From positions 49,560-113,559 of the forward strand of contig JBKECN010000057.1 in the NCBI GenBank assembly GCA_047974565.1: DNA of 64,000 nucleotides. Direction: 5' to 3'. This stretch comes from Actinomycetales bacterium (lineage in GTDB: Bacteria > Actinomycetota > Actinomycetes > Actinomycetales > CAWJMD01). Below the pieces are notes generated by a model that ran no database searches, had not been told where the DNA came from, and saw only the letters and a program-made list of their open reading frames with translations. The position numbers and the translations under genes are program-made. Positions 1 to 64,000 of this stretch are shown piece after piece; positions within the stretch are counted from its first letter, which is position 1; each line of letters begins with the position of its first letter.

Positions 1-615
1 CAGCACCAGGGCCACCTCCCGGTCGAGCGCGGACAGGTAGGCGTTGCGGCTCGACATGGCCAGACCGTCGGCCTCGCGGACGGTGGGGGTGGCCACCACC
101 TCCACCGGGAAGTCCAGATCGTGCGCCATCCGCCGGATCAACAGCAGCTGCTGGGCGTCCTTCTGCCCGAAGAAGGCCAGGTCGGGGCGGGTCATGTGCA
201 GGAGCTTGGAGACCACCGTGAGCACCCCGTCGAAATGCCCGGGGCGCGAGGCGCCTTCCAGCACGGTGCCCAGCCGCCCCGCCGACACGGTGATCCCGGG
301 CGGCCCGTCGGGATAGACCACGTCCGGGGCGGGCGCGAAGACCACGTCGACGCCCTCGGCGGAGAGCAGTTCCAGGTCGCGGTCCAGGGTCCGGGGATAC
401 TTGGCCAGGTCCTCATTCGCGCCGAACTGCAGCGGGTTGAGGAAGATGGTGGCGATCACCGAGGCAGCCTTGGTGCGGGCATCGCGCACCAGTTGCACGT
501 GTCCGTCATGCAAGGCCCCCATCGTCATGACCACGGCGACCGGCCCTTCCAACTGCGCCCGGGCCCGGGAGAGCTCTTCGCGATTGCGGATCAGACGAGG
601 CAACTGGGTGCTCAC
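1..615 (-). CDS. panC: pantoate--beta-alanine ligase, partial (C-terminal part lies beyond the left window edge)
   Basis: Manual reverse translation from GTG at 615..613 gives [50 protein letters not shown]. The MGALHxGH nucleotidyltransferase motif is present. The ORF is absent from the track, presumably because it runs off the window edge. Confidence 0.85.
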
Positions 616-626
616 GAGGGGCCAAC

Positions 627-1619
627 CTAGCGCGAAGTATCCGCCAATGCGTCGAGCAGGAGCTGGGCCACCTCGGGCTTGAGCCGGCCCTGGGCCAGGG
701 CCCGGTCGGCGGTGGCCCGGGCCAGCGCGAGATAACTAGCCAGAATGTCCGGGGAGTCCGATGTGTGATGGCGGATCACCTGGACGTGACTGGCCACCGT
801 CCCCGCGTCACCGCGCGCCACCGGGCCGGTGAGGGCTTCGTCACCTCGGCCCAGCGAGTTCTCCAGGGACGCCCCGAGCAGCGGGCCGAGCAGGCGGCCC
901 GGGTCCTCCACACCGGCCCGGCCGAGCAGATCCCGGGCCTGGGCGACGAGCGTGACCAAGTGGTTCGAGCCGTGCGAGAGCGCCGCGTGGTAGAGCCCGC
1001 GATCCTGTTCGGCGATCACCACCGGCTCGGCACCCAGTTCGACCACCAGCGCCTGGGCCACCGGCAGCACCGGACCGGGCGCGGTGACCCCGAAGCAGCA
1101 GTCCAGCAGGCGCACGGTGTCGAGGCTGGTACCGGTGAAGGTCATCGCCGGGTGGATCGCCAGCGGGATGGCTCCGCTGCGCAGCGCCGGTTCGAGCACG
1201 TCGACGCCGTAGCGGCCGGAGGTGTGCACGACGAGTTGCCCTGGTCGCCAGGTCCGGGTGCTGGCCAGGCCCTCGACCAGCCCGGGCAGGGCGTCGTCCG
1301 GCACGGTGAGCAGCACCAGTTCGCTGCGCTCGACCACGGTGGCCACGTCCAGCACCGGCACGCCCGGCAGCAGGGCCTCGGCCCGGTCCAGGCTGGCCTC
1401 GGAGACCGCGCTCACCCCGACCACGGCATGGCCTGCGGCGCGCAGGGCGTTGCCCAGCACCGCCCCGACCCGGCCCGCACCGACCACCCCGACGCCGAGT
1501 CGTCCCGGCTTGCGCGACGCCGCTGCATCGGCTGGAGCCGGCCGGTCTTGCGAGGATTGCGCGCCGGACCGTCCCGGCTCTTGCGCCGGGGTCGACGGGC
1601 CACCCGATGACACGCTCAC
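627..1619 (-). CDS. Rossmann-fold DUF2520-type putative oxidoreductase
   Basis: Inner part of track ORF 627..1877. Contains [18 protein letters not shown] (GxGxxG). A gene of this type commonly sits upstream of panC in actinobacteria. Start trimmed to a verified GTG at 1619 (another GTG at 1613); the longer ORF overlaps the divergent gene. Confidence 0.7.
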
Positions 1620-1737
1620 ACGCCAGAGCCTAGGGCCTGCCCTCAGATCAGCGCCTGGGCACGCGGAACCCCGGGCGGGCCCGAGGCTCGCGCCGGCTCG
1701 AGGTGTCCTAGGGTGGCGGGCGATCCGAGGGAGAGTG

Positions 1738-2472
1738 ATGGGACGCTTCCAGCAGGCGGTGCAACTGGCCGGGATCGACCGGTCCGGCCTGGAGGTCGCC
1801 GACCTCGGCTGTGGTTCCGGGCGGCTCCTGGACGCCCTGTTCGAGGGCGCTCTGGCACCCTCGCGGGTGCACGCCATCGACCACGCCTCCGGGCTGGACG
1901 ATCATCTGCTCACCGATCCACGGGTCCGCAGCGTCACCGCCGACCTGGACGAGCCGCTTGGCCTGCCGACCGCCGGCCTGGACCGGGTGTTCAGTGTCAA
2001 CGCACTGGAGCATCTCGTCGATCCGGTGGCGCATGTGCGGGAGATCCACCGCGTGTTGCGTCCGGGAGGGCTCGCGGTGATCGTGCACAGCGACTGGGAC
2101 ACCGCGCTGTTCGCCGGCGCCGACGACACCCTGACCCGTCGGCTGGTGGACAACTTCGTCGCCGCGATGCCGACCTGGGTGCGTCGTGCCGACGGCTTCA
2201 TGGGGCGCCGGCTGCTCCGGCTGCCACGCCTCGCCGCCGCCCAGGGCGCGCCGTTCGCGCAGGTCGAGGTGAGCACGTGGGCCGATACCCACCGACGCTT
2301 CGACGACGACTCCCTCGCTCACAAGGTGGCGATGGGGATGGCGATGGCCGGTGCCGCCGAGCCCGGACTCTGCGGATCCGTGGCGGGTTGGCTGGACGCC
2401 CTCGAGCAGGCCTGCGAGGCCGGGGAGTTCCTGTTCAGCGTCACCGACGTGGCCCTGGTGCTGCGCCGATGA
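1738..2472 (+). CDS. class I SAM-dependent methyltransferase
   Basis: Verified ATG at 1738, preceded by gagggagag. Motif I is VADLGCGSGRLL. This is the inner part of track ORF 1222..2472. Confidence 0.75.
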   Translation: MGRFQQAVQLAGIDRSGLEVADLGCGSGRLLDALFEGALAPSRVHAIDHASGLDDHLLTDPRVRSVTADLDEPLGLPTAGLDRVFSVNALEHLVDPVAHVREIHRVLRPGGLAVIVHSDWDTALFAGADDTLTRRLVDNFVAAMPTWVRRADGFMGRRLLRLPRLAAAQGAPFAQVEVSTWADTHRRFDDDSLAHKVAMGMAMAGAAEPGLCGSVAGWLDALEQACEAGEFLFSVTDVALVLRR

Positions 2473-3542
2473 GCACGTCGGGCAATGCGGAGGGCAAGGC
2501 GGTGACCAGCGTGAGTTGGCGGACGGCCTGGCAACAGGCACTGTACGGGCCGGACGGCTTCTACCGTCGTCACCTTCCGGCCAACCACTTCCGCACGTCG
2601 AGCATCGCCGCCGCCGACGTGCTGGCCGAGGCGCTGGATGCCCTCACCGAGCGCTTCGGACTGCGCCGAGTGGTGGAGGTGGGTGCCGGTGGCGGCGAGT
2701 TGCTGACCGCTCTGCGGCACAACGGCTCTGACCTGCAGCTGACCGGAGTGGAGATGCGCCCGCGCCCGGAGGGCCTCGACCCCGAGATCGGCTGGCAGGA
2801 GTCCCTGCCGACCTTGGACGACACCCCGACCCTGCTGGTCGCCATCGAGGTGCTGGACGTCATCCCGGTGACGATCGCGGAGCAGGACGCCTCCGGTGCG
2901 ATGCGCGAGGTGCTGGTGACCCCCGATGGGAGCGAGGATCTGGGGCCGGGAGTGGACGAGGCCGATGGGGCCTGGTACCGGCGCTGGCACCACCAGCGGT
3001 ATCGCCGGGCCGAGATCGGGCGGACCCGCGATGATTTCGCTGCGTTGCTGGCGCAGTCGCTGCCGCAGGGCACCCTGTTGCTGGTCGACTACGGTCACCT
3101 CGGCCCGTCACCGACGCCCACCCTGACCGGCTTTCGCGCCGGACGCGCGGTGCCCGCCGTCCCGGACGGGTCGTGCGATCTGACCGCGCACGTGCGCTGG
3201 GACTCCCTCGTCGAACGGGTGCGGACGCTGCCGGGGATGAGCGATCCGTGGTTGCAGACCCAGCGTGAGGCCTTGCGTGAACTGTGTGGGGTGCCCGGCC
3301 TCAGGCACCCCACCCAGGTGATCGGCAGGCCACCGAGCGCCGTGGACCCGCTCTCGCCGTCGACGCCCTCGACGGGGCCGGGTCCCGACCATCCCAGCCC
3401 CGCCGTCGGCGACCCGTCCGCCTACCTGACCGAACTCAACCGGCGTTCGCTGTTCGCCGAACTCACCGACCCGGACGGCCTGGGGGCCCAGCACTGGCTG
3501 ATCAGCCACGCCGGTGCCAGTGCGCACTCGCCGGGCTCGTGA
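2469..3542 (+). CDS. SAM-dependent methyltransferase, MidA/DUF185-like
   Basis: ATG at 2469 overlaps the upstream TGA (ATGA). Contains LYGPDGFYRR..HFRTSS..VVEVGAGGGELL. This is the inner part of track ORF 1713..3542. Confidence 0.6.
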   Translation: MSTSGNAEGKAVTSVSWRTAWQQALYGPDGFYRRHLPANHFRTSSIAAADVLAEALDALTERFGLRRVVEVGAGGGELLTALRHNGSDLQLTGVEMRPRPEGLDPEIGWQESLPTLDDTPTLLVAIEVLDVIPVTIAEQDASGAMREVLVTPDGSEDLGPGVDEADGAWYRRWHHQRYRRAEIGRTRDDFAALLAQSLPQGTLLLVDYGHLGPSPTPTLTGFRAGRAVPAVPDGSCDLTAHVRWDSLVERVRTLPGMSDPWLQTQREALRELCGVPGLRHPTQVIGRPPSAVDPLSPSTPSTGPGPDHPSPAVGDPSAYLTELNRRSLFAELTDPDGLGAQHWLISHAGASAHSPGS

Positions 3543-3568
3543 CCTGGCCCGTTCGCTGGTGGCGCGTC

Positions 3569-5056
3569 TCAGGCCAGCGTGAACACGAGCCAACTCAACA
3601 CGAAACCGACTGCCGCGCAGGCTGTGGTGAGCACCGTCCAGGTCTTGAGCCCATCGGCGATCGACAGGCCCAGATACTTGGTGACGATCCAGAAGCCGGA
3701 ATCGTTGATGTGCGAAAGGCCGAGCGCACCGAAACCGATGGCCAAGGTGATCGCCACCACCTGGACGGTGGAGTAATCCCCGGCCTGGATGCCCGGTGAG
3801 AGCAGGCCGCCGGTGGTCAGGATCGCCACCGTGGCCGAGCCCTGCGCCGCCCGCAGGGCCAGTGAGATGACCCAGGCGGCCACGATCAGCGGCAGTCCCA
3901 CCGCGGTCAGCGACGTCGACAGGGCGTCACCGATTCCGGATTCCACCAGCACATTGCCGAACACTCCCCCGGCGCCGGTGACGAAGATGATCACCGCGAC
4001 GGTGGGCAACGCCGAGTCGCTGACCAGACTGCGCCGCTGCGCGCTCCAGCCCGCCCGGTTGCCGATCAGCACGTAGGCCACCAGCAGGCCGACCAGCAGA
4101 GCGGTCGTCGGTGCGCCGACGAACTGGGCAAGCGGGCGCAGTGCGGAGTCCTCGCCGAGCACCGTCTGCAAGGTCGAGCCGATCATGATCATCGAGATGG
4201 GCAGGACGATGAGGAAGATGACCATCGCCGTGGACGGCACGGTTCGCCGTTCGGTGGCCGTCACCGTCCCACCGCCACCGCTCGCGCCGGTGGTGCGGAC
4301 TGGGGCGGATCCACCCGTGCCCGGCTCGTGCTCGAGACGGGCGGTCCGGGTACTCGAGCCGGCGGCCGGGTCGGTGTCGGCGGAGGTGTCGGTGAGGGTG
4401 TCGGTGGAGGCGTCGGTGGCGGGCGAGGGGAGCAGGGTGATGGCGTCGAGCCGGAAGACCCGGGCCAGCAGGTAGCCGGCCAAGGCCACCGGAATACACA
4501 GGGCGATGCCCACCAGGGTCAGCAACCCCACGTCTGTGCCGATCTGGGCCGCCGAGGCCACCGGGCCCGGGTGCGGTGGCAGCGCGACGTGCACGGTGAG
4601 CAGCGTGATCGCCACCGGCAGACCGATCTTCAACGGATTGATCCCGGTGACGTGGGCGAAGCCGAAGATGATCGGCGCCAGAATGATGAAGCCCACGTCG
4701 AAGAACACCGGGATGCCGAGGATGAAAGCGGCGCAGGTCAGCGCGGCCACCACTCGCTTCTCGCCGAGCCGCTCGGTGAAGGTCCGGGCCAGATGGTCGG
4801 CACCCCCGGAAACCTCGATCAGCCGACCGAGCATGGACCCGAGCCCGACGATGATGGCCACCGAGCCGAGCACCTTTCCCATCCCGGCGACCATCACCGG
4901 CACCACCTCCTCCAGGGGGATGGCGTCGGTGACCAGGGCGGTGCCCATGCTCACCAGAAGCAGCGCGACGAAGGCCGGGAGCTTGACCTTGATCACCAGG
5001 ACCAGCAGGACGATGACGGCACCGATCGCGATGCCCAGCAGAGCAGCGGTTCCCAT
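3569..5056 (-). CDS. GntP-family (gluconate/acid-sugar:H+) permease
   Basis: 495-aa polytopic ORF. The N-terminus MGTAALLGIAIGAVIVLLVLVIKVKLPAFVALLL and GIPVFFDVGFIILAPI are typical of GntP. The central loop carries a Thr/Asp/Gly-rich insertion. Confidence 0.85.
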   Translation of the reverse strand: MGTAALLGIAIGAVIVLLVLVIKVKLPAFVALLLVSMGTALVTDAIPLEEVVPVMVAGMGKVLGSVAIIVGLGSMLGRLIEVSGGADHLARTFTERLGEKRVVAALTCAAFILGIPVFFDVGFIILAPIIFGFAHVTGINPLKIGLPVAITLLTVHVALPPHPGPVASAAQIGTDVGLLTLVGIALCIPVALAGYLLARVFRLDAITLLPSPATDASTDTLTDTSADTDPAAGSSTRTARLEHEPGTGGSAPVRTTGASGGGGTVTATERRTVPSTAMVIFLIVLPISMIMIGSTLQTVLGEDSALRPLAQFVGAPTTALLVGLLVAYVLIGNRAGWSAQRRSLVSDSALPTVAVIIFVTGAGGVFGNVLVESGIGDALSTSLTAVGLPLIVAAWVISLALRAAQGSATVAILTTGGLLSPGIQAGDYSTVQVVAITLAIGFGALGLSHINDSGFWIVTKYLGLSIADGLKTWTVLTTACAAVGFVLSWLVFTLA

Positions 5057-5059
5057 GGC

Positions 5060-5956
5060 TCACACCGCCTTTCGCTGCGGGGCGATGACCTTGATGACGC
5101 TGGAGTCGTCGTCGGCTCCCTGGCCCGCGGCCTGGCCGATCAGGTAGAGACCCTCCGCGGCAGCGGCCAGCGGCGTGGCCAGCCCCGCGGCCCGCGCCGC
5201 GGCATTGACGATGCCGAGGTCCTTGACGAAGATGTCGACGCGGCTTCGCACCTGGGCACCCTCGTCGTCGTAGGCCTGCAACATCCGCGGGCCCCGATCG
5301 GCGAGCATGAAGGACGCTGCGGCTCCCTCGCCCAGGGTCCGCAGGGCCGTCTCCGGGTCCAGCCCGAGTGCGTCCGCGAGCGCGAGGGCCTCGGCTGCGG
5401 CTGCGATGTGCACCCCGCACAGCAACTGGTTCACGGTCTTCATGGCCTGGCCGTCCCCTGGCCGGGAGCCGATCCGCACCAGCGTCGAGGCCAGCCGGGC
5501 GAGCACCGGCTCTGCGGTGGCAAATGCCTCGTCGGTAGCCCCCACCGTGATGAGCAGGTCGCCGGTGCCCGCCCTGGCGGGTCCACCCGAGATCGGGGCG
5601 TCCACCAGTTGCCGGCCCTCGGCGAGCAGGCGGTCGGCGACCTCGCGGACCGGGTCGATGCCCACGGTGGAGGTCAGCAGCACGCAGGCGCCCGCGCCGA
5701 GAACCTCAACCACCCCCCGCGCGCCGTAGAGGGCGTCCAGGAGCTGAGCCTGGCTGCGCACGGCGAGCAGCAGGATGTCGGCTCCCGCGGCGGCCTGGCG
5801 GGCATCTGTTGCAGGCGTGACACCTGCGGCGGCGGCCAGTTCCCGGCGCGCCTGGTCGGGGTCATAGCCCCGGACCTGATGGGTCTGGGCCAGGCGGGTG
5901 GCCATCGGCAGGCCCATGGCCCCCAGGCCGAGGACGGCGATCGTTGGATCCTTCAT
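5060..5956 (-). CDS. NAD(P)-dependent beta-hydroxyacid dehydrogenase (HIBADH family, LtnD-like)
   Basis: Contains IAVLGLGAMGLPMA (Rossmann) and DAPISGGPARAGTGDL. ATG verified at 5956, with aaaggga about 7 nt upstream. Lies 3 nt upstream of the GntP start. Confidence 0.8.
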   Translation of the reverse strand: MKDPTIAVLGLGAMGLPMATRLAQTHQVRGYDPDQARRELAAAAGVTPATDARQAAAGADILLLAVRSQAQLLDALYGARGVVEVLGAGACVLLTSTVGIDPVREVADRLLAEGRQLVDAPISGGPARAGTGDLLITVGATDEAFATAEPVLARLASTLVRIGSRPGDGQAMKTVNQLLCGVHIAAAAEALALADALGLDPETALRTLGEGAAASFMLADRGPRMLQAYDDEGAQVRSRVDIFVKDLGIVNAAARAAGLATPLAAAAEGLYLIGQAAGQGADDDSSVIKVIAPQRKAV

Positions 5957-5999
5957 CGTAATCCCTTTCTTTGCAGTACTTTTCATGGATCTGGTGGCC

Positions 6000-7448
6000 T
6001 CAGGCGGCCCGGAGGATGTCGACGACGTCGGCGAGGGACTCCTCGTCTCCGACGTTGCCGGCGAAGACGATGTACGGGATTCCCCGCGCGGGCCCGGTCA
6101 TCGGCTCCCAGAGAGAGACCAGACCGGGCAGCATCGGGCCGCGCACCATGGCTCGGCCGATGCCCAGCCCGCGGGAGGCCACGTCGCTGGAGGTGATGCC
6201 TCCCTTGGCGACGACGAACCGGGGTGGGGTGCGCTGCAGGACGCTGCGGACGACCTGCACGACCGCGTCGGAGACCTCGCGGGCGATCCGCAGGGAGTCG
6301 TCGCCGTCACTGCCGCGAACCAGCGTGCGGGAGGTGCGCAGCACCACCTCACCGGTCGCCAACGCTCTGCACACGTCGCTGACGACCTGATCCACGTGCT
6401 GGGCCCGGCCTTGGGTGAGCACCGTGGCAACGTCGATCTCGACCTCGACGAGGCCTCGGCGGCTACCGAGTGCGGCAAGTTGGCGTGTGGTCAGGTCGAC
6501 GTGGCTGCCGATGACGATGAGGCCGTGGTTGGCGCGGGCGTCGCGCTGAGCCGGGTCGGCATCGCGGTTGACTGCGACGATCTCGCCCACCTCGGCGGCG
6601 GTCAGCGGTGAGCGCACGTCCTGCCCGAGGATGGCTCGCCCGAAGGGCGGCCCGACCCGGAAGACGAATCGCCGGCCGGCGCGCTCGGCGGCGCGCACCG
6701 CCAGGGCCAGCGCGAGCAGGTCCTGCTCGTCAGCGCAGTCGACCACCACGACGCGCGAGTCACCCATCCCGGCGAGCACGTCGCCGGCGCCTGCGCTGCG
6801 CAGCACCGCGAGGGTCAGCGGGACGATCTGATCGGCCGGAATCAGACCGGCCGACTTCTCCACCACCCAGTCACGCAGGTCGGAACTGCGGTATCCGAAG
6901 GTGGCGTCCCGGGCGAACTCGCTCTCGCCGACCGGGATGTACCCGTCGGTCTCGTTGCCCGCGTAGTGGACGCTGTTCACGGTGATCCGGCCCGCCTCGG
7001 GGAAGGCGGGCACCAGGATGACGCCGTCGACTCGGTGGCCGGCGGCGGCGAGTTCCTCGACGATGCTGTCCGGCTCCAGGGGGAAATGGCCGCGCAGGGT
7101 GGAGTCGCCGCGGCTGACGAAGTCGACCTCGCGGCCGAGGCTGGCCGACGCCTGCAAGGCCGCGCGCACCACCTCCCGGTTGCGTTCGGCGGCCGAGGTG
7201 GGGTCGAGCGACCGGGAGTTCGTCATCACGTAGACAGCCGGGGCGCCCGAGTCCAGGGCCCAGACCAGGTCATCCACGGACCAGGCGGTGAGCACCGGCA
7301 GGTCGGCCACGGACTGGGTCCCGGTCGGGTCGTCGTCCAGGACGACGAGCTGGCGGGCGCCCTGGAGGGCGGCGCGGACCTGGGCCGGGTCGACCGGCAG
7401 GGGCGGGGGGATGGCGGCGAGAAGTTCTTCGCGAGCGAGTGGCATCAT
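6000..7448 (-). CDS. four-carbon acid sugar kinase family protein (DUF1537, OtnK/DtnK-like)
   Basis: 482-aa ORF. Contains VVLDDDPTGTQS near the N-terminus and KGGITSSDVA near the C-terminus, both typical of DUF1537 kinases. ATG verified at 7448. Confidence 0.8.
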   Translation of the reverse strand: MMPLAREELLAAIPPPLPVDPAQVRAALQGARQLVVLDDDPTGTQSVADLPVLTAWSVDDLVWALDSGAPAVYVMTNSRSLDPTSAAERNREVVRAALQASASLGREVDFVSRGDSTLRGHFPLEPDSIVEELAAAGHRVDGVILVPAFPEAGRITVNSVHYAGNETDGYIPVGESEFARDATFGYRSSDLRDWVVEKSAGLIPADQIVPLTLAVLRSAGAGDVLAGMGDSRVVVVDCADEQDLLALALAVRAAERAGRRFVFRVGPPFGRAILGQDVRSPLTAAEVGEIVAVNRDADPAQRDARANHGLIVIGSHVDLTTRQLAALGSRRGLVEVEIDVATVLTQGRAQHVDQVVSDVCRALATGEVVLRTSRTLVRGSDGDDSLRIAREVSDAVVQVVRSVLQRTPPRFVVAKGGITSSDVASRGLGIGRAMVRGPMLPGLVSLWEPMTGPARGIPYIVFAGNVGDEESLADVVDILRAA

Positions 7449-7458
7449 TACCTCAATT

Positions 7459-7474
7459 CATCTGACCTCTGATG
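7459..7474. promoter_or_regulatory. candidate operator: imperfect palindrome CATCTGA-CC-TCTGATG, just upstream of the RBS of the kinase operon
   Basis: Read directly. Shares GACCTCTGAT with the perfect palindrome at 8450..8463 upstream of the GntR gene. A related palindrome, TCATCAGATGA, lies at 7516..7526. Confidence 0.35.
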
Positions 7475-7570
7475 ATTTGATGACGGTAGCGAGTGCCCGA
7501 GGAGGCGTCAAGAAGTCATCAGATGATTTTCGTCGATCAGGCGGAGGCACTCGGCTGCGGGGGCGAGCCG

Positions 7571-7680
7571 GGGTGAGCACGGGCTGGCACGGAACTGGGG
7601 TGGGCATCCAGCTGAGGGTGAGCACGGGGCTGGCACGGACTGGGGGCGGGCATCCAGCTGGGGGTGAGCACAGCCGGCAC
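7571..7680. repeat. 45-46 bp tandem repeat, about 2.4 copies (GGGTGAGCACGGGCTGGCACGGAACTGGGGTGGGCATCCAGCTGA)
   Basis: Units read directly at 7571-7615 and 7616-7661, with a partial unit at 7662-7680. Intergenic, between the GntR stop and the kinase operon promoter. Confidence 0.8.
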
Positions 7681-7738
7681 CGCGGGCCGTTCGAGTGGGT
7701 CGGCACGCCTGGGGCGCCGGGTCGACCGGCGCCCAGGG

Positions 7739-8434
7739 TCACAGCGACAGGTCGTGGTCCACGGCGTCCTGACGGGTCTGGCGCATGTGCTGGCGCATCG
7801 CGCGGCGGACTGCGGACCGTTGCCCCGTCCGCAGGGCAGCGATGATCCGAGCGTGCTCGTCGATCGCATGGGTGCGGATCTGGGGCACGGTCGAGGTGGT
7901 CTGCCGGGCGTCCACCAGGGCACGTGACAAAGGCTCGAGCGTTGCGGAGATGAACGGGTTGGCACAGCCGTCCAGAATCACCTGGTGAAAGGCCAGATCT
8001 GCCTCGGCCATCGCGAGCAGGTCTTCGGCGGCGTCCGCGTCGCGCATCCGCTCCAACAGCCGGTCCAACTCGTCCAACTCGGCTTCGGTGACCCGATCGG
8101 CGAACAGTTCGGCCGCCCCTACCTCGATGAAGCCGCGCACCGCAAGCAACTGGGCCAGGAGCTGGCGTCCGTCGGCGCGTTGCACGTGCAGCACGGCTTC
8201 GACCGAGGTCCACGCGCTGATCGGCTGCACGTAGGTGCCGCTGCCCTGCCGGGTGACCAGGACGTTCTCGGCGGCCAAGCCCCGCACGGCCTCGCGCACC
8301 GTGAGGCGGCTGGACCCGGCCAGTTCGGCGAGCCGCTCCTCGGCCGGCAGCCGCTGACCGGGCGCAAAGCTCCCGGCACGGATCTCGTCCAGGATGACGG
8401 TGCGCGCGTCGTGAACCCGGCTGTGTCTGGCCAC
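7739..8434 (-). CDS. GntR/FadR-family transcriptional regulator (wHTH + FCD domain)
   Basis: Contains RLPAEERLAELAGSSRLTVREAVRGLAAENVLVTRQGSGTYV plus a helical C-terminal domain. GTG start verified at 8434. Confidence 0.85.
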   Translation of the reverse strand: MARHSRVHDARTVILDEIRAGSFAPGQRLPAEERLAELAGSSRLTVREAVRGLAAENVLVTRQGSGTYVQPISAWTSVEAVLHVQRADGRQLLAQLLAVRGFIEVGAAELFADRVTEAELDELDRLLERMRDADAAEDLLAMAEADLAFHQVILDGCANPFISATLEPLSRALVDARQTTSTVPQIRTHAIDEHARIIAALRTGQRSAVRRAMRQHMRQTRQDAVDHDLSL

Positions 8435-8449
8435 CCGTCCCCCTAAGAG

Positions 8450-8463
8450 ATCAGACCTCTGAT
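8450..8463. promoter_or_regulatory. candidate GntR autoregulatory operator: perfect palindrome ATCAGA-CC-TCTGAT
   Basis: Read directly. Lies 15 nt upstream of the GntR GTG, in a locally AT-rich stretch (aagagatcagacctctgatatatg). Confidence 0.4.
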
Positions 8464-8472
8464 ATATGCCCC

Positions 8473-9066
8473 CTACCCTAGGGCACCATCCTGGGCCTTC
8501 TGCTTCTCCCAGCGGCGCAGCGCGCGGATCCGCTTCAACCGGGGAACTCGATCCAGGTAGACCAGCCCGCGCAGATGATCGGTCTCATGCTGCAGGCAGC
8601 GGCCCAGCAGTGCGGAGCCGATCACCTGCACCGGCTCGCCCTCGACGTCGACCCCGGATACGGCGGCGCAATCGGCGCGGTTGGTGGGCTCCAGCAGGCC
8701 CAGCACGGACAGGCATCCCTCATCCCAGTCCAGGGTCTCGCCCCAGGTCCGGTCGAGCCGGCTGTTCACCAGGTATCCGACCCCACTCGCCGGGGGCATC
8801 GCGCGCTGACCATGTGCCTGGTCGTGCGAGGCCCTGGCGTCGCCATCCGGGCAGTCGTAGACGAAGACGTCCAGGTCGCTGCCGATCTGATTGGCAGCCA
8901 GGCCGACGCCGTCGGCGGCGTACATCGAGGCGAACATGTCATCCACCAGTCGGCGCAGCCTCTCGTCGAACGAGGTCACCGGGGTGGCCGCGGTACGCAG
9001 CACCGGGTCGCCCAACTGGCGGATCGCCCGTGCGGTGCCGCGATCGGGATCGGGGGTCCAGGTCAT
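8473..9066 (-). CDS. def: peptide deformylase
   Basis: The three canonical motifs are present: GVGLAANQIG, EGCLS and HETDHLRG. Confidence 0.9.
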   Translation of the reverse strand: MTWTPDPDRGTARAIRQLGDPVLRTAATPVTSFDERLRRLVDDMFASMYAADGVGLAANQIGSDLDVFVYDCPDGDARASHDQAHGQRAMPPASGVGYLVNSRLDRTWGETLDWDEGCLSVLGLLEPTNRADCAAVSGVDVEGEPVQVIGSALLGRCLQHETDHLRGLVYLDRVPRLKRIRALRRWEKQKAQDGALG

Positions 9067-9150
9067 GGGGTCAGTCTGCCAAGCATCGCCGGTCCGGACC
9101 GCAGAGGTGTCGGTGACGAGCCTGGGGCCGGACGCAGGTGGCTTGCCCCA

Positions 9151-9191
9151 CCGGCAGCCGGGTCACCCCGTGGGAGTGATCCGGCTGCCGG
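9151..9191 (-). terminator. strong hairpin downstream of the DDAH-like gene
   Basis: CCGGCAGCCGGGTCAC / GTGATCCGGCTGCCGG forms a stem of about 16 bp (one G-U pair) with a 9-nt loop, about 28 nt after the stop at 9219. There is no U-tract, which is common in high-GC actinobacteria. Confidence 0.5.
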
Positions 9192-9218
9192 CCGGACCTG
9201 AGGCAAGCGGTCCAGGGG

Positions 9219-10088
9219 TCAGGCGGCGGTGGGCAGCAAGGCGGGTACCACCCGCAGCTCCTGCGTGCAGCACTTCACCGACCCGCCGCCCTTGAGCAGT
9301 TCGGCCAGGTCGATTCCGACCGGGGTGTACCCGCGGCGGCTGAGCTGCTCGGCGAAACCGGTGGCGGCCGAGGGCAGCATGACGTGCAGGCCGTCGCTGA
9401 CGGCGTTGAGGCCAAGCACGAGAGCGTCACGCTCGTCGACCTCGATCGCGTGTGGGAACAGCCGGCGTACCGTTGCCTGGCTGCCGGCGGAGAAAGCGCC
9501 CGGGTACCAAGCGATCTCGGCCGCTCCCGGGGTGTCGTCCAAGACCGTCAGGGCCACGTCGAGGTGGTAGAAGCGCGGGTCGATCAGGCGCAGCCCGATC
9601 ACCGGCAGATCGATCAGGTCGGCCAGTTCGCGGTGCCCGCGGGGGTCGGTGCGAAAGCCGTGGCCGGCCAGCACCACGTCACCGGCGACGGCGAAGTCAC
9701 CCTCGGCCTCATTGATGTAGGTCGGCCGGGCGATCCGGCGCCAGCCCAGTTCGGTGGAGTGGCTCTGGTGCCAGTTGTGGTGATGGTCGGCCTCAGCGGC
9801 CCGCTCGGGGTTGGCGAAGCGAGCCGTCAGGACGGTGCCGTCCACCACCGTGGAACCGTTGGCCGCGAAGACCATGTCCGGCAGGCCCGGCTGGGGGTCC
9901 AGGACGTCCACCTGGTGACCCAGGCTGCGGTAGGTCTCGACCAGCCGCTCCCATTGCGCCAGGGCCCGATCACGCTGCACCGGCACCGAGGCGTCCATCC
10001 ACGGATTGATCTCGTAGACGACGTCGAAGTGCTCCGGCGGACACATCAGGTACCGCCGGTGTGACGGTTCGCGACGAACGGTAGGCAT
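9219..10088 (-). CDS. amidinotransferase/DDAH-family (guanidino-group modifying) enzyme
   Basis: Contains CPPEHFDVVYEINPWM, FYHLDVAL and a C-terminal GGGSVKCCTQEL (catalytic Cys region). ATG verified at 10088; 10046 is an alternative. The track ORF 9219..10493 is over-extended. Confidence 0.75.
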   Translation of the reverse strand: MPTVRREPSHRRYLMCPPEHFDVVYEINPWMDASVPVQRDRALAQWERLVETYRSLGHQVDVLDPQPGLPDMVFAANGSTVVDGTVLTARFANPERAAEADHHHNWHQSHSTELGWRRIARPTYINEAEGDFAVAGDVVLAGHGFRTDPRGHRELADLIDLPVIGLRLIDPRFYHLDVALTVLDDTPGAAEIAWYPGAFSAGSQATVRRLFPHAIEVDERDALVLGLNAVSDGLHVMLPSAATGFAEQLSRRGYTPVGIDLAELLKGGGSVKCCTQELRVVPALLPTAA

Positions 10089-10134
10089 CCAAGAACGGTA
10101 AGGTCGCCTCGATGTACCGATCAATGTCGAAACC

Positions 10135-10581
10135 ATGCAAAGGAGCGGTGAATCGTTGCTTATCGAGGGAACGGACCAGCGAATCATTGCAATCCTGACC
10201 GATGATGCTCGGCGCAGCTTCCACGACATCGGCCGACAGGTGGGATTGAGCGCTCCCGCAGTCAAGCGTCGAGTCGACCGGCTGCGGCAGCGGGGGGTGA
10301 TCAAAGGCTGGACGACGGTGGTGGACTCCGCCGCGATGGGCTGGGCGATCGAGGCCTTCGTGGAGGTGTTCTGCGAGGGGCGAGTGGCACCGTCGCGGAT
10401 CCGGGCCATGGTGGCGGACCTGCCGGAGGTGCTCGAGGCGTTCACCGTGACCGGCGACGCCGACGCCCTGCTGCACGTTCGCGCGGTGGACATGGGCGAC
10501 TTCGAGCGGGTGCTGGAACTGGTGCGCGATCACGACGGGATCGCCAAGACCCGCTCCACCATGGTGCTCACCCGGCTGTGA
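10135..10581 (+). CDS. Lrp/AsnC-family transcriptional regulator
   Basis: Contains DQRIIAILTDDARRSFHDIGRQVGLSAPAVKRRVDRLRQRGVI plus a RAM-like C-terminus. Divergent from the DDAH-like gene. An in-frame TTG at 10156, 10 nt after aaggag, is an alternative start. Confidence 0.85.
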   Translation: MQRSGESLLIEGTDQRIIAILTDDARRSFHDIGRQVGLSAPAVKRRVDRLRQRGVIKGWTTVVDSAAMGWAIEAFVEVFCEGRVAPSRIRAMVADLPEVLEAFTVTGDADALLHVRAVDMGDFERVLELVRDHDGIAKTRSTMVLTRL

Positions 10582-10677
10582 ACTGCTCGTGCAAGCCTGC
10601 CGTACGCACCCGGGCAGAGCGTGTGAAGCCGCCGTTCGGCTCCCAGCCTGAGTGTGCTCCGATCCGCGGATCGGCGG

Positions 10678-12489
10678 TCAGGCGGGGTCGTCCACGTCGA
10701 CCCCGTGGAGCCGCGCCAAGCCCGCCAGGCCCATCTCGTGGCCTTGCCCGACGACCCTGAGCCGCCACCGACCACCGCGGCGGTAGATGGTCGCCAGGTG
10801 CAGGCTCTGCTCGGTCGTGGCGGCGTCCAGAGTGGCTCGGGCGAAGATCGCTCCGGCAGCGTCGCTGACAGAAAGTTCGACAGCACCCACATCGGCAAAG
10901 GTGTGTCCGTCCGGCAGACAGGCCCAGACCAGGAGCCGGTCGTCGGTGTCATCCAGGCAATCCATCTCGATGGACAACATCGCCTCTGCCTGAGTGCTGG
11001 AATCGAGGAAGAGCGCCCCGTCGTCGGTGCCGGGCTGGTTGTAGAAGACGAAATCCTCGTCCACCCGGACCTTCTCATCCGAACCGCATCGGAAGGCAAC
11101 CACGTCCACGTCGCGCTGCGCGGTCTGCTGGCTCTGCAGCCAGGAGGTCACCAACTGCCAGGAGGCCACCTCCTCCGGCAGATCGACCACCTGCCCGCGA
11201 ACCAGTGTCGTGTGGTCGGCCACAGCCGAGCCGAGGACAGCCGCCACGGCGCCGGCCGGAGCGGCGAGCGATTCCAGCGTGGTCGGGTCCAGCCAGGTGA
11301 GCCCGGCTTCGAGTACCCGCGGCCAGCGCGCATCGCGATCCGCTCCGTGCAGGGCCACGACGTCGGTAACGGTCTGGGTGAGCATGACGCGTGGAGCGCC
11401 GCCGCGCTCGCCTATCCGCTCACGCACCTGGGCCGCCTCACCGTGCAGACCACCGAGAACGAGCACGCGACGGCCGGCCATCGGGCCCGTGCGCCGCGCG
11501 ACCGGCTTGGCGGCGACGGCCGGTCCAGTGCTGCTCTGCTCCTGCCTCGTCCCGGGCAGAATCGATCCGAGCAGAGCCAGAAACTCCTCCTCATCGACCA
11601 CGGGTGTGCCGTGCTTGTCAGCTGCCCGCAACTTCCCGCTACCTGAGTCGGGGTCATTGGACACGAGCAGACTCGTCCTGCCCGAAACGCTGTTCATCGC
11701 GGACAGACCGGCGGCATAGCCTCGATCGAGGATGGTGTGGCGTGGCAACTCGGTCTCACCTGTGACCACGAAAGCCATGCCCTGAACCAGATTCGTGCCT
11801 GACCGCCAACGGCCTGGGTTGGCATACGGCGAAACTTGGGAGCGACGAGTATGCCGCGGCCGCCCCGCCAGAGCGCAGGTCGCCAACGGAAGCGTGATCG
11901 CGAAGGTGTACGAATCGCTCAGCAGATGCCGCAGCACCTCCACCAGGGCGTCGGCATCCCCTTCGGCGTCGTGGTACCGCCACTGGGCAACCCCGAAGAA
12001 GCCGGCCACAGTAGCCAACCCGTAATCCTCGAGCGGAAGGTCCAGACGGCGGGCCAGGTCCCGGGTGCACAGCCGGTTGTTGACCGGGACCCGTTGACCC
12101 AGCCGGTCGAACTCCGCCTCCAGCATCTCGAAGTCGAAGCGTGCGTTGTGAGCCACGAGAACCCGGTCGCTGAGCAGTTCACCGATCTGCTGGGCAACAT
12201 CGACGAACGTCGGTGCGCCCACCAGCCGATCCGGGGTAATGCCGTGGATCTCGACGGGCCCCGGATGACACTGCGGGTCCACCAGGGTGGACCACCGGTC
12301 GGTGACGGTGCCATCGGCCGTCATCCGCCTGATCGCTACTTGGACCACCCGATCGCGACCTGGCACCAGGCCGGTGGTCTCACAGTCGACGACCGCATAG
12401 TCCAGCGGAAACGCCGTCGCGACCGGCACACCAAGTGGGCCCCCATGCGTGAAAAGCACAACCATCCCCCCTCGACCCGAGCCTGCCAC
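10678..12489 (-). CDS. DEDDh 3'-5' exonuclease (DnaQ-like) fused to two BRCT-like domains and a C-terminal TerD domain
   Basis: Exonuclease motifs are VVDCETTG, HNARFDFEML and HDAEGDA. The BRCT-like segments are GMAFVVTGE..LLVSND and GRRVLVLGG. TerD-like segments are DVDVVAFRC..DEDFVFYNQPGTDDGALFL and ATIYRRGGRWRLRVVGQG. Start is GTG 12489 or ATG 12465. Confidence 0.8.
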   Translation of the reverse strand: MAGSGRGGMVVLFTHGGPLGVPVATAFPLDYAVVDCETTGLVPGRDRVVQVAIRRMTADGTVTDRWSTLVDPQCHPGPVEIHGITPDRLVGAPTFVDVAQQIGELLSDRVLVAHNARFDFEMLEAEFDRLGQRVPVNNRLCTRDLARRLDLPLEDYGLATVAGFFGVAQWRYHDAEGDADALVEVLRHLLSDSYTFAITLPLATCALAGRPRHTRRSQVSPYANPGRWRSGTNLVQGMAFVVTGETELPRHTILDRGYAAGLSAMNSVSGRTSLLVSNDPDSGSGKLRAADKHGTPVVDEEEFLALLGSILPGTRQEQSSTGPAVAAKPVARRTGPMAGRRVLVLGGLHGEAAQVRERIGERGGAPRVMLTQTVTDVVALHGADRDARWPRVLEAGLTWLDPTTLESLAAPAGAVAAVLGSAVADHTTLVRGQVVDLPEEVASWQLVTSWLQSQQTAQRDVDVVAFRCGSDEKVRVDEDFVFYNQPGTDDGALFLDSSTQAEAMLSIEMDCLDDTDDRLLVWACLPDGHTFADVGAVELSVSDAAGAIFARATLDAATTEQSLHLATIYRRGGRWRLRVVGQGHEMGLAGLARLHGVDVDDPA

Positions 12490-12695
12490 CCCCCTGCGGG
12501 AAGCGACCCAGCACAGCGCAGCCTACGGGCCGGATGGCCGCCCATAGGGGAGAACCAGAACTTTCGTGACTTACGGCTAGCGCGCTCCGCGCGCCGACCC
12601 AGGCCAGTGAACACTTCTAAGTCCCACAGACCCAAAAGTGTTCAGTGGAGCCGGAGAGGGAGTGACACCCCGGGCCGATCACCTCGCAGCCAGGC

Positions 12696-14510
12696 TCAGC
12701 CGCGTTTGATCAGGTCCACCGGGCGAGGGGCCTGGGCACGCATCCACTGCTCCGGGCCTGTGGCGGACCGGGCCAGGCGGGCGCGGTTCGCCTGGTCCAT
12801 CAGCAGCCGGCCGGCGATCTCCTGGTCCAGGTGCGCAGCGACCGGGCGCACCGGGCCGGGGGTGGAGTGCACCACCATGCTCGCCAGCTTGAGCCTGCGC
12901 TGCACCGGCCCCTGGGTCAGGCCCAGGCTCTGGGTACGCGCGTGTGGCACGATCGCCAACCGCCGGGTGAGCCGTCCCGAGCGCAATAGCAATGCGGTGG
13001 TGGTGACCGCGAAGCCGTTGCGCCGCCAACTGATCGGGTCCAACCACACCGAGCGTGGTGGCGCCCCGACGAAGGACGGCCCAGCGTCGGAGGCGACCGG
13101 CCAGGCCGGCCCGTCCCAGCCGATGCCCTGGTCGAGCAGGGCGACCGGGTGCCGCGTGCCCAGATCGGGTAGCACTTGGGCCAGCAGCAGATAGGCCTCG
13201 TCCCGGGTCGCGGCCGGCATCAGCACCGTCGACTCGTTTCCGGGGCCACCACCGCCGACGCCGTAGCCGGCGACATTGACCCGAACCAGCCACCAGCCCC
13301 TTGCCCGCCAGAGCAGCGGCTGCCTCAGTTGCACGGCCTGCACCCGGCCGGGCGGGACGGTCTGGGTGCGGGTCTCGAGCAGTCCGTGACGCAGCCGCAG
13401 ACCGTCCGGGGACACCGCCACGGTGAAGTTGAAACCACGCGAGAAGCGCGCCCACACCGTGGACGCCGAGGCCAGCACGATCGGGATCGCGGTGAAGATC
13501 GCCCCGGGAGCGAAGACCACGGCCACCGCGACACCGACGAGCATCAGCACCGCGATGATCGTGTCCGAGTTCAGGAGCAGCGAGCCGATCAATCGGCCCG
13601 GGCTCAGAGCCATCAGTTGCCGCTCGGGCGCCGCCGGCGCCTCAGACCCGGTGTAGTCCACCCCGGCGGCCTGGGCCAGCAGCACATTGCGCAGCCTCTC
13701 GGCGTCGACGTCCTTGAGGTACTGCAGCCGGATGTCCGAGCCCGCGCCCCCGGCGACCTCGAGGCGCAACTCGCTGAGCCCGAAGATCCGGCCCAGCAGA
13801 GGCTGGACGACGTCCACCGCCTGCAGCCGATCGAGCCGGGCATGTCGTTGCTGGCGGAACAGGATGCCGACCTCGTGCTCGAGCGAGCCGTTGCGCACCC
13901 GGTACCTGGTCTTGCGCCAGGACAAGGTGGCCCAGCCGCCGATCGCCGTGAGGACGATGAGGACCCCGATCGCGAGGACGATGATGTTGTTGAAAGTGCC
14001 CAGGCTTGGGAAGATCTCGACCCAGACCTGACCCGAGCGCATCGCCTCGGCCATGGCGCGCAACTGGGAGTAGTTCTGTTGGGTGAAGATGGCCAGCGCG
14101 GCGACGATGATCTTCCAGGAGCGCAGGAAGGGCGTGACCCGGTGCAGCCGGTGCCAGCCCTCGGCGTCGGTGACGCCGGGCAGGTTGCTGGTATCGGGAT
14201 CTGCGGGTGGCTCGGGGTTCTGGCCGGCTGGCTCGCCGAGCGCGGGGTGCCTGACGAGCGCGGTGGATGACGAACGATCAGGCCCCTGGGATCCGTGCTC
14301 GGTTGCTGGGTTCGGAGTAGGTGGCGCCCATCCGGGCTGACTCGACGGGCCGGGTGATGACAGCAGGCCGGGAGATTGCGGTGGGCCGGGATCAGGCCGG
14401 TGGGCCGCTGGAGGAGGTGCCTGCTCGGGAGAGGTTTGGCGAGCAGGCTGGTGCGCGGGCGGCGACCCGCCCGGGTTGCCGGCGGGATCTGGCATCGAAT
14501 CGGGTGTCAC
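12696..14510 (-). CDS. YdbT-like membrane protein with tandem bacterial PH (bPH_2) domains and a Pro-rich N-terminus
   Basis: C-terminal about 600 aa of track ORF 12696..15419, whose remainder overlaps the upstream gene. TM pairs alternate with PH-like segments (YRVRNGSLEHEVGILFRQ.., LRLRHGLLETRTQTV.., LLLRSGRLTRRLAIV..). Start is GTG 14510 or ATG 14495; both codons were verified. Confidence 0.7.
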   Translation of the reverse strand: MTPDSMPDPAGNPGGSPPAHQPARQTSPEQAPPPAAHRPDPGPPQSPGLLSSPGPSSQPGWAPPTPNPATEHGSQGPDRSSSTALVRHPALGEPAGQNPEPPADPDTSNLPGVTDAEGWHRLHRVTPFLRSWKIIVAALAIFTQQNYSQLRAMAEAMRSGQVWVEIFPSLGTFNNIIVLAIGVLIVLTAIGGWATLSWRKTRYRVRNGSLEHEVGILFRQQRHARLDRLQAVDVVQPLLGRIFGLSELRLEVAGGAGSDIRLQYLKDVDAERLRNVLLAQAAGVDYTGSEAPAAPERQLMALSPGRLIGSLLLNSDTIIAVLMLVGVAVAVVFAPGAIFTAIPIVLASASTVWARFSRGFNFTVAVSPDGLRLRHGLLETRTQTVPPGRVQAVQLRQPLLWRARGWWLVRVNVAGYGVGGGGPGNESTVLMPAATRDEAYLLLAQVLPDLGTRHPVALLDQGIGWDGPAWPVASDAGPSFVGAPPRSVWLDPISWRRNGFAVTTTALLLRSGRLTRRLAIVPHARTQSLGLTQGPVQRRLKLASMVVHSTPGPVRPVAAHLDQEIAGRLLMDQANRARLARSATGPEQWMRAQAPRPVDLIKRG

Positions 14511-14521
14511 GGGGCCGACGC

Positions 14522-15031
14522 TCACAGCCCGGCCAGCTGGGACTCCCCGCGGGAGGCGAGCCGGTCGCGGAGTCGGGCGGCCTCGGCCTGCGGTAGCCCG
14601 GGAATGTATGCATCCGACCCGGCCGATGCGGTGTGCAACTGCACCTGCGCCAACCCGATGGCCCGGTCCAGCGGCCCGGCCTTGACGTCCACATACTGCA
14701 TTCGGCCGTAGGGAACCACCACCATGGAACGGAACAGCAGGCCGTGCTTGATGAGCAGGTCGTCGTCGCGCTCGGCGTAGCCCCAGGCGCGCACGCGGCG
14801 CGCGATCAGCGCCAGATTGACCAGGCCGAGGACGAGCCAGGCGGCGGCCCCGGCCCAGACCCATCCCCACTCCCCCAGCCAGGCCACCACACACCAGATA
14901 GTCGTGGTGATCGCCAGGGCGATGCCACTGCCGGTCATCCGCACGATTGCCAGGCGTGGGGAGACTGCGCTCCAGACCACCCCGTCGGGTTGGAACGGGT
15001 CGCTCGACCCTGCCGATGCGTGCGTACTCAC
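14522..15031 (-). CDS. YdbS-like PH-domain (bPH_2) membrane protein
   Basis: Two TM helices followed by [49 protein letters not shown]. Sits directly upstream of the YdbT-like gene. Confidence 0.75.
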
Positions 15032-15234
15032 CCTTCGATAGTGCCATTGATCCAGGCGAGCGATGGCCCAGGTCGGCCAGTCGCCGCCGGAGCCACCGAG
15101 CGGGCGGACGCTGCCTGCGGGGAGCCCGGCACGTGAAAGCCCCTCCGGGAGCCTGCCCAGCAGCGGACGCTGTGACTCGGCCTGACCCGGCCACGATCCG
15201 GGATCGGCCAGAGGGACGTGGCAGACTCGTCCGG

Positions 15235-16413
15235 GTGAGCGACGACACCCTCATGGTCGGTCTCGGGGCCGGGGCGCTGGCGTCCGACCGGGACCTGCCC
15301 ACCACCGAGATGGTGCTCAACATCGGTCCCCAGCACCCGGCCACGCACGGGGTTTTGAGGTTGCGGCTGCGCCTGGACGGCGAACGCATCGTCGCCGCAG
15401 AGCCGGTGGTTGGGTACATGCACCGGGGCGCGGAGAAGCTCTTCGAGGCCCGCGACTACCGGCAGATCATCGTGCTGGCCAATCGACACGACTGGCTGTC
15501 TGCCTTCTCCAACGAACTCGGCGTGGTGCTCGGAGCAGAGCACCTGCTGGCGATGGAGGTGCCCGAACGGGCCACCTGGGCGCGCACCTTGCTCGCCGAG
15601 CTCAACCGGGTGCTCTCGCACCTGATGTTCCTGGGCTCGTACCCCCTCGAACTCGGCGGGATCACCCCGATCTTCTACGCCTTCACCGGCCGCGAGCAGT
15701 TGCAGGCGGTGATGGAGGAGATCTCCGGTGGACGGATGCACTTCATGTTCAACCGAGTCGGCGGCCTCAAGGACGACCTGCCACTGGGCTGGCTGGACCG
15801 GGTGGATGCCGCGGTGGCCCAGGTCCGTATCCAGCTCGACCGCCTCGACGAGTTGGTGATGGGCAACGAGATCGTCCATGCCCGCACCCGCGGGGTCGGC
15901 GTCCTGAGCCCGGAACAGGTCTCGGCCTTCGGTGTGTCCGGGCCGATCGCGCGGGCCAGCGGGGTCGATTTCGACCTGCGCCGCGACGAGCCCTACCTGG
16001 CGTACGGGGAGTTGTTCGGTCCGGACGGCCCCGGACGGGTGGCGATCCGCACCGAGGGCGACTGCCTGGCCCGGCTGCAGGTGCTGGCCGAACAGGCCAG
16101 GGTGAGCCTGGACCTAGCCCTGGCCTGCACGGCGCGATTGCGTGCGCTGCCGCCCGGACCGGTGAACGTGCGACTTCCCAAGGTGCTCAAACTCCCTGAG
16201 GGACACCGCTACACGTGGACCGAGAATCCGCTGGGGATCAACGGCTATTACCTGGTCTCGCGTGGGGAGAAGACGCCGTGGCGGCTCAAACTCCGTTCGG
16301 CCAGCTTCAACAACGTGCAGGTGCTCTCCGAACTGTTACCGGGGACCTTGGTGGCGGACATGGTCGCCATCCTGGGCTCGATGTTCTTCGTCGTCGGGGA
16401 CGTGGACAAGTAG
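15235..16413 (+). CDS. nuoD: NADH-quinone oxidoreductase subunit D-like protein (orphan; no other nuo genes in the window)
   Basis: Contains [37 protein letters not shown] and a C-terminal [17 protein letters not shown]. Start is GTG 15235 (verified) or ATG 15253. The track ORF 14947..16413 is over-extended. Confidence 0.8.
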
Positions 16414-16445
16414 CCCGTCTGACCTGCCGGGTCCCTCGGCCCGGG

Positions 16446-17654
16446 CTACAGCGAGGCCGTCGGCCAGGTGGTGCGATGGTCGGCATGCAGCAGGATGAGA
16501 TCCGGGTCGTCGACGGTGGGATAGATCCACTCCGAATTGATCGACGACTTGAGCTTCTTGGCCTCGTCCCCGGTCTGGGAGACCGTCCGGTCCCAGCCGA
16601 GGGTGAGCACAGCGCCCGCCTCGCCCAGATCCAGGCACGTGACATACGGGTCCGGCGCGAACGGCACCAACGGGTGACCCAGCAGGTCGGAGGCGACGTT
16701 GACGCCGACGAACTTTCCCTGCGGCACCGCGTGCTGGCAACTCTGGGTCACTGTGTGGCCGGGCTCGGCCACAGCAGCGGCAGTGTCGCCGGCAGCGTAG
16801 ACGCCTGGCACTTGGGGCACCCGGAGGAACTCGTCCACGACCAAGCGACCGAGCCGATCCCGCTCGGCCGGGATCTGCTCGGTCAGGTGATTCGCCCGCA
16901 TCCCCGCCGTCCAGATGACGGTGGCCGCGTCGACTTCGGTGCCATCGCTGAAGATCGTGCGCGTGGGCTCGACCCGGTCGATGGTGGTGTTCAGCACCAC
17001 CTCGACACCGGTCTCTGCGAGCGCCTTGAGAATCTCCGGCCGCGGCCCGTCGCCCAGCTCCGGGCCGACCTCCGCGGCCAGGTCGACGAGCAGCACCCGC
17101 ACCGGATGCCCCGCCGAGAGTTCTGCGAGCCTGCCGGTCAACTCGGTCGCCACCTCGATGCCGGTGAAGCCTGCGCCGACCACGACGGCCGTCCAGGCAC
17201 CCGGCTTGTCCGGGTCGTCGGCCAATCGCTGCAGGTGGGAATGCAGGGCAGCCGCGGCGGGCAGGGTATCGACATCGAAGAGATGTTCCGCGCCCGGCAG
17301 CGTCGGCCGGATCAGCCTGCTTCCGGTTGCCAGGGCGAGCCGGTCGTAGTGCAGCGTGCGGGCCGCACCGTCCCGTTCCACCACGTCCACGGTGCCGGCG
17401 GCGGTGTCGATGCCCAGCGCCGTCGCGGCCACCCGGCGGACTCCGATCGGCCCCAGCACCCGGTCCAGGCTGACGCGCATGCGTGCCGGGTCCGATTCGT
17501 ACAGCCGTGGTCGGATCACCATGTCGTCTGCGGGGGCGACCAGGGTGACCCGAAAGGCATCGTCGGGCGCGCCGAGGATCTTTCGGGTTCGCACCGCACC
17601 GGCCGCCGCCCAGACGCCGGCGAATCCGCCGCCAAGGACCAGGACTTCTTTCAT
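16446..17654 (-). CDS. ndh: type II NADH dehydrogenase (NDH-2) / FAD-dependent pyridine nucleotide-disulfide oxidoreductase
   Basis: Contains MKEVLVLGGGFAGVWAA, VVVGAGFTGIEVA and VYAAGDTA. An RBS (gagggag) lies upstream of the verified ATG at 17654. Confidence 0.85.
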   Translation of the reverse strand: MKEVLVLGGGFAGVWAAAGAVRTRKILGAPDDAFRVTLVAPADDMVIRPRLYESDPARMRVSLDRVLGPIGVRRVAATALGIDTAAGTVDVVERDGAARTLHYDRLALATGSRLIRPTLPGAEHLFDVDTLPAAAALHSHLQRLADDPDKPGAWTAVVVGAGFTGIEVATELTGRLAELSAGHPVRVLLVDLAAEVGPELGDGPRPEILKALAETGVEVVLNTTIDRVEPTRTIFSDGTEVDAATVIWTAGMRANHLTEQIPAERDRLGRLVVDEFLRVPQVPGVYAAGDTAAAVAEPGHTVTQSCQHAVPQGKFVGVNVASDLLGHPLVPFAPDPYVTCLDLGEAGAVLTLGWDRTVSQTGDEAKKLKSSINSEWIYPTVDDPDLILLHADHRTTWPTASL

Positions 17655-17720
17655 GATGCTCCCTCGGATCGTTGACCAGCCGCGGCCCGCGGTTGCGGAC
17701 CGGAACTCGTGGAGGTGGGC

Positions 17721-18233
17721 TCACCTGGACCTGGACCTGGACGCGGACCCGGGATCGCGGTCGAACAGTCGACGGGCCACACCTGCCGCCTCCGGGGCGT
17801 GCTCATCGACGGTGCCGCGGATATCGGCGATGCTGTGCCGGGCCAGCACCTCGCGCCAGGCGGCGTCCGCCGACTGCATGACAGCGTTGATCGCACACGG
17901 CCCTTCGAAACACCGCGCAGGCAGGCTTTCGCCCATGCCGCGTCGCCGGATCTCGGAACACCTGAACGCGCCTTGAGATCCATCAATGGCCTCCGCGACG
18001 TCCAAGAGCGAGATCTGCTCGGGTGGGCGCGCCAAGGTGAAGCCACCGCGAGGGCCGGGCTGGGAGGTGAGTAGACCGGCCCGGCTCAGCGCCTGCAGGT
18101 GCTTGTTGAGATACGCGGCAGGCAGATCATGACTGGCGGCCAACTTGGCTGCGGGGACGGGCTCCTGATCGCCGAGCCAGGCGAGAGTCAGCAGGATGTG
18201 CAGGCCCCACTCGACGCCCTCGCTCAACTTCAT
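17721..18233 (-). CDS. Rrf2-family transcriptional regulator (three-Cys, possibly Fe-S/redox sensing)
   Basis: Contains MKLSEGVEWGLHILLTLAW..LPAAYLNKHLQALSRAGLLTS. The Cys residues occur in FRCSE..ARCFEGPCAI. ATG verified at 18233. Confidence 0.85.
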   Translation of the reverse strand: MKLSEGVEWGLHILLTLAWLGDQEPVPAAKLAASHDLPAAYLNKHLQALSRAGLLTSQPGPRGGFTLARPPEQISLLDVAEAIDGSQGAFRCSEIRRRGMGESLPARCFEGPCAINAVMQSADAAWREVLARHSIADIRGTVDEHAPEAAGVARRLFDRDPGSASRSRSR

Positions 18234-18238
18234 TGGGT

Positions 18239-18258
18239 TATCCTGGCTAATCAGGATA
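18239..18258. promoter_or_regulatory. candidate Rrf2 operator: inverted repeat TATCCTG-N6-CAGGATA
   Basis: Read directly. AT-rich palindrome 6 nt upstream of the Rrf2 start codon, overlapping its RBS region. Confidence 0.35.
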
Positions 18259-18319
18259 GTTACTGTCAAGGATTAGATGGCTGGTTCCCAGGGTGCGGTT
18301 GGTGGGGTCCTCGGCGCCT

Positions 18320-18745
18320 GCGAAACGTCACCCGGGTCGCGAAGAGCAGCCTTGGGTAACGCTAGAAGCCACCCGAGGCGGCACAACGTCACCCGGGTCA
18401 CGAAAGCAGGCCCAAACGTCACCCGGGTCACCAAGTGCGGCCTTGGGTCACGCTAGATGCCACCCGAGGCGGCACAACGTCACCCGGGTCACGAAGTGCA
18501 GGCCCAAACGTCACCCGGGTCACGAAGAGCAGCCTTGGGCAACGCTAGAAGTCACCCGAGGCGGAACAACGTCACCCAGGTCACGAACTGCAGGCCCAAA
18601 CGCCACCCGGGTCACGAACTGCGGCCCTGGGTCACGCTAGAAGTCACCCGAGGCGGCACAACGTCACCCGGGTCACGACGGGCAGGCCCCAAACGTCACC
18701 CGGGTTGCGAAAGGGCGGGGCCCCAAACGTCACCGGGGTCACGAA
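18320..18745 (+). repeat. array 1 of the GTCAC-N4-GTCAC core repeat family (10 cores)
   Basis: Cores CGTCACCCGGGTCACG, or 1-2 nt variants, start at 18326, 18387, 18417, 18478, 18509, 18570, 18601, 18662, 18704 and 18728. Spacings are 61,30,61,31,61,31,61,42,24. Confidence 0.9.
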
Positions 18746-18813
18746 ACACGCTCTCGGGAGACGGTTGTCGGCGTCGTCAGGCAGCGCCTGAGGGGACAGC
18801 GTGCCCGGAGCGG

Positions 18814-19209
18814 TCAGCGGGAGCGGCCCCATGCGGCGTACCACTGCCACCACGGATTCAGCGCCATGAAGGAGCCGGCGTCGCCATACCCCGCGAAGAC
18901 GAAGCCATACTGGCGGTACTTCACCGTCCACAGATCCTCAGCGGGAGTCTCCACCCGCACCCCGCAACCGTCCACGCAGGTGCGGACATCGTCGTAACGG
19001 GCCCGCACTGCCGGCTCGCCCAGCACCCGGTACGCCTCGGTCGCTCGACGGAACGCCTCGGGTGACGGGCTGGTCGCGGTATCCGGATGATGCTGGCGAG
19101 CCTGTCGCCGGTAGGCGCGGGTGATGTCCAGTTGGGTGGCGTGCGGGGGAAGTTGAAGGACTGCGTAGTAGTCGTTGTCGATCCACTGGGCCAGGGTGGA
19201 GTGATCCAT
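18814..19209 (-). CDS. J-domain (DnaJ N-terminal domain) protein with a Trp/aromatic-rich C-terminus
   Basis: Contains DYYAVLQLPPHATQLDITRAYRRQARQHHPDTA (HPD motif). ATG verified at 19209, with a gaggaa RBS. The C-terminus is ..FMALNPWWQWYAAWGRSR. Confidence 0.65.
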   Translation of the reverse strand: MDHSTLAQWIDNDYYAVLQLPPHATQLDITRAYRRQARQHHPDTATSPSPEAFRRATEAYRVLGEPAVRARYDDVRTCVDGCGVRVETPAEDLWTVKYRQYGFVFAGYGDAGSFMALNPWWQWYAAWGRSR

Positions 19210-19365
19210 GGCGTTCCTCGCGCAGAAGTGGGCTTGCGTGTGCTGGTCGCGACGCTGCGCCAGCATCACGGTAACCGGTCCAGGTGCCGGTCCGTAACCC
19301 CGGGTCGAGGCCCCGGCTAGGGTTTGAGGGCCCGTCCCCGCACGTCATCGCTAGCAGAGGTCGCC

Positions 19366-19779
19366 ATGTACCGCACGATGCTCAAGAGCAAGATCCATCG
19401 AGCCACCGTCACCCACGCGGATCTGCACTACGTCGGCTCCCTCACGGTCAGCGCCGACCTGATGGCGGCAGCAGATCTGCTGCCCGGCGAGAAGGTGGAC
19501 GTGGTGGACGTCACCAACGGCGCCAGGCTTTCCACCTATGTCATCGAGGGCCCGGCAGGCGAGGGCGTGATCGGTATCAACGGCGCCGCCGCCCGATTGG
19601 TGCACGTCGGCGACATCGTCATCATCATCGGCTACGCCCAGGTGGCAGACGCCGAGGCCCGGGCTTTGGAGCCAGCCATCGTCTTCGTCGACGCCGAGAA
19701 CCGCTTCGACCACACCGGCCACGACCCGGCGGAGGCGCTGGAGGGGCTCAGCCGAGGTGACCTGGCCGAGCCGATCTGA
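19366..19779 (+). CDS. panD: aspartate 1-decarboxylase
   Basis: Contains [28 protein letters not shown], which includes the Gly-Ser self-processing site. This is the inner part of track ORF 19324..19779. Confidence 0.9.
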
Positions 19780-19819
19780 GCCTCGCCCAAGGTCGGCTAC
19801 TTCCGGGCCCAATGCCGTT

Positions 19820-20205
19820 CACCCGAAGCCACATTTCGCGACCAGGGTGACGTTTGGCCGCCGAACCTCGCGGCCCGGGTGACGTTTGGCGCCCGCACTT
19901 CGCGACCCGGGTGACATTTGGGCGCCTCGGGCAACCTCTACCGCCACCCCAGACCGCACTTCGTTACCCGGGTGACCTTTGGCCGCCGCTTTCGCGACCC
20001 GGGTGACGTTTGGCGCCTGCACTTCGCGACCCGGGTGACATTTGGCCACCTCCGGCAACCTCTACCGCCACCCCAGACCGCACTTCGCAACCAGGGTGAC
20101 GATTGGCCACTGCACTTCGCGGCCCGGGTGACGTTTGGCCACCTCGGGCAACCTCTACCGCCACCCCAGGCCGCACTTCGCTACCAGGGTGACGTTTGGC
20201 GTCCA
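19820..20205 (-). repeat. array 2 of the same core family, inverted relative to array 1 (9 cores)
   Basis: Reverse-complement cores CGCGACCCGGGTGACG (with variants) start at 19837, 19869, 19901, 19962, 19993, 20025, 20086, 20118 and 20179. Spacings are 32,32,61,31,32,61,32,61. Confidence 0.9.
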
Positions 20206-20289
20206 GCGCGTGAGGACCGACTCAACCGAACCGACTCAACCGAACCGAACAGGCGGCGCCGGTGCCTCAATCAACCGGACCGTGCGGGC

Positions 20290-20421
20290 TCAGGTGGACG
20301 GACCCGCGAAACGGTGGTCGCGCTCGCAGACCCACAGGAGCTTGGTCTCACCATCACTCGTGTGGGACTCCGTGCGCACGCCGCTACCGCCGCACTGGGG
20401 GCATGAAGGTGCAGTACTCAT
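20290..20421 (-). CDS. possible 43-aa zinc-ribbon-like small protein (not in the ORF track)
   Basis: Manual translation gives MSTAPSCPQCGGSGVRTESHTSDGETKLLWVCERDHRFAGPST*, with CPxC ... C-x3-H. There is no clear RBS and GC3 is only moderate. Confidence 0.3.
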   Translation of the reverse strand: MSTAPSCPQCGGSGVRTESHTSDGETKLLWVCERDHRFAGPST

Positions 20422-20501
20422 GGTCTTGAGGGTGCCACCCGCGGGCGGGGTGCGCTAGTAGTCGGACACGGGTTCTCTGGGCAGCTTCTTCCGTTGTGAA
20501 A

Positions 20502-20966
20502 TCAGGCGTCGTCGTCCTCATCCGGCGAGGGTGGGCGACGACACCACCGCTCGACCACCAGACCGGCCGAACACAATGCCAGGGACGCCAGGGTGGCCGC
20601 CATCGCCTGCTCGAATCGGGCCAGCCTGGGCTCGATCTCCAGGTCGGTGACCAGGCCCACCCCGAGCCCGAAGTACCACCCGGTGAAGATGGCCCCGGCA
20701 TAGCCGGCAGCCTTGGCCAAGGCCACGGTCCGGGTGGCCCGCAGCGGGTCGAGTCGTTTCGTCGTGGGGGTCCGCTCACCACGGGTCCAGCGTCGCACCG
20801 GTAGCCCGAGCACGACGAGGACGACGGCCATCGTCAGCAGTACCACCGGGGTGGACCACGGGATCGGCAAGGCGTCCAGACCCGCGGAGGTCATCCACCA
20901 GGCCACCAGAGCGCCCAGCAGCGCCCCGGCCACCGCCAGGGCGGCCAGCGACCTCGCCCGGATCAC
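20502..20966 (-). CDS. DUF3180-type membrane protein
   Basis: Four predicted TM helices. Its position immediately downstream of folK is conserved in actinobacteria. Confidence 0.7.
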   Translation of the reverse strand: MIRARSLAALAVAGALLGALVAWWMTSAGLDALPIPWSTPVVLLTMAVVLVVLGLPVRRWTRGERTPTTKRLDPLRATRTVALAKAAGYAGAIFTGWYFGLGVGLVTDLEIEPRLARFEQAMAATLASLALCSAGLVVERWCRRPPSPDEDDDA

Positions 20967-21505
20967 GACATTCGACGGCGGCGCGGGCGGCGGTGCGGAC
21001 GCACCCCGAGCCGGTCGTTGGCGGCCGCTGCCAGCGTGGCCACGGAGCCACCCTGCGGCCCCGGCAGGTGCGCGTCGGGGTCCAGTTGCGCCCAGGGCAC
21101 GAGCACGAAGGCCCGCTCATGGGCGCGTGGGTGCGGCACGGTGAGCCGCTCGTCGTCGTCGACGAGTTCGCCGTAGGTGATGATGTCGATGTCGAGAGTG
21201 CGCGGCCCCCAACGCACCACGCGTGACCGGTCGAACTGGGCCTCGATCTCCTGGCAGGCCCACAGGAGTTCCATCGCGCTGAGTTCACACGCGCACTGCA
21301 GCACCGCGTTGAGGTAGGTGGGTTGGCCGGCCGGGCCGCCGACCGGATCGGTCTCCACCACTTGAGATCGGCCCAGCACCTGCAGCCCGGGGACGGCGTT
21401 GAGTGCGGCCACCGCCCCGGTCAGGTTGGCGTCCCGGTCACCGAGGTTGGAGCCGATCGCCAGCACCACCGGGACCGGGCCGGTGGGCTCTCGGGAGGGA
21501 GTCAT
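20963..21505 (-). CDS. folK: 2-amino-4-hydroxy-6-hydroxymethyldihydropteridine diphosphokinase
   Basis: Contains VVLAIGSNLGDR, RWGPRTLDIDII and VPHPRAHERAFVLVPW. The ATG at 21505 overlaps the folB TGA (ATGA). Confidence 0.85.
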   Translation of the reverse strand: MTPSREPTGPVPVVLAIGSNLGDRDANLTGAVAALNAVPGLQVLGRSQVVETDPVGGPAGQPTYLNAVLQCACELSAMELLWACQEIEAQFDRSRVVRWGPRTLDIDIITYGELVDDDERLTVPHPRAHERAFVLVPWAQLDPDAHLPGPQGGSVATLAAAANDRLGVRPHRRPRRRRMS

Positions 21506-21879
21506 GATCTGCTCCGACGGATTCGTAGGACAACGTCGTCGAAAGGCACCGGAATCGGTGCCGCGGGCTTGTGCACCGCCACCTCGACCGCTCGCACCCC
21601 GGCGAAACCGAGGCACGTGGTCGCGATGCGGTCGGCGAGCGTCTCGATGAGGTTGACCGGTGAGCCTGCGACCTGTTCGTGTACCGCCACCGCGACCGCG
21701 CCGTAGTCGACGGTATCGGCCAGGTCATCCGAGCGGGCGGCCGGGTCGGTGTCCACGTCCAGTCGCAGGTCCACGACGAACTCCTGACCGTCGCGCCGTT
21801 CGTCCTCGAAGACCCCGTGTCGCCCGAATGCTCGCAGGCCACGCAGTTCGATCCGGTCGGACCCGCCCCGCTCGTTCAT
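21502..21879 (-). CDS. folB: dihydroneopterin aldolase
   Basis: Contains DRIELRGLRAFGRHGVFEDERRDGQEFVVDL and DTVDYG. This is the inner part of track ORF 21502..22041. Confidence 0.85.
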   Translation of the reverse strand: MNERGGSDRIELRGLRAFGRHGVFEDERRDGQEFVVDLRLDVDTDPAARSDDLADTVDYGAVAVAVHEQVAGSPVNLIETLADRIATTCLGFAGVRAVEVAVHKPAAPIPVPFDDVVLRIRRSRS

Positions 21880-21907
21880 CGCCTCACTCGTCTCATCGCC
21901 AGGCCGG

Positions 21908-22780
21908 TCATCGACCGGCTCGCCAGGCCTGGGCCACGGCGACGGCCGCGACGTTCGCGGGCACCTCGTGCACGCGTACCCCCCAGGCCCCGGCCTGCGC
22001 GGCCAGCGCCGTGGTGGCGGCGGTGGCGTGGTCCCGCTCACCCGGGGCGACCGGAGCCGCGTCCGGGTCCCCCAGCTGCCCCAGGAAGCGCTTGCGGGAG
22101 GTCCCCACCAGCAACGGCAAGCCGAGCGTGATCAGCAGGTCGAGGTGGGCCAGCACGGCCCAGTTGTGGGCGGCGGTCTTGGCGAAGCCGATGCCTGGGT
22201 CCAGCACCAGCAACTCCGGGCTGAGCCCGGTGCGCACGAGTTCGTCCACCCGGGAACTGAGTTCGGCCAGGACGGCCGCCGGGGCACCGCCCGGTCCGTC
22301 GTACCGGGCGAGGGAGTCCATCGTCGCCGAGTGACCGCGCCAGTGCATGGCCACATAGGTCACGTCGGCGTCCGCGGCCACCCGGGGCAGCGCTGGGTCG
22401 GCGAGGCCGCCACTGACGTCGTTGACCATCACCGCACCGGCCTGCACGGCGGCGACCGCCGTAGCGGCCCGCATGGTGTCCACACTCACCCGGACTCCGC
22501 CGGCGACCAGCCCTTCGATCACCGGCAGCACCCGCCGGATCTCCTCCTGCGGGGATACCCGGGCAGCCCCGGGCCGGGTCGACTCTCCACCCACGTCGAG
22601 CAGATCAGCCCCTTGAGCGACGAGTTCCAGACCGTGCTCGATCGCGACATCGGGATCGAACCACGCCCCACCGTCGGAGAACGAATCCGGAGTGACGTTG
22701 ACGACGCCCATCACCAGGCACCGTCCACCCACCCCGCGAGTCAGCTCGGCGGGGGTGATCCGGCCGGGCGTGAGCCCCAT
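21908..22780 (-). CDS. folP: dihydropteroate synthase
   Basis: Contains VMGVVNVTPDSFSDGG, DVGGESTRPG and VLDPGIGFAKT. The ATG at 22780 shares 1 nt with the folE stop. Confidence 0.9.
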   Translation of the reverse strand: MGLTPGRITPAELTRGVGGRCLVMGVVNVTPDSFSDGGAWFDPDVAIEHGLELVAQGADLLDVGGESTRPGAARVSPQEEIRRVLPVIEGLVAGGVRVSVDTMRAATAVAAVQAGAVMVNDVSGGLADPALPRVAADADVTYVAMHWRGHSATMDSLARYDGPGGAPAAVLAELSSRVDELVRTGLSPELLVLDPGIGFAKTAAHNWAVLAHLDLLITLGLPLLVGTSRKRFLGQLGDPDAAPVAPGERDHATAATTALAAQAGAWGVRVHEVPANVAAVAVAQAWRAGR

Positions 22781-23366
22781 CAGCCCCGGCCAAGGATGAG
22801 ACTGAGCGCCTCGGCGCGGGTGGCGGCGTCCCGCATCGAACCGCGCATCGCCGAGGTAACCGTCTTGGCTCCCGGCTTGCGCACACCTCGCATCGACATG
22901 CACAGATGCTCGCACTCGATGACGACGATCGCGCCGCGCGGTTGCAGCGCGGTCATGATCGCGTCGGCGACCTGGCTGGTCAGGCGCTCCTGCACCTGTG
23001 GCCGGCGGGCGTAGCCGTCGACCAGCCGGGCGAACTTGCTCAGCCCGGCGATCCGGCCGGCCTTGTTCGGCACGTAGCCCACGTGGGCCGTGCCGTGGAA
23101 GGGCACCAGGTGATGCTCACAGGTGGAGTAGACCTCGATGTCCTTGATCAGGACCATCTCGTCATGCCCGAGGTCGAAAGTGGTGGAGAGGTGGTCGAGC
23201 GGGTCCAGATGCAAGCCACCGAAGATCTCCGCGTACGAGCGGGCCACCCGGCCGGGGGTGTCCAGCAGCCCGTCCCGGTCCGGGTCCTCGCCGATCCCGA
23301 TGAGGATCTCCCGCACGGCGCGCTCGATCCGGGGCAGGTCGATCGGGCCGCGGGCCACCGGCTCGC

Positions 23367-23370
<4 letters not shown>
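22780..23370 (-). CDS. folE: GTP cyclohydrolase I
   Basis: Contains [19 protein letters not shown] and [13 protein letters not shown]. The GTG start overlaps the ftsH TGA (GTGA). Confidence 0.9.
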
Positions 23371-25421
<2,051 letters not shown>

Positions 25422-25582
25422 CTATGGCAGGGACAGGCCCTGTCCTTTCCGTGGTCGTCCTGGTGCTGTCGTGCCGTTCCCATGCAAGGGTGCAGTAGGC
25501 GTGCACGAAACGGTACACCGCGAGGGTGCACTACATCCCGCGGTTGGCAACGCCTCAACCCACCCGGACGTTCCCGAGTGGC

Positions 25583-26137
25583 TCACCCGCCGTACACGTG
25601 TGGGGCCAGGGTCGCGACGAAGCGCAGGTTGCGGTACCGCTCGGCGAAGTCCAGTCCGTAGCCGACAACAAACTCGTTGGGGATATCGAAGCCGCAGTAG
25701 AGGGGAGTGACCTCCACTTTGGCGGCGTCCGGTTTGCGGAGCAGGGTGCACACCTCCACCGAGGCCGGACCGCGCGAGGCGAGGTTCTGGATCAGCCAGG
25801 AGAGGGTCAACCCGGAGTCGATGATGTCCTCGACGATAAGCACGTGCCGGTTGGAGATGTCGGTGTCCAGGTCCTTGATGATCCGCACCACCCCGGACGA
25901 TTTGGTGCCGGCACCGTAACTCGACACGGCCATCCAATCCATTTCGACCGGAATGTGCAGATGGCGGGCCAAGTCTGCCATCACCATCACCGCGCCCTTG
26001 AGCACTCCCACGATGAGCACGTCCCGACCGGCGTAGTCGGCGTCGATCTGGGCGGCCAATTCGGCCAGCCTCGCCTGCAACCGATCCTCGCTGATCAAGA
26101 TCCCCGCGAGATCGGTGCCAACATCCTCAGCGTCCAC
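25583..26137 (-). CDS. hpt: hypoxanthine phosphoribosyltransferase
   Basis: The PRPP loop is VLIVEDIIDSGLT, and EFVVGYGLD is present. GTG at 26137 lies 6 nt after aggagg. The GTG at 26143 abuts the RBS and is less likely. Confidence 0.9.
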   Translation of the reverse strand: MDAEDVGTDLAGILISEDRLQARLAELAAQIDADYAGRDVLIVGVLKGAVMVMADLARHLHIPVEMDWMAVSSYGAGTKSSGVVRIIKDLDTDISNRHVLIVEDIIDSGLTLSWLIQNLASRGPASVEVCTLLRKPDAAKVEVTPLYCGFDIPNEFVVGYGLDFAERYRNLRFVATLAPHVYGG

Positions 26138-27416
26138 GCGCACCCTCCTGTCGGTTCGTCCGCGGCCCGGACGGGAACAGCCTGCCAGACCGACGGGTCA
26201 CACTCACCCCACCGGGCAGTGCCACCGTGCCCTGTCCGTGCCAGTCAACGACCAGAGCGTCCACCGCGAGTACATGAGTGCGGGCCAGCGACCCCGCCGG
26301 GCAGCCCAGATCGGCCAGCCAGGCCCGCAGAGCCCGGCGCCGGATCGCCGTCGGAGCCAGAACCAGGGCCTCGGCCTCCAGGGTGTCCGCTCCGGTCGGC
26401 CCGCACACCCGCGCGCTCGCCTTCGCCTGCGGCCGGTCCGGACCCACCCGCCCGTCCGACCCGGCGGAACCGTCGATCTCCAAGGAACTGTCGATCTCCA
26501 CCGAACTGACCGCAGGAACAGGTCCTGGCCGTTGCCGGCGGTGATCCTCCATGGAACTGTCGATCTCTATGGAACTGTCCGCCCTCGCGGAATCGCTGAG
26601 GGGCGCCGCACCCCGACCAGCGAACGCGTCCCGTTCAGCCCTCCACTCCCCCACCCGCGCGGTGCCCAGCAGATCCGCGGCGAGTTCATCCAGGGCGGCG
26701 GTGTCCTCGGCGAGTTGGGCGGCGGTTCGGGCCAGCGCCGCGGCAACGCCCGGTCCGAGCTCATCCTCCAGGACCGGCAGCACTCGGTGCCGTACTCGGT
26801 TGCGGGCGAATCGCGGATCCCGGTTTGCGGGATCGTGCCAGGCTTGCAGTCCGAGGTCGGCGCACGCCTGGTGCACGAGCGCCCGCGGCACCTCCAGCAG
26901 TGGACGGACGTACTGGCCCCGGCGGGCCGGCATCCCGGCCAGCGAGCGCGCCCCGGATCCGCGGGCCAGGCCTAGCAGCACCTGCTCGGCTTGGTCGTCC
27001 AGCGTGTGACCGAGCAGCATCAGCCGGGCGCTCGAGGCCGCGATCGCCCGCTCGAATGCCCGATACCGAGCGGTGCGGGCGGCAGCTTCAGGTCCCTCAC
27101 CGGTCGGGGCCACCTGCGCCGCGATCACCAGGACGTGACCCGCGCCGGCCTGGCGGCAGGCCTGATCGGCCTGTGCGGCGATCTGGGCGGAGTCGGGTTG
27201 CAGGCCGTGATCGACGACGACCGCATCGACCCTCAGGCCGAGCCGGGGGCCTTCGAAAGCGGCTGCGGCGAGCAGCGCGAGGGAGTCGGGGCCGCCGCTA
27301 CAGCCGACCAGGACGCGGTCGGCCGACTCCAGGGCGGGGCCCCCGGATTCCAGGTCGGCCAGCACCCGCCGGACGGCGTGACGAACGATGGCCACCGCCG
27401 GCGACGGCCCCGGCAT
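26127..27416 (-). CDS. tilS: tRNA(Ile)-lysidine synthetase
   Basis: PP-loop is VGCSGGPDSLAL. The start ATG shares 1 nt with the upstream stop. The protein contains an unusual repeat-bearing insertion (SSIEIDSS..VEIDSSLEIDGS). Confidence 0.85.
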   Translation of the reverse strand: MPGPSPAVAIVRHAVRRVLADLESGGPALESADRVLVGCSGGPDSLALLAAAAFEGPRLGLRVDAVVVDHGLQPDSAQIAAQADQACRQAGAGHVLVIAAQVAPTGEGPEAAARTARYRAFERAIAASSARLMLLGHTLDDQAEQVLLGLARGSGARSLAGMPARRGQYVRPLLEVPRALVHQACADLGLQAWHDPANRDPRFARNRVRHRVLPVLEDELGPGVAAALARTAAQLAEDTAALDELAADLLGTARVGEWRAERDAFAGRGAAPLSDSARADSSIEIDSSMEDHRRQRPGPVPAVSSVEIDSSLEIDGSAGSDGRVGPDRPQAKASARVCGPTGADTLEAEALVLAPTAIRRRALRAWLADLGCPAGSLARTHVLAVDALVVDWHGQGTVALPGGVSVTRRSGRLFPSGPRTNRQEGARGR

Positions 27417-28501
27417 CAGTCCAGGACTCGCTGCACCCAGGCCCGCGGCTGGAGGATCTCCTCGGGCCGGGGCAGGGCGTCCGGGCTCGTCCAGACCTGG
27501 TTGAAGCCGTCCATTCCAGCCTCCGCCACCACACCCCGCACGAAGATGGCACCGTCCCGGTACTGACGCATCTTGGCCTCCAGCCCCAGCAGCCGACGCA
27601 GCAGACGGTCCAGTGCGCCAGCCCCTTGGCGACGTACGGTGAAGCGATCCCGGATCTGCTTCACCGAGCCGATCACCTCGGGGCCGGCCTCGTCCATCAC
27701 CACATCGGCGTGACCCTCCAGCAGGCTCATGGTCGCGGTCAGCTGGGCCAGGTGACGGCGCTGCTCGGGTGTCTGGATGAGGTCCAGCAGGCTGGTGTTG
27801 CCGTCGCTACGGACCAGGTCTGGCAGTGCTCGAGCCGCGTTGGACACCCGCTCGACGACCTCGCCCGGTCGCCCGAGCAGGTCACTGACCAGGGCGCTGC
27901 TGGACTCGAGCAGATGGCCACGCAGCCAGTCGCAGGCGGCGAACTGCACTCGGTGGGTCTCCTCGTGCAGGCAGACCCACAGCCGGAAATCACTCGGGTC
28001 CACATCGAGGTCGCGTTCGACCTGGACGATATTGGGGGCCACCAGCAACAATCGGCCACCCGCTCCGGTGACGCTTGACGGGCCGGCGATGTCGTACTGG
28101 CCGAGGACCCGGCTGCCTAGGAAGGCCAGTAACGCCCCGACTTCGCTGCCGGTGGCCTTGCGGCCGACCGCGAGCACCCCGGGGTTGGTGCCCGGACGCG
28201 CCTTCATCGCCTGGTCTACCGCCGGGGCGAGGATGGCACGGAAGGCGTCGGCGTTGGCTTGAACCCAACCGCGGCGGTCGACCACGAGCACCCCGTCGCC
28301 GGGCTTGGCCCGCAGGCCTGTGACGGCTTGGACATGCCCGGTCGAGGCGACGGCGTCGGCGCGCAGTTCGTCGACCACCTCGCGGGCCTGGCGGGCGTCC
28401 ACCTTGGGCCCGGGGCGCAGCAACCCGCGAGCCACGGTGACCGCCAGCGGGAAGTCGATGAGGGAGTCGACCGCGGTGTGGTCGATCGGCTGCGTCGTCA
28501 T
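27416..28501 (-). CDS. zinc-dependent metalloprotease (DUF2342 family)
   Basis: The HExxH motif occurs in VCLHEETHRVQF. ATG verified at 28501. The track ORF 27416..28582 is slightly longer. Confidence 0.7.
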   Translation of the reverse strand: MTTQPIDHTAVDSLIDFPLAVTVARGLLRPGPKVDARQAREVVDELRADAVASTGHVQAVTGLRAKPGDGVLVVDRRGWVQANADAFRAILAPAVDQAMKARPGTNPGVLAVGRKATGSEVGALLAFLGSRVLGQYDIAGPSSVTGAGGRLLLVAPNIVQVERDLDVDPSDFRLWVCLHEETHRVQFAACDWLRGHLLESSSALVSDLLGRPGEVVERVSNAARALPDLVRSDGNTSLLDLIQTPEQRRHLAQLTATMSLLEGHADVVMDEAGPEVIGSVKQIRDRFTVRRQGAGALDRLLRRLLGLEAKMRQYRDGAIFVRGVVAEAGMDGFNQVWTSPDALPRPEEILQPRAWVQRVLD

Positions 28502-28594
28502 CGAGCCACCGTAGCCCGCGCCGCCGGTTCCGGGCCGGTATCTGGGCCGTGCACGCCCATCCCCGTACTTCCCGCTATGCACACACCCACGAGG

Positions 28595-30076
28595 CTATCC
28601 ACACACACACGCGGCGACCCCGGCGGCTAGCCGGTCCAGTGCCTGGCGAGCGGGTTCGGTGGCTGGCACCTGGTCGGCGAGGAAGGCGAAGGTGACCAAC
28701 CGTCCGTCGGCGGTGGTGGTCTGCCCCGCCAGCGCCGAGACCCGGCTCAGCGAACCGGTTTTGGCGCGCACCAGGCCGGTGGCCGCAGCTGCGCCGGTGG
28801 ACTCGCCGAAGCGGTCGGACAGCGATCCGGTCAGGCCTGCCACCGGCAGACCACGCACCAGCGGACGCAGTTGCGGTGCATCTGAGGAGCCAGCCATCGC
28901 CAGGGTCTGAGCCAGCACCGAGGCGGTGAGCGCCGAGCCGTCGGACATGCCCGAGCCGTCCGCCAGGGTGCAGCCCGTGACGTCTACTCCCAGGCTCGCC
29001 ACCGACGTGAGTACGGCCTGCCCTCCGGACGCGAAGCCGGGTGGCTGGCCGGCGGAAATGGCGACCAGCCGGGACAATGCCTCGGCGGCGTTGTTGTCGC
29101 TGGCCGCGAGCAGGTATCCGACGAGTTGCGAGACGGGGGCGGAGCTGATCCGGGCGAGTTCGTCGGCCTCGGCGGGGGCCGCTCGTCGGGTGGTGGCGCC
29201 GTCCACGACCACACCGTGCTCGCCCAAGGCCGCCGCGAAGCGCACCGCAGCCGCCAGCCCCGGGTCGGCGACCCGGGGTGAGTAGTTCTCGTCGCCGGTA
29301 CGCCCGGCATTGATCGCCAGGCCCGTCACAGGTGCCACGAAGCCGTTGCTGAGATCGGCGTTGGCCCAGCCTGGGCCCATCGACTCGCTGGGACCTGGAG
29401 CCCCCTGTGACGGCGCGTCCCAGCCCAGGCCGCCGAGGATGGAGTCGTCGAGGTAGACCCGTACGCTCGGGTGGTTCTGGGCCTGTAGAGCGGCGGCGGT
29501 CTGGGCAGCCAGATCGTCCAGACCGGCTCGTCCGTTCACCGCGTCCGGGTCGGACTCACCGGCGGCGAGCAGCACGTCCCCGCCGGCGACCAGGGTGATC
29601 TGATCCGAACCGGGCGATCCGACCACCGTGGTGTCCAAGGTGGTGTCAGGCCCCAGGACGGTCAGCGCAGCCGCCGAGGTGAGCACCTTGGTGACGGAGG
29701 CGGGTTCGTGGGGAGCAGCGGCGGAGGAGTCGAGGAGGACCTGGCCGGTGTCAGCATCCACCACCGTGGCACCTACCGAGGGCCCGAGCGCCGGGTCGGC
29801 AAGCAGTGGAGCCAATGCGGCTGAAGCAGCCGCGGGATCGGGTGGTCCAGCCGAGACGGGCAGTGCCGCCAATGCAGGAGCACCAAGGTCGACAGGGGTG
29901 GCGGCGGGAGCGGGCTCGATCGTCGGGTACGGCTGGGGCGCAGGGTCGGTGGTGAGCCATCCCGGCACCTCACCGCGCAGGTCGGCCTGCACATACCAGC
30001 CCAGGCCGCCGAGCAGGGCGATCACGAGGAAGGCGACGAGGAAGGTCCGGGTGACGGCGCCCTGGTCGTCAGTCAT
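28595..30076 (-). CDS. dacB: D-alanyl-D-alanine carboxypeptidase/endopeptidase (PBP4, S13 family)
   Basis: Contains ASVTKVLT (SxxK) and KTGSL (KTG), plus an N-terminal TM helix. ATG verified at 30076, about 8 nt after gaaaggaggg. Confidence 0.8.
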   Translation of the reverse strand: MTDDQGAVTRTFLVAFLVIALLGGLGWYVQADLRGEVPGWLTTDPAPQPYPTIEPAPAATPVDLGAPALAALPVSAGPPDPAAASAALAPLLADPALGPSVGATVVDADTGQVLLDSSAAAPHEPASVTKVLTSAAALTVLGPDTTLDTTVVGSPGSDQITLVAGGDVLLAAGESDPDAVNGRAGLDDLAAQTAAALQAQNHPSVRVYLDDSILGGLGWDAPSQGAPGPSESMGPGWANADLSNGFVAPVTGLAINAGRTGDENYSPRVADPGLAAAVRFAAALGEHGVVVDGATTRRAAPAEADELARISSAPVSQLVGYLLAASDNNAAEALSRLVAISAGQPPGFASGGQAVLTSVASLGVDVTGCTLADGSGMSDGSALTASVLAQTLAMAGSSDAPQLRPLVRGLPVAGLTGSLSDRFGESTGAAAATGLVRAKTGSLSRVSALAGQTTTADGRLVTFAFLADQVPATEPARQALDRLAAGVAACVCG

Positions 30077-30470
30077 GCTCTGGCCCTCCTTTCGCTCTCC
30101 GTCACTGTGCCCGCTCTTGGTCCCCGTGCCCACTCTTCGTCACCGTGCCGGCGCGACAACCCGGCACGGGCCTGGCGTCCGGCCCCATCCCAGGAAGGCC
30201 TCATCCCTGAAACCTCACATCACAAGCTTGTCCGACCTAACCGACTTCACCAGGCCTGAGCCTCGTCTCGCCCGGTCAGGTCACTACGACCAAGCGATAC
30301 CGACTCACTCAGACCAACCAGGACGACAAATCGGTAGCGATCTCACCCGGGGGTAGGCGTCGACGCGCCCGAACGGATAGCGTCTGGGAATGCTGGCGTA
30401 GGGGAGACTAACCGCAGACTGCTGCGTGTCGGTCTCCCAACCCCTCCTGTCCCCTGATGGAAGGCACCCG

Positions 30471-30962
30471 ATGCTTGAGTTCAACGTGACGATCGAGATT
30501 CCCCGTGGCACCCGAAACAAGTACGAGGTCGACCACGAGTCGGGCCGAATCATGCTCGACCGCACGTTGTTCACAGCCACCAGATACCCCTCGGACTACG
30601 GCTTCATCGACGACACCCTCGGCGAGGATGGCGATCCGCTGGATGCCCTCGTGCTCATCGACGAGCCCACGTTCCCCGGGTGCCTGATCAAGTGCCGGGC
30701 GATCGGCATGTTCCACATGCGCGACGAGGCGGGCGGCGACGACAAGGTGCTCTGCGTACCGGCGGGAGACCCTCGGCTGGACCCCATTCAGGACCTGGAG
30801 GACATCTCCGAGTTCCACCGCCTGGAGATCCAGCACTTCTTCGAGATCTACAAGGACCTTGAGCCGGGCAAGTCGGTTGAAGGGGCACATTGGGCCGGAC
30901 GGCTCGAGGCCGAGGAAGAGATCCACGCGTCATTCCAGCGACTGAAGGATCAGGGGCACTGA
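30471..30962 (+). CDS. ppa: inorganic pyrophosphatase (family I)
   Basis: Contains [21 protein letters not shown] and [10 protein letters not shown]. This is the inner part of track ORF 30426..30962. Confidence 0.9.
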
Positions 30963-31483
30963 TGGCTGACATCGAGATTCGCGCGCTGACCGAGGACGAC
31001 TGGGGGGTCTTCCGCGAGGTAAGGCTCATGGCACTGCGAGACTCGCCCGAGGCCTTCGTGGCCACCGCCGCGGAAGAGGAGTCCTTCCCGGAGTCCGAGT
31101 GGCGCGACCGAATGACCCGCTCCTCCCGGTTCGTCGCCGAGGACGGGCAGGACGTGATCGGCGTGGTGAGCCTGCGTACGTCCCAGATCACCACCCAGGA
31201 CACTGAACTGGACGATCTCAACGCGGCCGAGGTCTTCGGGCTCTGGGTTGAGCCGGGCCACCGCGGCGCAGGCACGCCGGCGCAGTTGATCGATGCCGCC
31301 GCCAACCGGGCCCGCGCCTATGGCATCAGCCACCTCGTCTACTGGGTGGGGGTGGACAACGCCCGAGCCGTGGCCTTCGCCAGCGGCTACGGCTTCCGCC
31401 CCACCGACTCCAGACGTGAGGCGCGCACCGCGGGCGTCGAGGGCGGCACCGAGGCCGCCATGGTGTTTCCGCTGGCGCGCTGA
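30962..31483 (+). CDS. GNAT-family N-acetyltransferase
   Basis: Contains [14 protein letters not shown] and LWVEPGHRGAGTPAQLIDAA (acetyl-CoA-binding Q/RxxGxG/A). The ATG shares 1 nt with the ppa TGA. Confidence 0.75.
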   Translation: MADIEIRALTEDDWGVFREVRLMALRDSPEAFVATAAEEESFPESEWRDRMTRSSRFVAEDGQDVIGVVSLRTSQITTQDTELDDLNAAEVFGLWVEPGHRGAGTPAQLIDAAANRARAYGISHLVYWVGVDNARAVAFASGYGFRPTDSRREARTAGVEGGTEAAMVFPLAR

Positions 31484-31502
31484 ATCGCCGACGCGAGTCG
31501 GC

Positions 31503-33116
31503 TCACGGACGACCTGCGTACTTCATCGCCCCGCGCATCCGCAACGGCACCTCCCGCACGTTGAGCCCGGTGCGCGGGGCCTCGATCATCCGCCCGTTGC
31601 CCGAGTACATCGCCACGTGGTGAATGGATGAGGCGTTCGTCCCGTCGCCGTAGAACACCAGATCGCCAGGTCGCAGGTCGGAGTAGGAGATCTTGGTGGC
31701 GGCGCGGTACTGGTCCCGCGAGACCCGCGGCAGGCTCACTCCGGCACGCCGCCAGGCCGCGCCGGTGAGCCCCGAGCAGTCATAGCTGTTCGGGCCGGTC
31801 GCGCCCCACTGGTACGGCTTGCCGATCTGGGTGCGGGCCCAGTCGACCGCAGCCTGACCCGCCGAGGCCGACCCCTTCGACGAGCCCGACTTCTGATCCG
31901 CCGCGGCCTTGGCGGCCGCTTCGGCGGCAGCCCGGTCGGCAGCGGCCTTGTCGGCGGCGGCTTTCTCCGCTGCCGCCTGAGCGGCGGCGACCTCCGCCTG
32001 GATGCGGGCAACCTCGTCGGTGCCGGTGAGGTCCTTGGGGCCGTCCTGCGCTCGCCCGGCGGCCCGATCGGCTGCTTGCTGGGCGGCAGCAGCTTCGGCA
32101 GCCGCCGCTTCTGCGGCCGTCTGTTCGGCCTTGGCCTGCTCCAGGGCGGCATTCCGTTCGGCGGCCACCCGGGCCGCCTCGGCCTTTGCAGCGGCAGCCT
32201 GCTGGGCGGCGGCCTGGTCAGCGGCGGCCTGGTCGGCGGCGGCCCGAGCCGCGGCTGCCTCGCGGGCGGCGACTGCGCGCCGGGCGGCCTCCTCCGCTGC
32301 CGCCTGGCGCTGGGCTTCCAGGCCGTCCTGGCGACGTCGCTCCAGGTCGGCGCTGGTCGAGTTGAGCACGGCGAGTTGGGCGATCAGGCTGTCACGGCGG
32401 GTCTGTGTGTCCGAAAGCACCTGCTGGGCGCGGGCCTGCTCGGCAATTGCGCGGCGGCGGGCCTCGTCGGCCGCGGCTGCAGCCTCTGCGCGGTCCGCCT
32501 CTGCGGCGGCCGCCTGCGCCCGGGTGGCGGCTGCGGTGTTGGCCGCCTGGTCGGCGGCGGCGAACACGGCCTGGTTGCGAGTGGTCAGCAGGTCCAGGGC
32601 ATCGGCGCGATCGATGAGGTCCTGCGGCCCGCCCGGAGTGAGCATCGCCTCCAGGCCTGGGCCGATGGCGCCTCCATGCCGATAGGTGCGGGCGGCGAGC
32701 GCGCCCAGTTGATCCTGGGCGGCTGCCCGGTCCTGATCAGCGGCGGCGGCGGCGGTGGTGGCGGCGTCCGCGGCGGCACTGGCCTGCTCGAGTTTGACCT
32801 GAGCCTCGTTGTAGTCCTCGACCGCCATCGCCGCGGCGACCTGGGTGCGTTCGAGGTTGTCCGAGGCGTCCTGCAACTGGCCTTCCAGCGAGGAAACCTG
32901 GGAGGCCGCGGTCGAGGCTGCCTCGCGGGCTGCGTCCACCTGCTCCTGAGACGGGATCGGTTCGGCACTGGCGGCGGTGGCGACCAGGGTGGTGGCCAGC
33001 ACGAGCACCGAGCCGGTCAGTGCCGGCGAGACTCCTCGCGCGGCCCCGCGGTCCCGGGTGAACGGCGAGGCGAGCCTCGGCCGTCGCGGCGCTCGGTGTC
33101 GTGCGTGTGAACCCAC
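31503..33116 (-). CDS. secreted NlpC/P60 peptidoglycan endopeptidase with a long Ala/Gln-rich coiled-coil (RipA-like)
   Basis: The C-terminus is YQWGATGPNSYDCSGLTGAAWRRAGV..HHVAMY (Cys-His). The signal-like segment is LTGSVLVLATTLVATAASA. GTG at 33116 lies 3 nt after ggagga; the alternative start is ATG 33185. Confidence 0.8.
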   Translation of the reverse strand: MGSHARHRAPRRPRLASPFTRDRGAARGVSPALTGSVLVLATTLVATAASAEPIPSQEQVDAAREAASTAASQVSSLEGQLQDASDNLERTQVAAAMAVEDYNEAQVKLEQASAAADAATTAAAAADQDRAAAQDQLGALAARTYRHGGAIGPGLEAMLTPGGPQDLIDRADALDLLTTRNQAVFAAADQAANTAAATRAQAAAAEADRAEAAAAADEARRRAIAEQARAQQVLSDTQTRRDSLIAQLAVLNSTSADLERRRQDGLEAQRQAAAEEAARRAVAAREAAAARAAADQAAADQAAAQQAAAAKAEAARVAAERNAALEQAKAEQTAAEAAAAEAAAAQQAADRAAGRAQDGPKDLTGTDEVARIQAEVAAAQAAAEKAAADKAAADRAAAEAAAKAAADQKSGSSKGSASAGQAAVDWARTQIGKPYQWGATGPNSYDCSGLTGAAWRRAGVSLPRVSRDQYRAATKISYSDLRPGDLVFYGDGTNASSIHHVAMYSGNGRMIEAPRTGLNVREVPLRMRGAMKYAGRP

Positions 33117-33380
33117 CGTTCCTCCAGGAAATGACACGGGTGTGGTTTCGACCCTTGACAGCAGCGAGGCGTGTCCATGTGACACGCCGCAATGGAATGT
33201 AGCGGATCTGTGTCACTTTCGAAACACCAATCACATGATTCCCAGCGGCAACAGTTGTAACACTGGTCCACGCGGGTGAACGCGATGTGTCGATGTTCAC
33301 CGAATCGTGACCAGGGCGTCCTGGGTGGGTGCATCACCGTTCGACCGCCCGAGGAAGCCGTCGATCGCCGGTCAAGGCAT

Positions 33381-33452
33381 GGGCGGGGGCAGGCCGCACG
33401 GGCTGGGCAGGCCCGGCGTGGGCCGGGGCAGGGAGCACGGGCCGGGGCAGGG
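33381..33452 (+). repeat. G-tract cluster: ten runs of G3 or longer, with three copies of about 18-20 bp (CACGGGCCGGGGCAGGG)
   Basis: G-runs read directly, starting at 33381, 33385, 33400, 33405, 33420, 33425, 33431, 33439, 33444 and 33450. Intergenic, upstream of tRNA-Thr. Confidence 0.7.
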
Positions 33453-33648
33453 CGCACCCAGCTGGACGGCAGCCGAGCATGCCCAGCCAGGTGGCGGTCG
33501 GGGGCCGCGGGCATGGTGCCGGTGAGGGCAGGTCGCCGACCACCCGGCGGCTGGGCACTCGGGAGCGACCCTGGCCACGGCAATCCGTCCCTGAGGACCC
33601 TGAGTGACCCCGTATGATGGGCGAGGTTTTCGCGCCCACCGCGAAGAC

Positions 33649-33722
33649 GCCGCCTTAGCTCAGTCGGCCAGAGCAACGCACTCGTAATGCGTAGGTCGAG
33701 GGTTCGATTCCCTCAGGCGGCT
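33649..33722 (+). tRNA. tRNA-Thr (anticodon CGU)
   Basis: Manual cloverleaf: acceptor GCCGCCT/AGGCGGC, D arm GCTC-AGTCGGCCA-GAGC, anticodon arm ACGCA-CTCGTAA-TGCGT, T arm GAGGG-TTCGATT-CCCTC, discriminator T. CCA is not encoded. Confidence 0.9.
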
Positions 33723-33812
33723 CCGACACGCTCCACCCAGTTCAGACAGCCTCGCGCGGAGTCGCCGAGGTCACCTCGAGTCGCCGAACCCGACAAGCGG
33801 CAGACCGAACAC

Positions 33813-33956
33813 TCATCCGGCCGCCCACGGGCCCTTGCCGAACGTCTGCGGCGCCAGGACGCCGCAGCGCGCGCGGTAGGTGACCGCGGAGCACGGAACC
33901 TGCCCGAAGCCGCCCAGCGCAGCGACGACCTCGAGTGGGATCGCACCCGTGGACAC
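33813..33956 (-). pseudogene. possible remnant of the C-terminal HTH of an AraC/GlxA-type regulator
   Basis: Manual translation gives ..VSTGAIPLEVVAALGGFGQVPCSAVTYRARCGVLAPQTFGKGPWAAG*. This resembles the AraC tail pattern (GF..s..l...F.r..G..P..yR). An in-frame stop lies just upstream and no N-terminal part is present. Confidence 0.25.
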
Positions 33957-34266
33957 AGACCGCGGTCGAGACAGACTCCGGTCGAGACAGACTGCGTCGA
34001 CTCAAATTTCCCTGTCTCACAACAGATTTCAGCACCGGAGCGCATTTCCTGCGCCAATCGGATCGATCTTGCGTCCTATGGATCGCAGCGCGATGTCCGG
34101 GCACCTAGAGTTCGGCATCGAATGATGGTCAGCACCGCCCAAAACGTGACCACGTCTGCGGCGGTGAGCCGTTCACGCGCCTGGCCGCGAGCGACTCGGC
34201 ACCGCATGCCGGCGCACACCGCTGCCTGGCTGCTCACAGGAGATCCACTTCTCACAGGAGATCGTC

Positions 34267-35172
34267 ATGCCCTCTCCCACGATGTGCCCACGTCCGGAAC
34301 CCCCGCAGCAGGTAGCCGATCGGGCGCCGGGGTCGCCCGCCAGGGGCGGGGGTCGCCGCCCGTGGAACGGGGTGGAGGAGATTCCCCCCGCCTGGGGACC
34401 CAGCGCGATCACCATCGGTGTCTTCGATGGAGTGCACCGCGGCCACACACGGTTGATCGAGCGCACCATCCAGGCCGCTCAGCGGCACCGGGTTCCCTCG
34501 GTACTGGTCACCTTCGACCCCCATCCGGCTCGCGTCATCGGGCCGCCGAGGGATACCGCGACACTGTCCACCCCGGCCCGTCGTGCCGAACTCGCCGGCC
34601 GGCTCGGCGTGGACGCCGTCCTCGTCCTGCCCTTTACCCCCGCCCTGGCCAGGACCCCGGCGGACGCGTTCGCCACCAGGGTGCTGGTTGACAATCTGCA
34701 TGCGGTTGCAGTGGTCGTTGGTCGCAACTTCCGTTTCGGCGCAGGAGGCAAGGGTGATCTGGCGACTCTGCGGCACCTTGGGCATCGGCATGGATTCACC
34801 GTCGAGGGCGTGCCGCTGCTACACACCGCGCAGTCGCGGTGTTCGTCCACCTATGTCCGGCACTGCCTGTCCAGCGGAGACCTGGCAGCAGCGACCAGAG
34901 CACTGGGCCGCCCCCACCGGGTTGAAGGGCGGCTGAGCGAGGGGACGCTCACGGTGCCGGCATACACGGCCCTACCTCCCCAGAACCGCCGATTCCCAGG
35001 TCTACTCACCCTCGAGTCCGGCATCACGCACCCGGTCAGCGCGCTGGTGGCCGCCCCGGACACGATTCGCCTTCTCGGGGGTCCGCACTGCCCGGAACAC
35101 TCCTGGGCGGCCCTGGACCTGCTGGCGGCTGACCAGCTGCGCCGCGACGATTACCCGAACTCCCCGCCCTGA
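34267..35172 (+). CDS. RibF-like FMN adenylyltransferase paralog with a degenerate riboflavin-kinase domain
   Basis: N-terminal motifs are ITIGVFDGVHRGH, VTFDPHP, NFRFGAGGKGD and SSTYVRHCL. The C-terminal half lacks the G-x-P-T-A-N kinase motif and reads TLTVPAYT instead. The start is uncertain and probably lies downstream of 34267. Confidence 0.65.
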   Translation: MPSPTMCPRPEPPQQVADRAPGSPARGGGRRPWNGVEEIPPAWGPSAITIGVFDGVHRGHTRLIERTIQAAQRHRVPSVLVTFDPHPARVIGPPRDTATLSTPARRAELAGRLGVDAVLVLPFTPALARTPADAFATRVLVDNLHAVAVVVGRNFRFGAGGKGDLATLRHLGHRHGFTVEGVPLLHTAQSRCSSTYVRHCLSSGDLAAATRALGRPHRVEGRLSEGTLTVPAYTALPPQNRRFPGLLTLESGITHPVSALVAAPDTIRLLGGPHCPEHSWAALDLLAADQLRRDDYPNSPP

Positions 35173-35308
35173 ACGATCTCCCTGCGCAGACCGGATGGCG
35201 GATTCGCTCACCGGATCGCCTGAAGCCATCGGCCGCAATAAGTTCATCATCACGGAAATAACCCGGAAATGACGGGCCGGTTTCCGTACCGCGACACCAG
35301 TGACGACA

Positions 35309-35452
35309 CATTCCCACTCCGCCGACTCCCGTCAACGCATCCGACACCGCCGGGCTTTGACGACGCATTCCAACACCGCCGACTCCAGTCGGCACATTCC
35401 AACACCGCCGACCCCAGTCGGCACATTCCAACACCGCCGATTTTCGGCATCG
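35309..35452 (+). repeat. five tandem 28-29 bp units, three of them carrying a GCCGAC-N4-GTCGGC hairpin
   Basis: Units start at 35309, 35338, 35366, 35394 and 35423 (CATTCCAACACCGCCGACYCCAGTCGGCA). The array ends just before the aggagg RBS of the flavin reductase gene. Confidence 0.85.
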
Positions 35453-35471
35453 ACCCAGGAGGCTGACGACC

Positions 35472-36053
35472 GTGCCATCCACGCTGGATTCCCGAGCATT
35501 CCGCATGTGTCTGGGCCAATACGCCACCGGCGTCGCGGTCGTCACCTACGAAGGTGAGGAGGGCCCGCGCGGCGCCACGATCAACTCCTTCACGTCCGTA
35601 TCGATGGATCCGCCGTTGGTGCTGGTGTCGTTCGCCAGATCCACCACGACGGCCCGACTCCTGGTCGACCGGCCGTTCACCGTGAACATCCTGTCTTCCA
35701 CCCAACTCGACGTCGCGCTGCAGTTCGCCGGACGCCCGCAGGAGGGACTCACCGTGCCGTGGTCGCCGACCGCGCCGGTACCCCGGCTGCTCGGTGGCGT
35801 GGCATGGATGCAGTGCCGGCCGTGGGCCACCTACGACGGCGGCGACCATGTGCTGTTCGTCGGTCAGGTCGAGCATCACGACTCCCGCCATGGGGAGCCA
35901 TTGGTCTTCCACCGCGGCCAGTTCCGGATGGTCGGCGTTGGCGTGTACGACCTGCCCCGCATCGTCCAACTCGACGGCCGGCCGATCGCCCCCTGGGTGG
36001 GGCACGCCCACCGGCTGCATGAGATCAGCGACGCCGGACTCCTCGAACCCTGA
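35472..36053 (+). CDS. flavin reductase (NAD(P)H:flavin oxidoreductase, HpaC/NtaB-like)
   Basis: Contains FRMCLGQYATGVAVVTYEGEEGPRGATINSFTSVSMDPPLVLVS. GTG start verified at 35472. Confidence 0.8.
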   Translation: MPSTLDSRAFRMCLGQYATGVAVVTYEGEEGPRGATINSFTSVSMDPPLVLVSFARSTTTARLLVDRPFTVNILSSTQLDVALQFAGRPQEGLTVPWSPTAPVPRLLGGVAWMQCRPWATYDGGDHVLFVGQVEHHDSRHGEPLVFHRGQFRMVGVGVYDLPRIVQLDGRPIAPWVGHAHRLHEISDAGLLEP

Positions 36054-36090
36054 ACACCCATCCCACACCCATCACCAGGAGGAACCCCCG

Positions 36091-37344
36091 ATGAAAGTCA
36101 CCTATTTCCAACAGGTCCCGTACCGGCACCTTCCCGACGACTTCGAGAAGCGCTACGAGTCGGTAGTCACCACCCCGTACTCGCTGACCGAGCCGGACAA
36201 GGTGCACAGCGCCTTTCGGGACTCACTCGACGAGATCATGCACGCGGCCCGGGCCGGCTTCGACGCCATCACCATCACCGAGCACAGCCAGAGCGCCTAC
36301 GACATGCTGCCGAATCCCAGCCTGATGGAATCTGCCGTGGCCTACGCCACCGAGGTCGAGGGTCTCAAGACCGGCATCTTCCCGGTCGGGCGCTCGCTCG
36401 GCAAGAGCCGTGAGCCCCTGCGGGTGGCCGAGGAGATGGCCATGCTGGACGCCATCTCCAATGGCCGGCTGATCGCCGGCTTCCCGGTGGGATTGGCCTA
36501 TGACGCCAACGTCAACAACGGGGTGTCCCCGGCCGAGACCCGACTCCGGTTCGACGAGAACCTCGACCTGGTGCTACGGGCCTGGCACGAACGCGAGCCG
36601 TTCGCGTGGAATGGACGGTTCCACCAGCACGCGTCCGTCAACATCTGGCCGCGACCGATCCAGAAGAGCCCGCCGGTGTTCATCACCGGCATCGGCAATC
36701 CACGGACGATGGAGTTCTGCCTGCAGAACGGCTTCGGCTTCAACTACTTCGGCTGGTTCGGCGCCAAGGCCGCCGGAAAGCGGATCTTCGACCGTTTCTG
36801 GGACACCGCACAGCGCCTCGGCAAAGACGACAACCCCTATCAGATGGGCTTCATGCAGACCGTCTGTGTGGCCGAGACCGATGCACAGGCAGAGAAACTC
36901 TTCGCCGAGCACGCTGAGTACTTCTTCCGCAAGGGGCTGGGATCGATTCCGATGCATCGACTCTCGCTGCCCGGAGGGATCGACATCAAGGGCTTGGAGT
37001 TCATCTTCCGCGACCCGGGAGACTTCGGCATCTACGCCAAGATGCGCGAGGCGAGCTTCGCCGAGTTGGTCGACGCGGGAGCGGTGATCTGCGGAAGTCC
37101 GGCGACCGTGCGCGAGCAGATCACGACCTTCGCCCGCGACTTCCGGATCGGCAACCTGCATGCCATGTTGCAGTTCGGTTCCATGCCGCACGAACTGGCC
37201 AAGGACAACATCAACCTCTTCGCCGAAGAGGTCATGCCCCACCTGCGTGACATCTGGACCGACGAAGGCTGGCAGCACCACTGGTGGCCCGAGGCTCTGG
37301 GTGGGGTCCCCGCAGCTACGACCACCGAGGCGGTGTCCGCATGA
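36091..37344 (+). CDS. LLM-class (luciferase-like) flavin-dependent monooxygenase
   Basis: ATG at 36091 follows caggagga. The 417-aa product begins MKVTYFQQVPYRHLPDDFEKRYES and contains ITITEHSQSAYDMLPNP. This is the inner part of track ORF 35794..37344. Confidence 0.85.
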   Translation: MKVTYFQQVPYRHLPDDFEKRYESVVTTPYSLTEPDKVHSAFRDSLDEIMHAARAGFDAITITEHSQSAYDMLPNPSLMESAVAYATEVEGLKTGIFPVGRSLGKSREPLRVAEEMAMLDAISNGRLIAGFPVGLAYDANVNNGVSPAETRLRFDENLDLVLRAWHEREPFAWNGRFHQHASVNIWPRPIQKSPPVFITGIGNPRTMEFCLQNGFGFNYFGWFGAKAAGKRIFDRFWDTAQRLGKDDNPYQMGFMQTVCVAETDAQAEKLFAEHAEYFFRKGLGSIPMHRLSLPGGIDIKGLEFIFRDPGDFGIYAKMREASFAELVDAGAVICGSPATVREQITTFARDFRIGNLHAMLQFGSMPHELAKDNINLFAEEVMPHLRDIWTDEGWQHHWWPEALGGVPAATTTEAVSA

Positions 37345-38138
37345 GTACCACCCTGACCACCCGAACCGTGTCCACCTGGAACGATCAGGTCACCCTGCGG
37401 GTGACGATCGGCGGCGAAGGCCCGCCCCTGGTGTACCTGCACCCCTCATCCGGCCTGACCTGGGACCCGTTCCTGGACAAACTCGCCGAGCGGTACACGA
37501 TCTACGCTCCGGAGTTTCCGGGCACCACCCCCGGAGATCCGTACGCCATCCACCGGATCGACGATCTGTGGGATGCGGTGCTCATCTACGAGCAGGCCCT
37601 GCGCGAACTGGGGGTGACGGGTGCACCGGTGATCGGGCAGTCCTTCGGTGGGATGCTCACCGCCGAGTTGGCCGCGGCCTACCCGGAGCTGTTCTCCCAG
37701 GTCGTCCTGCTCGACCCGGTCGGGCTGTGGCGCGACGACGCCCCGGTGGCCAACTGGATCGCCGCCCCCATGTCCGAGTTGCCGGCCATGCTCTTCGCCG
37801 ACCCGGAGGCGGAGGCGGCCCAGGCCATGCTGGCGATGCCCGAGGACGACGGCGCCCGCGCCGACGCGCAAGCCCAACTGGTATGGAACCTCGGCTCCAC
37901 CGGCAAGCTGTGCTGGCCCATCCCCGATCGCGGCCTGCACAAGCGCCTGCACCGGATCACCGCGCCGACCCTCATCGTGTGGGGCGAGCAGGACGCGCTG
38001 ATCTCCTCGGTCTACGCCGACGAGTTCGCCAGCCGGATCGCGGACAGCCGGATCGAGATCATCCCCAAGTCGGGCCACATCCCGCAGGTGGAACAGACCG
38101 ACACAACCCTGGCAGCCGTCAACGACTTCCTCACCTGA
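37341..38138 (+). CDS. alpha/beta-fold hydrolase (MhpC/BphD-like C-C or ester hydrolase)
   Basis: The ATG overlaps the LLM TGA (ATGA). The nucleophile elbow is IGQSFGG, and the C-terminal His region is IIPKSGHIPQVEQ. Confidence 0.85.
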   Translation: MSTTLTTRTVSTWNDQVTLRVTIGGEGPPLVYLHPSSGLTWDPFLDKLAERYTIYAPEFPGTTPGDPYAIHRIDDLWDAVLIYEQALRELGVTGAPVIGQSFGGMLTAELAAAYPELFSQVVLLDPVGLWRDDAPVANWIAAPMSELPAMLFADPEAEAAQAMLAMPEDDGARADAQAQLVWNLGSTGKLCWPIPDRGLHKRLHRITAPTLIVWGEQDALISSVYADEFASRIADSRIEIIPKSGHIPQVEQTDTTLAAVNDFLT

Positions 38139-38160
38139 CGGCGGCCCCGGCCGGGCTGCC

Positions 38161-38192
38161 GAGGGTCTGGGCGCAGCCGATCCCAGACCCTC
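38161..38192. terminator. bidirectional hairpin between convergent genes
   Basis: GAGGGTCTGGG-N10-CCCAGACCCTC, an 11-bp perfect stem, read directly. It overlaps the stop codon of the minus-strand hydrolase. Confidence 0.5.
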
Positions 38193-39669
38193 AGCAGTCG
38201 ATCCCATCCGCCGGCGCCTCGCCGTCCACCAGATAGTCCTCGACCAGTTCGTCCACGCACGAGTTGCCTCGCCCGTACGCCAGGTGCTGGGTTCCGGCCA
38301 CGCTCACCAGCACCCCTGACTCCAACTGGTCGGCCAGCGATCTCGCCCACAGGTACGGGGTGGCCGGGTCATGGGTGGTGCCGATGACCACGATCGGGGG
38401 TGCCCCGGCCGCTTGGACGGCCACCGCCCCGGTACCCGGCGACGCGGGGGCCGGCCAGGCCGCGCACATCGACTCCTGCCCCACCAGGCTCGGGCCGAGG
38501 ATCGGCGCCTGCGCGGTGATGCTCGCCGGGTCGGGGACGTCCTCCTCCTGGTCCGGTGCGGCTCGTACGTCCGCACAGATGGTGGCCCAGTACGCCTCGG
38601 TGAGGTTGGACCCGTAGGAACCGTCCGAGCGCCGGTCGTTGTACCCGTCCGCGAGCGCGAGAAGCCCGGTGCCGTCCCCGTTCTCCGCCTGATCCAGGGC
38701 CGCACTCAGTTCGGGCCAGCGCTGCTGGGAGTACAGCGCGGCGATGATGCCGGTGACCGCAAGCTGCTGGGTCAGCTGCCGGCTGGTGGAGGTGGGCAGG
38801 GGGCGGGCCGAGATCCGGGCCAACAAGTCGGTGACCTCTTCTCCGGCCGCGGCCTGATCCCCCTCATAGGGACAGTCACCGGCCTGCCCGGCCACGCAGG
38901 CCCGCAGGTACGCGGTGAAGACGTCCTCCATCCCGATCGCTTGGGCGAAGGCCACCTGCGACGGCGGGACCGACGGGTCCATCGCCCCGTCCAGGACGAA
39001 TCTGCCCACCTGCGGGGTGAACTGGTCGGCGTACCGGGCCCCGACGAGGGTGCCGTAGGAGTAGCCGAGGTAGTTCAGGGCCGGTTGATCGAGCACGGAT
39101 CGGATCAGATCGAGGTCGCGCACGGTGGAGCCGGTGTCCAGGTGCGCCACCAGGTCGGGAGCCGCTGCCGCACACCCCCGGGCCAGGACGGTGCCGGCCT
39201 GCGGACCCAGGTCACCGGCCACCAGGTCGTCCATCTCGCTGTCGGTCAGGCAGTCCACCGGTGCGGAGTCACCGGTCCCGCGCGGGTCGAAGGCGACCAG
39301 ATTCATCCGTTGACGCAGTCGGGCGGTGCCGACATCGGGGTTGTCCCGCAGCCTGGCTGCTCCAGCCACCCCCGGGCCGCCGAAGTCGAGCACCACCACA
39401 CCACGGGACCGCCGGTCCGCCGGGCGGCGGGCCAGCGCCAGGTCGATGCTCGCCCCGGTCGGGTCGTCCCAGTCCAGGGGGGTGGCGATCGTGGCGCACT
39501 CGACTCCCTTGCCGCATTCGCTCCACTCCGGCTGCTGGTTGTACAGGCCGTTGAGTTCCGGCGACGGGGCCGGCAGGTCGACGGGGGTGGCCGGCTGCTG
39601 CTGGGCGCACCCGAGCAGGAGACCGGCTGCGGCCACCAGCACACCTATCCGCGAGAGGGCACCCCTCAC
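38191..39669 (-). CDS. secreted/lipoprotein alpha/beta hydrolase of the Tap (tripeptidyl aminopeptidase, S33) type
   Basis: Lipobox is AAAGLLLGC. Contains FDPRGTGDS and GYSYGT (GxSxG). The GTG at 39669 was verified and overlaps the PSP1 TGA (GTGA). The track ORF 38191..39927 is over-extended. Confidence 0.75.
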   Translation of the reverse strand: MRGALSRIGVLVAAAGLLLGCAQQQPATPVDLPAPSPELNGLYNQQPEWSECGKGVECATIATPLDWDDPTGASIDLALARRPADRRSRGVVVLDFGGPGVAGAARLRDNPDVGTARLRQRMNLVAFDPRGTGDSAPVDCLTDSEMDDLVAGDLGPQAGTVLARGCAAAAPDLVAHLDTGSTVRDLDLIRSVLDQPALNYLGYSYGTLVGARYADQFTPQVGRFVLDGAMDPSVPPSQVAFAQAIGMEDVFTAYLRACVAGQAGDCPYEGDQAAAGEEVTDLLARISARPLPTSTSRQLTQQLAVTGIIAALYSQQRWPELSAALDQAENGDGTGLLALADGYNDRRSDGSYGSNLTEAYWATICADVRAAPDQEEDVPDPASITAQAPILGPSLVGQESMCAAWPAPASPGTGAVAVQAAGAPPIVVIGTTHDPATPYLWARSLADQLESGVLVSVAGTQHLAYGRGNSCVDELVEDYLVDGEAPADGIDC

Positions 39670-40400
39670 CGGGAGTGCTTCTCGACGAAGGACGCCCGCG
39701 AGCCACACGAGTCGGCCTGCGAGCAGCCACCGTCGGCCCCTTGGTGCGGTGCACGGGCGGTGAAGTCGGCATACGCCGGGTGCTCGTACCGTAGGCAGCA
39801 CATCAACCGTCCGCACGCCCCGGCGATCCGCAGGGGGTCGGTGCCCAGGTGCTGGTCGCGGGCCATCTGCAGGCTCACTGGCTCGAAGGTGTCCAGGAAG
39901 GTGGCGCAGCACAGTTCTCGTCCGCACACTCCGACCCCACCGACCACCTTGGCCCGCTCGCGTTCGCTGACCTGGCGCAGCAGTACCCGCATCCCGATCT
40001 CAGCGGTCAGGGATCGCAACAGTTCCCGGAAGTCGATCCGACGGGGTGCGCTGAACCAGATGGTCACCCGCTGGTCACCGGGCACCCATTCACTGCCGAG
40101 CACCTGCATGGGCAGGGCCCGCTTGCGGATTGCTCGTTTGGCTGCGGTGCGCGCCTTGACCGCACGTCGCTCCGCGTCCTGGGCGGCCTCGATGTCCTCG
40201 GGTGTGGCTACCCGCAGAACCTGCGGGAGTTCGGCCAGCGGCTCGTCGGCGAAGGTGGGCCCCCAGAGCACCGTGCCCACTCGATCGACTCCGGCAACCG
40301 GCACGACGACCTTGTCGCCGACAGCCAGCTGATGAGTGCCGGGACTGGCGTAATGCAGTCGCCCGTGCTTGACATAGGCGACCGCCACGATCGAGGTCAC
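39666..40400 (-). CDS. PSP1 domain protein (RicT/YaaT-like)
   Basis: The Cys-rich tail is VCGRELCCATFL..GACGRLMCCLRYE. The position downstream of holB is conserved. Confidence 0.8.
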   Translation of the reverse strand: MTSIVAVAYVKHGRLHYASPGTHQLAVGDKVVVPVAGVDRVGTVLWGPTFADEPLAELPQVLRVATPEDIEAAQDAERRAVKARTAAKRAIRKRALPMQVLGSEWVPGDQRVTIWFSAPRRIDFRELLRSLTAEIGMRVLLRQVSERERAKVVGGVGVCGRELCCATFLDTFEPVSLQMARDQHLGTDPLRIAGACGRLMCCLRYEHPAYADFTARAPHQGADGGCSQADSCGSRASFVEKHSR

Positions 40401-40461
40401 CCTGCCAGCCTAGGGCCTTGCCCGCCGAAACCCCTGCGCTCGAAGCCGCTCGAACCTGTCG

Positions 40462-41634
40462 CTAGGAGGCGACGGCGATCTGCACGAGCATCGCCTCCAC
40501 GACCATGAGGGGGTTGGCGCTGGTGCCCAGGCGTGAGCGGGCCTCGGCAATGGCGTCCATCCGCCGCAGCGTCATCGTCGGCGTGCTGTCGCGGACCAGG
40601 CGGGCGAGCCGGTCTCGTTCGGAGCCGTTGACCAGTTCGGCGTCCGCTCCCAGTTGGAGCATGAGCACGTCCCGGTAGACCGACACCAGATCGAGCAGGG
40701 CCCGGTCGATGACGTCGCGTTTGAACCTGGTGGCGCGCTTCTTCTGTTCCGCCTCCAGGGCCTTGACCTGGCTGCGCACCGGTGGCGGCAGCCGGCTCTC
40801 GTTCTCATAGCCCAAGGCGCGAAGCAGTTCTGAGCGCTCGGTGGCGTCGCGGTCCGCGATCGATGCGGCGGCCTCCTCGTTGGCCACCTCGATCAGCCGA
40901 CCGGCTTGCAGCACGGCCCCTCCCACGCCGCGCAGGCCGAACGCCAGATCGAGCACCTCGTGACGCCGCAGCCGGGCATCCTCGTCCCGGGCCAGCCGCC
41001 AGGCCCGCCCGATGTGGCTCTGGGCCGCCTTGGCGGCGAAGGAGGCCATCGCCGGGTCGGCACCGCGACGGACCAGCAGTTCCGCGACGTCCGTGGTGGA
41101 CGGAACCCGGAGCCGAACCGGGCGACAGCGCGACCGGATGGTGACCGCGACGTCGTGAGGCCCGGGCGCGCACAGCATCCAGACCGTGCGCTCGGGTGGC
41201 TCCTCGATCGCTTTGAGCAGTGCGTTGTAGGCGTGCTCGTTGAGCCGGTCGGCATCTTCGATGAGCAACACACGCCAACGCCCCTGCGAGGGCGCCCGCG
41301 CAGCCACCTGGATCAGCTCGCGGGCCTCCTTCACGGCGATGATGCTGCCCTCGGTGGCCACCACGTGCACATCCGGGTGAGTCCCGGCCTGGACGGTGTG
41401 ACAGGAATGGCAGTGGCCGCAGCCCCCGGTCTCACACTGCAGTGCAGCGGCGAACGCCCGCGCGGCCGTGGAGCGCCCCGCCCCGGGAGGCCCGGTGAAC
41501 AGCCATGCGTGGGTCAGCCCGGGAACCTGCTCCCCGCCCACTGCGCGGGCGAAGCCGGCCACCGCGCCACGAAGCTCGGCCACGGGTTCGTTCTGCCCGA
41601 CGAGTTCGCTCCACACGTCGGTGCCCACGCTCAC
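40462..41634 (-). CDS. holB: DNA polymerase III subunit delta'
   Basis: Contains HAWLFTGPPGAGRS, the Zn module CETGGCGHCHSC, and LLKAIEEPP. The GTG at 41634 overlaps the tmk TGA (GTGA). The track start is 41646. Confidence 0.85.
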   Translation of the reverse strand: MSVGTDVWSELVGQNEPVAELRGAVAGFARAVGGEQVPGLTHAWLFTGPPGAGRSTAARAFAAALQCETGGCGHCHSCHTVQAGTHPDVHVVATEGSIIAVKEARELIQVAARAPSQGRWRVLLIEDADRLNEHAYNALLKAIEEPPERTVWMLCAPGPHDVAVTIRSRCRPVRLRVPSTTDVAELLVRRGADPAMASFAAKAAQSHIGRAWRLARDEDARLRRHEVLDLAFGLRGVGGAVLQAGRLIEVANEEAAASIADRDATERSELLRALGYENESRLPPPVRSQVKALEAEQKKRATRFKRDVIDRALLDLVSVYRDVLMLQLGADAELVNGSERDRLARLVRDSTPTMTLRRMDAIAEARSRLGTSANPLMVVEAMLVQIAVAS

Positions 41635-43835
41635 TCCGGCTCCCACGGGTCGCGTCCGGTGTGCGGCTGGGCGACGCCGCGGTCCGTTGGGTGGGTGTCG
41701 ATCGCCTCGGTGGCCGGTTGCGAGGTGGGCTTGGGCGAACGGCCGGACGACCGTTGCCTGGGCCGGTGCCCCGCGGGAGGCTCGAGCGCACCCTCGTCGA
41801 CACCCAGGGCCGGGCGCAGGCGCGCGGTGATCTGCTCGTTGATGTCGAGGGGATCGGCGGTGGCGTCGATGACGAGGTAACGACGTGGATGTCGCTTGGC
41901 CCGGTGCAGGAACCCTTGCCGGACCCGTTCATGGAACTCCAGACCCTCCGCCTCGACCCGGTCGAGGCTGCCTCCTGCGGCCGCCAGGCGCCGCCGGGCG
42001 ACCGCCGGGTCGATATCGAGGATGACTGTCAGATCGGGCAGGAGACCGGAAGTGGCCCAGGTGGAGATCCGCAGGATGCCTTCCGGGTCGAAGCCCCGGC
42101 CCGAGCCCTGGTAGGCGATCGAGGAGTCGAGGTACCGGTCGGTGATGACCACCTCGCCACGTTCGAGGGCCGGCAGCACCACCGTGTGGACGTGCTGTGC
42201 GCGGTCGGCCGCGAAGATGAGCGCCTCGGCGTGCGGGTTGAGCTGACCGCCGTGCAGCACGATCTGGCGCAGAGTGAGCCCCAACTCGGTGGCACCGGGC
42301 TCGCGGGTGGTGAGTACGGTACGGCCCAGATCGGTGCTCAGCCAGGAGGACAGCAACCGGATCTGACTGGTCTTGCCGGCGCCGTCGCCGCCCTCGAAGG
42401 CGATGAAGTAGCCGGAGTACTGGGGCTGGGTGTCCGCCCCCCGGGTCGGCCGGTTCTGCCAGGCCTGGGAGAGATCCTCGCTCAGACTCAGCGACGAGTG
42501 CTCGTTCATCGTGTGGTAACTCACCAGGCCGAGCACGATGGCGATGAGCCCGGCCACCCCGAGGGTGATGGAGGCACCGTTGTAGTTGAGTTCCACCGCG
42601 CTGATCCGCACCTGCCGTTCGCCGAACAGCGCTGCCAGGCCAGGGGCCACCGCCATCACCGCGATGAGCACGATCCGCGCGCCGTTCTGGACGAAGGCGA
42701 AGGTACGCCCGCGCACGTCGTCGGCCACCTCGGTACCGAGCATCGTGTAGCCGGTGACCCAGGCGACTCCGGCTGCGGTGCCCAGCAGCAGGGTGAAGAT
42801 GACGGCCAGCACACTGTTGGGGACCAGCGCCATCAAGCACAGCCAGAACCCCGCCAGCAGCAGCGAGAGCGCGAACATCCGCCAGCGGGACAGATCCGGA
42901 AGGAGCCTGGGACCTGCCCACATGCCCACGGCCAGCCCGGTGAAGACGGCGGCGAAGAGCATGCCATAGGCCGGAGCGCCGGCACCGAGATCGAGGGCGT
43001 AGGTGGGCGCGACCCCGATCACGAAGCCCCCGGCCCCGAAGGCCCCGAGCATGCCCACCACGAGGCCCCGGATGGTGCGGTTGCGACCCACGAACGACCA
43101 GCCGTCCACGATGGACCGCCACATGCCCGGCTCCCGGGCCGACGGATCGGGCCGCGACGCCGGACCCGGCGGAATCTTCAGCCGCCAGATCACCAGGGCC
43201 GCGACCAGGTTGGTCACCGCGTTGGCATACATCGCCATGTCTGGCGCACTACCGACCCACGGGGCGACATTGTCGATGACCCCGGTGAGCAGCGAGATAC
43301 CGGTGAACGCCAGGGCAGCCACCGGGGCCGAGCCGTACGTGGTGGCCAGGCTCAACTGGTTGGCTGCCTCGAGCCGCTCCTTGGGGACCAGGTTGGGCAC
43401 GGTGGCGTCCTTGGCGGGCATCCAGAACAGGCCGACGATCTCGGCCAGGACGGTGGCCACCATGAGCCACCACAGGGTGCCGACGATCGGGATGGAGAAG
43501 TACAGCCCGAAACGCACCAGGTCGCCGACCACCATCGTGGTCTTGCGGTCGAACCGGTCGGCGAAGGCACCGGCCAGCGGGCCCAGCAGCACTGCGGGGG
43601 CGAGCCGGAGGATGAGCACCCCGGAGACGGCGAGGTTGGCGGCCGCGTAGGAACTCTGGGCCCCCAGCCCGGCCGCCATCGCGGTGGCCGCCAACAGCCC
43701 GAGCCAGTCCCCGAAGGAGGACAGGCCCAGGGACAACCACAGCCGCCGGAAATCACGCAGGCGCAGCACTCCGCGCACGGCGTGGTCGGGGGTTTGGCTC
43801 ACCCGCTCAGGGTAACGACCAGCACCGACAGCCAC
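41631..43835 (-). CDS. tmk: fusion protein: N-terminal MFS-type 12-TM domain + C-terminal thymidylate kinase
   Basis: The N-terminal about 420 aa are polytopic (DFRRLWLSLGLSSFGDWLG..). The C-terminal part has FIAFEGGDGAGKTS (P-loop), TREPG and ITDRYLDSSIAYQG. Start is GTG 43835 or GTG 43802. Confidence 0.85.
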   Translation of the reverse strand: MAVGAGRYPERVSQTPDHAVRGVLRLRDFRRLWLSLGLSSFGDWLGLLAATAMAAGLGAQSSYAAANLAVSGVLILRLAPAVLLGPLAGAFADRFDRKTTMVVGDLVRFGLYFSIPIVGTLWWLMVATVLAEIVGLFWMPAKDATVPNLVPKERLEAANQLSLATTYGSAPVAALAFTGISLLTGVIDNVAPWVGSAPDMAMYANAVTNLVAALVIWRLKIPPGPASRPDPSAREPGMWRSIVDGWSFVGRNRTIRGLVVGMLGAFGAGGFVIGVAPTYALDLGAGAPAYGMLFAAVFTGLAVGMWAGPRLLPDLSRWRMFALSLLLAGFWLCLMALVPNSVLAVIFTLLLGTAAGVAWVTGYTMLGTEVADDVRGRTFAFVQNGARIVLIAVMAVAPGLAALFGERQVRISAVELNYNGASITLGVAGLIAIVLGLVSYHTMNEHSSLSLSEDLSQAWQNRPTRGADTQPQYSGYFIAFEGGDGAGKTSQIRLLSSWLSTDLGRTVLTTREPGATELGLTLRQIVLHGGQLNPHAEALIFAADRAQHVHTVVLPALERGEVVITDRYLDSSIAYQGSGRGFDPEGILRISTWATSGLLPDLTVILDIDPAVARRRLAAAGGSLDRVEAEGLEFHERVRQGFLHRAKRHPRRYLVIDATADPLDINEQITARLRPALGVDEGALEPPAGHRPRQRSSGRSPKPTSQPATEAIDTHPTDRGVAQPHTGRDPWEPE

Positions 43836-43896
43836 GCCGAAGACCGACCCGGGAGGCCCCTGACTGTCCCCCGATCACCGTCCCGCGCCGCACCTG

Positions 43897-45231
43897 TCAG
43901 CGTGGCATCGCGGGCAGGCCGAGTTCGTACAGCCACGAGCGCCACAGCCCACGGGTGGAGGAGTCATGGCGGCTGGCCAGATCGATGAAGTCCTGCGTGG
44001 TGACCACCCCGTACTGGTTCCGGGCGCACCAGTCCCGCAGCAGTGAGAAGAAGACGCTGTCGCCCACATGCAAGCGCAGCGCGTGCAGGGTCAGGGCGCC
44101 GCGCTTGTAGACCCGGTCGTCGAACATCAGATCGGGGCCGGGGTCGGCAAGCCGCAGATCCTGCGGCGCCTGGGACAGCGCCGTCCAGTACTGCTGGGCC
44201 AACTCGCCTGCGCTGGGGCCTCCCGCTGACTGCGACCACAGCCATTCGGCGTAGCAGGCGAAGCCCTCGTGCAGCCAGATGTGTTCCCAGGCGGCGACGG
44301 TGACGCTGTTGCCGAACCACTGGTGAGCCAACTCGTGGGCGATGAGCCGCTCGTGCGTGCCGTCGAGATGATTGGCGCCGAAGACCGACAGCGACTGGGC
44401 CTCCAGCGGGATCTCCAGAGGGTCGTCGGTGACGACCACGCTGTACCGCGCGAAGGGATAGGGCCCGAACATCTCGGTGAATGCCTGCATCATCTGGGCC
44501 TGGCGGGCGAAGGCGACGTCGAAGTCACCGTGCAGGCGTGCAGGCAGGTAGGCGCGCAGTGGCACGCCGCTGGCCACTCCCAGGTCACGCTCGTCGTACC
44601 GGCCGATCTGCAAGGTGGCCAGGTAGGTGGCCATCGGCTCGGCGCTCTCATACTCCCAGCGCACCCGGCTGGCCTGCTGTCGCTGGGCTAGCGGCACCCC
44701 GTTGGCCACCACCCGGTAGCCGGACTCGGTGGTGATGGCGATCGCGAACCTCGCCTTGTTGCGCGGATGGTCATTGCACGGGAACCAGGACGGGGCACCG
44801 TTCGGCTGCCCGGCCACCAGGGCCCCGTCGGAGAGTTCCTCGAAGCCGACGTCGTCCCAGCGTCCGTGGATCGGCCGCGGTGAGCCGGAGTAGCCGACCT
44901 CCACGGTGATCGCCGAGCCCGCGCGCAACTGCTCGCGCAGTTGCACCCGCAGCCGTCCACTGCGATGGCTGTACCGGGCCGGGCTCTCCCCGTTCACCCG
45001 GATCTTCGAGACCCGCAGGGTGCCGGCCAGGTCAAGGTCGAGCCTGGAGAAGTCGACCTGGGCGCTGGCATGCAGCCGAGCCTTGCCCTCGAGCCGGTTG
45101 GTGCCCACCTTGTAGTCGAGATCGAGTTCGTAGCGGGACACCGCGTAGTCGTCGCTGCCGTGCTCGGGTAGATACGGATCGACCAGGGAATGGGACCGGG
45201 GCCGGGACTCGGTGTCTCGGCGCCGTCTCAC
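43897..45231 (-). CDS. M1-family zinc metallopeptidase (aminopeptidase N-like, short form)
   Basis: Contains HELAHQWFGN plus WLHEGFACYAE (HExxH-x18-E). Confidence 0.8.
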   Translation of the reverse strand: MRRRRDTESRPRSHSLVDPYLPEHGSDDYAVSRYELDLDYKVGTNRLEGKARLHASAQVDFSRLDLDLAGTLRVSKIRVNGESPARYSHRSGRLRVQLREQLRAGSAITVEVGYSGSPRPIHGRWDDVGFEELSDGALVAGQPNGAPSWFPCNDHPRNKARFAIAITTESGYRVVANGVPLAQRQQASRVRWEYESAEPMATYLATLQIGRYDERDLGVASGVPLRAYLPARLHGDFDVAFARQAQMMQAFTEMFGPYPFARYSVVVTDDPLEIPLEAQSLSVFGANHLDGTHERLIAHELAHQWFGNSVTVAAWEHIWLHEGFACYAEWLWSQSAGGPSAGELAQQYWTALSQAPQDLRLADPGPDLMFDDRVYKRGALTLHALRLHVGDSVFFSLLRDWCARNQYGVVTTQDFIDLASRHDSSTRGLWRSWLYELGLPAMPR

Positions 45232-45300
45232 CCGGCAACCCTAGGGCACGCGGGTGCGGGGGTGGATGTGAGGGACACCGACAGCGTCGCCACCGGCCGC

Positions 45301-45900
45301 GCAGCCGGAACCGGGAAGAAAGGGCACGCCCCAAACGTCACCAGGGTCACGTCTGGCAGCCTGAGGTGACCTCTAGCGTCGCCATCGGCCGCACTTCGTC
45401 ACCAGGGTCACGTCTGGCCGCGCACAACGTCACCCGGGTCACGTCCGGCAGCCACCGGTGACCACAACATGGCCATCTCCAGCCATCGGCCGCACAGCCG
45501 GAACCGGGAAGAAAGGGGCACGCCCCAAAACGTCACCGGGGTCGCATCTGGCAGCCGCAGGTAACCTCTAGCGTCGCCATCGGCCGCACTTCGTCACCCG
45601 GGTCACATCTGGTCGACGCACAACGTCACCCGAGTCACGTCTGGCAGCCACAGGTGACCTCAACTTGGCCATCGACAGCCATCGGCCGCACAGCCGGAGC
45701 CGGGAAGAAGGAGGCACGCCCCAAACGTCACCCGGGTCACATCTGGCAGCCAAGGGTGACCTCTAGCGTCGCCATCGGCCGCACTTCGTCACCCGGGTCA
45801 CGTCTGGGCGACGCACAGCGTCACCCGGGTCACGTCTGGCAGCCACAGGTGACATCTAGCGTCGCGACCGACCGCACTTTCGTCACCCGGGTCACGTCCG
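45301..45900 (+). repeat. array 3 of the core family: three copies of a 195-bp higher-order unit (10 cores)
   Basis: Cores start at 45335, 45396, 45427, 45530, 45591, 45623, 45725, 45786, 45818 and 45880. Spacings are 61,31,103,61,32,102,61,32,62. Each unit starts with CAGCCGGAACCGGGAAGAAAGG. Confidence 0.9.
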
Positions 45901-45999
45901 GCAGCCCCGATTCGTCGCAATGGTCGCCTGTAGCCACCGCGCCAAGGCCCCGCAGCGGCCTGAGGTCGCACCCTGGGTTCACGCCCCAGTCCGGCCGCC

Positions 46000-48900
46000 C
46001 TAGTCCGCCCACGGTGCGACGGGGTTCCCCGTCCAGCGGGTCCCGTCGGGCAAGGTGTCCCCGCGCAGCACCAGACTGGACGGACCGGCGGTGGTCCCCT
46101 CCCCGAGTCTGGCGGCGGGCAGCACCACCGAGTGCGAGCCCAGGGTGGCCCCGGGCGCCAGGCGCACCTCGTCCAGACTCATCACGCGATCGTGGAACAG
46201 GTGGGTCTGCACCACGCACCCGACGTTGACACAGGAGCCGTCCTCCAGGTGGACCAGATCTGCTTCGGGCAGCCAGTACGTCTCGCACCACACGCCGCGC
46301 CCGATGTGGGCGCCCATCGCCCGCAGCCACCAGTTGAGCACCGGGGCGCCGTAGGCACCGCGGGCGAACCACGGCACGGCCATCATCTCCACGAACGTGT
46401 CGGCCAACTCGTTGCGCCAGATGAAACTGCTCCACAAGGGGTGCTCACCGGTCCGGATCCGCCCGACCAGCAGCCACTTGGCCGCCACCGCCACTGCACA
46501 CGAGACCAGCGCCGCCATCGCCATCACCGGTGCCGCTGCCAGCACCGTGGCCGCCAACCCCCAGCGGATGAGGATCGCCTCCAAACCGAGCAGGACGCCG
46601 ACCGCGACCGCGACCGTGCCGATCACCGAGAACACCCGCAGCACCTCCACCCCGGCCCGGGCGAAGCGCAGCCGGGTCGGTGGCGCGAAGGTGAGCGAGT
46701 CGTCGCCCGCATCGGTGTCCCGGCGCAGCAACTGGGGTGGCGAGCCCACCCAGGAGGTGCCCTTCTTCGCCTTGGGCGGGGCACTGGAGAGCACGGCGAC
46801 CAGCCCGTGTTTGGGCACGCGACGACCGGGAGCGGTCATCCCCGAGTTCCCGAGGAAGGCCCGCTTGCCCACCTTGGCGCGTTCGATCCGAAGCCAGCCG
46901 TGACTGAGCTCGTACGAGGCGATCATCGTGTCGTCGGCCAGGAAGGCACCCTCGCCCACGCTCGTCATGCTGGGCAGCATGAGCACCGTCGAGGCCTCCA
47001 CGTTCGGGGCGATCTTGGCCCCCAGGGCCCGCAGCCACACCGGGGTGAACATGCTGGCGTAGAGCGGGAAGAGCAGGCCCCGGGCGTCGTCCATCAGCCG
47101 TTCGGTGGCCCACACCTGCCAGCCCACCCGGCTGCGGATCGGGTGATGCCCCTCGACCAGGCCCCACCCGAGCAGCCGGACGCACGCCCAGGTGATGAAG
47201 GCTTGGACGACGAACATCACCACCGCCCCCAGCGGCACCCACACCCACACCCGGCGAGCCACCTGCCCGATCGAATCGACCTCCCCCATCCCCCAGGCCA
47301 TGACGGCCAGGCCGACCAGCGCGGCGACCAATGGCAAGGCCGCCAACCCGGCCGCGGTGGCCGCGTACACCCCCACCCACACCCGACTCTTCGGCAGTCG
47401 CCGCTCCGGGAGGTCGAGCCGGGCCCGACCGATGAACTCGGCAGGGCTGCCCGCCCACAGCTCACCCGGCGGGACGGTCGACAGGACGGCCGAGCCCGGG
47501 GCGACCACCGCCTCCTGGCCCACCCGGGTGCCGCCCAACAGCACGCTGCGCGAACCGACGGTGGCGCCGGCGTCTACCCGGATCCGCCCCACATGGACCA
47601 CGTCGCCGTCCACCCAGTGCCCGGAAAGGTCCACCTCCGGCTCGATGGACGCGCCCCGCTTGAGGGTGAGCATGCCGGTGACCGGCGGCAACGAGTGCAG
47701 ATCGACGTTGCGTCCGATCCGAGCGCCGAGAGCCCGGGCGTAGTGGGTGAGCCAGGGGGCGGCAGCCAGGTGTCCCACCCCGGCAGCGGAGGCGAAGGCC
47801 TCGGTGAACCACAACCGCAGATGCATGCTGCCACCGCGCGGATACCGTCCGGGCGTCAACCCGCGCAGCAGCACCCGGGCGAGCGCGACCGTCAGGCCCA
47901 TCCGGCCCAGCGGTGTGATGAGTACCAGCCAGCCCAGCAGGATCCACCACCACGAGACATGCGGGATCCACCGCGCGTGCCCGATCGCCGCGGCGAGGTT
48001 GCCCAGCAGGGCCAGCCAGGTCAGCCAGCGCAAACCGACGACCCCGAGCAGCGGCAGGCCGAGCACGGTCTGGAGCCACTGGGCGCCCAATGGAACCGGG
48101 CGCACGTGGCGTCCGGTGGTCGTCACCGGCGGGTCGAACTCCTCCACCCGGTTCAGCAGGTCGCCGAAGCCGGGCGTGTCGTAGATGTCGGCGACGGTGA
48201 TGGTCGGTACCCGGGTCCGCAGCGCCGAGACGAGTTGGGCCGCCGCGAGGCTGCCGCCGCCGGCATCGAAGAAGTCGTCGGCCAGGCTCGTCACGGACGT
48301 GCCGAGCACCCGCGCCCACGCCTGGGCCAGCCATTCCCCGGTCTCGCCCAACCCGCTGATCTGGGGGGCGGACGGGCCGCCGGCATCGCTGAGTTCGACG
48401 GGCCAGGGCAAGGCGTCGCGGTCGACCTTGCCGCTGACCTTGGTGGGGATGGTGTCCACGACGACGAGTTTGGGCACGAGGGCGGCCGGGAGCCGGTCCC
48501 GGAGTTGGCCACGAGCCTGGGCGAGGTCGGGGCTCGCGTCCGCGTGCGGGGCGAGGTAGCCGACGAGCAGTTGGCTGCCGCCGTCGGTTCGGCGTACGGC
48601 GGCTGCGGCGGCCGCGACGCCGGGCAGGTCTTGCAGGGCGGCGTCCACCTCGCCGAGTTCGATCCGCCGTCCACCGAGTTTGACCTGATCGTCGGCGCGC
48701 CCCATGAAGACCAGCCCGGCGGACTCCAGCCGCACCAGATCGCCGCTGCGGTAAGCCCTTTCCCAGCCGAGTGCCGGGGCCGGGGCGTACTTCTCGGCGT
48801 CCTTGGCCGGGTCGAGGTAGCGGGCCAGCCCGACGCCGCCGATGACCAACTCGCCGACCTCACCGTCGCCGACCCGGCGCCCGTCGCCGTCCACGACGGC

Positions 48901-49974
48901 CAGATCCCATCCGTCCAGCGGGAAGCCGATTCGGACCGGGCCGGTGCCGTCCATGAGTGCCGCGCAGGCGACCACCGTGGCCTCGGTGGGTCCGTAGGTG
49001 TTCCACACCTGCCGGTCGTTGGTGGCGAGTCTGGCCGCGAGCTCGGGTGGGCAGGCTTCGCCGCCGAAGATGAGCATCCGGACGCCGGCCAGTTCCTCGG
49101 GCTGCCACAGGCCGGCCAGGGTGGGGACGGTGGAGATGATGCTCACCTGCTGCTCGACCAGCCACGGCCCCAGATCCATACCGGTGCGCACCAGCGCGCG
49201 CGGGGCCGGCACCAGGCAGGCGCCATTGCGCCAGGCGAGCCACATCTCCTCACACGAAGCGTCGAAGGCCACCGACAGGCCCGCAAGCACCCGGTCCCCC
49301 GGGCCGAGGGGATCGTCCTGCAGGAAGAGGCGGGCCTCGGCGTCGACGAAGGCGGCCGCGTTGCGGTGCCGCACGGCCACTCCCTTGGGGGTGCCGGTGG
49401 AGCCGGAGGTGAAGATGATCCAGGCGTCGTCCTCGGGATCCGGACGCCCCGCTACCAGGCCATCCGGCGACATGTCCGGCTGAGCCGACTCGGACCCATC
49501 ACGGCCGGACGCCGACCGGGTGCCGTGCGCGGTGAACTCGAAGTCGTCGGACAGCACCCCCGCGACTGCGGCCTCGCCGAAGACGGTCCGGGCCCGCTCA
49601 GCAGGGTCGTCGATGTCCACCGGCACGTAGGCCGCCCCGGCCCGCAGCACGGCGAGGATCGCGAGGTAGAGGTCGGCGCTGCCGGAGGACATCCGGACGC
49701 CGACACGGTCCCCGGGGCGCACGCCCAGCCGGTAGAGGGTTCGCGCCCGAGTGGTGATCTCGTCCCACAGGTCGCGGTAGGAGATCCTGCGGTCGCCGTC
49801 ATCGATGGCCGGCGCGTCGGCGTGGGCGCGCACGGTGTCGGCCAGCACGTCCATCAGCGTGCGGGTGGGGGGCGCCAACGGCGAACGGTCGTAGCGGCCC
49901 TGGCCGCGATCGACGGCCTCCGGCTCCGATGAACCGACCCCGGGCAACGCCGAATCGGACAGCGAGGCATCCAC
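46000..49974 (-). CDS. Pls/PosA-type single-module NRPS: A domain - T domain - three [2 TM + hexapeptide/LbH] modules
   Basis: A-domain motifs are IIFTSGSTGTPKGV, FDAS, NTYGPTEAT, YRSGD, GRADDQVKLGGRRIELGEV and SGKVDR. The T domain is FFDAGGGSLAA. Three repeats follow: LRALGARIG.., LRALGAKIA.. and LRAMGAHIG.., each after a TM pair. There is no C or TE domain. Confidence 0.85.
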   Translation of the reverse strand: MDASLSDSALPGVGSSEPEAVDRGQGRYDRSPLAPPTRTLMDVLADTVRAHADAPAIDDGDRRISYRDLWDEITTRARTLYRLGVRPGDRVGVRMSSGSADLYLAILAVLRAGAAYVPVDIDDPAERARTVFGEAAVAGVLSDDFEFTAHGTRSASGRDGSESAQPDMSPDGLVAGRPDPEDDAWIIFTSGSTGTPKGVAVRHRNAAAFVDAEARLFLQDDPLGPGDRVLAGLSVAFDASCEEMWLAWRNGACLVPAPRALVRTGMDLGPWLVEQQVSIISTVPTLAGLWQPEELAGVRMLIFGGEACPPELAARLATNDRQVWNTYGPTEATVVACAALMDGTGPVRIGFPLDGWDLAVVDGDGRRVGDGEVGELVIGGVGLARYLDPAKDAEKYAPAPALGWERAYRSGDLVRLESAGLVFMGRADDQVKLGGRRIELGEVDAALQDLPGVAAAAAAVRRTDGGSQLLVGYLAPHADASPDLAQARGQLRDRLPAALVPKLVVVDTIPTKVSGKVDRDALPWPVELSDAGGPSAPQISGLGETGEWLAQAWARVLGTSVTSLADDFFDAGGGSLAAAQLVSALRTRVPTITVADIYDTPGFGDLLNRVEEFDPPVTTTGRHVRPVPLGAQWLQTVLGLPLLGVVGLRWLTWLALLGNLAAAIGHARWIPHVSWWWILLGWLVLITPLGRMGLTVALARVLLRGLTPGRYPRGGSMHLRLWFTEAFASAAGVGHLAAAPWLTHYARALGARIGRNVDLHSLPPVTGMLTLKRGASIEPEVDLSGHWVDGDVVHVGRIRVDAGATVGSRSVLLGGTRVGQEAVVAPGSAVLSTVPPGELWAGSPAEFIGRARLDLPERRLPKSRVWVGVYAATAAGLAALPLVAALVGLAVMAWGMGEVDSIGQVARRVWVWVPLGAVVMFVVQAFITWACVRLLGWGLVEGHHPIRSRVGWQVWATERLMDDARGLLFPLYASMFTPVWLRALGAKIAPNVEASTVLMLPSMTSVGEGAFLADDTMIASYELSHGWLRIERAKVGKRAFLGNSGMTAPGRRVPKHGLVAVLSSAPPKAKKGTSWVGSPPQLLRRDTDAGDDSLTFAPPTRLRFARAGVEVLRVFSVIGTVAVAVGVLLGLEAILIRWGLAATVLAAAPVMAMAALVSCAVAVAAKWLLVGRIRTGEHPLWSSFIWRNELADTFVEMMAVPWFARGAYGAPVLNWWLRAMGAHIGRGVWCETYWLPEADLVHLEDGSCVNVGCVVQTHLFHDRVMSLDEVRLAPGATLGSHSVVLPAARLGEGTTAGPSSLVLRGDTLPDGTRWTGNPVAPWAD

Positions 49975-50020
49975 ACGAACAGGCTAGCGGCCCACCCGGG
50001 CCATTCTCGTCAGGCGGTCA

Positions 50021-50785
50021 TCAACCCGACAGGACGATGATGTCGAGCCCGTCCGGGGTCGCCAGGCTCGCGTGGTGACCAGGTGCAGTGGCGAGATCGC
50101 GCAGGCGCCATCGCGACGGTCCTGGAGCCACCTCACTCATCGTCGAGCCCGCCGCGTGGGCTAGCGATGACGCGGCATCCGCCCTCGATCGGGCGCCGTC
50201 CACGTCGGAAACTGTGCCGGGATAGGCGGTGGGACCGTCTTCCACCTCGGGAACGGTGAGCACCTCGAAGCGAGCATCAAGGCGACTCGGTGACACAGCC
50301 ATGCCGATCCCGGCGGCTTTGAGGGCTGCCTCCTTGGCTGTCCACCACCGGGCAGCCACCTGGGTCGCCGCCGGAGCCTCGAGTCGAGCCAGCTCGGCGA
50401 GTTCGTTGGGGTGGAAGGCCACCTCACTGGCGGTCATCGGGGCCAGGCTGCGCACCTCCTCCACGTCCACCCCGCAGGGCTGGTGGCACACGGCGACCAC
50501 CACCACGTCCCCGGCATGGGAGATCGACACCCACGCCGCCGGGACCCCATCGAGGGCGATGAGCGGCCGGCCCCACGGGCCCAGGGCGACTCCGATCCGG
50601 TCGGGCGCCACATCCAGACACGCTGCGGCGGTCTGGCGGGCCAATGTCCTGCCGGTCGCGTGCCGGGCAGCGTCCAGTGGCGACCGGAAGGCCGCACACC
50701 GAGCACGCTCGTGCGGTGTCAGCAACGGGTTCGCGATCTCCTGCGGGCCGGGCGGCGACTGCCGCACATGCACAGGAGTGACCAT
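50021..50785 (-). CDS. 4'-phosphopantetheinyl transferase (Sfp type)
   Basis: Contains GRPLIA.., ISHAGDVVVVAV, CGVDVEE and WTAKEAALKA. Lies 46 nt upstream of the NRPS start on the same strand. This is the inner part of track ORF 50021..51058. Confidence 0.75.
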   Translation of the reverse strand: MVTPVHVRQSPPGPQEIANPLLTPHERARCAAFRSPLDAARHATGRTLARQTAAACLDVAPDRIGVALGPWGRPLIALDGVPAAWVSISHAGDVVVVAVCHQPCGVDVEEVRSLAPMTASEVAFHPNELAELARLEAPAATQVAARWWTAKEAALKAAGIGMAVSPSRLDARFEVLTVPEVEDGPTAYPGTVSDVDGARSRADAASSLAHAAGSTMSEVAPGPSRWRLRDLATAPGHHASLATPDGLDIIVLSG

Positions 50786-51028
50786 GGCCCCAGCATGCAC
50801 GGGGCTCTGCCGACGTGGATACCGAGGTGACGCAGAGCGCTGGCGTCGCAAGCCGCTGCCGCAGCGCAGCGTCGCAAACCGCTGGTGCAACGCAGGGGGC
50901 AACCGCCATGGCCCATTCAGGCAACTTTCTATCTTTTCGGTCATATCCGGTATCACCGCAAAGGCGCGTGGACTCTTTTGTCGCACGTTGCGCCACACGG
51001 GCGTGGCGACCACGACACGGAAGGGAAG

Positions 51029-52198
51029 ATGATGAAAGTCACTGGCAGATCCGCCCAACGAGCGAGCCTGATCGGCCTTGCGGCGACGCTACTCTGCGTC
51101 CCGGCGCTGGTCGGCGCGAGCACCGGCGCGCAAGCCACTCCAATCCAAAAGCATTTCGAGACAGCGATTTCCAGTGTCCCTCAGTTGAGCGAGGAAGCAT
51201 GGCGGGCAGGCAAGGCCGAGCACGGTGCGTCGACCACCGCGCAGCAGGCGGTGGAGTCCTACTGGACGGTCAGCCGAATGAAGGCCGCCAAGGACATTGC
51301 GGACTCCCCCGAGCTTCGTACGGCCGAGAAGCGATTCGACGAAGAGTTGGCCGCGCAACAGCGCCAGGCGAAGCAGGGCAACGGCCCCGCGCGCGAGACG
51401 CAAGGGCCTGAGCAGACGTTCGCACCCGCCTCGTCGACAGTCGCCGCGATGCCGGAGGCGGCGGCCGGTACCGAGTCCGCTTCGGGTCTCCTACCCATGT
51501 CGAACCCCGACCTCGCATACTGGCACCCGACGGCGCGGACGAACGGCAAGGTCTTCTTCACGATGGACGGGCAGAACTATGCTTGCTCTGCCTCTGTAGT
51601 GAACTCCGCGGGAAAGAACACCGTCTGGACGGCGGGACATTGCGTTCATGGCGGGCGGGGTGGAAGTTGGGCTACCAACTGGAGTTTCGTACCTGCCTAC
51701 GATGACGACCTGGCCAATCCCCGGCCCTACGGAACCTGGACCGCTCGACAATTGTGGGCACTGACCAGTTGGACCGGGAGTTCTGATTTCACCTCCGACA
51801 TGGCGGTGGCCGTGATGAACCCCCGAAACGGTCACCACATCGTCAATTACCTCGGCGGACACGGTCTACGAATCAACGCCAGCAAGTCGACTTCCATGAA
51901 CATCTTCGGCTATTCCGCGGTCGCGCCCTTGGATGGCGGGAACCTGCGCAAATGCCAGGGAACTTCGTCACCTGAAGTTTCTTTCCTGTGGTGGTCTTCG
52001 GACACGCTCAAAGTCTCGTGTTCCGACATGAACCGAGGGGCAAGCGGTGGGCCATGGCTGGCGAATTACGGCGGCGGTTACGGCTATCTGAACGGGATCA
52101 ACAGCAGGGTCGACAGCTACACGAATCCCAGGCTCGTGATGTCAGCCTACTTCGACGACAGCGCACTCACGCTGTACAACGCAACCACAGGCCTGTGA
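51029..52198 (+). CDS. secreted trypsin-like (S1) serine protease
   Basis: The signal peptide ends ..ALVGASTGAQA. The catalytic triad contexts are WTAGHCV, SDMAVAVM and NRGASGGPW. An RBS (ggaaggga) is present. The gene is visibly more AT-rich than its neighbours. Confidence 0.8.
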   Translation: MMKVTGRSAQRASLIGLAATLLCVPALVGASTGAQATPIQKHFETAISSVPQLSEEAWRAGKAEHGASTTAQQAVESYWTVSRMKAAKDIADSPELRTAEKRFDEELAAQQRQAKQGNGPARETQGPEQTFAPASSTVAAMPEAAAGTESASGLLPMSNPDLAYWHPTARTNGKVFFTMDGQNYACSASVVNSAGKNTVWTAGHCVHGGRGGSWATNWSFVPAYDDDLANPRPYGTWTARQLWALTSWTGSSDFTSDMAVAVMNPRNGHHIVNYLGGHGLRINASKSTSMNIFGYSAVAPLDGGNLRKCQGTSSPEVSFLWWSSDTLKVSCSDMNRGASGGPWLANYGGGYGYLNGINSRVDSYTNPRLVMSAYFDDSALTLYNATTGL

Positions 52199-52228
52199 CT
52201 GCACGATGACGCACCCGTTCGTCATGAG

Positions 52229-52386
52229 GGTGTGTCTCGTAATGCAAGCCCGTCGCGAGCAGCTCTGACGGAATGTGCGGCACGGCGGACGAGCGAGGGC
52301 GTGGCAGAGCCACGTCGAGTCGAGGACAACGCCGCCGGACGCCCGTCAGGGTCCTGCGCAGCAGGGCGGGGATTACGAGACACGCC
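52229..52386 (+). repeat. 158-bp element with 15-bp terminal inverted repeats, copy A (MITE-like or structured RNA)
   Basis: The ends are GGTGTGTCTCGTAAT ... ATTACGAGACACGCC. The element is nearly identical to copy B at 58939..59097, and its interior is an imperfect long palindrome. Confidence 0.8.
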
Positions 52387-52427
52387 CTAGCCACTGACGA
52401 GATGCTCAGCGAACAACTTTCACCTTC

Positions 52428-52460
52428 GGGTGCGGCCGGATCATTTCTCCGGTCGCACCC
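52428..52460 (+). terminator. hairpin GGGTGCGGCCGGA-N7-TCCGGTCGCACCC
   Basis: 13-bp stem with one G-U pair, read directly. It lies downstream of the protease gene and element copy A. There is no T-tract. Confidence 0.35.
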
Positions 52461-52532
52461 GCAGGAATCTCGCACACACCTCCATCAGAATCAGGATCAG
52501 ACAACCCGCAGAGTTGGCGTCACACCTGAGGA

Positions 52533-53108
52533 ATGGCCGTGAGGAAACCCAGCACGCACCGCCCGCAGCACCGGAGGGGCACCGACCCCCGTGCCCGCCG
52601 AGTGCGGCGGTGGTGCGCGATAGCAGTGCTCTGCCTCATCGGCTGCGGCTGCGCCACACCGGGCAACTCGGACCCGAAGGAGACCATGACCTCGCCGAGC
52701 AACGAGCCCACCGCTCCGAGCACTCCGGACAACCCTGAGGTGCCACCGCCTCCCATGCCCGACGAATCCCCGAGCGGGTCGACACCTAGCATTCCGCCCA
52801 ATGCCCCGTCAGTGGTCACCCCGGTAGCCGGCGAGAACCGACGTAACGCCGACTGGCACCTGGCTGAACTGAGGGACGAGGGGCGCACTGTGCTTTTGGA
52901 CGTGCAGATCGCGGGGCCGCCCTGCGATGTCGTGACCGGACTCCGGGTCGACCAGGGCAGTGACGCCGTCCGGGTCGCCGTCCTGGCGGGTCCGCAGGAG
53001 GGAGCCCAGTGCCCACCCGGCCTCATCGCCCGAGCCGGCGTCGTGCGGGTCGAGGTGCGGCTCACTGAGCCGCTCGGCGATCGCACTCTTGCGCAGCTGG
53101 GCGGCTGA
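52533..53108 (+). CDS. hypothetical lipoprotein
   Basis: The basic N-terminus is followed by AIAVLCLIGCGC (lipobox-like) and a Pro/Ser-rich linker. I recognise no other motif. Confidence 0.5.
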   Translation: MAVRKPSTHRPQHRRGTDPRARRVRRWCAIAVLCLIGCGCATPGNSDPKETMTSPSNEPTAPSTPDNPEVPPPPMPDESPSGSTPSIPPNAPSVVTPVAGENRRNADWHLAELRDEGRTVLLDVQIAGPPCDVVTGLRVDQGSDAVRVAVLAGPQEGAQCPPGLIARAGVVRVEVRLTEPLGDRTLAQLGG

Positions 53109-53309
53109 GGGCCCACCCCGGGTGGTCCCGGCGAGCGTGGACTGCATCAGTGCTGCCCTGCGACGCCGAGGGCCGGATGGGCCCCTACACACGCCAAGCC
53201 TTGGACCCGGGATCGAAGGCACCACGCCGACTCCCGCCCGGCTCGCCACCGGATGAGCCCGCCGGTCCCGAGATGTCGCGACCGCACCCCAGCCAGTACG
53301 GTGATAATC

Positions 53310-54011
53310 ATGAGCGAGCAGACGAGTCCAACGGCAACGGCGCAGATCCTCGTCGGTGAGAACGGGCCCTATGAGGTGCGTGGCGTGCGGGTCGAGCGCA
53401 CTCGGGTGATCAACGACGAGCACGGCCATGCCCGCGAGTATGAGACCTACGCGCAGGTGCACGACGGCGCCGAGCCGACCTGGTTGTGCCGCTGCGGGCA
53501 TTCGAAGAACAAGCCGTTCTGCGACGGCTCACATCACACCGCCGGGCCGGACGGCGGGCCGTTCGACGGAACCGAGAACGCCCCGACGAACACCTACCGG
53601 GAGCGCGCGGAGGTGCTGGGCGGCGACGGCGTGCAGGTCAGCGACGATCGGGGCATCTGCGTGCACGCCGGTTTCTGCGCCACGCATGGGGCGAACGTGT
53701 GGCGTGAGGTGAAGCAGTCGCAAGATCCGCAGGTCCGGGACGATATGACCACCCGGATCGACAAGTGCCCCTCGGGTGCCCTCACCCGACGGCCAGAGGC
53801 CGATGCACCGGACGACGAGCCCGACTATCCCCGCGCGGTGCATGTGGTGGCGGACGGGCCGTTGCACGTCACCGGCCGAGTGCAGGTGACCCGCGCGGAC
53901 GGGGAGACCTTCGAGACCCGCAACCGGATGACCCTGTGCCGGTGCGGGGCCTCGGCGATCAAGCCGTTGTGCGACGGCAGCCACGCCGAGACCGGTTTCA
54001 CCGACTCCTGA
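53310..54011 (+). CDS. CDGSH iron-sulfur domain protein (two CDGSH motifs flanking a Cys-rich central domain)
   Basis: The CDGSH motifs are CRCGHSKNKPFCDGSH and CRCGASAIKPLCDGSH. The central part reads GICVHAGFCATHG...IDKCPSGAL. This is the inner part of track ORF 53253..54011. Confidence 0.8.
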   Translation: MSEQTSPTATAQILVGENGPYEVRGVRVERTRVINDEHGHAREYETYAQVHDGAEPTWLCRCGHSKNKPFCDGSHHTAGPDGGPFDGTENAPTNTYRERAEVLGGDGVQVSDDRGICVHAGFCATHGANVWREVKQSQDPQVRDDMTTRIDKCPSGALTRRPEADAPDDEPDYPRAVHVVADGPLHVTGRVQVTRADGETFETRNRMTLCRCGASAIKPLCDGSHAETGFTDS

Positions 54012-54030
54012 CTCTTCCCGCCCGCCTGCC

Positions 54031-56883
54031 TCAGGGAGCCTGCGGGGGCAGGGTGGTGGTGCCTGCCGTGGCCTGTTCGGCCGCCGACGCCTTGGCCGTC
54101 CGCTTCGCGCTGGTCGCCGTCTTGGCTGTGGCCTTCTTCGCCGGCGCCTTCTTGGCGGTGGTCTTCGTCGCCGCAGCCTTCTTAGCCGGCGCCTTCTTGG
54201 CCGTGGTCTTCTTCGCGGTGGTCTTCTTGGCCGTGGTCTTCTTGGCAGCCCGCTTGCGAGTGGAGGGCCCCTTGGCCCGCTTCTCGGCCAGCAACTCGGC
54301 GGCACGCTCCAGGGTGATGGCCTCCACCGAATCGTCGCGACGGAGGGTGGCGTTGGTCTCCCCATCGGTGACGTAGGGGCCGAACCGCCCGTCCTTCACC
54401 ACCACCGGCTTCTCGCTGGCCGGGTCGGTGCCGAGTTCGCGCAGCGGCGGCGCCACCGCCTGCCCACGCCTGGTCTTGGGCTGGGCGTAGATCTTCAGCG
54501 CCTCGTCCAGCGTGATGTCGAAGATCTGATCCTCACTGGTCAAAGAACGAGAGTCCTTGTCCCGCTTGAGATATGGCCCGTACCTGCCGTTCTGCGCGGT
54601 GATCTCCACGCCCGTCTCGGGGTCCAGGCCCACCACCCGCGGCAACGAGAGCAACCGCAACGCCTGCTCATGGGTGACCGTCTCGGGTTGCATGGACTTG
54701 AACAGCGACCCGGTCCGGGGCTTAGCCGACTTGGGGGCGTCCTCCGGTAGAACCTCGGTCACGTACGGCCCATACCGACCGTTCTTCACCACGATCGAGT
54801 AGCCCGTGTCGGGATTCACGCCGAGTTCGCGGTCCCCCTCGGCCTGGGCGTCGAGCAACTCTCGGGCCTTGGCCACGGTGAGTTCGTCAGGGGCCACGTC
54901 GTCGGGTACCGACGCCCGGCGCGGCTCCTGACCGTCCGCCCCCTCGGTCTGCAGGTAGGGCCCGTAGCGGCCAACCCGCAGGGTGATGCCGTCGCCGATG
55001 TCGATGGAGTTCACCGCGCGGGCGTCGATCTCGCCGAGATCCTCCACCAGTGCCTTGAGGCCGTGGCTGGTCTCGGTGCGGTCCAGCGGCACCGTGGGGT
55101 CCCCGAAGTAGAAGTGGGTGAGCCAGTCCACCCGATCCTGGGCGCCGGAGGCGATCCGGTCCAGGTCCTCCTCCATGGACGCGGTGAAGTCGTAGTCGAC
55201 GAGTCCGCCGAAGTTCTCCTCCAGCAGCCGCACCACCGAGAAGGCCAGCCAGCTGGGCACCAGCGCCGAGCCCCGGTGCGCGACATACCCGCGGTCGATG
55301 ATCACCGAGATGGTCGCCGCATAGGTGGACGGTCGCCCGATCCCTTTCTCTTCCAGCGCCTTGACCAGGCTGGCCTCGGTGTAGCGGGGCGGTGGCGAGG
55401 TGACGTGGTCGTCGACGGACAGCTCGAGGGCGTCGAGGCGCTGACCCTCGACGAGGTCCGGCAAGCGCTTGTCCCCGCCCTCGTCGCGGTTACGCTCCTC
55501 GTCCCGGCCCTCCTCGTAGGCGGCCAGGAAGCCGCGGAAGGTGATCACGGTGCCGGACGCGGAGAACTCGGCTCTCCGGCCGTCCGCGGAGGTGGCGGCC
55601 AGCCGCACGGTCGCGGTGGACCCGCGCGCATCGGCCATCTGGGAGGCCACGGTGCGCTGCCAGATCAACTCGTAGAGCCGGAACTCGTCCCCGCGCAGGG
55701 CACCGGCGACCTGGCCAGGGGTGCGGAAGGTGTCGCCGGAGGGACGGATCGCCTCGTGCGCCTCCTGGGCGTTCTTGGACTTGTTCGCGTACACCCGGGG
55801 CTGGGCCGGGACGTGATCGGCTCCGTACATCTGCGCGGCCTGGGCTCGGGCGGCGTTGACCGCCTGCGAGGACAGCGCCGTGGAGTCGGTACGCATGTAC
55901 GTGATGTAGCCGTTCTCGTACAGCGCCTGGGCCACCCGCATGGTCTGACGAGCCGACAACCTCAGCTTGCGCGAGGCCTCCTGCTGCAGGGTGGAGGTGG
56001 TGAACGGTGCCGAGGGGCGGCGGGTGTAGGGCTTGGTCTCCATCGAGGAGACGGTGACCGGAGCCGATTCCAGGCCCGCCGCGAGCGAGCGCACCGCGGT
56101 CTCGTCCAGGGCGACCGCCTTGCCGGTCAGGTTGCCGCGGTCGTCGAAGTCACGGCCGGTGGCCACTCGCTGCCCGTCCAGGCCGACCAGCCGGGCGGTG
56201 AAGGATTGCCGGCGGGCGTCCTGCTGCTCGTCGCGGGTGGCGAAGGTACCCAGGATGTCCCAGTAGTGGGCGGCGCGGAAGGCCATCCGCTCGCGCTCGC
56301 GGGCGACCACCATCCGGGTGGCCACCGACTGCACGCGCCCGGCCGAGAGCCCGGCCCGCACCTTGCGCCAGAGCACCGGGGAGATCTCGTACCCGTAGAG
56401 GCGGTCGAGGATCCGCCGGGTCTCCTGGGCGTCGACGAGACGCTCGTCGATGGAGCGAGTCGCGCCCAACGCACGCTGAATCGCTTCACGGGTGATCTCG
56501 TGGAAGACCATCCGCTTGACCGGCACCGTCGGCTTGAGGGTCTGCAACAAGTGCCAGGCGATGGCCTCGCCCTCGCGGTCCTCATCTGTGGCCAGGTAGA
56601 GCTCGTCCGCATCCTTGAGCAGGCGTTTGAGCTCGGAGACCTTCTTGCGCTTGTCCGGGTCGACGACGTAGTACGGGTCGAAGCCGTTGTCGACGTCGAC
56701 GGCGAACTTGCCGTACGGGCCCTTCTTCATGTCCTCGGGCAACTCGGAGGGGGTGGGCAGGTCCCGAATGTGCCCCACCGACGCCTCCACGTCGTACCCG
56801 GGCCCGAGATATCCGGCGATCGTCTTCGCCTTGGCCGGCGATTCGACGATGACGAGACGTCGCGTCGTGTCCGTGCTTGCCAC
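54031..56883 (-). CDS. topA: DNA topoisomerase I with a Lys/Ala/Thr-rich C-terminal tail
   Basis: The Toprim N-terminus is LVIVESPAKAKTIAGYLG, and the active-site Tyr region is GYITYMRTDS. The tail is (KKTTA/KKAPA) repeats. Confidence 0.95.
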   Translation of the reverse strand: MASTDTTRRLVIVESPAKAKTIAGYLGPGYDVEASVGHIRDLPTPSELPEDMKKGPYGKFAVDVDNGFDPYYVVDPDKRKKVSELKRLLKDADELYLATDEDREGEAIAWHLLQTLKPTVPVKRMVFHEITREAIQRALGATRSIDERLVDAQETRRILDRLYGYEISPVLWRKVRAGLSAGRVQSVATRMVVARERERMAFRAAHYWDILGTFATRDEQQDARRQSFTARLVGLDGQRVATGRDFDDRGNLTGKAVALDETAVRSLAAGLESAPVTVSSMETKPYTRRPSAPFTTSTLQQEASRKLRLSARQTMRVAQALYENGYITYMRTDSTALSSQAVNAARAQAAQMYGADHVPAQPRVYANKSKNAQEAHEAIRPSGDTFRTPGQVAGALRGDEFRLYELIWQRTVASQMADARGSTATVRLAATSADGRRAEFSASGTVITFRGFLAAYEEGRDEERNRDEGGDKRLPDLVEGQRLDALELSVDDHVTSPPPRYTEASLVKALEEKGIGRPSTYAATISVIIDRGYVAHRGSALVPSWLAFSVVRLLEENFGGLVDYDFTASMEEDLDRIASGAQDRVDWLTHFYFGDPTVPLDRTETSHGLKALVEDLGEIDARAVNSIDIGDGITLRVGRYGPYLQTEGADGQEPRRASVPDDVAPDELTVAKARELLDAQAEGDRELGVNPDTGYSIVVKNGRYGPYVTEVLPEDAPKSAKPRTGSLFKSMQPETVTHEQALRLLSLPRVVGLDPETGVEITAQNGRYGPYLKRDKDSRSLTSEDQIFDITLDEALKIYAQPKTRRGQAVAPPLRELGTDPASEKPVVVKDGRFGPYVTDGETNATLRRDDSVEAITLERAAELLAEKRAKGPSTRKRAAKKTTAKKTTAKKTTAKKAPAKKAAATKTTAKKAPAKKATAKTATSAKRTAKASAAEQATAGTTTLPPQAP

Positions 56884-57094
56884 TAGTTCCTCACGCTTCC
56901 ACTTCTGTGTCCCCCGGAGTGTTCACGATGACGCGGATCGCCTGGTGACGACGTCACTTTCGCCGAACCGCTCGCGGGAGCACCGTAACGCTTCTGCTCC
57001 CGTTCGCCATCCGCGGTGGGTCTGATACCTCGCCCCCTCGGCAGAGAAAACCATCCCGGCCGGTGGTCGGGGAACCCTGGATCGCGCAGCCAAC

Positions 57095-58759
57095 CTACCC
57101 GGCGGGGCCGCTGGTGACGGTAGCCCACACGAACCCCTCCAGCACAAGCCGCCGGATGGTGCGAACTGCGCGCGCGGCCAGCGGGTCGATGTCGGTCTCG
57201 AGCAGATCCGCGATGGCGGCGACGATCTGGCCGACCGTGAGGGATCCGTCACAGGCGCCCACCAGGGCGGCCATCGCCGTGTCCAGGTGTAGCCGACGGG
57301 CGTAGCCGTCCGATTGGACCAGCGTGATCCGGGTCGGATCCTCGGCGCCGGGCACGTACGTCCGCTCTTCGCTGACCTCGGGGCGCACACTCAGCCTCAG
57401 CCCGAGCACGTCGCGATCCGCGGCGGGCAGGGTGTCGTGCGCGCCGAGGCAGGCGTCCAGGTGCGGGCCGAGGGGGCCCGTGCCGCGGGCGGCGGCCTCC
57501 TCGAGTCGGCGCAGCGGGCGGGTGCCCGGCCCGGGACGGCGCAGCGTGATCAGGCCCAGGCCGATGGCGTCGACTCCGCGACGAGCGAAGTCGTCCAGCC
57601 AGGCGCGGATGTACGTCTCGGTCTGCGCACGGTCCGCGGCGGCGTCGCGAGCCCACATCGCGGCGTACTCGGCCGGGTCGAGCACCTCGCGTTGGACGAT
57701 CCAGGCGTCGACGGGGACTCCGTCAGGGTCGACGGCCTGGTCCAGCCACTGGGTGGGCCGCCGCCGCCAGTCGGATCCGTGGATCTCCCAGTTGCCCAAG
57801 GCCTGCAGGATGCCGCCGGGCGTCAGGTGCCGGGCCCCCTGCCGCACCACAGTGGCGACGATGTCGTCGCCGGAGCGGCCGCCGTCCCGGTAGGTGTACG
57901 TGGGCAGGCCGGCCGACCGGGGAGTGATGACGAAGGGCGGGTTGGAGACGATGAGATCGAACAGGGCGGCATCACCGGGTTCTCGGGTGCCGGGTTCGCG
58001 GGTGCCGGGTTCGCGGGTGCCGGCACCGGCGTAGTTCACGTCGGCTCCGGTGGAACTCAACGCGCCGCCGGCGAGGGCGTCGAAAAGGTCACCGGATCGC
58101 AGGTCCACCGAGACCTCGCTCAGCGCGAGGCCGAGCCGGGCAAGGTGTAGCGCGCGCTCACTCACGTCACTTCCGACGACGTGCCGGGCGTGTCTGCTCA
58201 GGTGCAGGCTCTGGACACCGCAGCCGATGCCAAGATCGAGGGCCCGCCGCGCCGGGCGGCGAATGGTGGCGTCGGCGAGGGTGAGGCTGGCCTGGCCGAT
58301 GCCGAGCACGTGGTCGGCAGGCAGCGGGCCCGAGACGATGGGTTCGCCGTGGTCGCTGACCACCCACCAGTGCGGCCCGCCCTCCTCGGCGTAAGGACGG
58401 ATCTCGACGCCCGCTCGTAGAAGGCTGTCGTCGCGCCCGGCCAAGAGTCCCGATTCGGCCAAGGCGTGGGTTCCTGTTGAGGGCAGGGCTCGCTCGAGAG
58501 CGGTCGACTCGGCGGGTTCGCCCAGCAGAAAGAAGCGCACCAAGGTCGCCAGGGGTGATCCCGGCTGCCGATCGAGGTGCCAACGCACCGGGATGAGCTG
58601 GTCACGGTGCAGTGCCGCGCTCGCTTGTTCCCCGAGCAGTTCCGCCACACCGTCCACGGTGAAGCCGGCGCGCAGCAGATCCTGGCGCAGGGCTCGGACG
58701 GTCACGGCATCCACAAGCAGGCATCGTAGGTCGCGTCGACGGGGCGACTCGATGGACAC
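57095..58759 (-). CDS. class I SAM-dependent methyltransferase (NPPF-type) with large N- and C-terminal extra domains
   Basis: Motif I is ALDLGIGCGVQS and motif IV is LIVSNPPFV. There is an in-frame (GTREP)x3 insertion between the motifs. Confidence 0.75.
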   Translation of the reverse strand: MSIESPRRRDLRCLLVDAVTVRALRQDLLRAGFTVDGVAELLGEQASAALHRDQLIPVRWHLDRQPGSPLATLVRFFLLGEPAESTALERALPSTGTHALAESGLLAGRDDSLLRAGVEIRPYAEEGGPHWWVVSDHGEPIVSGPLPADHVLGIGQASLTLADATIRRPARRALDLGIGCGVQSLHLSRHARHVVGSDVSERALHLARLGLALSEVSVDLRSGDLFDALAGGALSSTGADVNYAGAGTREPGTREPGTREPGDAALFDLIVSNPPFVITPRSAGLPTYTYRDGGRSGDDIVATVVRQGARHLTPGGILQALGNWEIHGSDWRRRPTQWLDQAVDPDGVPVDAWIVQREVLDPAEYAAMWARDAAADRAQTETYIRAWLDDFARRGVDAIGLGLITLRRPGPGTRPLRRLEEAAARGTGPLGPHLDACLGAHDTLPAADRDVLGLRLSVRPEVSEERTYVPGAEDPTRITLVQSDGYARRLHLDTAMAALVGACDGSLTVGQIVAAIADLLETDIDPLAARAVRTIRRLVLEGFVWATVTSGPAG

Positions 58760-58938
58760 TCCCCGCCCAGGGGATCCGTGGCCGGCTCACCCGGCTGCTT
58801 CCCGATCAGGGCCGGTCACGCTGGCGCACAGTCCGAGCAAGCCGAGCTGACACGAGCGGGGCGTAGATGACAGTTGTCATCACGCATCGGCGACACCGGA
58901 CACTGGGCGCGGCCGGCCAGAACTGGCAAAGTGGCTGG

Positions 58939-59097
58939 GGTGTTTCTCGTAATGCAAGCCCGTCGCGAGCAGGCTCTGGCGGAGTGTGCGGCACGGCGGA
59001 CGAGCGAGGGCGTGGCATAGCCACGTCGAATCGGGGACAACGCCGCCGGACGCCCATCAGGGTCCTGCGCAGCGGGGCGGGGATGACGAGACACGCC
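58939..59097 (+). repeat. TIR element copy B (159 bp)
   Basis: Same orientation as copy A. The ends are GGTGTTTCTCGTAAT ... ATGACGAGACACGCC, and the TIR substitutions are not compensatory. Confidence 0.8.
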
Positions 59098-59127
59098 TAG
59101 GACAACCGAGCAGAACGGGGCCCAAGC

Positions 59128-59781
59128 ATGCACGATCAACGCGCGGACAGCACCTCAGTCCCGTCGGCGACAGACCAACGCCGACGCGGCCTGTCCACGC
59201 TGGGCCACCCTTACGTGACCGGGACGGTGATCGGCGCGATCGGCGCGTCGGTCTTCGTGTTGAGCAATCTGGGTCTCTTGGCCCCGCCTTGGCCCTCGAT
59301 TGCGCTGGGCGGTTACCTGGCCGCCCTCGGCTGGTATCTGTGGACGGTCTTCATGCGACCGAGGGTCTTGCCCGTGCCGCAATTTCGGCGGGGCGCGGGG
59401 TGGATCTATCTCGCCTCGGTGATCGCCATGATCGTGGGCATCCTGCTGGGCAGGACGGGCCTGGAGGGCATCGGACGGCTTGACCTGGCAGCGGCCTTCA
59501 TCGCTGCTCTTGTCGGCCTGCATTTCATTCCGTTCGGGTACGCCTTCCGCGCTCCGGTCTTCTACCTACTCGGATCAAGCCTGGCCGTCCTGGGCGTCGT
59601 CGGAGTGCTCCTGGGGGCTCTGGTCGGCGGCTCCGTCGCCGCCGGCAGCGCCGTACTCTGCGGGATCGTGATGTTGGCCCTGATGGGGTGGGACGCTTGG
59701 CGTCCGGTTGGGGCCGCGCCCACCACGGAAAGGGGTGGGGTTCGAATGGAGAACCATCGGCCGCACGGCCGCCCTGCCTGA
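59128..59781 (+). CDS. hypothetical integral membrane protein
   Basis: 217-aa ORF with about 5 hydrophobic helices. I recognise no motif. Confidence 0.5.
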   Translation: MHDQRADSTSVPSATDQRRRGLSTLGHPYVTGTVIGAIGASVFVLSNLGLLAPPWPSIALGGYLAALGWYLWTVFMRPRVLPVPQFRRGAGWIYLASVIAMIVGILLGRTGLEGIGRLDLAAAFIAALVGLHFIPFGYAFRAPVFYLLGSSLAVLGVVGVLLGALVGGSVAAGSAVLCGIVMLALMGWDAWRPVGAAPTTERGGVRMENHRPHGRPA

Positions 59782-59888
59782 GTCGGTTGTCCCACCGCGC
59801 AATACCTGCCAGACACTGCCAGACAAAGGTGACGGATGCTCGCTGACCCAGGTCCGTGACGGCCAAACCCGTCTACAGCCAACCCCGC

Positions 59889-60500
59889 CTACAGCCAACC
59901 CCGTCGCTCTGCCTTGGCGAAAGCCTCGGCGCGGCTTTGCGCATCGAGCTTGTCCATGGCGTTCGATAGATAATTGCGAACCGTCCCGCGGGACAGGGAG
60001 AGCCGGGTCGCGATGTTCTCGGTACTCAGCCCCTTGCCGACACACCGCAGCACGTCGACCTCGCGGGCGGTCAGCGACGAGTGCCCCATCCGCAATGCCT
60101 CGGCAGCCAGGTCCGGGTCGATTGCGGTGCCGCCGGCCACCACCGCGCGGATCGCGTCCACCAACCGTGCCCCCGTCGTGGACTTCAGGATGTAACCGCT
60201 GGCACCGGCAGCCAGCGCCTTGTGCAGGTGCCCTGGTGCCTCCAAGGCGGTGAGCAGCAGCACCTTGCAACCCGGGACCTGGGCCGCGGCCTCAATGCCG
60301 CTCATGCCGGGCATGTCGACGTCCAGCACGGCAATGTCGGGGCTCAACCGTTCGACGGCCGCGGCCACCTCATCACCCCGGGACACCCGGCCGACAACCT
60401 CGAAACCGGGTTCGGTGCCCAGCAGAGCCTCAAACGCCTCGGCGACCAGATCGGTGTCCTCCGCGATGAGGATGCGCAGCTGAGCGGAATCGTTCATCAC
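59889..60500 (-). CDS. NarL/FixJ (LuxR-type) response regulator
   Basis: The receiver domain is ILIAEDTDLV..VLDVDMPGMSG, and the LuxR HTH is LTAREVDVLRCVGKGLSTENIATRLSLSRGTVRNYL. The start overlaps the kinase stop. Confidence 0.9.
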   Translation of the reverse strand: MMNDSAQLRILIAEDTDLVAEAFEALLGTEPGFEVVGRVSRGDEVAAAVERLSPDIAVLDVDMPGMSGIEAAAQVPGCKVLLLTALEAPGHLHKALAAGASGYILKSTTGARLVDAIRAVVAGGTAIDPDLAAEALRMGHSSLTAREVDVLRCVGKGLSTENIATRLSLSRGTVRNYLSNAMDKLDAQSRAEAFAKAERRGWL

Positions 60501-61645
60501 GCCTGGCTTGCTACCGGCGTGGGGTGAGTAGTCGCCGGCGCATCCTCGCGAGGAAGTCTGGCGACGACCCGAAACTGACCGCCGCCGACGAGCCCGGCCT
60601 GCAGCGAGCCGCCGGTCGCCTCGAGCCGGCGCGCCAGATCCCTCAGGCCGGTTCCGTTCCCAGCCCGAGGGTGTACCTGGGCGCCGTCATTGGAGATGGT
60701 CACGACGGTGTGCGCGGGCTCATCTCGCAGCGAGATGCTCACCTGGACCGGCCGTGAGTGCTTGAGCAGGTTGGTCACGCACTCCCGCACGATGCGGGCA
60801 CCGAGACCGTCGAGGAGTTCCCGCTCTCGGGCGCCGTTATCCACTGTGCACTGCACCCCGAGGCGGGAGAACACTGCGCCCGCCGAGTCGAGTTCGACGG
60901 CCATGCTCACCACGGATTCACCCCGCGTCAGGCCGCGCAGTTGGGCTTGCCCCTCGGCAAGCATCTGAGCCACCTCATCCAACTGCTGTCCACACTTGAC
61001 CGGGTCCCTGTCGAGGAGCCGGATCGCGGTCTGCACCCGCAGCGAGACCGCCACCAAACTGCGCCCCAGGATGTCGTGCAGGTCGCGGGAGATCCGGTGC
61101 CGCTCGTCATCCACCTGCATGCGCGCCAACCGCTCTCGCGCGGTGGCCAACTCACGCAACACCATGCACAGCCGGGTGAGGACGTAGAGCACGCCGCCGC
61201 CCAGCCAGGCCATCGCCAGCGTTATCGCCACAGTGGCCCAATACTCACTCAGCACGCTCACCAACATGACGGTGGGCAGCACACTGATCGCCAGCGCCCA
61301 CTGCCACCGGACCGTCATGAGAGCAAGACCGATCGACACGCAGGTCATGCTCCAGACGTCGCAGAGCAGCAGGCCGATCGGCAGCAGGATGCACAGCCAA
61401 CGCAGCGCGTTGTATGCGGTGCCGCGGTGGCCCGAGATCAACCACTTCTGCACGATCAAGAAACTCACCGACACGATCACCGTGCCGATGACTCCGATCA
61501 CCCGCATGACCAGCGTCAGTGTCTCGTCTATCTGCAGTGACATCGACAGGATCGCCTGCACCGCCAGGACGAGCAGGACGCACCTCGACATGCCCAGGGC
61601 TAGTTGAGACTCACCCCTATGGCGGTGCTCGTACGGCATATCCAT
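60497..61645 (-). CDS. HisKA_3-type sensor histidine kinase (multi-TM sensor)
   Basis: The H-box is RHRISRDLHDILGRSL, and the ATPase part is NLLKHSRP.. and GNGTGLRDL. The start is trimmed to an inferred ATG at 61645 or 61639, placed by residue count and not checked against the DNA. The track ORF extends to 61828. Confidence 0.85.
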   Translation of the reverse strand: MDMPYEHRHRGESQLALGMSRCVLLVLAVQAILSMSLQIDETLTLVMRVIGVIGTVIVSVSFLIVQKWLISGHRGTAYNALRWLCILLPIGLLLCDVWSMTCVSIGLALMTVRWQWALAISVLPTVMLVSVLSEYWATVAITLAMAWLGGGVLYVLTRLCMVLRELATARERLARMQVDDERHRISRDLHDILGRSLVAVSLRVQTAIRLLDRDPVKCGQQLDEVAQMLAEGQAQLRGLTRGESVVSMAVELDSAGAVFSRLGVQCTVDNGARERELLDGLGARIVRECVTNLLKHSRPVQVSISLRDEPAHTVVTISNDGAQVHPRAGNGTGLRDLARRLEATGGSLQAGLVGGGQFRVVARLPREDAPATTHPTPVASQA

Positions 61646-61894
61646 CCCGAGATCAGTGTCCAACCACCCACACCCCGGGGATGCTACCCCAAGGCGATAT
61701 GTCCTAACCCGGGCCAGACTCGCACGAGACTCACGCTCGGTCGGTCGGGCGCTGAAGTCGTCTCTGGTGGCCGGCCTCGCCGTCACCGCAGGACAAGGGG
61801 GTCGCCGTCCGGCCCGGTTCGCAGGCACCCTGTGCCACGGCGATCAGCGGCCGTCAGCGGACTCTGACACACCTCTCCCAGATGCCCATGCGAA

Positions 61895-61927
61895 CCCTCG
61901 GCTCCTGGCCAGGCCAGGAGCCGAGGG
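61895..61927 (-). terminator. perfect 14-bp hairpin downstream of the AGCS transporter gene
   Basis: CCCTCGGCTCCTGG-CCAGG-CCAGGAGCCGAGGG, read directly, about 40 nt after the stop at 61968. On the minus strand it is followed by TTCGCAT. Confidence 0.6.
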
Positions 61928-61967
61928 AGTCGCCTGGCGTGAGCGTGACGTCGAAGGTGCCGACCGA

Positions 61968-63509
61968 TCAGCGGGGCTGCTCCGTCTTGGCGGGGCTGCT
62001 GCCCATGTAGCGGAGTCCGACGCGCTGATCCTTGGGCACCTCGACGATCTCGCCTTCGTGCAGCTGGCGCCAGTACTCGGTGAACTCCCGTCGCACCACC
62101 CCGGCCAGGAAGTACAGGCCCAGGACGTTCGCCAAAGCCAGCAGGAAGAACACCGAGTCGGTGAAGAGCACCACCGGGCCCAGGGCCGAGGCGGCCCCGA
62201 TCACCGTGAAGCACAGGAAGATGCCCTTGTACACGACTTCCGCGGTGCGGTTGTCGCCCAGGAGATAACCGAAACCCTTCATGCCGTAATAGGAGTTGCT
62301 CAGGATCGTTGAGAAGGCGAAGAGCAGGACGGCGACGGTCAGCACATAGGGGAACCAGCCGGCTACCGTCTCGAATGACCTGGAGGTGAGCGTCACCCCG
62401 CTGATCTCCTGGCCGGTGGTGCGCCAGGTGCCGGTGACGACGATGGTGATGGCCGTCATCGAGCACACGATGATCGTGTCCACGAACGGCTCCAGTGAGG
62501 CCACGAAACCCTCGGTCGGCGGACGGTTCGTCTTGACCACCGAGTGCGCGATCGGAGCGTCCCCGATACCGGCGGAGTTCGAGTATGTGGCGCGCTGAAA
62601 GCCGACGATGAGGGACCCGATCACTCCGCCCGCCACGCCTTCCGGAGCAAAGGCTCCGACGAAGATCTCGCGGAAGGCTTCGGGCACCGCCGTGATGTTG
62701 ACGGCGATGACGATCAGGCACCCGGTGATGTAGAGGATCGCCATGAAGGGGACCATCACGCTGGTGACCCGGGCGATCGACCGGATGCCGCCGATGATCA
62801 CCAGCGCCACGATGGCGCCCATGATCACGCCGACCATCCAACGGTTCTCGCCGAGCCACGAGCCTTCCCCGACGACATTGATCACCTGCTGTGTCGACTG
62901 GTTGGACTGGAAGGTGTTGGTGCCTATCGCCGCCACCATCATGAAGGCCGCCCAGGTGGCTGCCAATACGCGTCCCAATCGCGCCTGGCCGATCTCGGCG
63001 AGCCCATCCCGAAGGTAGTACATCGGTCCGCCGGAAATGGTCCCGTCCTCATGTACCTTGCGATACTTCACCGCAAGCATGCACTCGGCCATCTTGGTGG
63101 ACATTCCCAGGAAGCCGGCGATCACCATCCAGAAGGCGGCTCCCGGCCCGCCGATGGAGATGGCCACTGCCACCCCGGCGATGTTTCCCAGACCGACTGT
63201 GCTGGACAGAGCGGTGGCGAGTGCCATGAAGTGGGTGACCTCGCCGGTGGCGTCGGCCGGCGTGTATTTACCGCGCACCAGGTCGAATGCGTGCTTCATC
63301 CCACGCACATTCAAGAACTTCAACCAGATCGTGAAGAAAGCGCCGGCGACCACCAGCCACCCGACGATGAGCGGGACATCGGTCCCGAAGATCGGCACGG
63401 TGACGAAGACGATAGACGAAAGCCACTCGGCGAGCGGCAGGAAGTACCGCTCCAGGGTCTGGTCCACGCTCAACAGAAGAACGAACATGGCCGGTACCAG
63501 CGCGCTCAC
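61968..63509 (-). CDS. alanine/glycine:cation symporter (AGCS family)
   Basis: Contains VTHFMALATALSSTVGLGNIAGVAVAISIGGPGAAFWM. The GTG at 63509 was verified and overlaps the USP TGA (GTGA). ATG 63488 is an alternative. The track ORF is over-extended to 63863. Confidence 0.85.
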   Translation of the reverse strand: MSALVPAMFVLLLSVDQTLERYFLPLAEWLSSIVFVTVPIFGTDVPLIVGWLVVAGAFFTIWLKFLNVRGMKHAFDLVRGKYTPADATGEVTHFMALATALSSTVGLGNIAGVAVAISIGGPGAAFWMVIAGFLGMSTKMAECMLAVKYRKVHEDGTISGGPMYYLRDGLAEIGQARLGRVLAATWAAFMMVAAIGTNTFQSNQSTQQVINVVGEGSWLGENRWMVGVIMGAIVALVIIGGIRSIARVTSVMVPFMAILYITGCLIVIAVNITAVPEAFREIFVGAFAPEGVAGGVIGSLIVGFQRATYSNSAGIGDAPIAHSVVKTNRPPTEGFVASLEPFVDTIIVCSMTAITIVVTGTWRTTGQEISGVTLTSRSFETVAGWFPYVLTVAVLLFAFSTILSNSYYGMKGFGYLLGDNRTAEVVYKGIFLCFTVIGAASALGPVVLFTDSVFFLLALANVLGLYFLAGVVRREFTEYWRQLHEGEIVEVPKDQRVGLRYMGSSPAKTEQPR

Positions 63510-63949
63510 GGGATCACCACCACACCCACCGGGGCGTGCTGCACCAGGCGACTGGCCGTGCTCCCGAAGATCGCGGTGCGCAGGTTCGACTCGCCAGTGC
63601 GGCCTACCACGATGAGGTCGACGTCCTCCTCGCCGGCCAGATCGGCCAGCACCTCCGAGGGCCGGCCGTGGCGAATGCTCGTGGTCACCTCCAGGCCGTC
63701 CAGCAGGTTCTCGGCTTCGGCCCACTCGAGGACCGGATCGAGGACGGTCGCTTGGGCGTGCTTGATCTCGGCCTCTCGCTGCACCGGGCGCTGCTCGTTC
63801 TCCTCCGGCGGGTTGAAGGCGTACGGCGTCCAGTTGATGACGTGTGCGATCGCCACCCGCCACTGGTTCACCTGGGCCCGCTCCAGGGCGAATCTGACGG
63901 CTCTGCGCGAACTCTCGCTGTGGTCGACCCCGACCAATACCGAATCCAT
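63506..63949 (-). CDS. universal stress protein (UspA family)
   Basis: Contains VLVGVDHSESSRRAV, DLIVVGRTG and GSTASRLVQHAPVGVVVIP. Confidence 0.85.
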   Translation of the reverse strand: MDSVLVGVDHSESSRRAVRFALERAQVNQWRVAIAHVINWTPYAFNPPEENEQRPVQREAEIKHAQATVLDPVLEWAEAENLLDGLEVTTSIRHGRPSEVLADLAGEEDVDLIVVGRTGESNLRTAIFGSTASRLVQHAPVGVVVIP

Positions 63950-64000
63950 CGGCCCATCTCCCTTGATGTGGGACGTTCGAGACCCCGACTCTCGATGCTT

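Follow-up and report, generated by a model that had tools for sequence, protein, structure and literature searches.

A DnaQ-like DEDDh exonuclease with two BRCT domains and a C-terminal TerD domain, a member of a common actinobacterial subfamily

The gene studied here lies on the minus strand of the window, i.e. the whole 64,000-nucleotide stretch of Actinomycetales DNA that was analysed. Its coding sequence (10678..12489) encodes a protein of 603 aa when read from a GTG at 12489, and an alternative ATG start at 12465 gives a product of 595 aa, which is the length annotated by NCBI. A 100 % identical protein (P0001, 595 aa) is recorded there from an Actinomycetales MAG. The GC content at the three codon positions of the ORF (0.74/0.50/0.79) is coding-like for a window of 70 % GC. 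A fusion artefact or frameshift was ruled out by this identical NCBI protein and by the presence of the same architecture across hundreds of genomes.

The gene stands alone, as the first-pass annotation had stated, between an Lrp regulator gene (Lrp/AsnC, 10135-10581, plus strand) and a minus-strand pair encoding PH-domain (bPH_2) proteins of the YdbT type (from 12696) and of the YdbS type (14522-15031). The rest of the window has a housekeeping content (FtsH, FolE, PanD, Def), and no defence or mobile genes were found close to the exonuclease gene within it. The upstream intergenic region (206 bp, 12490..12695, minus strand) contains a 20-nt imperfect inverted repeat with arms at 12604-12623 and 12629-12648. 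This repeat was rejected as a conserved operator, as it is not conserved upstream of the two closest homologues, and a search of the gene's surroundings for promoters and terminators called neither a sigma-70-like promoter nor an intrinsic terminator.

Four domains were delineated in the product. The first is a DEDDh (DnaQ/RNase T-type) 3'-5' exonuclease domain (aa 31-195; 11905..12399, minus strand), matched by Pfam RNase_T over aa 33-186 (E 1.3e-23, 84.8 bits vs a cut-off of 24) and placed by Foldseek next to DinG-exo, PolC-exo and Pol III epsilon at E values of 1e-9 to 1e-12. The three exonuclease motifs previously described as intact are indeed legible in the translation, i.e. DCETTG (D35, E37), HNARFDFEML (D119) and HDAEGDA (H173, D178), and all five catalytic residues are invariant across 76 homologues. 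On this conservation, the product would be expected to be an active Mg-dependent 3'-5' DNA exonuclease.

The exonuclease is followed by a BRCT domain of the LigA/RFC1 class (BRCT1, aa 233-306; 11572..11793, minus strand), which scores 24.5 bits with Pfam BRCT (cut-off 21.3) and aligns end to end with the BRCTs of LigA (1l7b, 1e-6; 1dgs) and RFC1 (2ebu/2k6g). Its phosphate-pocket residues T243-G244, R250 and K286 match, at aligned positions, the T-G, R and K common to the BRCTs of LigA and RFC1 p140; G244, R250 and K286 are invariant in the family and T243 is found in at least 90 % of the sequences. The equivalent RFC1 BRCT residues, studied by Kobayashi et al. in 2006/2010, reportedly bind the 5'-phosphate of DNA ends. 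Unlike its LigA and RFC1 counterparts, BRCT1 of the window protein lies C-terminal to an exonuclease and precedes a second BRCT whose pocket is degenerate.

These two BRCTs are separated by a Pro/Ala-rich linker (linker 1, aa ~307-334; 11488..11571, minus strand), whose length differs by tens of residues between homologues and in which pLDDT falls below 50 at aa 319-330. The second BRCT domain (BRCT2, aa ~335-410; 11260..11487, minus strand) has a divergent BRCT fold, and this segment of the window protein has no Pfam BRCT match. The claim of two BRCT-like segments nevertheless held, since four comparisons identified BRCT2. The profile of BRCT1 aligned colinearly with that of the mid-region over 76 columns (hhalign probability 72.5 %, E 3e-5), the top PDB matches of the mid-region profile were the BRCTs of LigA, Rad4/TopBP1 and PARP1, and 4 of 33 family members matched PF12738 (twin BRCT). 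Modelled on its own with AF2, the segment reached a pLDDT of 89.5, and all 50 of its 50 best Foldseek matches were BRCTs (TM up to 0.72, rmsd 1.8 A). A mere linker was thus ruled out for this segment by profile-profile comparison and fold search. In the hhalign alignment, the pocket of BRCT2 is degenerate, Thr and Arg being replaced by L345 and A352, and G346 and a basic residue, R388, are retained. The pTM of the full model (0.78) hints at a compact four-domain arrangement.

The C-terminal domain (aa 428-593; 10711..11208, minus strand) is a TerD beta-sandwich, in agreement with the initial assignment. Pfam TerD (PF02342) covers it over profile positions 4-185 of 187 (E 7.4e-24, 84.7 bits vs a cut-off of 25.3), and the same two PDB entries, 2kxt and 3ibz, were retrieved by sequence (E 4e-13 and 9e-10, respectively) and by Foldseek (TM 0.73-0.77). 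Profile searches could have failed to support TerD or the BRCTs; they were run, and all four domain assignments stand.

The TerD proteins encoded in ter operons (Klebsiella pneumoniae, 2KXT/2KXV) and the TerD-like protein of Streptomyces coelicolor (3IBZ) share the fold and sequence family of this domain, which keeps their D-x-D and D-x-DF-x-FY motifs and the C-terminal GQGY-type strand. Whereas ter-operon TerD is a stand-alone protein of ~190 aa, here TerD is a domain within a nuclease and has no ter genes nearby. Indeed, terZABCDE/F, telA and the associated biosynthetic genes were absent from the window and from eight homologous loci inspected gene by gene. In one Nocardia homologous locus, a TerD protein of 433 aa is encoded at a distance of 5 kb, but it is unrelated.

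The first-pass annotation had described TerD domains as Ca-binding modules; the one studied here does not resemble a standard Ca-binding TerD. K. pneumoniae TerD binds Ca2+, as stated in a passage of PMC8779313 that cites Pan 2011, through two sites formed by residues 40, 41, 42, 78, 79, 89 and 29, 82, 84, 88 (PMC8779313). Most of these ligands come from the loop GDNxTGEGxGDDE (ligand list in PMC8779313), the counterpart of which is 4-6 residues shorter in the window TerD and largely stripped of acidic residues. The counterparts of residues 40-42 are kept in the family as D/E460-V-D462 (D/E460 in 66 of 76 sequences, D462 in 76 of 76), as is a D477-x-D479 motif in which D479 occurs in all 76. 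From D78, N79, G82, G84, D88 and E89, only D88 has a well-conserved counterpart (E502, 74/76); positions 79, 82, 84 and 89 are lost or deleted in the family and 78 is variable. The TerD fold and the counterparts of 40-42 and D88 are therefore present, but the main Ca loop is shortened and non-standard.

The architecture is not unusual. The Exo-BRCT core was found in at least 598 species-level genomes, and all four domains are encoded in 73 of the 78 uncut loci among the best 80 loci of the family. The four-domain fusion is thus a common and large actinobacterial subfamily that is already annotated publicly, NCBI naming its members ‘TerD family protein’ or ‘DEDDh family exonuclease’. The window gene is one more, rather divergent member of it and adds nothing further. 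Among the best 80 genomes there is one locus per species, and sequences group by genus in a neighbor-joining tree built without support values; the distribution is wide and largely lineage-tracking. Our literature search found no paper on TerD, exonuclease and BRCT together, nor on TerD domain, Streptomyces and DNA polymerase III.

Several variants were encountered. Short forms are nested among the long ones in Kineococcus gypseus (328 aa), Yimella (315 aa), Actinomadura (304-315 aa), Parafrankia (331 aa) and Actinocorallia (locus L073); for the last, a separate BRCT2-TerD after the stop codon was sought in every frame and is absent. The tail is frameshifted in three Streptomyces assemblies, and BRCT2-TerD is present but in another frame at L026, L045 and L059. 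A family form without BRCT2 also exists. Within the tail, G432, D436, W450, D462, D479, D555, E560, R571, R576, R578 and Q582 are invariant across lineages that are 43-61 % identical overall.

Neighbourhoods are not conserved, even inside Streptomyces. We found no conserved operon partner in the Streptomyces, Dactylosporangium and Nocardia loci or in the two closest relatives, and all-against-all clustering of the ORFs flanking the 80 loci gave no conserved partner either, the largest cluster holding 12 of 80. A tRNA suspected from an alignment beside one homologue (L088) was not found by ARAGORN.

To situate the N-terminal half, the protein was compared with NF004719, the profile of the short Exo-BRCT DnaQ. 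The window protein aligns over aa 21-321 with profile positions 9-320 of 331 at 325.8 bits, below the curated equivalog cut-off (389 bits). Other long forms straddle this cut-off (373-397 bits). The range for short forms is 483-544 bits, and one of metagenomic origin, with GGQFALF at its end, reaches 543.8 bits across the whole profile. By these profile scores, the N-terminal half is placed as the sister of the short Exo-BRCT DnaQ. The earlier label of a proofreading-type nuclease is accordingly kept for the DEDDh exonuclease, but not in its generic sense, as this half groups with a non-canonical DnaQ. Orthology with the mycobacterial DnaQ gene is suggested by the unsupported neighbor-joining tree and the HMM scores, NF004719 being linked to Rv3711c by matching architecture, length and published description; no mycobacterial DnaQ turned up among the named clusters consulted.

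Mycobacterial DnaQ (M. tuberculosis Rv3711c / M. smegmatis Ms6275), whose architecture is the one modelled by NF004719 / PRK06063 ‘DEDDh family exonuclease’, likewise consists of a DEDDh exonuclease then a BRCT, and both it and the long form are actinobacterial, from hosts whose replicase proofreads via the DnaE1 PHP domain (PMC11348249). After its BRCT, the mycobacterial protein ends with a C-terminal Q[Y/L]ALF clamp motif, whereas the window protein continues with a variable linker, BRCT2 and TerD, i.e. ~280 extra residues, and has no such motif. A search for a hidden Q..L.F-type beta-clamp-binding motif in all 76 long forms (the window protein and 75 others) found none, whereas two short forms, P0166 and P0196, have QFALF and QATLF at their C-termini. 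Genetics and biochemistry have been published for the mycobacterial Exo-BRCT-CBM DnaQ. It is an antimutator that requires both exonuclease and BRCT, the clamp-binding motif being dispensable for this function, and complements the DnaE1 PHP domain as a second proofreader in replication; tolerance to genotoxic agents does not involve it (PMC11348249).

In Streptomyces lividans, DnaQ3 (SLIV_28580) has been described as ‘exonuclease + extended C-terminal BRCT’, with no mention of TerD (PMC8373060). Within the best 80, every uncut Streptomyces locus codes for the form fused to TerD (three with frameshifts), and DnaQ3 is therefore probably a member of the TerD-bearing subfamily. The one candidate genetic datum on such a member thus comes from insertional inactivation of dnaQ3, which gave no mutator phenotype and only a non-significant SOS trend; dnaQ paralogues of this species affect mitomycin-C-induced mutagenesis, dnaQ3 showing a similar, non-significant trend (PMC8373060).

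Taken together, the reading we favour, at roughly even odds (about 0.5), is that the protein would be a replication or repair 3'-5' exonuclease of the non-canonical DnaQ lineage, with a BRCT2-TerD tail serving in targeting or regulation. The nuclease, of the actinobacterial Exo + BRCT type, would trim DNA 3'-5', and BRCT1, with its intact LigA/RFC1-type phosphate pocket, would bring it to the replisome or to nicks, gaps and primer-template junctions that carry a 5'-phosphate. On its flexible linker, BRCT2-TerD would stand in for the peptide with which the short form binds the beta-clamp at its C-terminus, as an alternative targeting or regulatory device, i.e. a protein-protein adaptor possibly gated by metal or another ligand, and would not itself be a DNA-processing domain. 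The exonuclease activity, the replication or repair role of the protein and this role of BRCT2-TerD are what we infer. Counting against the reading are the NF004719 score below cut-off; the absence of a mutator phenotype in the S. lividans dnaQ3 mutant (PMC8373060), if DnaQ3 is a TerD-bearing form; and a neighbourhood unconserved even within Streptomyces, which is unusual for a core replication factor.

The direct DNA-processing role previously attributed to TerD was drawn from the domain fusion. A comparative-genomics study, Anantharaman et al. 2012, is said to lie behind the proposal of such a role. A targeting or regulatory role would fit the data at least as well as direct DNA processing. 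The more particular proposal that BRCT2-TerD is a ligand- or metal-gated switch, replacing the clamp tether and timing the access of the exonuclease to replication or repair intermediates, seems to us unlikely.

Closest to the view of the first-pass annotation is the alternative of TerD as a sensor of Ca2+, some other metal or a small ligand under chemical stress (tellurite, oxidants, DNA damage) that activates or relocates an end-processing exonuclease, the tandem BRCTs binding phosphorylated partners or DNA ends. We regard this as doubtful, but as the strongest competitor of a replication or repair exonuclease with a targeting tail. The conserved TerD fold and acidic positions (D462, D479, E502, D/E460), the Ca2+ binding attributed to K. 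pneumoniae TerD in the passage cited above, the phosphate pocket of BRCT1 and the mitomycin-C data on S. lividans dnaQ paralogues would all be consistent with it. The shortened Ca loop, in which E502 is the only well-conserved counterpart, argues against it, as do the surroundings of the gene in the loci examined, which hold neither ter nor telA nor any other stress gene, the mycobacterial DnaQ having no part in genotoxic-agent tolerance (PMC11348249) and an upstream inverted repeat that is not conserved.

An old link exists between ter genes and phage resistance, and a single-gene anti-phage or anti-plasmid nuclease, degrading invading DNA with TerD as sensor, was also considered; we find it improbable. 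Two PADLOC HMMs of the phage defence candidate PDC-S48 match the Exo and BRCT parts (PDLC05027, 243 bits; PDLC05028, 180 bits), neighbourhoods are highly variable, genes for HTH_3, DUF6036 and PIN/VapC-like proteins lie downstream in the closest relative, and several Streptomyces copies sit far from the middle of the chromosome. However, PDC systems, PDC-S48 included, are untested candidates (PMC11514479), and our literature search found no experimental validation of PDC-S48. Its models (411 and 512 aa) match only the Exo-BRCT part, which is common to the housekeeping-type mycobacterial DnaQ, and have no match on TerD. The family spans at least 598 species-level genomes, has a single locus in each of the best 80 and groups by genus, which is unlike patchy defence genes, and the window gene lies in a housekeeping context outside any defence island. 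Least probable of all, a BRCT2-TerD tail that is a dispensable, possibly decaying appendage of a protein working like the short Exo-BRCT DnaQ would agree with the nested short forms, the three frameshifted Streptomyces tails and the degenerate Ca loop, but the tail is retained in 73 of 78 uncut loci, has many invariant residues and is modelled at high confidence, which argues for purifying selection on it.

Bacteria, and actinomycetes in particular, have TerD domains in abundance, and to our knowledge how these domains work has been unclear for decades. Here, TerD is covalently tied to a type of enzyme with a simple assayable activity, whose short relative has a defined mycobacterial phenotype, and nature supplies controls, since some short forms have a clamp-binding peptide, others carry nothing, and one form is without BRCT2; this subfamily is therefore convenient for asking what TerD does. 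The question also matters for how faithfully DNA is replicated, and how mutable it is, in antibiotic-producing Streptomyces and in Nocardia. If BRCT2-TerD did prove to be a gated switch, this would be the first defined molecular output for a TerD domain, and TerD domains would be regulatory adaptors for DNA enzymes, beyond Ca-binding stress proteins.

The gene at 10678-12489 on the minus strand has an unbroken reading frame of 603 codons starting at a GTG, and its codon-position GC (0.74/0.50/0.79) fits a window of about 70% GC, so it was accepted as a real gene. An identical NCBI protein (P0001, 100% identity, from an 'Actinomycetales bacterium' MAG) is annotated as 595 aa long, from a minus-strand ATG at 12465 that is preceded by a G-rich Shine-Dalgarno-like run. 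Pfam domains above their gathering cut-offs were RNase_T (aa 33-186, E 1.3e-23), BRCT (BRCT1, aa 233-306, 24.5 bits against a cut-off of 21.3) and TerD (aa 428-593, E 7.4e-24). The exonuclease motifs named in the first-pass annotation were found in the translation, and none of the DEDDh catalytic residues D35, E37, D119, H173 and D178 varies across 76 aligned homologues. A full-length structure model (pLDDT 88.3, pTM 0.78) is poorly defined only in the linkers aa 319-330 and aa 415-423. Using Foldseek, its exonuclease part was found to resemble solved epsilon, PolC and DinG exonucleases, and its TerD part the TerD structures 3IBZ and 2KXT; this TerD domain is complete in both sequence and fold.

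No Pfam domain was matched between BRCT1 and TerD. Four lines of evidence identify this segment as a second BRCT domain (BRCT2): (i) its profile is colinear with that of BRCT1 (hhalign probability 72.5%, E 3e-5); (ii) against PDB sequences, its top matches are LigA, Rad4/TopBP1 and PARP1 BRCTs, with weak (0.013-0.17) but mutually consistent E-values; (iii) 4 of 33 family members reach the twin-BRCT family PF12738; (iv) the segment modelled alone with AF2 (pLDDT 89.5) retrieved BRCT domains as 50 of its 50 best Foldseek matches, with TM up to 0.72 and an rmsd of 1.8 A. Pfam, profile and fold comparison thus agree on the order Exo-BRCT1-linker-BRCT2-TerD originally proposed. BRCT1 aligns over its full length with the BRCT of NAD-dependent ligase (1l7b, E 1e-6) and that of RFC1 (2ebu/2k6g), its T243-G244, R250 and K286 falling at matching positions; G244, R250 and K286 are invariant among the 76 homologues and T243 nearly so. 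In work by Kobayashi et al. (2006/2010), the RFC1 BRCT is said to grip the 5'-phosphate of a recessed DNA end through residues matching this T-G, R and K. When aligned to BRCT1 by hhalign, BRCT2 shows Leu in place of the Thr and Ala in place of the Arg, and retains the Gly and a basic R388; it resembles a BRCT with a structural or protein-binding task more than one that reads phosphate. A 516-aa metagenomic homologue (P0123) has Exo-BRCT1 and TerD with BRCT2 undetectable, which suggests that TerD and nuclease can be linked without a strict need for BRCT2.

The calcium ligands of Klebsiella pneumoniae TerD, as listed in the part of PMC8779313 that cites Pan et al. 2011, are residues 40, 41, 42, 78, 79 and 89 (site 1) and 29, 82, 84 and 88 (site 2). 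They were mapped through a phmmer alignment to 2KXT and the columns counted across the 76 homologues. Residues 40-42 correspond to D/E460-V461-D462 (D462 in 76/76, D/E460 in 66/76) and D88 to E502 (74/76); D78 falls at a variable position (D/E at 498 in 55/76), and N79, G82, G84 and E89 have no counterpart, being lost or deleted. The GDNRTGEGDGDDE loop as a whole is reduced to D-S-S-T-Q-A-(gap)-E-A in the window protein, i.e. 4-6 residues shorter. With the ligand loop shortened and stripped of most acidic residues, classical calcium binding by the TerD of this family is doubtful, though a smaller acidic site may remain.

The exonuclease gene runs convergently with an Lrp/AsnC gene and lies 206 bp downstream of a same-strand YdbS/YdbT-type bPH_2 pair, both neighbours having been correctly named at first pass. 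The wider region is of housekeeping character (peptide deformylase, GntR/FCD, GntP permease, PanD, FolE, FtsH), and a promoter and terminator scan around the gene called none. As the gene has other neighbours in Streptomyces albidoflavus, Dactylosporangium, Nocardia and the two nearest relatives, and the largest cluster of flanking ORFs covers 12 of the best 80 of at least 598 loci, it stands on its own, unconnected to a ter operon. The first-pass annotation is confirmed in its architecture and supported in part in its interpretation. A stress-gated repair nuclease, a reading close to that interpretation, is weakened by the degenerate calcium loop and the missing ter or stress-gene context, and we consider it unlikely. 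Still less probable is a defence nuclease, for which speak the PADLOC PDC-S48 models (a phage-defence candidate) matching the Exo-BRCT part and the variable neighbourhoods; against it, the distribution is broad and tracks genus, the window context is housekeeping and PDC systems are candidates only.

Several features of these neighbourhoods were recorded separately. An imperfect inverted repeat of 20 nt (CCAGTGAACACTTCTAAGTC / GACCCAAAAGTGTTCAGTGG, 12604-12648; arms 80% complementary, 5-nt spacer) sits in the gap separating the exonuclease gene from the YdbT-like gene; it may serve as an operator or form a terminator hairpin devoid of a T-run, and was not conserved upstream of the two nearest homologues. 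The YdbT-like ORF (12696-15419, minus strand, 907 aa) is far longer than the protein it encloses, whose three bPH_2 repeats begin near aa 500, and overlaps the YdbS-like ORF 14522-15031 in a different frame; its true start must be internal. Adjoining the pair, the plus-strand ORF 14947-16413 carries a Complex1_49kDa (NuoD-like) domain and stands alone, with no further nuo genes adjacent; a Pyr_redox_2 oxidoreductase (16446-17720) and an Rrf2 regulator (17721-18272) lie on the opposite strand. On the contig of the nearest homologue, P0002 (locus L087), HTH_3, DUF6036 and PIN/VapC-like genes follow immediately 3' (2420-4681), a toxin-antitoxin-like setting very unlike that of the window. In Nocardia asteroides (L005), a gene for a separate 433-aa TerD protein (1482-2783) lies some 5 kb upstream of the one for Exo-BRCT-BRCT-TerD; seen at this locus only, it may be a coincidence.

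The architecture proved to be very widespread. A protein search returned 852 relatives, of which the best 120 are 565-680 aa long, combine RNase_T (with or without BRCT) and TerD, and come from Streptomyces, Nocardia, Dactylosporangium, Kineococcus, Geodermatophilus, Cellulomonas, Actinomadura, Sanguibacter and others, under the names 'TerD family protein', 'DEDDh family exonuclease' or 'DNA polymerase III subunit epsilon'. The nearest relatives, both metagenomic, share 61% and 59% identity and the others 43-52%, which makes the window protein a divergent member. With an Exo-BRCT1 profile and one genome per species, at least 600 stretches were found and at least 598 confirmed. Contig ends cut two of the best 80 of these loci, and 73 of the 78 uncut ones encode BRCT2 and TerD in frame; the other five comprise three frameshifted Streptomyces loci, one weak score and one Actinocorallia gene genuinely ending after BRCT1. 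In the three Streptomyces assemblies (L026, L045, L059), the BRCT2-TerD part runs on in another frame, which reflects either an error in the assemblies or a tail at the start of pseudogenisation.

The NCBIfam profile NF004719 (PRK06063, 'DEDDh family exonuclease', 331 positions) matches aa 21-321 of the window protein with 325.8 bits, below its cut-off of 389; other long forms (Exo-BRCT1-BRCT2-TerD) score 373-397 bits, a 339-aa metagenomic short form (Exo-BRCT only) ending GGQFALF 543.8 bits (profile positions 6-331) and a 331-aa Parafrankia short form 482.8 bits. Sequence similarity thus points to the N-terminal half of the window protein being an actinobacterial 'non-canonical DnaQ'. The short forms P0166 (GGQFALF) and P0196 (GQATLF), both metagenomic, end in a clamp-binding motif like the mycobacterial Q[Y/L]ALF; such a motif was found in 0 of 76 long forms, all of which end in HGVDVxD. 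The family C-terminus is therefore a clamp peptide, BRCT2-TerD or, in some short forms, neither. L073 (Actinocorallia sp. B10E7), P0129, P0124, P0132 and P0136 are natural short forms ending directly after BRCT1, without clamp motif, in genera or families where relatives have the long form; downstream of L073, neither BRCT2 nor TerD was found in any frame. In a rough neighbor-joining tree built on Exo-BRCT1 and lacking support values, short forms of Kineococcus gypseus, Yimella (beside Calidifontibacter), Actinomadura and Parafrankia nest with long forms from their own genus or family, suggesting secondary tail loss, and separate basal short groups comprise the clamp-motif forms, Halopolyspora, a Propionibacteriaceae MAG and Kineococcus halophytocola. 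That the tail is dispensable, as natural truncations might imply, is the least probable reading given the strong conservation of BRCT2-TerD.

Mycobacterial DnaQ has the architecture of the short form, i.e. an exonuclease, an 86-residue BRCT and a C-terminal clamp-binding motif (PMC11348249). When it is deleted, mutations arise at a higher rate and replication forks are perturbed; exonuclease and BRCT are both needed, and the clamp motif is required for DnaN binding in vitro and dispensable in vivo. In models the BRCT sits on the DnaE1 PHP domain, and the protein has no role in tolerance to genotoxic agents (PMC11348249). Our preferred reading, with a probability of about one half, is that the window protein is an active 3'-5' DNA exonuclease of this non-canonical DnaQ lineage. 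It would act on replication or repair intermediates, with BRCT1, on the analogy of mycobacteria and the LigA/RFC1 class, as a putative essential targeting domain; BRCT2-TerD, on a variable linker, may be a module for targeting by another route or for regulation, in the place of the short form's clamp tether.

In S. lividans, three dnaQ paralogues were inactivated, and the dnaQ3 insertional mutant had no mutator phenotype and a non-significant trend in mitomycin-C-induced mutagenesis (PMC8373060). As every uncut Streptomyces locus in the best 80 of at least 598 encodes the TerD-fused form (three frameshifted), DnaQ3 probably belongs to this subfamily. If so, the absence of a simple mutator phenotype mirrors early results on mycobacterial DnaQ, whose effect was clear only with more sensitive assays and proofreading-compromised backgrounds (PMC11348249). 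The architecture itself is known, database-annotated and unsurprising to a specialist, and the window gene is a new, rather divergent member; the subfamily offers a tractable route to asking what a TerD domain does.

Follow-up and report, generated by a model that had tools for sequence, protein, structure and literature searches.

Clustered 77-nt palindromic repeats, possibly a REP/BIME-like family, in three intergenic arrays of a high-GC actinobacterium

The 64-kb stretch of DNA analysed here (the window) is housekeeping DNA, in which three repeat arrays lie among topA, tmk, holB, ftsH and fol genes (Table 1). All three are situated between called genes, each 58–104 bp downstream of a gene stop and each with a minus-strand gene directly upstream, and the original prediction that they are intergenic holds at every one of them. 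The 92-bp unit of the arrays is not a multiple of 3 and open reading frames across the arrays shift frame in each unit, so that a coding repeat is ruled out and all three arrays are non-coding. Scans around arrays 1 and 2 found no U-tract terminators and no promoters, and there is no transposase among the approximately 40 ORFs of the window scanned against Pfam. At the gathering threshold of Rfam 15 the sole match in the window is a tRNA, and permissive Rfam scans of the arrays give only chance matches to miRNA precursors (E 0.3–0.5).

Table 1. Coordinates of the arrays, their gene neighbours and their modules in the window. L, 61-bp module; S, 30–34 bp module; X, 102–103 bp module.
Feature	Coordinates	Strand	Description
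Array 1	18326..18743	+	10 cores; order L S L S L S L S S; 92-bp unit × 4.2
Array 1 neighbours			DnaJ-domain gene stop 18814 (-); Rrf2 gene start 18233 (-)
Hairpin A1_1	18326..18402	+	77-nt imperfect palindrome: core, arm, GCTAGAA loop, arm, core; 93.8 bits
Hairpin A1_2	18417..18493	+	77-nt palindrome
Hairpin A1_3	18509..18585	+	77-nt palindrome
Hairpin A1_4	18601..18677	+	77-nt palindrome
Array 2	19837..20194	-	9 cores; order L S L S S L S S read on the - strand
Array 2 neighbours			panD stop 19779 (+); stop of conserved 43-aa zinc-ribbon gene 20290 (-)
Hairpin A2_1	20118..20194	-	77-nt palindrome; z -3.3 on -, -0.6 on +
Hairpin A2_2	20025..20101	-	77-nt palindrome; z -3.0 on -, +1.1 on +
Hairpin A2_3	19901..19977	-	77-nt palindrome; RNA z -2.8 on -, -1.3 on +; DNA parameters: not significant
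Array 3	45289..45896	+	10 cores; order L S X L S X L S L
Array 3 neighbours			M1-peptidase gene start 45231 (-); stop of NRPS-like (AMP-binding, PP-binding) gene 46000 (-)
Hairpin A3_1	45336..45412	+	77-nt palindrome, loop CTCTAGC
First X module	45429..45531	+	103 bp
Hairpin A3_2	45531..45607	+	77-nt palindrome
Second X module	45625..45726	+	102 bp
Hairpin A3_3	45726..45802	+	77-nt palindrome; RNA z -4.3 on +, -5.6 on -
Hairpin A3_4	45819..45896	+	78-nt palindrome

The arrays are marked by a 16-base core, GTCACCCGGGTCAC, present in 10, 9 and 10 copies respectively. With up to two mismatches the 16-mer has 34 matches in the window, a figure that counts several sites twice, once per strand; 0.29 ± 0.59 are expected and none of 100 shuffles has as many. 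A search for the 14-mer GTCACCCGGGTCAC at ≤3 mismatches recovers all 29 of the predicted cores, with 10 at 18327–18742 (+), nine at 19838–20193 (-) and 10 at 45337–45895 (+). The proposed composition of the core, with two direct GTCAC 9-mers flanking the palindrome ACCCGGGT, is borne out; 25 of the 29 cores start with CGTC and two variants start with TGTC, and conservation extends to a few bases on the 5′ side of the core, (A)AC. Half-site polarity is always alike, and the core is never a perfect palindrome because position 3 or 12 is a G in none of the 58 half-sites. The perfectly palindromic form of the core would read GTCACCCGGGTGAC.

The start-to-start spacing of the cores is 61 and 30–34 bp in arrays 1 and 2, and the common spacing grammar proposed for all of the arrays is borne out; array 3 has modules of these lengths too, and carries two of 102–103 bp besides. 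Tandem Repeats Finder reports periods of 92 bp (4.2 copies, 89% matches), 93/124 bp and 195 bp (2.9 copies, 90% matches), the last of these being a higher-order unit of array 3 that begins at 45289. The first X module of array 3 opens like an L module, and its ending, ...GAAAGGGGCACGCCCCAAAAC, resembles the S module at the tail of array 1 (18695–18728). Array 2 is an inverted copy of array 1 in which the right half-site is degenerate and mostly GGGTCGC. The CTAG said to be shared between the arrays is common to arrays 1 and 3 only, which contain eight of the 34 CTAGs in the window; at the corresponding position array 2 reads GGTAGAG. Inside one unit the GTCAC starts are 9, 20, 12, 20, 9 and 22 bp apart, each no more than 1.5 bp off whole helical turns. 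The original prediction also described a degenerate internal core within the 61-bp module. This lies 41 bp past one core start and 20 bp ahead of the next, and its half-sites are in swapped order (GGGTNAC, 7 nt, GTCACCC); it is not a half-period copy but the permuted tip of a long palindrome or hairpin, and for this reason an underlying period of 30.5 bp, or three helical turns, is not supported.

The dominant feature of the arrays, overlooked in the original prediction, is a 77-nt hairpin-forming palindrome. Each 61-bp module together with both flanking cores constitutes one imperfect palindrome centred on the CTAG position, in which two inverted arms of ~35 nt, each with the 16-bp core CGTCACCCGGGTCACG, are joined by a 7-nt CTAG-containing loop; one such palindrome and a linker of 15–17 bp make up the unit of ~92 bp. 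The palindrome spans the whole L module in all three arrays despite differing inner-stem sequences, and hairpin potential is retained in 11 of 11 long modules. Mirror positions of the unit are standard pairs in 71% of cells, compared with 29–46% when the partners are slid by 1–3 columns. A covariance model of the 77-nt unit, run with filters off, finds no single copies outside the arrays in the window, and its weak matches at 34650 and 9152 are ordinary hairpins.

Predicted RNA folds of single units range from -28 to -50 kcal/mol (z -2.8 to -6.5). One example is A1_2, with minimum free energies of -47.2 (+) and -50.1 (-) kcal/mol (z -6.5 and -5.8) as RNA and z-scores of -3.7 and -2.8 as DNA; array 1 folded as a whole has z-scores of -7.8 on the plus strand and -9.8 on the minus strand. 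For array 2, significant folding of the units is confined to minus-strand RNA and relies on G.U pairs (z -2.8 to -3.3, versus -1.3 to +1.1 on the plus strand), and with DNA parameters the folds are not significant. Each ~35-nt arm of array 2 folds by itself, as in A2_1, which forms two ~35-nt hairpins with many G.U pairs solely as minus-strand RNA. In all 11 units, including those of the inverted array 2, the minimum free energy is lower on the window's minus strand, a bias drawn from three independent arrays (about p=0.25). The plus strand has more C than G in every array (GC skew -0.06, -0.15 and -0.13, versus ~0 for the window), and strand-biased C-to-T mutation could be an alternative source of the folding bias. 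Covariation in the helix is not significant, with two pairs that change on both sides, fewer than in shuffles, and where units of one array differ from each other the changes do not compensate. In all 11 hairpins the C of each GTCAC faces another C, a mismatch that is nowhere restored to a pair, so that sequence recognition fits these positions better than stem optimisation.

Core and spacers were compared both between and within arrays. Between arrays, the core differs at 12 of 84 positions (14%) and the spacers at 77 of 198 (39%; Fisher p=4e-5), in a test that draws on three arrays only and whose result varies with the orientation that is assumed. No significant difference is seen within arrays, at 12 of 280 (4.3%) for the core and 44 of 647 (6.8%) for the spacers (p=0.18), and the claim that the core is kept better than its spacers thus stands for the first comparison and not for the second. 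The spacers of array 3 match those of array 2 better with the cores opposed (100 versus 52 bits), and against array 1 both orientations score 138 bits. When array 3 is aligned by its best spacer match, the core differs at 2 of 14 positions and the spacers at ~28%, and there is no clear contrast.

The same array ends are present in Logan assemblies of other sequencing runs from the same species (L001–L003, L035 and L036), and the arrays are therefore not an artefact of a single assembly. In these strain-level contigs the arrays change about 10 times faster than their flanks; contig L001 has four differences in ~140 nt of array versus three in ~1170 nt of flank, and five of the seven mismatches in contig L002 are in the last 90 nt. 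Every array variant in the strain-level contigs is also present in another unit. The assembly path of L001 hints that the genome has one or more additional loci, which would mean dispersal beyond local slippage.

We did not find the repeat family when searching with the exact double-core pattern in 185,579 GTDB species genomes, JGI metagenomes and IMG/VR. The pattern matches are in-frame repeats of 9, 15, 27, 30 and 33 bp that are apparently coding, together with two unrelated non-coding tandem repeats sharing the 14-mer, and none of them has the 61/31 grammar. Array 1 has no blastn similarity in 72,556 plasmids or 50,697 phages. The arrays are absent near PanD relatives (87–89% identity), whose loci are not syntenic with the window, and at the syntenic loci of FolK relatives (66–72% identity). 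In relatives panD sits elsewhere, and the arrays occupy a variable islet. The neighbouring DnaJ-domain gene is an orphan without relatives to compare, and the exact M1-peptidase protein is not on record. We conclude that this is a genuine and new repeat family in non-coding, intergenic DNA; nothing shows that the arrays are a new kind of regulatory array.

The interpretation that we favour, with a probability of about one half, is that the arrays are a single lineage-specific, REP/BIME-like family of clustered palindromic intergenic repeats that is locally amplified and acts as folded nucleic acid. The 77-nt palindrome makes a structured repeat of the REP/BIME type likelier than an iteron, centromere or titration array. 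The suggestion of a new MIRU/VNTR-like family came close to this. REP elements are defined by hundreds of dispersed copies and by an associated RAYT (REP-associated tyrosine transposase). The 64 kb of genome covered here has three loci and the hint of a fourth, and no RAYT (Y1 transposase) is present among the ~40 window ORFs. All three arrays are extragenic, as REPs and BIMEs are, and the units are imperfect palindromic stem-loops by both the 71% mirror pairing and the RNA z-scores (-2.8 to -6.5). Orientation alternates, with inverted arms, a 7-nt loop and linkers of 15–17 nt, provided that core and arm together are counted as the palindromic unit; the cores on their own are all direct.

BIMEs are described as regularly spaced REPs of alternating orientation (PMC2817692), and REPs are found chiefly 3′ of ORFs, in some cases as tandem reiterations (PMC3733652). 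REP325 has six tandem 77-bp units, each of two palindromes and a linker, with identical spacers, and it is located between two genes and transcribed (PMC4550694). The arrays described here resemble E. coli BIME-2/REP325 (the source of the nucleoid-associated RNA naRNA4) in being intergenic and tandem, in having a unit of ~77 nt with two palindromic arms, a short linker and a constant spacer between units, in the alternation of the arms with two alternating linker lengths (here 7 nt and 15–17 nt), and in being strongly disposed to form hairpins or cruciforms and following closely after a gene, a likeness judged on 64 kb. They depart from it in copy number (three to four long units plus extra cores, compared with six copies in REP325), in the lack of any sequence similarity and in their host, a high-GC actinobacterium and thus of another phylum. 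Furthermore, the E. coli REP is a stem-loop of 20–40 nt, whereas the conserved element here is a loopless 16-bp near-palindrome with GTCAC half-sites of the same polarity.

The CGTC-tagged REP superfamily, which includes the Neisseria dRS3/NIME clusters (Di Nocera et al. 2013, PMC3733652), is similar in its CGTC start (the paper also reports TGTC) and in its clustered, short conserved palindromes with variable segments between them and no dedicated transposase evident. The elements of these families have an unpaired CGTC tag, a stem of 8–9 bp starting with A-T pairs, a loop of 4–5 nt and a CCA tail, and are mostly head-to-head dimers in alpha-proteobacteria, the text making no mention of Actinobacteria (PMC3733652). 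In the present arrays CGTC is followed by ACCCGGGT, is loopless and is paired in the predicted folds, and with this stem, loop and tail layout absent we do not assign them to the superfamily. The mycobacterial MIRU/VNTR loci provide another parallel, as intergenic tandem repeats of 40–100 bp in an actinobacterium, and the unit number and composition of the present arrays are likewise apparently strain-variable. However, MIRUs are not known to be long palindromes and are oriented with their operon, whereas the unit here is a 77-nt palindrome whose orientation varies.

The periods of 92, 93/124 and 195 bp at 87–90% identity show that tandem duplication multiplied the units locally, with unequal recombination or slippage as the probable mechanism, and the three arrays are diverged copies in different orientations. 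Read-through from the upstream minus-strand gene would be expected to yield RNA with very stable stem-loops. REP elements mark or protect transcript 3′ ends and separate transcription units, and by analogy the stem-loops may mark or protect 3′ ends here and set neighbouring transcription units apart. The conserved core could additionally be a recognition site for a protein that spreads or binds the element.

Several other explanations deserve consideration. One that we regard as possible but unlikely is that the arrays are a functionless minisatellite, in which a palindrome prone to slippage and unequal crossing-over has grown into arrays at several points of a variable chromosomal region. The conservation of the core would then be only apparent and due to common descent, concerted evolution and near-palindromy, the core looking alike in either orientation because it is nearly palindromic. 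This agrees with the equal conservation of core and spacers within arrays, with the lack of covariation, with the roughly tenfold faster change of the arrays in strain-level contigs, with the absence of arrays from all relatives examined and their position in a variable islet, and with the array 3 core, at 2/14 differences versus ~28% in the best spacer orientation; it agrees less well with the presence of the same L/S grammar and core at three loci despite 30–45% spacer divergence, with hairpin potential in all 11 long modules, or with the further locus and dispersal hinted at by the L001 path. Somewhat more doubtful still is the idea that these are protein-loading arrays on double-stranded DNA, where the GTCAC-N4-GTCAC of every core would be occupied head to tail by a dimer of some sequence-specific protein. 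This could be a response regulator of the OmpR/PhoB type (MtrA, for instance) or a different dimeric or nucleoid-associated protein, and the arrays might serve for titration or as decoys, as insulators or as centromere-like platforms that organise the chromosome. Between arrays no block is conserved better than the core (14% versus 39% differing positions), yet within them it is not kept significantly better than the spacers. The constant half-site polarity and the absence of G from positions 3 and 12 (0/58) would suit a bound protein, as would the conserved (A)AC flank, but the missing G says little because C-to-G changes are rare anyway. The placing of the GTCAC starts near whole helical turns (≤1.5 bp) is a further point in its favour. 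On the other side, duplication of the 92-bp unit accounts for the 61/31 spacing and no selection is needed. Protein loading also leaves the palindromy of the 45-bp spacer unexplained, GTCAC-N4-GTCAC is at chance frequency outside the arrays (11 sites versus 8.4 expected), and the window is without partition or replication genes and without parS.

A role for MtrA in particular seems improbable to us, i.e. that the arrays are high-capacity loading or decoy platforms for an MtrA-like OmpR-family regulator reading direct GTCAC-N4-GTCAC. The mycobacterial MtrA box as given in the original prediction, with two direct GTCACAgcg-like repeats, agrees with the literature, and GTCACccgg and GTCACgaag each match six of the nine positions of the half-site GTCACAgcg. 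Like the M. tuberculosis box, the core has two direct 9-mers starting with GTCAC at a period of 9 bp; the Streptomyces MtrA site, in contrast, is 6-N5-6 with a half-site period of 11 bp. Known MtrA boxes occur singly or in small numbers, in promoters and at oriC, compared with arrays of about 10 cores here. If the arrays were such platforms, ~60 phased half-sites in 27 kb of core chromosome would buffer free regulator or organise the local chromosome, and would represent a chromosomal titration or centromere-like array of a kind undescribed in Actinobacteria and a new regulatory principle. Protein titration is a minority reading that nothing found here favours. Least credible of all, and in our view very improbable, is the idea that the arrays are a cis-acting site of some mobile or extrachromosomal element or what is left of one, such as iterons, a sopC-like centromere, a Streptomyces clt locus, or debris of a MITE or terminal inverted repeat. 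Short direct and inverted repeats likewise cluster in iterons, centromeres and clt loci (the recognition repeats of TraB/FtsK-type translocases), where one protein binds them, and the mutually inverted arrays 1 and 2 flank the orphan DnaJ-domain gene and panD. The reverse strand of the core also contains GACCCGGG, one base off what we take to be the pSVH1 TraB recognition sequence, GACCCGGA. The gene context lends no support to a clt/TraB site: there is no tra, rep, par, integrase or transposase gene among the ~40 window ORFs by Pfam, and the arrays sit among the housekeeping genes listed above. Target-site duplications are not seen at the array edges, and the plasmid and phage blastn comparisons and the IMG/VR pattern search gave nothing. 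The iteron-like or centromere-like arrays of the original prediction are similarly disfavoured by the absence of plasmid, phage or partition gene context, and a parS/centromere identity is rejected for the lack of parS and par genes in the window. Two further identities were discarded, a CRISPR array, in that the spacers are themselves repeated (87–90% identical units) and have two or three fixed lengths, and an integron attC site, given tandem multiples in mixed orientation and no integrase.

Short-read assemblies of this uncultured lineage break at the arrays, and the arrays could be used as strain markers. To our knowledge, REP/BIME-type repeats are well studied in proteobacteria and there are few descriptions in high-GC Actinobacteria. 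The 77-nt hairpin unit, with its conserved core and strand-asymmetric predicted RNA folding, offers a test case for how such repeats originate and spread without an obvious transposase, and for their effects on transcript ends where intrinsic terminators are poorly understood.

Each of the three arrays is a non-coding tandem repetition of a long imperfect palindrome, with units that have been amplified locally, and together they represent diverged copies of a single repeat family in differing orientations. A search with the 16 bp core CGTCACCCGGGTCACG allowing up to two mismatches finds 34 matches in the 64 kb window against 0.29 ± 0.59 by chance (0 of 100 shuffles reach 34), some of them being one near-palindromic site counted on each strand. 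Cores clustered with the 14-mer GTCACCCGGGTCAC (up to three mismatches) fall into the three arrays as listed in the table. The start-to-start distances between cores are 61 and 30–34 bp, with array 3 additionally having a distance of 102–103 bp, twice. The pattern search and spacing measurements confirm the core counts, coordinates and 61/31 bp spacing of the original prediction.

Repeat arrays and other features of the window (cores from the GTCACCCGGGTCAC search; array periods from Tandem Repeats Finder)
Feature	Coordinates	Strand	Description
Array 1 cores	18327-18742	+	10 cores; period 92 bp, 4.2 copies, 89% matches
Array 2 cores	19838-20193	-	9 cores; periods 93 and 124 bp
Array 3 cores	45337-45895	+	10 cores; period 195 bp, 2.9 copies, 90% matches, start 45289
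Gene upstream of array 1	18814-19209	-	DnaJ-domain gene
Gene upstream of array 2	20290-20421	-	conserved 43-aa zinc-ribbon gene, 79% identical in relatives
Gene upstream of array 3	46000-49974	-	NRPS-like gene
Segments shared by 195 bp units of array 3	45289-45336, 45480-45531, 45675-45726		one per unit
Inverted repeat ATCCTGGCTAATCAGGAT	18240-18257		ATCCTG-N6-CAGGAT
Variable islet	16446-20290		zinc-ribbon/DUF3180/folK block to nuoD-like gene
Tandem repeat	7571-7671		46 bp x 2.2
Tandem repeat	20216-20248		14 bp x 2.4, immediately upstream of array 2
Tandem repeat	35304-35439		29 bp x 4.7
15/45 bp repeat	54116-54246		within lysine/alanine-rich C-terminal tail of topA

Splitting the arrays at every core start defines three types of module: S (core plus 16–20 nt), L (core plus 47 nt) and, in array 3 only, X (102–103 bp). 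An L module together with the following core forms a 77 nt imperfect palindrome (e.g. CGTCACCCGGGTCAC-GAAGAGCAG-CCTTGGGTCAC-GCTAGAA-GTCACCCGAGG-CGGCACAA-CGTCACCCGGGTCACG), and for array 1, as for most single units, the minimum-free-energy fold is a single long hairpin. In the predicted hairpin, core pairs with core in the outer stem, and an inner stem of 11–12 bp is closed by a 7 nt loop bearing CTAG; the 92 bp unit is two inverted ~35 nt arms with a 7 nt joint, followed by a linker of 15–17 nt. The tip carries the GTCAC half-sites in swapped order (GGGTNAC, loop, GTCACCC), and it is this tip that had been interpreted as a degenerate internal core repeating at half the period. Because it lies 41 bp past one core start and 20 bp ahead of the next, there is no hidden 30.5 bp period; regular spacing, internal pseudo-core and helical phasing, proposed as signs of a regulatory array, all follow from one hairpin unit having been duplicated in tandem. 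We note that the 195 bp units of array 3 each contain a segment GCCGGA(A/G)CCGGGAAGAA(A/G)G(G/A)GGCACGCCCCAAAC, which includes AAGGAGG/AAAGGGG, similar to a Shine-Dalgarno sequence and followed by no start codon, and whose tail is similar to the final S module of array 1 (18709-18728).

The palindrome is genuine and well above chance. In an alignment of 11 long units, standard pairs occupy 71% of cells at mirror positions, compared with 29–46% when the partners are slid by 1–3 columns. Single units fold as RNA at -28 to -50 kcal/mol (z -2.8 to -6.5), and as DNA with z of -1.9 to -3.7 in arrays 1 and 3; DNA folding of array 2 units is not significant. There is no statistical covariation across the 11 long units, with two-sided changes in only two pairs (below shuffles), and differences between units within an array disrupt pairs rather than compensate. 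The middle C of each GTCAC creates a C x C mismatch in all 11 hairpins, and a G occurs at core position 3 or 12 in none of the 29 cores. Conservation of pairing is inseparable from conservation of sequence.

The proposal that the core is kept more strictly than the spacers holds between arrays, where consensuses differ at 12/84 positions of the 14 nt core and 77/198 spacer positions (Fisher p=4e-5), a contrast that comes from three arrays only and is smaller with array 3 in the opposite orientation. It does not hold within arrays (departures from the array consensus at 12/280 core and 44/647 spacer positions, p=0.18). Judged from these alignments, the core has been preserved best of all blocks in the long run, and recent constraint on it is not demonstrable.

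Array 2 is a copy of array 1 in inverted orientation (blastn 209 bits, versus 52 bits). Because array 3 matches array 2 better with cores opposed (100 versus 52 bits) but ties with array 1 at 138 bits in either orientation, its relation to the other two may be mosaic. RNA folding energy is lower on the minus strand of the window for all 11 units, and significant folding of array 2 is limited to minus-strand RNA, in which each unit forms two ~35 nt G.U-rich hairpins. The plus strand has more C than G in every array (GC skew -0.06, -0.15 and -0.13 in the three arrays, versus ~0 for the window), and the gene directly upstream of each array has the minus strand as its sense strand. This asymmetry points to minus-strand transcription, acting through RNA-level selection or a transcription-linked C-to-T bias, and with three independent arrays is only suggestive.

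The genes of the window (69% G+C) are housekeeping ones (topA, tmk, holB, ftsH, folE/P/B/K, tilS, hpt, ppa, def, panD and nuoD-like). The best foreign relatives have 89% identity in PanD and 72% in FolK. In relatives, the interval from the zinc-ribbon to the nuoD-like gene has other content and lacks arrays. This variable islet contains ndh, Rrf2, array 1, the DnaJ-domain gene, panD and array 2 here, a SUKH-3 gene plus 1.3 kb with no called gene in one relative (L029:3595-6087), and an FMN reductase in another (L032:9004-10500); panD of the closest relatives is located elsewhere, beside aspS and an isochorismatase gene. A search of 5.8 billion clustered proteins with the 131-aa J-domain protein encoded between array 1 and panD gives a single homologue, a distant one at 39% identity, and by this search the protein is a lineage-specific orphan. 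The zinc-ribbon ORF (CxxC...C..H), adjoining DUF3180/folK, has no Pfam match and is a real conserved small gene, given its identity to counterparts in two relatives (L032:9527-9655, L029:5895-6038). The inverted repeat ATCCTGGCTAATCAGGAT lies within the 87 bp separating the Rrf2 gene from array 1, 7 nt upstream of that gene's start codon (18233, minus strand), and is plausibly the operator of the Rrf2 regulator.

The repeat family is confined to this lineage. The exact double-core pattern has nothing comparable among GTDB species genomes, JGI metagenomes and IMG/VR, Rfam has no match to the arrays, and blastn of array 1 against plasmids and phages finds none. Outside the arrays, no solitary copies in the window are picked up by a covariance model of the unit. 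Array ends were recovered in Logan assemblies of five other runs, which break inside the arrays. In a contig from SRR32022553 (L001) the final array 1 units are joined to 340 nt (L001:1-340) missing from the window, and the junction (...GGCCAAAC abutting GTCACC) resembles an ordinary array start, hinting either that the genome has an additional array locus or that the assembly-graph path is chimeric. Differences between Logan contigs and the window are mostly within the array portion, and each L001 array variant is also present in another unit, a pattern consistent with unit shuffling.

The 14-mer GTCACCCGGGTCAC is also present in unrelated non-coding tandem repeats (L004:4885-4966; L008:1-54; L009:5899-5990 and 6117): in Streptomyces sp. 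NRRL S-1022, a 17 bp unit repeated five times immediately past a stop codon, and in a delta-proteobacterial MAG, a 38–39 bp unit that includes CTAG and is present at several loci. Both have other spacers and lack the 61/31 spacing. A separate 27 bp tandem repeat in relatives (L015:11955-12128, likewise L016-L018 and L020) lies either between the histidine-kinase and response-regulator genes beside panD or at their 5' end. Gene calls disagree on its coding status, and the number of copies ranges from 4.5 to 6.4 across samples.

Several explanations can be considered. A slippage-driven minisatellite without function is possible, though we regard it as doubtful. A predicted protein-loading array on double-stranded DNA is improbable, and persists because the GTCAC half-sites are strictly direct, a polarity that duplication of a hairpin unit leaves unexplained. 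The proposed MtrA parallel agrees with the literature, in which mycobacterial boxes are two direct GTCACAgcg-like repeats. The Streptomyces MtrA site has an 11 bp period, and GTCAC-N4-GTCAC is at chance outside the arrays in the window (11 sites versus 8.4 expected). A cis site of a mobile element is very improbable, as there are no transposase, integrase, rep, par or tra genes among ~40 window ORFs scanned; in Streptomyces plasmids, clt loci consist of short direct and inverted repeats clustered next to a tra gene, a kind of gene that is absent from the scanned ORFs.

The closest architectural parallels are REP clusters. BIME-type clusters have regularly spaced palindromic units of alternating orientation (PMC2817692), and REP325 of E. 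coli has six 77 bp units in tandem that are intergenic and transcribed, each with two palindromes plus a linker, and identical spacers between units (PMC4550694); the architecture of BIME-2/REP325 agrees with that of the arrays. Most REPs are located downstream of ORFs, and they may occur as tandem reiterations (PMC3733652). CGTC, the tag of one REP superfamily, also opens 25 of the 29 cores, but the layout that defines this superfamily (unpaired tag, 8–9 bp stem, 4–5 nt loop, CCA tail) does not match the cores. We therefore favor, with a probability of roughly 0.5, a REP/BIME-like role in which the arrays would fold as RNA within minus-strand read-through transcripts, possibly extrude as cruciforms, and serve as barriers or 3'-end stabilisers separating adjacent transcription units, with the core a candidate recognition site of some protein. 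The arrays are a new and real repeat family of an already known type.

What the first reader, a model, noticed from the sequence alone, without database searches (positions are those of the whole stretch)
46000..50785. Pls/PosA-architecture synthetase in an operon with its own PPTase: candidate cationic homo-poly-amino-acid synthetase
The 1324-aa protein has a complete adenylation domain and a thiolation domain (GGGSL) but no condensation or thioesterase domain. In their place are three tandem modules. Each module has two TM helices followed by a left-handed beta-helix/hexapeptide-like soluble domain beginning LRA(L/M)GAxIG. This is the layout described for epsilon-poly-L-lysine synthetase (Pls) and relatives that make other amino-acid homopolymers. 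A Sfp-type PPTase gene sits 46 nt upstream on the same strand. The product in this organism is unknown, and polymers from such enzymes are antimicrobial polycations.
Basis: partly seen in the sequence, partly recalled or inferred. Interest (0 to 1): 0.65.

Follow-up and report, generated by a model that had tools for sequence, protein, structure and literature searches.

The report
Ordinary epsilon-poly-lysine synthetase gene cluster
This is a real but ordinary member of the well-known epsilon-poly-L-lysine synthetase family that is widespread in actinobacteria; it sits between an activating enzyme gene and a partner peptidase gene, and its product is predictable rather than unknown.

Summary
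ORF 46000-49974 (-) encodes a 1324-aa protein with an adenylation domain, a carrier domain (Ser575 in GGGSL) and the TIGR02353 'Pls/PosA' terminal domain (691 bits against a cutoff of 423). It has six TM helices in three pairs and three mutually homologous left-handed beta-helix domains, and no C or TE domain. An Sfp-type PPTase gene (50021-50785, -) ends 46 nt upstream.

The product is not really unknown. The 10-residue specificity code is DAESIGTVVK, identical to the published code of Streptomyces albulus Pls (Lys). The A domain is 63% identical to the solved Pls A domain (7wew). The whole protein is 52% identical to a Streptomyces Pls orthologue and only 30% identical to PosA.

This is the conserved pls partner (PldII-type), present in 68 of 80 actinobacterial loci. 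The best prediction is therefore epsilon-poly-L-lysine.

The exact protein is already in NCBI as 'Pls/PosA family NRPS', more than 7,900 homologues exist, and the spread of pls in coryneform actinobacteria is published. PPTase linkage recurs only in some Micrococcales and here lies in a lineage-specific insertion. It is a new member of a known kind and of low interest. A minisatellite-like repeat array fills the pls-peptidase gap.

The parts
50021..50785 (-). Sfp-type 4'-phosphopantetheinyl transferase (254 aa, ATG start). It would convert the apo carrier domain of the synthetase to the holo form.
   Evidence: PF01648 ACPS (E 4e-14) and PF22624 AASDHPPT_N. The best solved relative is B. subtilis Sfp, 1qr0/4mrt, E 1.3e-10. 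The stop codon is 46 nt upstream of the pls start. GC3 is 0.79 against 0.91 for pls. The gene is absent from the syntenic locus of the 76% relative L001.
46000..49974 (-). pls-type synthetase, 1324 aa (A-T-[TM2-LbH]x3); predicted epsilon-poly-L-lysine synthetase.
   Evidence: The protein is 100% identical to the NCBI entry 'MAG: Pls/PosA family non-ribosomal peptide synthetase [Actinomycetales bacterium]'.
48397..49872 (-). Adenylation domain (residues about 35-526). Specificity code DAESIGTVVK = D238 A239 E242 S281 I302 G304 T326 V334 V335 K516.
   Evidence: E 9e-181 and 63% identity to 7wew_A, the S. albulus epsilon-poly-L-lysine synthase A domain. Code extracted; it is identical to the Pls code in Supplementary Table 2 of PMC10522769.
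48148..48336 (-). Thiolation (carrier) domain, residues 547-609. The phosphopantetheine attachment site Ser575 (GGGSL) is encoded at 48250-48252.
   Evidence: PF00550, E 2.3e-9. Motif position.
47389..48066 (-). Module 1: TM1 and TM2 plus beta-helix domain C1 (residues 637-862).
   Evidence: Hydropathy; internal homology; matches to hexapeptide acyltransferases at residues about 750-858; AF2 and Foldseek.
46663..47388 (-). Module 2: TM3 and TM4 plus beta-helix domain C2 (residues 863-1104).
46003..46662 (-). Module 3: TM5 and TM6 plus beta-helix domain C3 (residues 1105-1324).
43897..45231 (-). M1-family zinc metallopeptidase (444 aa, HELAH...E site intact, no signal peptide or TM). It is the counterpart of the pls-linked PldII-type polymer-degrading peptidase.
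   Evidence: PF01433 and PF17900. 42-44% identical to the gene immediately downstream of pls in S. albulus-like Streptomyces loci L004/L005, 71% to L001 and 56% to Cellulomonas hominis. Present in 68 of 80 loci. Active-site alignment and maximum hydropathy of 1.13; N-terminal comparison. The pls-pldII operon is described in PMC8117764.

Best explanation
This is a three-gene epsilon-poly-L-lysine module on the minus strand.

Proposed mechanism:
1. The Sfp-type PPTase attaches phosphopantetheine to Ser575 of the synthetase.
2. The adenylation domain activates L-lysine with ATP and loads it as a thioester on the carrier domain.
3. The C-terminal half is six membrane helices carrying three beta-helix domains that pack like an acyltransferase trimer. 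It repeatedly transfers the lysyl unit onto the epsilon-amino group of a free lysine, and then onto the non-covalently held growing chain. This releases an epsilon-linked polylysine polycation at or through the membrane.
4. The downstream M1 zinc peptidase is the counterpart of PldII. It cleaves the polymer for self-protection or chain trimming. Because it has no signal peptide here, it probably acts inside the cell.

What is shown here: domain content, topology, fold, specificity code, homology and gene linkage.
What is inferred: lysine as the substrate, the epsilon linkage, the chain length, export, co-transcription and the peptidase's substrate. These rest on homology and on published work on S. 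albulus Pls.
For: - Family membership: TIGR02353 scores 691 bits against a cutoff of 423.
- Closest solved structure: 7wew, the S. albulus epsilon-PL synthase A domain, at E 9e-181 and 63% identity.
- Specificity code: DAESIGTVVK is identical to the experimentally confirmed Pls code. It differs from all five other characterised polymer synthetases: Orn DMEHNGTVSK, Dab DFECLSAVTK, Dap DFEYVGTVTK, beta-Lys DGESVSVVNK and D-Dab DFECLSCVSK. Position 2 is Ala, the residue that PMC10522769 links to the six-carbon substrate.
- Identity: 52% over the full length to a Streptomyces Pls whose A domain is 92% identical to S. albulus Pls, against 30% to PosA. For comparison, the experimentally confirmed C. 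variabile Pls is 51% identical to S. albulus Pls and 31-33% identical to the other synthetases.
- Tree: an NJ tree places the protein with its 76% relative and Cellulomonas hominis, inside the actinobacterial Pls clade, with PosA as outgroup.
- Partner gene: an M1 peptidase lies downstream of pls in 68 of 80 loci, as described for pls-pldII.
- Fold: the AF2 model (pLDDT 85, pTM 0.87) matches beta-helix acyltransferases, in line with the published PosA model.
- Mechanism: the steps are taken from the review PMC9205021.
Against: - There is no biochemical evidence for this protein.
- I did not have full-length S. albulus Pls (BAG68864) or the sequences of four of the six characterised synthetases. 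Clade placement therefore rests on a proxy Streptomyces orthologue, on PosA taken from OCR text, and on the specificity codes.
- The native C. variabile host produced no detectable epsilon-PL, so such genes can be silent.
- The peptidase is separated from pls by 768 nt of repeats, compared with 111 nt or a 4-nt overlap in relatives. It also lacks the Tat-like signal seen in the S. albulus-like homologues. Its coupling to pls and its site of action may therefore differ from PldII.
- No promoter or terminator could be assigned, so operon structure is unproven.
Confidence: 0.8

Rival explanations
1. The enzyme polymerises a different diamino acid (ornithine, diaminobutyrate, diaminopropionate or beta-lysine), as PosA and the PDAB, PDAP and PBL synthetases do.
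For: The architecture is the same for all of these enzymes. Specificity codes are predictive rather than proof, and PosA itself was first predicted to activate Lys by its nearest code match.
Against: The code matches Pls at 10 of 10 positions. Position 2 is Ala, not Met, Phe or Gly. Identity is 30% to PosA against 52-63% to Pls. The locus has the Pls-type peptidase partner and no dat/ask-type precursor genes.
Confidence: 0.06
2. The enzyme activates lysine, but the physiological product or role differs from secreted antimicrobial 25-35-mer epsilon-PL. Examples are short oligomers, or a cell-associated polycation that is turned over by a cytoplasmic peptidase.
For: The partner peptidase has no signal peptide or TM here, nor in most non-Streptomyces loci, whereas S. 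albulus-like homologues carry a Tat-like signal and PldII acts outside the membrane. Chain length depends on linker regions (reference cited), and the T-linker region is only 32% identical to the Streptomyces orthologue. The repeat array uncouples pls from the peptidase gene.
Against: C. variabile Pls is equally distant from Streptomyces Pls, yet it made 26-35-mers when expressed. Nothing in the sequence points to another acceptor.
Confidence: 0.1
3. The cluster is silent or decaying and makes nothing in this organism.
For: C. variabile shows no detectable Pls protein or epsilon-PL under laboratory conditions. A 768-nt repeat insertion lies inside the conserved pls-peptidase pair.
Against: All three ORFs are intact. 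pls has the highest GC3 of the region (0.91), and the catalytic and code residues are conserved. Being silent in the laboratory is regulation, not loss of function.
Confidence: 0.04

Closest known systems
Epsilon-poly-L-lysine synthetase Pls of Streptomyces albulus (BAG68864; A domain PDB 7wew) with its partner PldII
   Same: The layout is the same: A-T-(TM2-C)x3. The 10-residue specificity code DAESIGTVVK is identical. The A domain is 63% identical, and the whole protein is about 52% identical to a close Streptomyces orthologue. An M1 peptidase gene lies downstream on the same strand.
   Different: There is a dedicated PPTase gene 46 nt upstream. The peptidase gene is 768 nt away behind a repeat array rather than translationally coupled, and it lacks the Tat-like signal peptide. 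The locus sits in a housekeeping region (topA ... tmk-holB) of a Cellulomonas-related genome.
Pls of Corynebacterium variabile and the pls homologues of coryneform actinobacteria (Jiang et al. 2021, PMC8117764)
   Same: It is a non-Streptomyces actinobacterial pls with the Pls-type code and a peptidase partner, at a similar distance (about 51-52%) from Streptomyces Pls. The genera listed in that paper include Micrococcales such as Arthrobacter, Microbacterium and Micrococcus.
   Different: I had no C. variabile sequence and made no direct comparison. The excerpts I read from that paper do not mention PPTase linkage.
PosA, the delta-poly-L-ornithine synthetase of Acinetobacter baumannii (PMC10522769)
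   Same: Same family model (TIGR02353) and same architecture. The predicted C-terminal fold is also the same: six bent TM helices and three packed beta-helices.
   Different: Identity is only 30%. The PosA code is DMEHNGTVSK, with Met at position 2, against DAESIGTVVK with Ala here.
Trimeric left-handed beta-helix (hexapeptide) acyltransferases, for example serine and galactoside O-acetyltransferases
   Same: The fold of each C domain matches (Foldseek E about 1e-6). Three beta-helices pack together.
   Different: Here the three helices are fused in one chain and anchored by TM pairs, and the acyl donor is a carrier-bound aminoacyl thioester rather than acyl-CoA.

Membership tests
Pls/PosA family (cationic homo-poly-amino-acid synthetases) | The TIGR02353 terminal domain scores above the curated cutoff | tested here: met
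   691.5 bits against a cutoff of 423.1, covering residues 634-1319 and profile positions 2-695 of 695.
Pls/PosA family (cationic homo-poly-amino-acid synthetases) | A single N-terminal adenylation domain and a carrier domain with the attachment serine, and no condensation or thioesterase domain | tested here: met
   PF00501, PF13193 and PF00550 are found, and TIGR01733 scores 348.9 against a cutoff of 317.4. No C or TE family is reported. The attachment serine is Ser575 in GGGSL.
Pls/PosA family (cationic homo-poly-amino-acid synthetases) | Six transmembrane helices in three pairs separating three tandem soluble domains | tested here: met
   Kyte-Doolittle segments, long helices in the AF2 model and internal BLASTP E values of 2e-12, 3e-14 and 2e-5. 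No dedicated topology predictor was run.
Pls/PosA family (cationic homo-poly-amino-acid synthetases) | The soluble domains adopt the left-handed beta-helix acyltransferase fold | tested here: met
   phmmer against the PDB. AF2 gives pLDDT 85 and pTM 0.87. All of the top 50 listed Foldseek hits are hexapeptide acyltransferases.
Pls/PosA family (cationic homo-poly-amino-acid synthetases) | Iterative isopeptide polymerisation of a diamino acid | not testable with these tools
   This needs expression and product analysis.
Epsilon-poly-L-lysine synthetase (Pls in the strict sense) | A-domain specificity code DAESIGTVVK (Ala at position 2) | tested here: met
   Code extracted and reference table read. 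The same column mapping returns the published code for the Streptomyces orthologue L004.
Epsilon-poly-L-lysine synthetase (Pls in the strict sense) | At least 40% identity over at least 80% coverage to an experimentally confirmed Pls (the criterion of PMC8117764) | tested here: inconclusive
   Identity is 63% to the solved S. albulus A domain only. Full-length identity is 52% over residues 30-1320 to Streptomyces sp. MspMP-M5 Pls, a proxy whose A domain is 92% identical to S. albulus. Full-length BAG68864 was not available.
Epsilon-poly-L-lysine synthetase (Pls in the strict sense) | A PldII-type peptidase gene lies immediately downstream on the same strand | tested here: met
   An M1 peptidase is encoded at 43897-45231. 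The pairing is conserved in 68 of 80 loci. Caveats: the gap here is 768 nt and the protein has no signal peptide.
Epsilon-poly-L-lysine synthetase (Pls in the strict sense) | The product is epsilon-linked poly-L-lysine | not testable with these tools
   This needs LC-MS or NMR of the product.
PosA (delta-poly-L-ornithine synthetase) | Code DMEHNGTVSK, with Met at position 2 | tested here: not met
   The code here is DAESIGTVVK, and identity to PosA is 30%.
Poly-Dap / poly-Dab / poly-beta-Lys synthetases | Phe (Dap, Dab) or Gly (beta-Lys) at code position 2 | tested here: not met
   Position 2 is Ala239. The full sequences of these enzymes were not available for a tree.
Sfp-type (group II) PPTase | A two-lobed protein of about 230-250 aa with the ACPS domain and the AASDHPPT-type N-terminal lobe | tested here: met
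   PF01648 at 53 bits and PF22624 at 31.9 bits, both above their cutoffs. The best PDB relative is Sfp.

The most novel reading that the evidence does not exclude
In this Cellulomonas-related lineage the pls module may have been rewired. A PPTase was brought in upstream on a lower-GC3 insertion, and a lineage-specific minisatellite was inserted between pls and a signal-less, apparently cytoplasmic PldII-like peptidase. Polymer synthesis and degradation could then be uncoupled and regulated differently from Streptomyces. This might give a polymer of different length, location or role (for example cell-associated rather than a secreted antibiotic).
Probability: 0.1. Interest if true: 0.35.

Novelty: new member of a known kind. 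Interest (0 to 1): 0.15.

Why it matters
It matters little beyond cataloguing. It adds one more uncultured actinobacterium (an NCBI 'Actinomycetales bacterium' MAG) to the long list of likely epsilon-polylysine producers. Two points have some practical value. Pls genes in Micrococcales sometimes carry their own PPTase, which could help when designing heterologous expression. Most non-Streptomyces partner peptidases lack a secretion signal, which bears on how these organisms protect themselves from the polymer.

Tried and rejected
1. Hidden RNA or regulatory element near pls. Rfam at gathering threshold over the whole window found only one tRNA, at 33649-33722. The sigma-70 and terminator scan of 43.5-53.5 kb gave no more than the shuffles.

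2. CRISPR-like or structured-RNA reading of the pls-peptidase repeat array. The 'spacers' repeat too. One 195-nt unit folds no better than shuffles (z -0.40).

3. Spread of the repeat family.
- The 14-mer core has no relevant match in the 86 other loci.
- The 26-mer has no exact metagenome match.
This led nowhere.

4. PPTase linkage. Plain tblastn with the window PPTase found almost nothing. A small profile built from the first phmmer hits found five genome loci plus C. hominis. Sensitivity to very divergent PPTases is limited, so the count is a lower bound.

5. 50885-52198 (+) as part of the cluster. It is a secreted trypsin-like protease, divergent from the PPTase and absent from L001. No link to pls was shown.

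6. The MFS domain fused to thymidylate kinase as a polymer exporter. This was rejected because the fusion stays next to holB in L001, while other genes separate it from pls there.

7. Full-length solved structure for the C-terminal domain. None is in the PDB copy, whether searched by sequence or by fold.
Full report
**Observation.** The window has about 70% G+C. On the minus strand, ORF 46000-49974 encodes 1324 aa.
- Pfam finds AMP-binding (residues 46-385), AMP-binding_C and PP-binding (547-609). It finds no condensation or thioesterase domain.
- NCBIfam TIGR02353, named 'Pls/PosA family non-ribosomal peptide synthetase', covers residues 634-1319 at 691.5 bits against a cutoff of 423.1. TIGR01733 also passes its cutoff.
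- The carrier serine is Ser575 in GGGSL.
- Hydropathy gives six TM segments in three pairs.
- The three TM-pair-plus-soluble-domain modules are homologous to one another (BLASTP E 2e-12, 3e-14, 2e-5).
- The Pfam hexapeptide hit is below threshold. However, the C-terminal half matches serine acetyltransferases and gamma-carbonic anhydrases by sequence.
- An AlphaFold2 model of residues 620-1324 (26-sequence alignment A1, pLDDT 85, pTM 0.87) has left-handed beta-helix acyltransferases as all of its top 50 listed Foldseek PDB matches.
- The upstream ORF 50021-50785 (-) is an Sfp-type PPTase (PF01648 and PF22624; best PDB relative Sfp). It ends 46 nt before the pls start.

**What it is.**
- The exact protein is already in NCBI as 'MAG: Pls/PosA family non-ribosomal peptide synthetase [Actinomycetales bacterium]'. 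More than 7,900 homologues score E <= 1e-20. The nearest are 76% identical (an unnamed 3.6-Mb genome) and about 65% (Cellulomonas), followed by Rhodococcus, Kribbella, Nocardia and Demequina at about 62%.
- The best solved relative is 7wew, the adenylation domain of S. albulus epsilon-poly-L-lysine synthase, at E 9e-181 and 63% identity.
- I mapped the ten Stachelhaus positions through the conserved core motifs, using GrsA numbering from my own knowledge. The mapping is validated because the same columns return the published code for the Streptomyces orthologue. The result is DAESIGTVVK.
- Supplementary Table 2 of the PosA paper lists exactly this code for S. albulus Pls (Lys, experimentally confirmed). 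The other five characterised enzymes have different codes: Orn DMEHNGTVSK, L-Dab DFECLSAVTK, Dap DFEYVGTVTK, beta-Lys DGESVSVVNK and D-Dab DFECLSCVSK. That paper argues that position 2 sets substrate length, with Ala for Lys, Met for Orn and Phe for Dap/Dab.
- A genome scan seeded with the 7wew sequence returned 80 actinobacterial loci. Across these, the earlier loci and the window itself, 78 of 82 proteins carry the identical code.
- The window protein is 52% identical over its full length to the Pls of Streptomyces sp. MspMP-M5, whose A domain is 92% identical to S. albulus Pls. It is 30% identical to PosA; the PosA sequence came from OCR text in the supplement.
- For scale, the experimentally confirmed C. 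variabile Pls is 51% identical to S. albulus Pls and 31-33% identical to the other synthetases.
- An NJ tree places the window protein with its 76% relative and Cellulomonas hominis, inside the actinobacterial Pls clade, with PosA as outgroup.

**Context.**
- The gene downstream on the same strand (43897-45231) is an M1 zinc metallopeptidase with an intact HELAH...E site.
- A homologue lies downstream of pls in 68 of the 80 loci, directly downstream in 67 of them. It also does so in the 76% relative (111-nt gap), in C. hominis and a metagenomic relative (4-nt overlap) and in Cellulomonas sp. ICMP 17802.
- Two differences stand out here. The gap is 768 nt and is filled with repeats. The peptidase has no signal peptide or TM, whereas the S. 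albulus-like Streptomyces homologues have a Tat-like RRALLRGAALLPLAATA leader and PldII acts on the outside of the membrane.
- The PPTase is much less conserved as a neighbour. A small profile search found one within 8 kb in only five of the 80 genome loci (Specibacter, Zafaria, Arthrobacter, Pseudarthrobacter, Nesterenkonia), plus C. hominis and one metagenomic relative. Positions and orientations vary. All the named genera are Micrococcales; Zafaria and Specibacter were checked, and the rest are from my own knowledge.
- In the syntenic locus of the 76% relative, pls lies 53 nt from a divergent CDGSH gene. The PPTase, the trypsin-like protease and the hypothetical ORFs (50021 to about 53250) are absent there. 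These genes also have lower GC3, 0.74-0.81 against 0.86-0.91 for the neighbouring genes. The PPTase therefore sits in a lineage-specific insertion.
- The whole module lies between topA and the tmk-holB pair in both genomes.

**Mechanism.** The steps follow what is established for S. albulus Pls (review PMC9205021).
1. The PPTase primes Ser575.
2. The A domain adenylates L-lysine and loads it on the carrier.
3. The C-terminal membrane domain transfers the lysyl unit to the epsilon-amino group of free lysine and then of the growing chain, which is never covalently bound. The enzyme acts iteratively.

The three beta-helices packing as a pseudo-trimer on six bent TM helices was already predicted for PosA, and my model agrees in fold and confidence. 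The peptidase presumably degrades the polymer. Substrate, linkage, chain length, export and co-transcription are inferences.

**Comparison and novelty.** Every defining feature of the Pls/PosA family that can be tested in silico is met. So are the Pls-specific features (code and partner gene). The identity criterion is met only through a proxy for the full-length reference. PosA-type and Dap/Dab/beta-Lys-type codes are not met. The wide presence of pls in coryneform and other non-filamentous actinobacteria, with the same code and the peptidase partner, was published in 2021. This is a new, uncharacterised member of a known kind.

**Dead ends.** Rfam, the promoter and terminator scans, folding of the repeat unit and collection scans for the repeat core gave nothing.

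Noticed in passing
window 45289-45900 (intergenic, between the pls stop at 46000 and the M1 peptidase start at 45231): A minisatellite-like array of 195-bp units, 2.9 copies at 90% match. Each unit carries three copies of the 18-mer GACGTGACCCGGGTGACG, giving ten copies on the minus strand. Relatives have only 111 nt or a 4-nt overlap at this position, so it looks like an insertion into the conserved pls-peptidase pair. It is not CRISPR-like because the spacers repeat too. The unit has no special RNA fold (z -0.4) and no Rfam hit. The core is absent from the 86 other loci, and no multi-copy metagenome hits were found.
   Followed up: partly
window 18315-18763, and a single copy at 19991-20008: A second intergenic array of the same repeat family, with core CGTCACCCGGGTCAC and units of about 91-92 bp in four copies. 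Across the window the 18-mer matches 26 times at up to 3 mismatches, against 0.44 expected. This is a dispersed, genome-specific tandem-repeat family, MIRU-like in placement.
   Followed up: partly
window 41631-43835 (-): A single 734-aa ORF fuses an N-terminal MFS transporter domain (residues about 24-455) to a C-terminal thymidylate kinase (480-669). It overlaps the start of holB. The same fusion (816 aa) is present in the 76% relative L001. This is an unusual architecture for an essential kinase.
   Followed up: no
window 50885-52198 (+), with the likely true start at the MMK codons near 51029: A predicted secreted trypsin-like (S1) serine protease. It has a signal-peptide-like N-terminus, a TAGHCV motif and a GASGGP motif. 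It is divergent from the PPTase, has low GC3 (0.74) and is absent from the syntenic locus L001. Together with the PPTase and ORF(s) of unknown function at 52533-53501, it forms an insertion of about 3.2 kb between the CDGSH gene and pls.
   Followed up: partly
L004, L005 and L007 compared with the window and most other loci (M1 peptidase N-termini): Only the S. albulus-like Streptomyces pls-linked peptidases carry a Tat-like leader (RRALLRGAALLPLAATA). The window's peptidase and those of most other actinobacterial genera have no hydrophobic N-terminal segment. This suggests a cytoplasmic location outside that Streptomyces clade.
   Followed up: partly
window 53253-54011 (+): A protein with two CDGSH iron-sulfur domains and a divergent 4Fe-4S mono-cluster domain lies divergently upstream of the pls region. 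It keeps this position, immediately next to pls, in the 76% relative.
   Followed up: no
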